Part shown: positions 1-64,000 of the stretch, piece by piece
How positions within the stretch are numbered: position 1 is the first letter of the stretch
Layout of the letters: every line of letters starts with the position of its first letter
NCBI GenBank assembly: GCA_951406725.2
Contig: OX597819.1
Span: 61,442,001-61,506,000 of the forward strand
Origin: Octopus vulgaris
Lineage: Eukaryota
Length of the DNA: 64,000 nt
Direction: 5' to 3'
Translations under genes and position numbers: made by a program
The notes under the pieces: model-generated
Database searches by the model: none
Seen by the model: the letters and a program-made list of their open reading frames with translations, nothing else
What the model was told of the DNA's origin: nothing

Positions 1-229
1 GACATAACTTTCGCAAGGCAGGAGGAGGTCGAAACTGACATTTCAGAGTTCTTCACTTTGAAACCAAAAGTGTTTTACACTGATGGTATCAAAAAGCTTG
101 TAAACAGATGGAAGGTAGTCATAGATAATTAGGGAAATACATTGATGATTAGATTTCAATTAAATATAACATTTGATCACTTGATTTCTTTATTCAAAAT
201 TCGGACAGAACTCATGGTATGACCTGATA
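1..229 (+). mobile_element. mariner transposase 3' remnant with right terminal inverted repeat
   Basis: Frame 1 reads DITFARQEEVETDISEFFTLKPKVFYTDGIKKLVNRWKVVIDN*, matching the mariner C-terminus (FF.SKP..FY..GI..L..RW..V.D). A TIR-like end (...gaactcatggtatgacctgata) terminates in TA at ~229. Confidence 0.75.
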
Positions 230-1084
230 GATTCATCTAGTATATCAAATAGAAATTTGCTTTTTCTTTCATATCTACTCCTCGCAGATCTCAGAAACTT
301 TTAGTTACGGTATTGAAGAGTTGTAGGCTTTTGAATCCTAAGCATTATTAGGCATTAGGATCTTTCTCCCGACGGAGTGGTTGTGAATTTTGTTACTATG
401 GAGTGGCGTCCAGTCCGGTCATTTGTATAGCTTTCATTCCCGAAGTTGAGTGATAGACTATCCAGGATCCTCCATATACTTATCCATCAGAACTTTTCGC
501 GTCTTCTCTCCTCTCTTGGGCGTCTGTTGAACCAAGGCAAGATCTTATTAAATTTCTTCCAACCACCTGAAGGTTTTCAAATTTTCACTAGATTATTTTC
601 TTCAAGGAATTAATAATAAAGAAATTACAGGCATTTAAAGTTATTAATTTTAGCCAATTCTGACATGGTCTGAGATTTTGCTGTCAGTAATAAGTCCCAT
701 TACATGACGCTGCAGGACTTCCAGTTTCTGTAGTGCAACAGAAGTCCAGTTGACTCATTTTAGCCTATATAAGACTACTGGCAGAACAAAGATACTAGAT
801 TTTATGAGAAGTAGAATTTTTGAAGTGCAATTTTCTTCATATTAAAGACTGCCAGGGTCCGATTCTTGGTTCGCATCTCTTTTGAAGAGTGTTTTGAAGA
901 GTGTTTGTGTCCGAGGGAGACGAATTCAGAGAACATGCCAGAATTGAAGCTCTGAGACAAATAACCAAATTACCTCCAATCACCTCTGCCACCAAAAATA
1001 AAGTACTCATTCTGCTTGGGGACTCTAAACGAATGGTCTGTAGCGTCAGCAAGATCGGTTTGGAAGGTATGATTAATGGAAAGA

Positions 1085-1335
1085 GAAACAGATGTTGACG
1101 TAAAAACACAAAGGGCAGGGTCAAGCGGTGGGGCAGGGAGACAAACACAGACACACTGATATATATATATAGGACGGGCTTCTTTCAGTTCCCGTTCATT
1201 AAATTCACTCACAAGGCTTGGCTCGACCCGAAGCTATTATAGAACATACTTGCCCAAAGTGTCTCACAATGGGACTAAATTTGAAACCACGTGGCTGGGA
1301 AACAAACTTCCAGCCACACAGCCACATTTGCGACT
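1085..1335 (-). mobile_element. tRNA-derived CORE-like SINE (family A, internal microsatellite), partial
   Basis: Shares blocks cgggcttctttcagtt / cactcacaaggct / cttgcccaa / gggactaa with many other copies in the window. Confidence 0.75.
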
Positions 1336-1505
1336 ATGAATAATTCACAACATTTAATTTGGTATTTTACAATTTTAACAAAACCAACTTATAACTAAGT
1401 TAGCTCATTAAAAGTTTATCAAAGTAATCAATCAATCAATCAAATGTATTTTTGTGTGTTATGTCAGTGTATTTTTCTTCTTTATTCTTCTTTCGTTTTC
1501 TTCAG

Positions 1506-1692
1506 GTTTCCAGGCCGAGAATGCTCCACGTGAGTGTCAGTTGGTCATCAGCCCAAAGATCGGCGATATCTTTGTTCGAGTTGGAAGCTCGGGTACAATA
1601 ACTTGCGCAGTTCCTCAGACATGCAAACTTTCTGCTTATTCTGTAGCCTGGAGAAACTCAGATGGAATCTATCTCCATCAAGAATCTGTAAG
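1506..1692 (+). CDS. Exon encoding N-terminal half of an immunoglobulin (I-set-like) domain
   Basis: Polypyrimidine tract and ttcag acceptor (1505), phase 1 start. Peptide FQAENAPRECQLVISPKIGDIFVRVGSSGTITCAVPQTCKLSAYSVAWRNSDGIYLHQESV has the B-strand Cys (ITC) and C-strand Trp (VAW). Donor AG|gtac at 1693 gives phase 2, matching the next exon. Confidence 0.8.
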
Positions 1693-2239
1693 GTACATAT
1701 TGTATTTGATTATTCAGGACCGGCATACCGCTTAATTGTGTCGGTAAACACCGGTCCTTTCTTATTAGGAACAGCTCTTCTGTTTGGTAGTGTTGAATGG
1801 CTACTTCAAAATCACATCCACTGCTTTTATCATCATCATTTAACATCGGCTTTCAATACTGGTATGGCCTGGAGGGTTTAGCTAGAGCTGGCTAGTCGGT
1901 GAGCTGTATCAGGTTCTGAAAGAAAAGAGTCTCCTTGAAACATTTTGCGAAGACTGTTTTCATGCTCTACTGGGACGGGGAGGGAGAAAAACCTTTCTCA
2001 AATTTCAATTTTCTTGGCCTCTTTCCTATTACTTCTCTGGGACCCAATGTACTAGCAGAACTCCCACCTGACATGGCCCGGATACGAAAAAGGTGTGTGT
2101 GTGTGTGTGTGTGAGTGAGTGGGAGAGAAAGAGAGAGAGAGCGCGCGTGCGTATCTCTGTGTACAATTTTATTTTTTTGCTTGATATTCTGTAACCTGGA
2201 AACCAAGATCTGTCAAACTGCAGATTAACACAAAGGAGC

Positions 2240-2768
2240 CGATTCTTTTCTACTTTAGGCACAAGGCCCGAAATTCTTGAGGAGGGAGCCAGTCGATTAG
2301 ATCGACCCCATAATTGATACTTAATTTATCGACCCCGAAAGGATGAAAGGCAAAGTCAACCTCGAAGGAATTTTAACTCAGAACGTAAAGACAGACGAAA
2401 TACCTATTTCTTTACTGCCCACAAGGGGCTAGACACAGAGGGAACAAACGAGGACAGATAAACGGATTAAGTCGATTACATCGACCCCAGTGCGTAACTG
2501 GTACTTATTTAATCGACCCCGAAAGAATGAAAGGCAAAGTCGACCCCGGCGGAATTTGAACTTAGAACGTAGCGGCGGACGAAATACCTATTTCTTTACT
2601 ACCCACAAGGGGCTAAACACAGAGAGGACAAACAAGGACAGACACACGGATTAAGTCGATTATATCGACCCTAGTGCGTAACTGGTACTTGAATTTGAAC
2701 TCAGAACGTAGTGGCAGACGAAATACCGCTAAGCATTTCGCCCGGCGTGCTAACGTTTCTGCCAGTTA
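2240..2768 (-). mobile_element. tRNA-derived SINE family B, internally multimerised
   Basis: Repeated ~180-bp body (ttactacccacaaggggctaaacacagag...gtcgacctcggcggaatttgaactcagaacg). Reverse complement carries A box-like tggcagaaacgttag and B box gagttcaaattcc. Confidence 0.85.
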
Positions 2769-2934
2769 GATATGTATTAATATTAACAATAAACATATTA
2801 GAACATGTTTAGTGATTCAATGACACGTTATCACCACATGTTAGAAGTTAGTGAGTGTAAGTCAATGAGAGCAACTGGTGCAGCTAGCAACATATCGTCA
2901 TGTTGAGCTGGAACCTATGATATAAGACATATTT

Positions 2935-3111
2935 TGTTTTTTACTTGTTTCTGTCACTGAACTGCAGCCATGCTGGAGCACAATCTTAAAGGATTTGGTC
3001 GAACAAATTAGCGCCAGTACATATTTTTCAATCTGGTAATTAGTGAATCGGCTTCTAATGCCGATTCACTAAGTTGCGGAGACATAAACAAGCACACATT
3101 GGTTGTGAACA

Positions 3112-3159
<48 letters not shown>

Positions 3160-3275
3160 TGACAGGCTTCTACAAAATTCTAAATTCATTTACAAGGGAT
3201 TGGGTGGCATTTGGCCAAGGGGCTATCCGAAACACTGTGGCTGCAAAGCAAGTTCCTTGATGGCACAGCCATATC
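2935..3275 (-). mobile_element. SINE family A, diverged copy with (CA)n
   Basis: ttacttgtttctgtcactgaactgcagccatgctggagca tail, and internal (CA)n at the conserved position. Confidence 0.65.
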
Positions 3276-3434
3276 TGGAACAATATTTTATGGTGAAACC
3301 CTGCAACATGTTTAATGGTACTGAGGTCTTGAAATGTTTTTACTTGTGTAATTTTCAGCATTTTCATACTGGTTCAAGTCACCTCTTCCGTGTGGCAAAG
3401 TTAGACATATCGAAGCTTTGCTATCTCTCTCTCT

Positions 3435-3519
<85 letters not shown>

Positions 3520-3619
3520 CTCCTTGTGTGTGTGCGCGTGTGTATGTGTGTGTGCGTGTGCGTGTACATGCTTACAGTTTTCTAAGTAAAATCAAAAACA
3601 ATATTTAGAGATTTGTATA

Positions 3620-4390
3620 TACTTTTAGTCATATGTCCCCCTTTGTTCCACATTTCATTGTCTTTGATCCCATCCTCCCAGAATTGTGTCATGAACCGGT
3701 TTAAATGGCCTTGCAAATAATCGAAGTTCTTCACATTAAGTAAATTTCGTAGGGATCAAAATAGATGGTAATCTGAAGGTGCAAGTACACTAGGTATGAG
3801 TACACTAGGTATGACAAGACATCTCAACCAAACTTTAACAATTTCTACCGTGTCTGCAAGGAAACATGAGGCCTTGCGCTGTTCTAAAGGAAGACGACAC
3901 CCTTCGAATTGGCCAATTATGGACGTTTTTCATCGGTCATGTTAGGGATAGTGACTGTCTGAATTCAACATCTGATTTTGCGGATGAGCTCGTAATATAC
4001 CATACCCATATAATCGTACCAGATTCAGTGTCATTTTCTACGGATACTGACAAGTTTTTGGAGAGATTAATGGTAATTCATTTTCTTTTCTCCAGGATCT
4101 ATTTTCGCTCTACATTGTTACAAATAATCCACTTTTCACACCCATGATCATTCTTTGCACAAATGGAGCGTTTTTATTGTATTCGGTCAGAGATTCGCAG
4201 ATGGATGAGCAATCTATCAATTTTTTTTTTCGTTAAATTCCGAGGCACCCAAACGTCATCACGATTCACGCATCCGAGTATTTTTCAACGCCTTATTAAC
4301 GCTCATGAAATATATGGAGTATCTCTACGTTGTCTGATAATGACTGGGATTATTTTTAACTAGCATTTTGATTTGATTACCATCGACGAC
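3620..4390 (-). mobile_element. Decayed mariner transposase
   Basis: Minus strand gives DDVWVPRNL (WVPHEL motif), PFVQRMIMG/EKWII (first catalytic-D region) and LAPSDYHLF (YSPDLAPSD motif), with stops and frameshifts. Confidence 0.75.
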
Positions 4391-4548
4391 TAAAGGACAG
4401 GGTTTGTTTTTTACTTTACCGGAAATAACAGAATCAAACGACCTAAATGTATCCGTTTTCGTCTATTTCTGCATTCAAAGCAGTAGAAATAAGCTATTCA
4501 TGCAGTAACCATATACAAAAAATGTATTGAAATTTCATTTTTCATAAT

Positions 4549-4581
<33 letters not shown>

Positions 4582-4757
4582 TATATATAAATGAGTAAAT
4601 ATTCAAAATGAATACTCGATAAGGTATTATTATAATTGTTGTTATTACTATCAGCAGTAAAGAACGATACGAAATTTTGTTTCAACCCTTTGCCTATCTA
4701 TCTATCCATCCATCTATCTATCTATCCATCTGTCTATCTATCTGTATACGATGGGTG

Positions 4758-4789
<32 letters not shown>

Positions 4790-5076
4790 ATTTCAACAAT
4801 TGAGGGTAAAATTAATTGATTATTAATTAATTTCACCAAGTGTTCAGTATGCAAAGGGACCATTTAAGGCGAATTCAAATTATTACAATATATAAAAGGG
4901 CTTAGTAAAATAAATTACTTTGCCGCATACTGAACTCATTAGAAATAGCAGCTAAAAAACTTTTTTAAAAACCATTTCTAATACTTAAAGAAAATCTCTC
5001 TCATATAGTGTTTGGTCAACTCAACTCACGAAAGTTTGGGGGTAAAGACATCAAAAAATCAAATGCAAAGGTTATT

Positions 5077-5128
5077 TGAGAACGTACGTTTCAAGATTAG
5101 TCATCACGACACTTCTATCATCAGCTCA
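5077..5128 (-). ncRNA. Type I hammerhead ribozyme motif (560-bp unit, left arm)
   Basis: Reverse complement of the motif at 5843-5894. Confidence 0.65.
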
Positions 5129-5842
5129 GAAACTCCTTGGTTTGGATTTGAAAACACTGAAAGTGAGAGCATACTCTTTCGGCCTCTCATCGCTTTCGAA
5201 GATCTGCTCGTAACTAACAGTGCCAACAAACTCAAACATGCAAGCGAAGAATTTCTGCTTTCCCCTTTCCACCAGCGTGGGTTAAAATCAACAAACACTC
5301 TGCTTATTTCGGTAAAATCCGAAGCATTAATTAGAGGAGATTAATTATAATTTCAACAATTGAGGGTAAAATTAATTGATTATTAATTAATTTCACCAAG
5401 TGTTCAGTATGCAAAGGGACCATTTAAGGCGAATTCAAATTATTACAATATATAAAAGGGCTTAGTAAAATAAATTACTTTGCCGCATACTGAACTCATT
5501 AGAAATAGCAGCTAAAAAACTTTTTTAAAAACCATTTCTAATACTTAAAGAAAATCTCTCTCATATAGTGTTTGGTCAACTCAACTCACGAAAGTTAATT
5601 TTACCCTCAATTGTTGAAATTATAATTAATCTCCCTCTAATTAATGCTTCGGATTTTACCGAAATAAGCAGAGTGTTTGTTGATTTTAACCCACGCTGGT
5701 GGAAAGGGGAGAGCAGAAATTCTTCGCTTGCATGTTTGAGTTTGTTGGCACTGTTAGTTACGAGCAGATCTTCGAAAGCGATGAGAGGCCGAAAGAGTAT
5801 GCTCTCACTTTCAGTGTTTTCAAATCCAAACCAAGGAGTTTC

Positions 5843-5894
5843 TGAGCTGATGATAGAAGTGTCGTGATGACTAATCTTGAAACGTACGTTCTCA
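5843..5894 (+). ncRNA. Type I hammerhead ribozyme motif (560-bp unit, right arm)
   Basis: TGAG-CTGATGA-[T AGA..GTC gtgat GAC..TCT T]-GAAAC-GTAC-GTT-CTCA: stem I TGAG/CTCA, canonical core, palindromic stem III ACGTACGT, GUU triplet. Confidence 0.65.
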
Positions 5895-6484
5895 AATAAC
5901 CTTTGCATTTGATTTTTTGATGTCTTTACCCCCAAACTTTCGTGAGTTGAGTTGACCAAACACTATATGAGAGAGATTTTCTTTAAGTATTAGAAATGGT
6001 TTTTAAAAAAGTTTTTTAGCTGCTATTTCTAATGAGTTCAGTATGCGGCAAAGTAATTTATTTTACTAAGCCCTTTTATATATTGTAATATATATATATA
6101 TATATATAGGCATATAATGCACACACACACACAAGACTGTGTGCGTTTGAATGCCTCACTTAAATGGATATACTACAGGGAGACACACAACTGCAGTCTC
6201 CGTCTTGACAAAGCATCTTCTATAGAAGTAGATTGCTAAAAGGCTCAAAAGTCTACACGAGATGTTGTCTCGAGACGAATACCAGTTTTATGACTTTCTA
6301 TGGTATATGAACGTTAAGTTAGATATACAGGATGCTGGTTTGAAATAAAACTGCTTCCATCGCTAATAACGAATGCATGCATATTTATAAATGTGTGTAT
6401 ATGAATGTACGTATGTGTTTTTTTTCTTTTCACTTCATTTCTTAGAGATTCTTTTCTGATAAAAGACGTGCATTTCGTTTGCAG

Positions 6485-6621
6485 GATAAGCGCCGTGTCT
6501 GTCAACATTACAGTCTCCAATTTGGACTACAATCAAATCCTGTCTTCAGATATGGGAAATTACACTTGTGTGTCTCGTGTCGGAGACTACAGTATTCAGG
6601 CGCGCATTCATCTAAAAGCCG
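6485..6621 (+). CDS. Exon encoding C-terminal half of the Ig domain
   Basis: tttgcag acceptor, phase 2 start (AG+G = Arg). ISAVSVNITVSNLDYNQILSSDMGNYTCVSRVGDYSIQARIHLKA contains the D-x-G-x-Y-x-C Ig signature. Donor G|gtgagt at 6622, phase 1. Confidence 0.85.
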
Positions 6622-6629
6622 GTGAGTAT

Positions 6630-7700
6630 ATCATCATCATCCCCATCGCTGTCATTATCATCATCATCATTTAACTGGCATTGGTTGGACTGCTTAACAC
6701 GAGCGGGCTGACCGCAGGGCTGCTCAAGCTCCGATTGTCTGTTTTGGCATGGTTTCTCTTCATAACGTTAACCACTTTGTAGAGTGTACTGGTACTTTTT
6801 TTTTACGTGGCACAGGCACAGGTGCTTTCTACGTGCATTGTAACCTGTTTCTTTGCTACCCACAAGGGGCTAAACACAGAAGGGACAAACAAGGACAGAC
6901 AAACGGATTAAGTCGATTATATCGACCCCAGTGCATAACTGGTACTTATTTAATCGACCCCGAAAGGATGAAAGGCAAAGTCGACCTCGGCGGAATTTGA
7001 ACTCAGAACGTAGCGGCAGACGAAATACCGCTAAGCATTTCACCCGCCGTGCTAACGTTTCTGCCAGCTCGCCGCCTTATTAACCATTGTAACCTGGCAC
7101 TGGCAAGGGAGCTTTTTACGTAATACCGAAACGGGTGCTTTTTTACGTGGCACCAGCACCCGCGGGCCCGCAAGACAAGAACGTCTCGGCTGAGAGATGG
7201 AGTTGGGAACATAGCCGTAAAGGACATGCTTGTGTGCATGGATGGCTATGATTTTACTTAGCTTGACGTGTCTTCTCAAGTACAGCAACTAAAGATCATT
7301 TCTCACAATTCCGTCCCACGTCTTCCTGCATTTACCCCTTCCACAGGTTCCGTCTATAATTAGAGATCAGCACTTCTTTATGCTGTCCTCATCCACACGC
7401 ATCACATGGCCATACCAGCATAGTCTTCTGTCTTCTATACACAACTGATGCCTCTTATACCCAATTTTTCTCTTAAATCGTTTACACTCTGTCGTTCACA
7501 TACACTGACATTACCCATCCAACAGAACATGCTGGCTTCTTTTCTTTCAAGCCTTCGAATGTCCTGAGTATTCACAGCCCATGTTTCACTACCATGTGGC
7601 ATAGCTGCTCGTACACAGACGTCATACAATCTGCTTCTCACTCTGAGAAAGAGGCCCTTTGTTACCCACAAAGTTAGCAGCTCTCTGAACTTCTACTTAT
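6630..7700 (-). mobile_element. RTE-clade LINE 3' fragment with (GAT)n tail, interrupted by a SINE
   Basis: Minus ORF LRVRSRLYDVCVRAAMPHGSETWAV...RRLERKEASMFCWM...LREKLGIR, followed by a WYGHVMRMDEDS-like segment typical of the RTE RT C-terminus. Its 3' UTR recurs at ~9240-9620 and ~10625-10900. Confidence 0.75.
6848..7084 (-). mobile_element. SINE family B, full-length monomer with 12-bp TSD
   Basis: Flanked by cattgtaacctg at 6836-6847 and 7085-7096. Confidence 0.85.
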
Positions 7701-8098
7701 GGAGTCTCTAGAACAAACACGGCAATCTTTTTCGAGAAGCGGGCCACGATAGATATGATTCACTCTCAGGCAGACTGAACTCCTAAAAACAAATACCAAG
7801 TAATTTTACATTCAGGTGTGCCATTCTGAAAGCTCCCTAGGCCAGTGCTTCTCAAACTATCTGATGTAGCGTACCGGCAGTTTTTTTTTTTCAATGTGTC
7901 AGGGACCGGTAATATTTCTTACTAATATTAATTTATATCAGAAACAATATATATAATTACAGAGATGTACTTGCATAGCAAGTGACCTGATCTGAGATGG
8001 TGTGCTGAAACAAAAACAATTGCAGCTTGGAAGGTGTTTATAAGCCATTTAAAATCACAAAATATCGTTAGATTCATTCAACATTTAAATTTGATTTG

Positions 8099-8198
8099 TC
8101 AAAATATTTTCGTTGCTTCGAGACCGCGACCTAACAAAATTCTGAGATACAGCACGGAATCTTGTCAGATCACGGTCTCAAAGCGACGAAAATATTTT
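8099..8198. repeat. Imperfect ~100-bp fold-back palindrome
   Basis: caaaatattttcgttgcttcgagaccgcgacct ... agatcacggtctcaaagcgacgaaaatattttg. Confidence 0.7.
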
Positions 8199-8558
8199 GT
8201 CGATCTTTTTTATCTTATACTTATTTTGTAAAGAAATAATACAATATTACATAAGCTGATAAGTTGTTTACTACACTGCTCCGCTTTGCGTAACAATGCC
8301 CTAGGCTATAGTTTATCTGGCAACAAAATATGGCCTAGTTTTGCACGAATCCCATCCAATAATCTAGATAAGAAAAATGGGAGAAGAAAACGAAGAGTAC
8401 AACGAACAATATGACATAAAAAAAATGACAGGAGGTTCATGAAGGGAACGTACCTGATCATATTTGCTCTATCAGAGCAGACTGGAGGAGGGGGTGGGGA
8501 ATAAACTTCTTCGCGCTCTCACAAATCATTTTACCTCCTGTCTCCTCCACCTCCCCGT

Positions 8559-8597
<39 letters not shown>

Positions 8598-9239
8598 CTA
8601 TCTATCTATAGACACACACAAACACAGATCATCATCATCATCGCTTTAACGTTCATTTTTCCACGCTTGCTTGGGCCACACGGAATTGTTGAGGCAGATT
8701 TTTCTACTATCGTATGCTCGTGGTTATAATGGAAGACACATACCCAAGGTGCCACGCAGTGGGGCTGAACCCAGATCTAGTTAAATTTCTTCCAGCTACT
8801 TGAAATATTTCAAATTTTCTACACTGATATAGTTTTGCTTGATGATGACGAAAATCGCATTCATTATTTCCTAGAAATTAATAATGAAGAATTTAAAATT
8901 AAATAATTTTAGCGAATCGGAAGCTTCTATTGCCGATATATCGTATGTCGTAACCATTTCTTGTCATGGCAACATATACTGACGTTGTAGCAAAGAAAAT
9001 GCCGCGTGTCTGTGTCCGTGAGAAAAGGTACATAGCTGGAAAGGGTACTCCTCCTCTTAGCAGTTTAATTTTGTTTTTAATTGCTGGGTGCGATAATCGA
9101 TTGTGCTGGGAACAACGATTTACAGCGACCAGTGGCGAGCATACTTGCACAATCCTGAGATAGCAGAGACAGATTTGGTTTTCGTAGATGAGGAAGCGAA
9201 AAGACGCAGTAATACATGCGTCCGCAGCGAAAGGTCTTA

Positions 9240-9620
9240 TCACATCAACATTTAACGTCCGTTTTCTGTCTGACGTGGGTTGGAGGGCTTCACAGGAACT
9301 GACAAGGCTAGGGGGCGCGCAAGGTTCCGTAGTCTGTTTTGTGTTGGTTTCTGGTTTCTATGGCTGGATGCTCTTCCTAACGCCAACCATTCTACAATGT
9401 GTATTGGATGCTTTTTACGTGACGCCAGCACCAGTGCTTTTTGCGTGACACCATCACCAGTGCTTTTTACGTTGCGCCAGCACCAGTGCTTTTACGTGGT
9501 ACCATCACCAGGGTATTTCACGTGGCACCAGCACCCATACGAATGCTTTTTACTTGGCACCTTGTTTTTAGGATCTCAATTCTGTTGTGGTGGGCGGGTT
9601 TTCTCGAGTACAGGAATGCG
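9240..9620 (-). mobile_element. RTE-type LINE 3' UTR fragment with short internal gtgctttttacgtg repeats
   Basis: Similar to 6660-7290 and 10625-10900. Confidence 0.6.
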
Positions 9621-9658
9621 CCAATTAATCTTAACGAAAATTATGTTTCTTCTTCCAG

Positions 9659-9723
9659 AACTGAACATTGTGAGAGAAATTCCTGTGACCCCTAAAACTT
9701 CAGTAAATGAAATACCAAGTTAA
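9659..9723 (+). CDS. Probable next (possibly terminal) exon of the Ig-domain gene
   Basis: tttcttcttccag acceptor; phase 1 matches the 6621 donor. Reads (E)LNIVREIPVTPKTSVNEIPS-TAA, with AATAAA at ~9833. Confidence 0.5.
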
Positions 9724-10029
9724 AAAAAAACGTGCTAATGCTGTTTTATTGTCTTTTTTCTCTCCGCATATATAAAATAAGCGGGGACGAAGACCTGCAA
9801 AGTTTCGCCGGCTTCGTTTTAAGATCTGATGAAATAAAAGATGTTTAATTTCAACATTTTGCGTTCCATTTGCTTGTTGCTATATTTTTCTTTAACTGTC
9901 GTTGTTTAATCTCAGATTGGTCTAGATCAAAGATACTTATGACCAAATGTGTTCTGGCCATGACCATTCCGCCGATCTCATCTAATATGTTCCTTTCTCG
10001 TAGTTAGTTTTTTTATTGTTAGTATACCT

Positions 10030-10201
10030 TTTGCTTTTTACTTGCTTCAGTCATTGGACTACGGCCATGCTGGAGCACTGCCTTGAAGTCTTGTACTTAC
10101 TCTATCGGTCTCGTTCTTTTAACAAAACCGCCAGTTTATGGTGATGTAAACAACCCAAACCGGCTGTAAAGGAGCGGCTGACAAACAGAGGCACACACAC
10201 A

Positions 10202-10253
<52 letters not shown>

Positions 10254-10440
10254 TACACACAGAAGCACATACACATAAATGTATGCACATAGAAACACAT
10301 ACAACACGCACGCAATGAGCTTTTTTAACCTTCCATCTATCAGTTTCCCTCACAAGTGTTTGGTTAACTATTGCAGAAGGGGAAGACACTTACTAAGTGT
10401 TGCGTACAGTAGAATTGAACCTGAAACTACGTTGTTGTAG
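10030..10440 (-). mobile_element. SINE family A, diverged
   Basis: Family tail, internal (CA)n and head blocks. Confidence 0.7.
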
Positions 10441-11339
10441 GTCGTAACATAGGGATTGTCTTGGGTATTTTAAAACTGGTGCAGCCCCTCCTTTTCCTGG
10501 CCTGATCACTGAGAGAAAGCAAATTCAGATGCTGAGAGATGGAAAAACATACGGTCCCCCATTTTGGCACAAGGCCAAGAACTTTTGGGGGAAGAGTTTA
10601 GTAGATTACATCGACCCCACTGCTCATCATCATCATCGTTTAAGGTCTGTTTTCCATGCTGGAATGGGTTGGACGATTTGACTGAGGACTGGCAAGCCAG
10701 GAGGCTGCACCAGCCTCCAATTTGATCTGGCAAGGTTTCTACAGCTGGATGCCCTTCCTAATGCCAACCACTCCGAGAATATAGTGGGTGCTTTTTACGT
10801 GCCACCGGCACGGAAGCCAGTCAGGCGATACTGGCATCGACCACGTTCGGATAGTGCTTTTTACGTGCCACCAGCACGGGAGCCGGTCGGGGTGGGGGTA
10901 CTTGATACTTATTTTATCAACCCTGAAAGGCTGAAGAGCAGAGTCGACCTCGGCGGAATTTGAACCCAGAACGGAAAGATGGATTGAATGCTGCTAAGCA
11001 TCATGCCAGGCGTGCTAACGACTCTGTCAGCGCATTGCTTTAAAGATGCGGAACAAATATTATAAAACATTATAAAAGACATTCTCAAATGCCTATAATT
11101 TTGCTGCTAATTCCGCATCTATGTGTGTGTACTCATATACAAATCTGTCTGTATGTGTGTGTGTGTGTGTCACCTGTATCGATCAGACTAACGGTTGTTG
11201 TTATACACCGTTTGTCACAATGCGCTTCGAATTCTTTCTTGATTGCGGCCTTCTTTTCTATCTTGGCCCAAATCATTTTAAATAAAACGTCTTCCCATCG
11301 TCATGGAGGCATTTCTATTGGCTTTTTCCGATTTCTTAA

Positions 11340-11624
11340 ATGTTTCAGTCATGTGACTGTGGCCATGCTGGTGCACCGCCTTTAGTCGAGCAAATTGACC
11401 TCAGGACTTATTCTTTGTAAGCCTAGTACTTATTCTATCGGTCTCTTTTGTCGAACTGCTATGTTACGGGGATGTAAATACACCAGCATCGGTTGTCAAG
11501 CGATGTTGGGGGGGACAAACACAAACATACACACACACAGACACACACACACACACACACACATATAGGTGGTGCTCCACCATGGCCGCAGTCAAATGAC
11601 TGAAACAAGTAAAAGAGTAAATGA

Positions 11625-11721
<97 letters not shown>

Positions 11722-11868
11722 CATACGATGGGCTTCTTTCAGTTTCCGTCTACCGAATCCTCTCACAAGGCTTTGGTCAGGCCGAGGCTATAGTAGAAGA
11801 CACTTGGCTAAGGTGCCACGCAGTGGGACTGAACCCGGAACCATGTGGTTCGTTAGCAAGCTACTTTA
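11340..11868 (-). mobile_element. SINE family A with small inverted tail fragment inside its microsatellite
   Basis: Body 11340-11560 and head 11725-11868. 11568-11620 is a reverse-oriented copy of the tail (ggtggtgctccaccatggccgcagtcaaatgactgaaacaagtaaaagag). Confidence 0.8.
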
Positions 11869-12264
11869 TTTCATTAAGATTTGCCATGTTAAATGTCAAT
11901 TCAAAAGAAGGAAAGAGTGGGGTTTGAATAATTCACGTTTGGAAACATGGGTTGTTCGTTCAACATCCTTAAAGAACCCTTTTTTAGGGACCTTTTGAGC
12001 ATGGTGGGTTACTCGACCAGAAGAAAATTCTATCTGGGATCCCACCTGCAAGGTCATGTGCTGTTTATCTTGATATGAGATCACCATGTTGCGCTCATAT
12101 GTTTGTGATGCATGTGCCTAGTGTACCCTTATCAGACGGGTGGTCATGAAGGGTATACTGGCTTGTCACTTTGATGGCATGCACTGCTCTCTCACTCAAT
12201 AATAATAATAATAATAACATCGAAAAATACCTAAGTAATGAGAACCCAGGTTCTAAATTTCTCC

Positions 12265-12315
12265 AAGAGACTTGATGAAGGTTGGAGCGTATATCAGCCG
12301 AAACGTGTTCACAAC
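12265..12315 (+). ncRNA. Degenerate minimal hammerhead motif in a Penelope-type terminal fragment
   Basis: TTGATGA-A-GGTTG-gagcgtatat-CAGCC-GAAAC-GT-GTT. C3 is mutated and stem I is not convincing. Confidence 0.45.
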
Positions 12316-12683
12316 AAGCAAGATGAGGACAAATATCCGTCAAATGTAAATAATGTAGATAATTCCTCATCTCTTAAATATAGTACTGAATGTGGTTATG
12401 TTATTAAGTAATAATTTTTAAAACTGGTTTTAAGGAGAAAAAGATCAAATTGCTTAGCGTCACTGGAAATTTCAACAATAGATGGAATGTAGTTGGTTTA
12501 TATTTCCTATACAAAAAGGGAAGTTATGGCCTAAAATATAATGTAACATAATGTAGAATATGAATTATAACACAGAAAGGGCGGCTCCAGCAGAGGAAAC
12601 AAGCTAAGCAACAAATGCCAACCCCTACCAAAAAGAAGATATTTTGATTTTTTTATTTTTATGATGCTTTCTACACTCTGGAC

Positions 12684-13121
12684 TAGCGTTTCTCAATTAG
12701 GGTTCCCCGGAACCGTAGTGTTCCGCAAAAAGTGTTCCTAGGGTTCTGCGAGAAAAGGTGAGATAAGCTAATGCTAACTTAATGACCGTAATATTACTAT
12801 ACATGCACATTATATGTGTATATACATACGTTATACACACACACACACACACACCACCAACAAACACACACACACACATGCTTTCGATGCGAATGGTTTA
12901 TGAGACTATTTTCCTTAGTCATTGTATGGTGATCGCCATAAGTTTTAAACTTGTATAAAAATACCATATATATATATATACACGTGATATTTACCACGTG
13001 AACTACGATGAAAAAAATTATGATAAAGATATAGAATATAATTTTTTTTTGTACAGGGGTTTCTTGAGACATGTAATTTATTTTAAGGGTTACGCAAGTG
13101 AAAAAAGGTTGAGAAACCCTG
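12684..13121. mobile_element. hAT/Charlie-type MITE
   Basis: TIRs tagcgtttctcaa / ttgagaaaccctg. 8-bp TSD ctctggac (12676-12683) vs ccctggac (13122-13129). Confidence 0.75.
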
Positions 13122-13314
13122 CCCTGGACACAAAAATCCTCACTTGACCCCATATGTAGGATTCCAGTTATCTGTTGTGCCTGCACCAGGACGACCATCA
13201 GTTTGAAAAGAGGCGTTCGTGAAATAAATCAATCCTGTCTGTAGATTCGATGAAATTTTGAAAATAAAATGTATTTTAATAAACACTGACTTTATAATCA
13301 TTCGGTGTATTCTT

Positions 13315-13545
13315 TTATTCTTTTACTTGTTTCAGTCATTGACTGTGGTCATTCTGGAGCACCGTCTTTAGTCGAGCAAATCAACCCCAGGACAAATTCT
13401 TTGTAAGCCTAGTACTTATTCTATGGGCCTTTTGTCGAACCGCTAAGTTACGGGGACGTAAACACACCAGCATCGGTTGTCAAGCGATGTTGGGGGGACA
13501 AACACAGACACACAAACATACACAATGCATCTATCTCTCTCTCTC

Positions 13546-13609
<64 letters not shown>

Positions 13610-13792
13610 TGTATGTATATATATATGTATATGTGTATACATATACAACGGGGTTCTTCCAGTTTTCATCTACCAAATCCACTCACAAGGCTTTAGTCGG
13701 CACGAGGTCATGGGAGTAGACACATGCCCAAGGTGCCACACATTAGGACAAAACCCAGAACCATGTGGCTGTGAAGCAGGCTTATTACCACA
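13315..13792 (-). mobile_element. SINE family A, near full-length with compound microsatellite
   Basis: Family blocks around a (CT)n(TA)n tract. Confidence 0.8.
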
Positions 13793-13819
13793 TGTAATTA
13801 TACATTCATATCCATATAA

Positions 13820-14707
13820 ACATGTCTGTATGCGTGCGTATGTGTGTGCGTTTGTGTGTGCTAGCGTGTGTGTATCTGTGTGCGCCTATGTGTGTGTGTG
13901 TGCCTATGCGTATGTGTGTGTGTGTGCTTATGTGTGCGTGTGTGTGAGTGCCTATGCGTATGTGTGTGTGCCTATGTGTGTGCCTATGCCTGCGTGTGTG
14001 TGTGTGTGCGTGTATGTGTATGTGTGTGTGGTTCTGTATGTGCGTATGTGTGTGTGTTGGGTGTGTGTGTTCCTATGCGTGCGTGTGTGTGAGTGCCTAT
14101 GCGTGCATGTGTGTATATGTGTGTGTGTGTGTACCTATGCGTGCGTGTGTGTGTGCGTGTATGTGTATGTGTGTGTGGCTCTGTATGTGCGTATGTGTGT
14201 GTTGGTGTGTGTGTGCGTATGTGTGTGTGTATTATACAAAACCACCACAAAAAAGCGTTATACAGAACGTTATACAAAGCGATGCACTCTTTAACTAAGA
14301 AGTCATAAACACATGCAGAAATATTCTTTTGCTTCGAATATTTCTCACGAGACTTCCATGTATTTCTCGACCTCAAATCACTTTGATCAGTCAGTGTGTT
14401 TACGTCTTAAATGTTGATAACTATACCGGAACAAGGCCGATGTGTTATGCTGCAGCCTGGAGATACGACTCCACTTATGACAGGCTTCCGACCTGAATAG
14501 TTGGTTTCTGATAAAGAAATTTTTCACTAGTCATCGAAAAGGGACTGTGTGACGGCACTTGTATGTATGTATGTATGTATGTGTGTATGTATGTATGTAT
14601 GTATGTATGTATGTGTGTGTATGTATGTATGTATGTATGTATGTATGTATGTATGTATGTATGTATGTATGCATGTATGTATGTATGTAAGTACGTATGT
14701 ATGTATG

Positions 14708-14741
<34 letters not shown>

Positions 14742-15505
14742 TGTATGTATGTATGTATGTATGTATGTATGTATGTATGTATGTATGTATGTGTGTGCGT
14801 GTGTGTGTGCATGTATGTATGTTTGTATGTGTGTGTATATGTATGTATGTGTATGTATGTATGTATGTATGTATGTATGTGTGTATGTATGTGTGTATGT
14901 ATGAACGTATGTATGTATGTATATATGTGTGTATATGTATGTATGTATGTATGTATGTAGGTATGTATGTGTGTGTGTAAATACGTATCTATGTATGTGT
15001 GTATGTATGTATGCGTGTGTGTATGCATGTATGTATGTGTGTATATGTATGTATGTATGTATGTAGGTATGTAGGCATGTATGTGTGTGTGCGTGTGTGT
15101 GTATGTATGTATGTATGTATGTATGTGCGTATGTATGTATGCATGCATGCATGCACGTATGTATGTGTATGTATGTGTGTATGCATATATGTGCGTACAT
15201 ACGTTCGTACGCACTTATATATGTATGTTTTATTTCAAAATTTCTTGCCAAGAGAGAAAGAGCCGGTTTCTAACCTAGATCCAAGGCTCCTTCGATGGAG
15301 TTTCAACAAGATCAACAGGGTATGTATGTATGCATGCATGTATGTATGCATGTATGTGTGTGCGTGTGTGTGTATGTATGTATGTATGTATGCATGTATG
15401 TGTGTGTGTGTGCGTGTGTGTGTATGTATGTATGTATGTATGTATGTATGTATGTATGTATGCATGTATGTGTGTGTGCATGTGTGTATATATGTATGTA
15501 TGTAT
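13820..15505. repeat. Compound (TG)n/(TATG)n microsatellite region
   Basis: Direct inspection; short non-repeat islands at ~14230-14560 and ~15230-15320. Confidence 0.9.
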
Positions 15506-15507
15506 AG

Positions 15508-17795
15508 GACAAACAAAAGAAACCTCAGGTAATTAAGATAATCAATCTCTCAAACAAAGAACTTACACCTAACGAAATAAGCATACTCTCCAAAGGACTT
15601 AAATTTACACCTATCCCACAACGTTCTAATTACTATGAAATGAAAGATGATATTTCGGAATTTTGCAGAAAACTAAGACTCACCAAGGCATTTCAAGACA
15701 AACAAATAGAGGAGGACTCAATAGCTAGAAACAAGAGCAATTACACCCCCACCAAGGGAAAGAATAAAGCCTTAGACCGCTATTGTGACTACATAACTAA
15801 TTTCCCGTTTCAATTCATCAAGAAACAAAAACACAGCCCTAACTTCAACAAAAGAGAATGGAACGACCTCATCAAACTAAGAGAAGACAAAACAATAACA
15901 ATTAAGGAGGCAGATAAGGGCAACGCGATAGTAATAATGAATACAAACGATTATAAAAATTTAGTGCTATCCCTATTAAGAGAGGAAACGTATTATGAAA
16001 GGGCCCAACAGTATAACCAGCAAAAAATAATGCATAACCTTAGGACATTAATCAACACATACCAAGAAAGACTCACGAACAAGGAGTATGAATACATCAC
16101 TAACTTCAAATGCAAATCGAGTTTGTTCTATGGTATCCCTAAGGTACACAAAAGCCAAACCATTAGAGAAACGTGCAAAACATCCACCGACACACTCATC
16201 AAAATCCCTTCACCAAATGATCTTAAACTAAGACCGATAATAGCAGGGCCAGCATGTGAAACTCACCGCCTCAGCAATTTCTTAGACACACTTCTTAAAC
16301 CTTTCCTAAAACACATCAAAAGCTACGTAAGAGACGATATAGATATGCTCAACCACCTCCCTAAAACAGTCAATGAGAAAACCCTTCTAGTATCATTCGA
16401 CGTAGTTAATCTTTATTCTAACATCCCTCACAACCTAGGAATAGAAGCGATCACCTTCTGGCTGAATAACTAGCCCTTTGAACTCCCAACTCGCATAAAC
16501 AAAGACCTTATAATAGAAGGACTTAGATTCATTTTAGAGAACAATTATTTTATTTTTGACAATGATTTCTACAGGCAAAGATCGGGAACAGCGATGGGCA
16601 CGCGTACTGCACCATCTTTTACCAACCTAGTGATGGGATACCTCGAGAAAATACTATACCGGATAACACTCGAGAAATATGGAAACACCTTCGCCACCTA
16701 TATCCATAACAACTGGAAAAGATACCTCGATGACTGTTTCATCATCTGGGACAAAGGTATAGAGAAACTTGAGGAATTTAAAATACTATTAAATGGAATA
16801 AATGACAATATACAATTCACGATGGACCACAACGAAAAAGAATTACCATTTTTAGACATCCTCATTAAGAAACCGGCAACAAAATAGAGACAGATATCTA
16901 CTATAAACCGACAGACTCTAAACAGTACCTACCCTTTGATTCATGCCACCCACGACACACTAGAATGAATGTCCCTTTTTGTTTAGCTAGAAGGATTTGC
17001 ACCATAATATCAGACACAAACACCCGACACACACGTCTCCAGGAACTTAGAACCACACTCACAAATAGAAACTATCCACAGCCCCTAATAGACAGTGCAA
17101 TGCAACGGGTACTTAAATTAAGTATAGAAGACCTGAGACAAACAAAACCAAAAAAGAAAGAACAATTAAAAACCCTTCCCTACATCTCTACACACAACCC
17201 ACTCAACAATGAGGCCTTCAACACCATACTACAAAGCACAGCCCTACTAAAGGGAGACCCAAAGATGAACCGGATCCTCGAAACACACACCATCATTAAA
17301 AGTAAACGGCAACCAAAATCCTTGAAAAGGATTTTAACCCAAGCTACACTGCACTCAACATCAACCACAAAACCAGCAGTTAGAAAATGTGGAAGGCCCA
17401 ACTGCGGAATCTGTGTCATCTTGAAAGAAGGATCAGAATTTATACTGGAACAAGGCCACCAGTTCACCATTAGAACAAACTTCACCTGCGCATCAGAAAA
17501 CTTAATTTACGTCATAACATGCGCAGGCTGCAATAGGCAGTATATATGCCATACAAAAAATAGCTTACGTAACAGGATGGCGGTGCATAAATCACAAATT
17601 AGAAACCCTGATTACCGCAAAATACCGGTCAGCGGACACATAGATAGATGTGCTGGAAATGTAAATCCGAAATTTACAACTAACCCGCTCTATAAATTCA
17701 GTGACAACGCAACCTTCACACAACGCCAAAATAAAGAACTATATTTCATAAAAAAATTTAGACCAAGTTTAAACACCCTGGGCCAGGAATACTAA
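15508..17795 (+). pseudogene. Disrupted Penelope-like RT-GIY-YIG ORF
   Basis: One reading frame broken by TAG at 16471-16473 and a frameshift near 16872 (LIKK / TGNKIETDIYYKP). The YIG motif reads YIC. Confidence 0.88.
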
Positions 17796-17965
17796 AACAA
17801 AAGATAAGTCCTCCGAAAAGGAGAAGCAAAATTCCACCACGGCCGCTACCTTAAACAGACACTCGCACTGACAGAAATATGCCTTAGTAAAAAAGGGAAA
17901 AAAATTCTTTCGTGCAAATCTGACCCTGATACATACGATACAGCTAAGGGTCAGACCCGATTCTG

Positions 17966-18336
17966 ATTGGTCAACAAGTTGATGACGTCTAGTTCTGCTA
18001 GAATGGACAGGATACAAACAGGGGACAGTCATTAGTCAGAATATTGATGACGTCCTTTTCTGCTTGACTAGTCACCTAACAAGTACAGACAGGGGGCAGA
18101 TCTAATGTAGCTATAAGTCGTGATTGGGCAGAATCTGGATGACGTCCCGTTCTGCTTGACTAACGAAGCGACTGGTCAAAACAGGAAACAGACAAGAGGC
18201 AGTTATAATACAGCGATTGGTCAAAATGATGATGACGTCCCGTTCTGCTTGACTAAAGCCACCTAACGAAACGATTGGTCAAAACGTTGATGACGTCACG
18301 CTACGCTGGACTGACCACCTAACAGGCATTATAAAA
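17966..18336 (+). promoter_or_regulatory. Candidate pLTR promoter: five ATTGG-N10-GATGACGTC (CCAAT + CRE-like) modules followed by TATAAAA
   Basis: ATTGG (once ATTAG) at 17966, 18031, 18123, 18216, 18274, each starting exactly 15 nt before GATGACGTC. Perfect TGACGTCA at 18291; TATAAAA at 18330. Confidence 0.6.
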
Positions 18337-18647
18337 CCGAGCAATTCACAAGACTCACTAGAACCACCCAGCGAACACCCACCATGGGTCATCACAATTG
18401 CTTAAGGTAAAAATGAATTCCTCGCTCTTTCGGAAACATCAATCTTCTGTATTGACTGCTTTCCACCACTTTGATCTGTTTTTTGTATTGAATACGTATC
18501 GCCACCGTGGGCCACTGCATCGAACACTTTGAACATATAGCATGAATGAACTTACTTCAAACTATATATCAACTATACATGAACTCTAAGATGTCTGACT
18601 TCTTGTGTTTGACGGCATGAGCTGTCTTTTTTTATATATAACTTTTT

Positions 18648-18682
18648 TTGATAAGGTTCATTTCAGGAACTGAAACATGTTA
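18648..18682 (+). ncRNA. Degenerate hammerhead motif at the Penelope 3' end
   Basis: TTGATAA-GGTTC-atttcag-GAACT-GAAAC-AT-GTT. Core is mutated; the position fits known pLTR hammerheads. Confidence 0.4.
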
Positions 18683-18925
18683 TAATGTATATATAAAAAT
18701 TAAAAATTGTATAATATAGCAGCATTTTCGAACTTCATTTTTTACAAATATATATATATATATAGAAATTTATTAATCAGTCGAAATTGCGAGGATGATC
18801 CGATTCTTGACTGAAGATAAAAGGCTTCGAATGACACGTCCATTTTTTTTTCTTTTGTATCGTCTATCTGGATGTTTTGCGTTCTTGTCCCATTTTGTAT
18901 TTTATTTGATATATATATATATATT

Positions 18926-19859
<934 letters not shown>

Positions 19860-19955
19860 TATAATATTAATTCGAGACAAAACCACTATTTTGCAAAACA
19901 AACAAGGAAAGACTTAATCAATACATAAAAATTTTTAATATAAAGAAATAAACCG

Positions 19956-19998
19956 CCACTACAATCGTTTCATGTCTTCAATGACATTCGTCAGGTGG
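19956..19998 (-). ncRNA. Type I minimal hammerhead ribozyme (left arm of palindrome)
   Basis: Exact reverse complement of 20067-20109. Confidence 0.8.
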
Positions 19999-20066
19999 AT
20001 TTTCGATCTCCTAATCTGTTTTAATTTATGAAGTCATAAATTAAAACAGATTAGGAGATCGAAAAT

Positions 20067-20109
20067 CCACCTGACGAATGTCATTGAAGACATGAAACGA
20101 TTGTAGTGG
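20067..20109 (+). ncRNA. Type I minimal hammerhead ribozyme (right arm of palindrome)
   Basis: CCAC-CTGACGA-ATGTC-attgaa-GACAT-GAAAC-gatt-GTA-GTGG: canonical core, perfect 5-bp stem II, stem I CCAC/GTGG, GUA triplet. Confidence 0.8.
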
Positions 20110-20289
20110 CGGTTTATTTCAATAAATTAAAAATTTTTATGTATTGATTAAGTCTTTCCTTGTTTGTTTTGCAAAATAGTGGTTTTGTCTCGAATTAATA
20201 TTATATAATATTTTACTATAAAATTGGATTTAATCCTAAATCTGATTTTTTTCCCTGTAAATTTGGATTTATTCCCTAATATTTATTAT

Positions 20290-20360
<71 letters not shown>

Positions 20361-20551
20361 CTATGTATGCGTTCCTGTTCTTATGAATACATGTATAGAG
20401 AATAGAACAGAAGAAAGAAGCGCGTTACACGCATTGAAAATTTTCGTGATGATGTAAGACGGAAGGTAAACAATAGAAGAAAACAAGAGTCTAAATATTG
20501 AAGTAAGCAATTTACAAGGAAAATGAGAATCAAGCATTTATTTCTCTTCAA

Positions 20552-20785
20552 CTCTCTGTCTGTCTGTCTGTCTGTCTGTCTCTTTCTCTCTCTCTCTCTC
20601 TCTCATACCTCTGTCTCTGTCTGTCTATCTGTCTCCATCTGACTCTCTGTCTTTGTCCGTCTGTCTGTCTCTTTCTGTCTGCCTCTCTCTTTCTGTCTGT
20701 CTCTGTCTGTCTATCTGTCTCCATCTGACTCTCTGTCTTTGTCCGTCTGTCTGTCTCTTTCTGTCTGCCTCTCTCTTTCTGTCTG

Positions 20786-20816
<31 letters not shown>

Positions 20817-21137
20817 GTCTGTCTGATTGTCTATCTCTATCTGTCTGTCTCTTTCTGTCTCTGTCTATCTCTGTCTGATTGTCTGTCTGATTGTCTCTGT
20901 CTGTCTGTCTCTGTATATGTCTGACTGTCTATCTGTCTGTCTCTGTCTCTGTCTCTCTCTGTCTGTGTCTCTTTGTCTGTCTCTCTGTCTACCCCTCTGT
21001 CTGTCTGTCTGTGTCTCTCTCTGTCTGTCTCTCTCTGTCTATGTATGTCTGTGTCTGTGTCTGTCTCTGTCTGTGTCTGATTTTGTCAGTCTCTCTCTCT
21101 CTCTATCTCCCTCTCTCTCCCTTTCTATCTCTCTCTC

Positions 21138-21180
<43 letters not shown>

Positions 21181-21190
21181 TTCTCACTCT
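20552..21190. repeat. (TCTG)n/(TC)n degenerate microsatellite
   Basis: Direct inspection. Confidence 0.9.
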
Positions 21191-21365
21191 CCATCTGGCG
21201 AAGTATCAGCCCTAAAACATAAAACACACTCCACAAACCAAGGAAATTCTATAAACACAATCGGCATCACTTCTTTCCTTCGTTTAGATTGGGAACTTAA
21301 TTTCAGGTTGAGTAAAAGACGGTAGGTTTGTTGTTCTTCCATTTGGTTTTTCTTTATTTTCGCAG

Positions 21366-21535
21366 CCACAACCTCGGTCATGAAGTACAGACCTGGAAAC
21401 AAGACAACCAGTTTGCTGGTGTCCTCAGCGAGAAAGATAAGGCACGAATACCTAGTCAAGTGTGATAAACTATTCAATAGGTCAATAAGATCAGGGCACA
21501 AATTTTCTCAACATCTGGGAAATAAAATAAATTGA
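21366..21535 (+). CDS. Possible additional or alternative terminal exon
   Basis: Strong acceptor tttctttattttcgcag. Open in phase 1 (TTSVMKYRPGNKTTSLLVSSARK...NKIN*), with clustered AATAAA nearby. No recognisable homology. Confidence 0.25.
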
Positions 21536-22255
21536 ATTTGTTATAAATTTAAAGAATAAATTAAAAGATATTAATACTTCTCTCTGTAGAAATTTATTCA
21601 TACAGATAGTCATCGTCGTCATTTTTTTTATATTGCGTCATAAAAGATTTCTATAAACCTCAGCCAAGCCACATAATAATGCAAGGGAGAAAATTCTCGG
21701 CCAGAGTTATCTCCCTTGAAACTTTTGTTCCCATTGCGTTTATGTACACAAGATGTGTGCGTATTAATAGATTTTGTGAGGAAGTAATTTCGTCTAAGTA
21801 TATATTTATGGCTCTTGTGAGTTATACCGGTGTTCTTCCGTGAAATGATTCAGCCCCGTTGCTGTTCAGCACGATGTGAATAATTTGATTTCCCAGGACA
21901 AGGGTATCGATTTATTGAGAGGGATGTGGAAGATTTAGATTTTATGATGAGGCGCAGGCATGGTTGTGTGGTAAGAAGCTTACTTCCCAACAACATAGTT
22001 CTGGTTTCAGTCCCACAAAAGTCTTGTGAGTGGATTCGGTAGACGGAAACTGAAAGAAGCCCGTCATACATACATACATACATACATACATACATACATA
22101 CATACATACATACATACATACATACATGCATACATACATACAGACACACATACATACACACACACATACATACACACACACATATACACACACACATACA
22201 TACACACACACACATCATACACACACACACATACATACATACATACATACATACA

Positions 22256-22346
<91 letters not shown>

Positions 22347-22520
22347 AAAGTTTACGAAAAAAACAAAAGACGAAGACAGGTGGTGTACAAAACAAACAGA
22401 TGTATTAGTATAACGCTCAGGAATAGAAAAATTATAGAACGAAGTTCGACAAATTGAATCATATTTTTAATAAATGGAGGAGATTAGATGTTAACATGGG
22501 ATAAAATATTTATTCAGTTC

Positions 22521-22598
22521 GCTAGACGATCGTTTCACACAGAAAGACAATAAATTCATTTTAAGAATATGGGTTGTCAAAGACTACTCATCAGTAGC
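22521..22598 (-). ncRNA. Type I hammerhead ribozyme motif with long stem II
   Basis: Minus strand: GCTA-CTGATGA-[~50 nt including GACAA/TTGTC pairing]-GAAAC-GATC-GTC-TAGC; palindromic stem III ACGATCGT, GUC triplet. Confidence 0.7.
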
Positions 22599-23034
22599 AC
22601 AATCAGAAAAAATAACTTAATAAAGAAAAAGGTGAACTTGAGAATTATATGGGTATTGTGTTCTTATTCATTTTTAATGCGTAGTTGTTCTAGGAGTCAT
22701 GTCTATTTTAAACACAACAAACGGGTAACGGTGAGGTGGTGATATATATATAACATAGAAATATAGGTAACTTTCTCCCTATAGATTAGTATAAATGAGC
22801 TAGTTTTAAACTCCATATAAGAAGTAAAAAGTAAGTGGGGTTGAAAATCGAATAAGGGAGTATGGAATTTTTAAATACAGGAGACTGAAATTTATATTTG
22901 ACCGTTAATAATCATTTCGGCCTTTTTATAAATTAGAAAAAAATGTTTAAGAGTCCTCATAAATGGTTGGTGGTAAATAAACTTTATAATAGAATATCGG
23001 AGTAATTGTCACATATTTCAACTGCAGTTACACG

Positions 23035-24030
23035 GTAGATAAAAAATCTGCATAAAGATCTTCATATGCATATGTACAAAATTCAACTCACGCAGCATTT
23101 TATTTCTTAACTACCCAGAAGGGGCTAAACACAGAGAGGACACACAAGGATAGACACAGGGTTTAAGTCGATTATATCGACCCCAGTGTGTAACTGGTAC
23201 TTATTTAATCGACCCCGAAAGGATGAAAGGCAAAGTCGACCTCGGCGGAATTTGAACTCAGACGAAATACCTATTTCTTTACTACTTTCTTTACTACCCA
23301 CAAGGGGCTAAACACAGAGAGAACAAACAAGGACAGACAAATGGATTAAGTCGATTACATCGACCCCAGTGCGTAACTGGTACTTATTTAATCGACCCCA
23401 AAAGGATGAAAGGCAAAGTCGACCTCGGTGGAATTTGAACTCAGAACGTAGCGGCAGACGAAATACCTATTTCTTTACTATCCACAAGGGGTTAAACACA
23501 GAGAGGACTAACAAGGACAGACACACGGATTAAGTCGATTACATCGACTCCAGTGCTTAACTGGTACTTAATTTATCGACCACGATAGGATGTAAGGCAA
23601 AGTTGACCTCAGCGGAATTTGAACTCAGAACATAACGGCAGATGAAATACCGCTAAGCATTTCGCCCGGCGCGCTAACGATTCTGCCAGCTCGCCGCCTT
23701 TTCACGCAGCATCTTCAGCCACCTGACCATGAGAGGCGGAAGAAATTTGCTGACTGGGCTGTGGAGAGACTTGCAACTGACGAAAATTTTACAAAGAAAA
23801 TCATCTTCAGTGACGAGATCCACTTCCTCGTCAATAAACAACTGCAAGATTTGGGGAAAAGAAAATCCTCAAATAGTGCAAGAGCGTGAAATGCAACCAC
23901 TGAAAGCAATTGTGTGGTTTTTGGGCAGGTGGAGTGCTTGGACCGTTCTTCTTTGAAAATGATGAGGGGAATGCAGTTACCGTTAATGGAGAACGTTAAC
24001 GAGACATGATATCCACTCAGTTATGCCCAA
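23035..24030 (+). mobile_element. Tc1/mariner-superfamily transposase remnant split by a SINE multimer
   Basis: LHKDLHMHMYKIQLTQH / LQPPDHERRKKFADW...KKIIFSDEIHF..NCKIWGKENP...GPFFFENDEGNAVTVNGER, with frameshifts. Confidence 0.8.
23099..23701 (-). mobile_element. SINE family B trimer with 11-bp TSD
   Basis: Three ~180-bp bodies and one head, flanked by tcacgcagcat at 23088-23098 and 23702-23712. Confidence 0.9.
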
Positions 24031-24039
24031 AAGTTCTTC

Positions 24040-24885
24040 CGAACAGACTGTTTAACTCGTTATCGTCAACGCCAAGAGTTTCCTCAAGAAAGTCGTCACA
24101 TTTTTCCTCCACTAATCCTCTATAGAACGCTAGAGTGGAACTACTACAGATCGCATTGCCTGCTTGGTGGAGGGCAGTGACAGCTTAACGGCACTCAAGG
24201 TACCAAGCGCCCTTTCTCGGTCTGTGTTTGACCCAAGATTGCAGCTCTGTCAAAGAGACGCGGTGCGGAAAGTCGTGTCTGACGAACGGCGACCACACCT
24301 GCTCACCGTCCAGGAAACGCTTGAGATGCCGTTGCCTGAGCGCATATCTGCGCATCAGCAACCACTGCTTGTCAAGGCCTCCGTTCAGCGGCTGCTGACA
24401 GCAGATGGAGCGCCTGAGCAGTGGTACCTGACCCTTCCACAGAAAGTCGAAGAGCAAGCGCACCAGCTTGACCAACCAGCTGTCGGGACAAGGGACGACA
24501 GTCAATCGGTAATGGATGACTGATGTGATGTATGCATTCGCCACCTCCTCTCGACCTTTCAGGGACAGCTTTCTCTCGGCCCATTTCTGGGTGAGATTAG
24601 CCACCCTGCTCTTACTTCGTCCCAGTTTTTCCCACCTGGAGGTCCGGAGCGAACCAGACCCCGAGCAGTTTAAAGAGACCGTCTCTTCAGCGCTCTATGA
24701 CGCTGTTGGACGGCATGGACTTGCTCCTCCAGGTACCCAGTTGCAAGCCCAGTGACTTTTCCGCGTTAGTTTTCGCACCTGTCATCGTTTCGTACTCGTT
24801 TAGCGTCAGCCAATCAGGTCGATGTGCTTGTGGCTCGACACCATCATGGTGACGTCGTCGGCATAGACAGACACGCTCTTTCCAC
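24040..24885 (-). mobile_element. L1/Tx1-clade LINE RT fragment
   Basis: Minus strand VSVYADDVT (RT catalytic motif), KTNAEKS, W..RKLSLKGR..VAN, FDFLWKG, GGL. Confidence 0.8.
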
Positions 24886-25016
24886 ATCAATTTATTGACC
24901 GCAAAAGGACTAAAGGCAAAATCCATCTCGGTGGATGTGAACTCAAAACGTAGCGACGGGCGAAATGCCGCTAAGCATTTTGCCCAGCGTGCTAACAATT
25001 CTGCTAGCTCGCCGCC

Positions 25017-25138
<122 letters not shown>

Positions 25139-25154
25139 AAGAAGAAGAATTTGT

Positions 25155-25481
25155 GACCCCCTTCTGTCATGAATGACCATAGAATTGCACCTAGAATGTT
25201 ACCCTCCGAGGCACAAGTCCGGGCAAGGTGTTTATGGAAGACCAGCAGTCGTCTATGCAAACCAACCCCTACCTCTCCACGCCACCGATGTTATCTATGG
25301 GAAAGGCAAAGGGGCCGATACAACTTGGTACCAGTGACGTTGCAACTCAATTCTACAGCTGAGTGAACTGGAGCAACGTAAAATAAAGTGTCTTGCTCAA
25401 GAACACAACACACAGCCCGGTTCGGGAATCGAACTCATAACCTCGCTATCGTAACCTCACCACTGAGCCATGCGCCTTCAC
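25155..25481 (-). mobile_element. tRNA-derived SINE family C (second copy 52370-52697)
   Basis: Head gtgaaggcgcatggctcagtgg...gagttcgattccc and block cttgagcaagacactttattt. Confidence 0.75.
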
Positions 25482-25486
25482 TAATA

Positions 25487-25533
<47 letters not shown>

Positions 25534-25537
25534 AACG

Positions 25538-25616
<79 letters not shown>

Positions 25617-25618
<2 letters not shown>

Positions 25619-55258: not shown

Positions 55259-57567
55259 ATGTATGTATACAACTGAATGCATCTGTGTGAGGTGCTTATC
55301 TACAAGCGCGTGCGTTTGTGCGCGTGTGTGTACGACGTTTCATAAATATAGAGTTATTTATGCGCATACACCTACACAATCACATGTATTCATATATCCA
55401 TATGCATATACGCACACATGCGCGCTCAGGCAAAGGTTTACATATACACATATATCTATGTATGTACGCGTGTGTACGTGCATGTGAATTTGTGCGTATG
55501 TGTAGTTATGTGTGTGATCGTGTGCGTGACTGTGTGAGTGTGATTCTGTGTGTGCGTGTGTCTGTGTCTGTGAGTAGATTATAAGTGTTCGTGCGTGATA
55601 GGGAAGAAAAAAATTGCTGTGGTTTTATCGTAAAAATGCTCGAGACGCCTTGTAAATTGAGACACTAATATTCCACTTCGTATGGTCCTATAAATAGAGA
55701 GACAAGAGTTTAATCTTGGTGTATTTTTAGCCACATATCCATATCCTATGGGCCAAAAACAATGGCGTCGACAACTTCCGGTCTACCGGCTGAAGTTACT
55801 CAATAAATCAACTAAGAAACCACGAAAGAAAACCGAAATTTCGAAAAACTCAATCCATCTTTTTGGAGATAAAAATAACTTTGTCTTGATATTTCATGTT
55901 TTAAAATAAAAACGAAAATGCTCGGTGAATCTCTTCAATTTAGTGAGTTACAAACCAGTGTTTAAAAGTGGATGAACGTTTCAGCTTCCTGTAACGTAAT
56001 AGCGGTATATTGAAAAATAATGATACCTGTAATATTACCTGTAGTATTGAATCTCATAGAGTAAAAATATAATCATACGATGTTAATCACTATTTGTAAG
56101 AAACAAAAGCTTTTTGTTTTCTTTATCAGCAAATAATTATTAACGTTTAATAAACTCCACAATAATACAAGGCATTCATAAAGCTGGAAACTGACAGAAT
56201 CATACATTAACTTGCTGGGCAAAATGCTTAGCGACATTTCGTCTGTCTTCTTGTTCTGAGTTCGAATTCCGCCAAGAACGACTTTGCCTTTCATCTTTTT
56301 GGGATCGATAAAATAATACAAGTTGATCACTTGGGTCGATGTAATCCCTAAAATATTGCTGCCTCTGTGCCAAAATTTGAAACCAATGTAAGACATACGT
56401 ATACTAGGAATAGTTGGAATCGTCTCATCTCGTCCCTAAGATTATATCGGTTACATATGTTACATAGGCGGTGAGCTGGCAGAAACGTTAGCATGCCGGA
56501 CGAAATGCCTAGCGGTATTTTGTCTGCGTTACGTTGTGAGTTCAAATTCCGCCGAGGTCGACTTTGCCTTTCATCCTTTCGGGGTCGATAAATTAAGTAC
56601 CAGTTACGCACTGGGGTCGATGTAATCGACTTAATACCTATGTCTGTCCTTGTTTGTCCCCTCTGTGTTTAGCCCCTTGTGGGTAATAAAGAAATAGGTT
56701 ACATATGTTACTTGTAAGCGTCAACTGCCGCCAGAAAACCGTACATCAGGAGTGTAGCCATAACTAAATATATTGTTACGGGACGGAACAACGGCATTTA
56801 TTGGACATACAATTAGAGACGTTTATAATTTCCTAAGTTTAATATTTGTTTGTGGAGGCACATAGCTTAGTGGTTAGAGCAGCGGACTCGCGGTCGAGGG
56901 ATCGTGGTTTCGAATCTCAGACCGGGCGATGTGTGTGTTTATGAGCGAAACACCTAAGCTCCACGCGGCTCCAGCAGAAGGTAATGGCGAACTTCTGAGT
57001 CTTTCGCCACAACTTTTTCTCACTCTTTCCTCCTGCATCTTGCAGATCACCTGCAACGGACCAGCGTCCCGTCCAGGTGGGGAACCTATATGCCAACGAA
57101 ACTGGGAAACCGACCCTATGAGCCAGGCATGACTTGAGAAGGAACAAACAACTACAACAAGTTTATTATTTGTTTAATTTAGAAATGTTGATCAAGGTGA
57201 ATACTTCTGGTTCGGAAAAATCATTAATTCGGAATGGCTTCGGAACCAAAGATTCCGGAAAATCGATGTTGTGCTTGTAGTTACTTGATTTATATATTTT
57301 CGTCTGTTTACTACTCCAAGTTTCGATACAAGCTTTTCAAATCCAATTTGATCGATCTTCAGATAGATGTATAAATTATTGAGTCACAACGTATTTGCAG
57401 GCAGTAAACAACCATCGACTTAACGCATGTTTGTGTTCAAAGAGCTAGAAAGTCATCTCTAGAGTTTTCCAACTGGTTAATATATATATATATTATTTTA
57501 CATATAATCAATTGGGACATGTATCGTCTCGTGTACGTTCGTAAACAAATCTGGCTAGAGTATATAT

Positions 57568-58062
<495 letters not shown>

Positions 58063-58610
58063 ATATATATCGAGATTCTGTTATTTTATAACCTTCTATT
58101 CATTCTTTCTCGCGTAGCAAGTTATTTTGATCGGCCATTTTATTACTCATAGATATGTCTTGGAAGGAATACCAAAAGTTCATCAGCAGATGGGTAGGCG
58201 AGATTGGCCCCCTTTATGACACGTCTTTTGCACTGTCACGTAGCATGTTATTATAAGTTCAGAAATGTGGGAGACCTTCTGTCAACACCTGGCATATGAC
58301 ATCATATTGCTAGGTTTGGGGTCCATTAACTGCAGGACACTCAGAAAAATGTTTCGAGTGCTACAACAATTACCAAAAAGCAACAAAAAAAGCAAAAGAC
58401 GAAAATGCCCCCAAGAGGCGTAGACATGGGTGTGTGATAAGGAGATTGCTTCCCAGCTATATGTTTCTGGGTTCAGTCCCACTGCATCGCAACTTGGGTA
58501 ATTCTTTTTTTACTATAGCCTCGGGTCGGCCCCAAACTCGTGAGTGGATTTAGTAGACGGAAACAGAAAAGAAGCCCGTCGTGTATGTATGTATATATAT
58601 ATATATATAA

Positions 58611-58662
<52 letters not shown>

Positions 58663-59240
58663 TGTGTGTGTGTGCGTGTCTTTGTGTCTGTGTTTATCTC
58701 ATCATCACTGCTTGACAATTGCTGTTGGTGTGTTTACGTCCCCAAAACGCAGTTGTTCGGGAAACAAGACAAATTGGATAAATAGCTAGCTTGAAAAAAT
58801 AAGTACAGGGGTACATTCGTTCGACTAAAATTCTTCAAGGTTGTGTATTAATTTCTTTTGAAATATAATAAAACATTAACTTCGATGTGTAATTAAATAT
58901 GAATTTTTATTAAATGTGTATTTAAATATGAATAATTGGAAGTATTAATATTTACTAAATGAAGCGGTGAGCTGGCAGAAACCTTCCTTTGTCGGACGGA
59001 ATGCTTAGCGGTATTTCGTCCGTCTTAACGATCTGAGTTTAAATTCCGCCAAGATTAACTTTACATTTCATCATTTCGGAGCTGATAGAATAGATACCAA
59101 GGTCGATGTAATCGAAATATTTCCTCCCTCGAAATTGCTGGCCTTGTGTCCAAATTTGAAAGTAATCTTTTTATCCTTTATCAATACCGGTTGTCAAGCG
59201 GTGGTGGCAGAACAAACACACACACGAGCACACACGTACA

Positions 59241-59304
<64 letters not shown>

Positions 59305-59419
59305 ACAGCCGAAATTTGCCATGATGAATCGGTTTCTGACTGAAGAACGAAGGCTCTGAATTACTGTCCGTTTTTCCGTGTTTGTCAATTCGTGAATTTC
59401 ACGTTCTTTATATATGTTT

Positions 59420-59461
<42 letters not shown>

Positions 59462-59675
59462 CTATAAAAAATCTCTAAAAGAGATATAGACAGTAACTGC
59501 TCGATAACATAAGGGACTAAAGCCATCTGAATATGGCTAGGGACAGGGCAGGGTGGTGGGGGTGTTACTGTTGCATTTAGCCCCAGGCGAAAATCGACGT
59601 CACCAGAAAGGCTAGACACCGTCACGGTGTCCTTATCCTGCAAAGGGAGGTAATTCCCCGATGAAGCGGAAACCA

Positions 59676-59721
59676 CACACGGACCATGGTTTCAAGGTGT
59701 ATTGCCTATCGTCGGCGTGTG
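59676..59721 (-). ncRNA. Type I hammerhead motif, CCGACGA core variant (unit 1)
   Basis: Minus strand CACACG-CCGACGA-TAGG-caataca-CCTT-GAAAC-CATG-GTC-CGTGTG: 6-bp stem I, palindromic stem III ACCATGGT, GUC triplet. Confidence 0.72.
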
Positions 59722-60035
59722 GTAGGCTTCCGCTTCCTCGACGAATTCTCACTCTGCAGGATTTTCACATATAGATTTTCAAGCAAAATACATTTGCTGA
59801 TTTCGAAAATCTGTTCGAAAGCAATAATAATTCTCTAAAAGAGATATAGACAGTAACTGCTCGATAACATAAGGGACTAAAGCCATCTGAATATGGCTAG
59901 GGACAGGGCAGGGTGGTGGGGGTGTTACTGTTGCATTTAGCCCCAGGCGAACATCGACGTCACCAGAAAGGCTAGACACCGTCACGGTGTCCTTATCCTG
60001 CAAAGGGAGGTAATTCCCCGATGAAGCGGAAACCA

Positions 60036-60081
60036 CACACGGACCATGGTTTCAAGGTGTATTGCCTATCGTCGGCGTGTG
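60036..60081 (-). ncRNA. Type I hammerhead motif (unit 2)
   Basis: Identical to 59676-59721. Confidence 0.72.
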
Positions 60082-60395
60082 GTAGGCTTCCGCTTCCTCG
60101 ACGAATTCTCACTCTGCAGGATTTTCACATATAGATTTTCAAGCAAAATACATTTGCTGATTTCGAAAATCTGTTCGAAAGCAATAATAATTCTCTAAAA
60201 GAGATATAGACAGTAACTGCTCGATAACATAAGGGACTAAAGCCATCTGAATATGGCTAGGGACAGGGCAGGGTGGTGGGGGTGTTACTGTTGCATTTAG
60301 CCCCAGGCGAACATCGACGTCACCAGAAAGGCTAGACACCGTCACGGTGTCCTTATCCTGCAAAGGGAGGTAATTCCCCGATGAAGCGGAAACCA

Positions 60396-60441
60396 CACAC
60401 GGACCATGGTTTCAAGGTGTATTGCCTATCGTCGGCGTGTG
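60396..60441 (-). ncRNA. Type I hammerhead motif (unit 3)
   Basis: Identical to 59676-59721. Confidence 0.72.
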
Positions 60442-60867
60442 GTAGGCTTCCGCTTCCTCGACGAATTCTCACTCTGCAGGATTTTCACATATAGATTTTC
60501 AAGCAAAATACATTTGCTGATTTCGAAAATCTGTTCGAAAGCAATAATAATTCTCTAAAAGAGATATAGACAGTAACTGCTCGATAACATAAGGGACTAA
60601 AGCCATCTGAATATGGCTAGGGACAGGGCAGGGTGGTGGGGGTGTTGCTGTTGCATTTAGCCCCAGGCGAACATCGACGTCACCAGAAAGGCTAGACACC
60701 GTCACGGTGTCCATCGGGGAATTACCTCCCTTTGCAGGATAAGGACACCGTGACGGTGTCTAGCCTTTCTGGTGACGTCGATGTTCGCCTGGGGCTAAAT
60801 GCAACAGTAACACCCCCACCACCCTGCCCTGTCCCTAGCCATATTCAGATGGCTTTAGTCCCTTATG

Positions 60868-60929
<62 letters not shown>

Positions 60930-61483
60930 GTATGTATATATGTATATATATATGTGTGTATCTCTCTCTTTTCAGTCATTTTTGACTGCGGCCATGCTGG
61001 AGCACCGCCTTTAGTCGAGCAAATCGACCCCGGGGCTTATTCTTTGTAAGCCCAGTACTTATTCTATCGGTCTCTTTTGTCAAACCACTAGGTGACGGGG
61101 ACGTAAACACACCAGCATCGGTTGTCAAGCAATGCTAGGGCGACAAACACACACAAACACATACACACACACACATATATATATATATACATAAATATAT
61201 ACGACAGGCTTCTTTCAGTTTCCGTCTACCAAATCCACTCACAAGGCATTGGTCGGCCCGGGGCTATAGCAGAAGACACTTGCCCAAGATGCCACGCAGT
61301 GGGACTGAACCCGAAACCATGTGGTTGCTTAGCAAGCTACTTACCACACAGCCACTCCTGCGCCTATATATACATATATATAATATAGTTGAAGTTTATA
61401 GAAAAACTAAAAAACAAAAGACGAAGACAGGTGTATGAACAACAAGGAAATGTATTAGTTTGACGCTCGTGAAAAATGAAAGT

Positions 61484-61519
61484 CTTTTACGTTTCGAGCC
61501 TGCGCCCTTCAACAGAAAG
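61484..61519 (-). ncRNA. Minimal hammerhead-like motif, variant core
   Basis: CTTT-CTGTTGA-A-GGGC-gcag-GCTC-GAAAC-GTA-AAAG; A6 changed to U. The flanking repeat is related to 22345-22430. Confidence 0.45.
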
Positions 61520-63640
61520 GAATAAGAAGAAATAAACAAAGAGAGAATGAAAAATACTTTTACAATTCAGCAGTCCAACATGGCTAATGTATGTATGTAT
61601 GTATGTATGTATGTATGTATGTATGTATGTATGTATGTATGTATGTATGTATACGACGGGTTTCTTTCAGTTTTCGTCTAGCAAATCCGCTTACAAGGCT
61701 TTGGTCAGCCCAAGGATATAGGAGATAACACTTGCCCAACGTGTCACGCGGTGGGAGTGAACCCGGAACGATGTGGTTCAGAAGCAATAGTTATTAAATC
61801 TGATAAGCCAAAACAATGTGACAGAAATTAATTTATAACGTCTTTTCAAACATTGTATTTTTTTCCTTTTATTTTGTATTCGGGTATGAATATATTAACA
61901 TGATATCCATCCATCCATCCATCCATCCAACCATCCATCCATCCATCCATACATGCATACATACATACATACATACATACATACATACATACATACATAC
62001 ATACATACATACAAAACATAATTGTGTGTAATTTTCATTATATCTTCGAGTAAACCATCAGAACTGACAACTAGAGAAACAGACCATTTTAAAACCGCAA
62101 CAAATGTGTTACTTTAACAGACAGGCTGTGTCTAAGAACCAAATTTGAATCAGAAGAGGAACGGCCTATGAAGAACCACTTGTTTCTGGAACACAGTAGC
62201 AGTCTTTGATGGAACTAAAAAGAAAAAAAAAAACAAGAAAAACACGCATTTCAAGTTTGATGTATTGTTATAGAAAGATAGCTGTTTAAGATTGTTATTG
62301 CATATAAGGAGACAAACGGTAAAGTAGATTAATTATTCCAAGCTAAAAATATTTAAGATATAACCAAAAGAATAGGTATCAGTTTTTTTTAAGCACTAGA
62401 TTCATTTCATTGAACAATCCAATGGTTTTGACCAGCGTTTGCCTTTTGGCCCCTTTAATTCCTGTTTCACTCAGATGGTCCCTCCTATTGTATTTTCATA
62501 ATTGAATATTAAGAATTTTAAGATCTTTTATTCTTTTACTTGTTTCAGTCATTTGACTGCGGCCAGGACTTATTTTGTGTAAACCTAGTACTTATTCTAT
62601 CTGTCTTTTTTGCAGAACCGCTAAGTTACGAGGCCGTCAATACACCAACATCGGTTGTCAAGCGATGGGGAGTGGACAAACACAAACACACAAATACATA
62701 CAAATGCACATACACATACACATACACACTCACACACAAACATATATATATATATACGGTGGGCTTCTTTCAGTTTCCGTCTACCAAATCAACTCACAAA
62801 GCTTTGGTTGGCCCGAGGCTATGGTAGAAAACACTTGTTCAAAGTGATACGCAGTGGGACTGAAGCTGGAACCATGTGGTTTGGAAGCAAGCTTCTTACC
62901 ACACACCCACTCCTGCGCCTATATAAAAAATTGTATAAAAATTGTTAAAATATTTTGTTTATTGTGGAAGTATAACCAATTTATTGCAGATAGATCTTAA
63001 CAGCAAAACCTTATGTGGAACCCGAAGGGTCTTGTGGACTCCGGTTGAGAACCACAGAAGTAGAAACTTCGAAGTGGTGCTTCAGCATGGCCGCTGTCCA
63101 ACGACTGAAATAAACAAATGGATATGCTCTTCCAGCAGTGTAGTTATTCACCACACACACACACATACACACACACACACATACACACACACACATACAT
63201 ACACACACGAATGAACAGGCATACATATACGCTGGGGTAGGGGTGGAAGAGATTTTAGTCCAGGACGAATATAATACCTAAAATCGATCTCCGTATATAT
63301 TGATTTGCAGGCGAGCGCATCATCGATTATGCCACGCTCAGATTACATTTCATTCTCATCAATCAGTTATAAATATCTAACTGGGTATAAATGTCATTTT
63401 GGTGCGCAGAAACCTGTCTCGTCAGTTAATGTTCGATGTTTATGTATGTGCATGTGTGTGTGTATATGTGCTATGTGTGTGTGTGTGTGTGTGTATGTAT
63501 TCATAGACACAGGCGTGGCTGTTACGTAAGAAGCGTGCTTCCAAAACACATTGTTCCCGGTCCAGTCTCCCTGCGTGGCACCTTGGGTAAGTTCCTTCTA
63601 CTTTAACCTTGAGCTGAACAAAATCCTTGTGAGTGGATTT

Positions 63641-63703
<63 letters not shown>

Positions 63704-63806
63704 AAAAATGTGTCAAAGCCATCAGGAGGCGTCGATGCTTCCTAGGGTTAAACAGCGGTGGTGTACCCCCTACTGTCACGTTCGTATTAGATTGACAGTA
63801 TACAAC

Positions 63807-63856
<50 letters not shown>

Positions 63857-63904
63857 AAAAAAATCAAGGTAGAAATTGCTAAAATAATTTTATAAAAAAC
63901 ATTT

Positions 63905-63942
63905 CAGGTACTGGTTTCAGTCATTGAGACTTCTTCAACTAT
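63905..63942 (-). ncRNA. Degenerate minimal hammerhead motif near (TA)n
   Basis: TTGAAGA-AGTC-tcaat-GACT-GAAAC-CA-GTA; stem I is weak. Confidence 0.4.
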
Positions 63943-64000
63943 GCAAATATTCTTTTAAATATACTTTGCATTTAATTTTTCCAAAATTTAATTGTGTTCC

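Follow-up and report, generated by a model that had tools for sequence, protein, structure and literature searches.

Structure of the insertion

The window analysed here is a stretch of 64,000 nucleotides from the Octopus vulgaris genome (contig OX597819.1, positions 61,442,001 to 61,506,000), in which a (TA)n tract is interrupted by a tandem of 360-bp units ending in an inverted arm. The locus raises the question of what kind of element this is, which enzyme inserted it and from which template. A previous sequence-only reading had described it as a retrozyme-like element, that is, a recently inserted non-coding tandem carrying one hammerhead motif per unit and propagated by rolling-circle copying.

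Tandem Repeats Finder reported a repeat at 59460-60712 with a period of 360, 3.5 copies and 99% matches, and comparison of unit against unit revealed 1 variable position in 360 among the three full units and 1 in 161 for the partial unit, so the tandem of near-identical units described earlier is real. The element delimited in the sequence-only reading is the same one, but its true ends lie a few bases farther out, at 59460 and 60871, with (TA)n on either side. Likewise, the inverted arm is present but is 160 bp rather than 157 bp in length; it is 100% complementary to both 59864-60023 and 60224-60383. Stop codons occur in all six reading frames of the unit, which bears out the earlier view that there is no credible ORF, and all three hammerhead motifs were found on the minus strand at the coordinates first proposed for them. 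Since both flanks are pure TA, a target duplication is unreadable at this locus. The parts of the insertion are listed below; unit bases are numbered on the minus strand from the first base 3' of the predicted cut (C17 being plus-strand position 59682, 60042 or 60402), and the definition of the 'tail' was taken from PMC11167929.

59423..59459, no strand: (TA)n target tract, left flank
59460..60712, minus strand: long arm, a tandem of 3.48 units of 360 bp that starts at unit base 50 and has its fixed end at base 222
59460..59503, minus strand: 44-base 'tail', unit bases 179-222, at one end only, with 3 substitutions in this copy
59676..59721, minus strand: first copy of the type I hammerhead motif, predicted to be cut after C17 at 59682
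59995..60125, minus strand: predicted rod, unit bases 277-360 and 1-47; its tip bears the hammerhead, and arms stall at the base of the rod
60036..60081, minus strand: second copy of the type I hammerhead motif, predicted to be cut after 60042
60042..60401, minus strand: complete cut-to-cut monomer (predicted 360-nt RNA); a second monomer lies at 59682-60041
60396..60441, minus strand: third copy of the type I hammerhead motif, predicted to be cut after 60402
60712..60871, plus strand: inverted arm, unit bases 19-178, with the second fixed end and a 1-base overlap with the long arm
60872..60925, no strand: (TA)n target tract, right flank

The (TA)n that holds the element is the terminal tract of a short dispersed repeat at 59296-59422. 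This repeat has a 96% match in one of the fetched loci (L286) and matches of 78-84% in three other places; a decayed hammerhead-like motif was seen in it by eye, and it is possibly a remnant of a Penelope pseudo-LTR.

A young dispersed family

The genome searched was a 2.8-Gb assembly of 227 contigs. With the 360-bp unit as query, 1046 candidates were obtained, and the 40 of them that were scored all proved to be arrays whose full units are 97-100% identical. Exact patterns gave 1414 hammerhead 23-mers, 441 base-222 junctions and 531 base-178 junctions genome-wide, while the reversed-pattern controls gave 0 matches. We concluded that the element is one insertion of a young, dispersed, non-coding repeat family. 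The genome-wide search for copies proposed with the sequence-only reading thus disclosed a dispersed family, with arms that have random 5' ends, and not a unit confined to one locus; its claim of a recent insertion agrees with the youth of the family.

A sister family, 79% identical, has the same two ends (bases 178 and 222), and both belong to a clade of related families with units of 355-360 bp in the same genome. At least four further related retrozyme families were noted (loci L072-L097, L278-L337 and L358-L387); the number of candidate matches or motif hits is around a thousand or higher for each of them. What they have in common is a helix surrounding the base-178 site and, ahead of the base-222 site, a small hairpin; these two structures are candidate binding elements for a reverse transcriptase (RT). 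Seven copies of one sister-family insertion on contig 31 (L279-L283, L285 and L289) have shared flanks and are 95-98% identical over kilobases, being a segmental repeat on a small contig. A separate hammerhead repeat, whose stem II is long and whose stem III is the same, occurs at L074, L075, L088 and L089 and is not clearly related to the clade.

The hammerhead motif

In the motif, stem I is 6 bp long and stem II, which rests on a U-U, is 3 bp long; the other parts are the core CCGACGA, GAAA, stem III, which is palindromic, and UC as the cut site. It deviates from the canonical form by U4C in the core and by the U-U mismatch at the base of stem II; U4C is reported as a natural variant with considerably lower activity in vitro (PMC3088659). 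The Rfam search by which the sequence-only reading had proposed to confirm the motif failed for this element, as no hammerhead match came up either in 7 kb searched at E<=1 or in 101 nt searched at E<=10, and a strict scan of the element for the canonical motif gave zero matches. An older relative with a canonical core matched Hammerhead_HH9 with 22.7 bits (E 6e-4), short of the gathering score, which is 52. Because neither Rfam nor the strict scan gave anything for the element, the hammerhead call rests on covariation with its relatives.

Among 18 hammerheads chosen from three related families in the same genome, 92.5% of cells were paired, against at most 37% in the slid-structure controls, and two-sided changes were found at 8 of 14 pairs; the structure derives from the element itself and the aligned hammerheads are kin, so that counts from the shuffles should not be read as probabilities. 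Covariation is seen in stems I and II and at the pair C3-G8, which changes to U3-A8 among these hammerheads, a covariation already known (PMC3088659). Stem III occurs in five different sequences, every one of them palindromic (581 of 590 motif matches, counted in fetched stretches that partly overlap). The recurrent changes within the family fall at ribozyme positions 3, 4 and 7 and in the stem III loop, where they keep the palindrome. These patterns indicate a type I hammerhead under structural selection, and the palindrome maintained through five variants is what would be expected for cleavage as a dimer, a trait on which the sequence-only reading had relied. With dispersal and absence of coding capacity, they support its retrozyme interpretation.

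We infer self-cleavage activity from this conservation. Against it, 8 of 9 Xenopus retrozyme dimers are reported to have failed to cleave in vitro (bioRxiv 2026.07.22.740005), and insertion of an anole Penelope-like element is reported not to have needed hammerhead cleavage (PMC11167929).

The hammerhead is predicted to sit at the tip of a rod, as had been proposed. The rod folds at -67.5 kcal/mol (z = -8.7), and a fold as good was seen in 0 of 200 shuffles; the circular fold of the whole 360-nt monomer is predicted at -121 kcal/mol. The rod and unit fold is common to the sister family, with two-sided changes at 7 of 108 pairs.

Two unlike fixed ends and the proposed mechanism

The integration footprint was examined at 124 loci, comprising the 40 arrays and 84 stretches that an end pattern had singled out, most of them on contigs 1-3, after duplicates and alignments of <90% identity had been dropped. 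Of 224 arm ends, 102 lie exactly at base 222 and 95 exactly at base 178, giving two fixed ends 44 bases apart on the unit. Arms joined head to head formed 96 pairs; 83 of these combine the two kinds of end (a 173-178 end joined to a 216-222 end), one end is atypical in 11, the stretch ends inside the pair in 2, and none joins like with like. Nearly all exact ends (185 of 197) abut ATATATAT / (AT)n. Target duplications of 12-13 bp are clear at 5 loci where the TA is imperfect; of the 13 candidate duplications containing a non-TA base, those other than the five clear ones are 10-32 bp or ambiguous in TA.

The inverted arm had been seen in the sequence-only reading but treated as incidental, yet it is the most informative part of the insertion, because it would represent a second cDNA with its own fixed start and so points to a Penelope-like enzyme. 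Penelope-like elements are described as carrying a tail at just one end, together with a truncated copy in inverted orientation (PMC8557442, PMC3846280). According to PMC11167929, the tail lies between two internal RT start sites, which bound it in vitro, both target strands are cut and extended, and the protein is predicted to be a dimer. The octopus footprint, likewise with a one-ended tail and an inverted arm, bears this Penelope-like signature.

The explanation we favour, to which we assign a probability of about 0.68, is that the element is a non-LTR retrozyme whose copying is the work of a dimeric Penelope RT-endonuclease, with both target strands serving as primers on one RNA, probably a circle. 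Transcripts of an array would very likely cleave themselves as double hammerheads through the palindromic stem III, and the monomers would probably be ligated to circles that serve as the usual template. The enzyme acting in trans would very probably be a Penelope-like GIY-YIG RT, with the Neptune type the most likely, and would nick the two strands of the (TA)n target about 12 bp apart. For the last step we lean towards a dimer that holds one RNA asymmetrically, starts at bases 222 and 178, and continues a joint run until the two cDNAs are joined head to head.

The template: circle or linear multimer

The predicted cut site is crossed by 156 of 227 arms, with no excess of stops at it (4 in 1664 at risk, p=0.32), and 338 of 339 units keep the exact spacing across it. 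As the cut site has neither a stop excess nor scars, copying of linear monomers by jumps from end to end was rejected. An excess of stops was found at the base of the rod (28 in 5730, p=2e-6), which suggests an RNA template with the predicted fold.

Of the 72 loci with at least three passes, 63 are non-mosaic. Seven loci have a rare variant in all of 3-9 passes, in both arms in five of them, and four (L032, L196, L203 and L159) have variants in some passes only, in register in both arms. A monomer circle would explain the non-mosaic loci, the variants in every pass and the growth of arrays. The partial variants at the four loci cannot come from such a circle; they may reflect heterogeneous multimer templates or later conversion between the inverted arms. 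The rolling-circle copying proposed from sequence is thus consistent with the random 5' ends and with the read-through of the cut site, but 4 of the 72 loci fit a heterogeneous multimer better.

These four loci speak for the same two-site Penelope priming on an uncleaved linear multimeric transcript of an existing array, which we consider unlikely. Unprocessed RNA is reported as the dominant substrate in vitro for the anole element (PMC11167929), and U4C may slow cleavage, both of which would suit such a template. However, a linear multimer cannot lengthen arrays, yet both arms can be multimeric and reach up to 14.7 units (median lengths 1.3 and 1.0); it also sits badly with the rare variants that fill every pass at seven loci, with the predominance of non-mosaic loci and with a hammerhead under structural selection, and the in-register cases could themselves stem from conversion.

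Circles are shown for coral, mussel and axolotl retrozymes (PMC7229834). Twenty sequencing runs, none of them recorded as RNA, contain the stretch, their RNA origin being a guess; contigs from four of these runs cover 30 of 30 bins of one monomer and have the head-to-tail joint in 4 of 4, a joint that tandem DNA would also give, so that we give these contigs no weight.

Rare template-level variants show A>G at 20 of 89 A positions versus T>C at 6 of 104 T positions (p=0.001), whereas the single-pass variants comprise 8 A>G and 15 T>C. Several A>G sites (unit bases 295, 296, 304 and 313) recur on different haplotypes, and among the A>G variants neither a neighbour nor a pairing preference was found. 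A-to-I edits of the template copied into DNA are a possible source, offered as a lead only; tolerance of G-U pairs or an error bias of the RT may also be behind the excess.

The search for a partner enzyme

Two young autonomous Penelope-like families, with frames of 775 and 811 codons and ending in (TA)n, were found in the genome. They leave the same kind of footprint: all 9 readable inverted pairs of the first family and 7 of the 8 of the second unite a short end with a long one, the exception being a pair with two long ends (L340). The tails, read by eye, are about 32 and 42 bases, with two further stretches ambiguous. The 775-codon frame gave an RT match of 29.5 bits (cut-off 29.6) and a GIY-YIG match. 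Both families are called Neptune-type from the cysteine linker before the GIY-YIG domain, not from a tree.

An autonomous element homologous to the unit was not found in these two families, the ones sampled in detail among about 20,000 candidate Penelope-type matches, and the unit had no nucleotide match at E<=0.05 in 20 autonomous loci. Pattern and DNA searches for relatives of a partner returned only more retrozyme families. No fixed ORF accompanies the unit: in a scan of 14, the ORFs of at least 200 codons near insertions are unrelated or belong to neighbouring Penelope or Tc1 fragments. For three related families, the stretches retrieved numbered 159, 60 and 30, and Penelope protein matches occurred in 7, 5 and 1 of them, respectively; their positions varied.

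The tail, inverted copy, TA target and hammerhead are all features of Penelope pseudo-LTRs, and the hammerhead in the pseudo-LTR of the 811-codon family has the U3-A8 core and 6-base palindrome of the sister family. The unit could be viewed on these grounds as the pseudo-LTR of an autonomous Penelope-like element and the loci as its 5'-truncated copies. We hold this to be very improbable: units are joined directly in their long arrays without an intervening ORF, Penelope protein matches are as rare and variably placed as stated, and the nucleotide comparison with the autonomous loci gave nothing. The unit also has no RT plus GIY-YIG ORF, and the element is, to judge from its sequence, not an autonomous Penelope-like element but, on the reading we favour, a substrate of one.

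The 775-codon family also occurs in exact tandems with a period of 4271 and many identical copies (L338, G000:C1:27840500-27850400). It is therefore very young and may itself be copied from a circle; a canonical hammerhead was not found in its unit. Within the window, a broken Penelope-type gene with RT and GIY-YIG domains lies at 15541-17795 on the plus strand, with the break near 16860; it is 52-59% identical to the 811-codon family, and its 3' region consists of short repeats and TA.

Origin of the inverted arm

In a systematic sample of 50 pairs from 68 loci, the lengths of the two arms were correlated (rho 0.71); the 178 arm was the longer in 20 of these pairs, and both arms exceeded one unit in 19. 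The correlation was absent among 24 pairs selected for whole units (rho -0.22). One locus (L158) has 14.7 and 8.4 units in its two arms. Between the two arms of one locus, 15 of 1716 polymorphic calls differ, versus 23% in 1000 shuffles. The two arms thus carry one common haplotype from unlike starts, and two cDNAs made together on one RNA would fit both the haplotype and the arm lengths.

An inverted arm would also result if a single cDNA folded back and primed itself, with trimming by the endonuclease at base 178; self-priming was proposed for rotifer elements (PMC3846280), and in 14 of the 83 pairs the arms stop at the same template position to within 10 bases, where 5.8 such pairs were expected. 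Nevertheless, the other 69 junctions are asymmetric and either arm can far exceed the other (10.9 versus 1.0 units at L046, besides the 20 of 50 pairs above). Since copying back along one cDNA cannot give such unequal arms, there is very little to recommend this explanation. A local satellite, or an assembly chimera that created the inverted arm, might account for near-identical units and a palindromic junction but is refuted by hundreds of dispersed loci with the same two exact end junctions, by the target duplications and by the same ends in the sister family.

A tentative generalisation of two-site priming, on which we would not insist, is that Penelope-like enzymes integrate by double rolling-circle priming, in which an asymmetric dimer on one circular RNA uses two starts 44 bases apart, one for each nicked target strand, and the two cDNAs proceed round the circle in company. 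If so, one mechanism would account for the pseudo-LTR tandems of all such elements as well as for their tail and inverted copy, the hammerhead would serve to make the circle, and the A-to-G excess would reflect A-to-I edits of the circle written back into the genome. PMC11167929 describes the start sites of the anole element as alike on both strands, which counts against the explanation favoured above.

Comparison with known systems

Every testable criterion of a non-LTR retrozyme was found in this family: non-coding tandem units within about 150-450 bp, a type I hammerhead in each full unit, dispersal with target duplications longer than 4 bp, and a highly self-paired monomer. The features of a Penelope substrate are also present, namely two fixed internal 3' ends, an inverted 5'-truncated copy adjoining the 5' end and an AT-rich target.

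The metazoan retrozymes described by Cervera and de la Pena (2020, PMC7229834), with units of 350-390 bp in mussel and 330/350 bp in axolotl, resemble the octopus element in their tandem non-coding units of a few hundred bp with one type I hammerhead each, short palindromic stem III, self-paired monomers, arrays from dimers to multimers and co-occurrence with Penelope-like elements. They are presented there as direct tandem repeats, in contrast to the two head-to-head arms with fixed, unlike ends of most insertions sampled here, and the octopus core is U4C. Cleavage and circles are demonstrated for them and predicted for the octopus element.

Endonuclease-bearing Penelope-like elements (Penelope/Poseidon, Neptune and Naiad; PMC11167929, PMC8557442, PMC3846280) share the one-end tail, the inverted 5'-truncated copy, AT-rich or (TA)n targets, a type I hammerhead and start sites downstream of the ribozyme. 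Their optional tail is given as 30-40 bp, slightly shorter than the 44 bases here, and target duplications of rotifer elements as about 8-10 bp, compared with 12-13 bp. The octopus element differs from them in having no ORF and in that both arms are concatemers of the 360-bp unit.

Dependence of animal retrozymes on Penelope-like elements was proposed in 2020 (reviewed in PMC7761336) and is supported by a 2026 preprint on Xenopus retrozymes (Li, Clavereau and Pollet, bioRxiv 10.64898/2026.07.22.740005), which likewise concludes that retrozymes are non-autonomous Penelope partners. In that preprint, the evidence is co-occurrence and similarity, without analysis of a 'tail' or inverted arm, while ours is the integration footprint. 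A full-text literature search, covering sources other than subscription papers and the supplement of PMC7229834, returned no description of a two-armed retrozyme with a tail or of any retrozyme in a cephalopod. The retrozyme class is known, and the footprint and its mechanistic content are new.

The retrozyme-mobilising enzyme, the role of circles as transposition intermediates and the origin of the Penelope tail and inverted copies are stated as open in the literature. Hundreds of young, near-identical insertions now tie a retrozyme to Penelope chemistry independently of sequence similarity. The family offers a 360-nt substrate, two mapped start sites and candidate intact enzymes, and because all of these are available in one genome the mechanism is directly testable.

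A further observation in the window concerns positions 33595-48375, where about 15 kb of telomere-type repeats lie inside a 135-Mb contig. There, (AACCCT)n at 33595-36021 faces (AGGGTT)n and degenerate GGCCA-type variants extending to 48375, and the block resembles an interstitial telomere block or a fusion.
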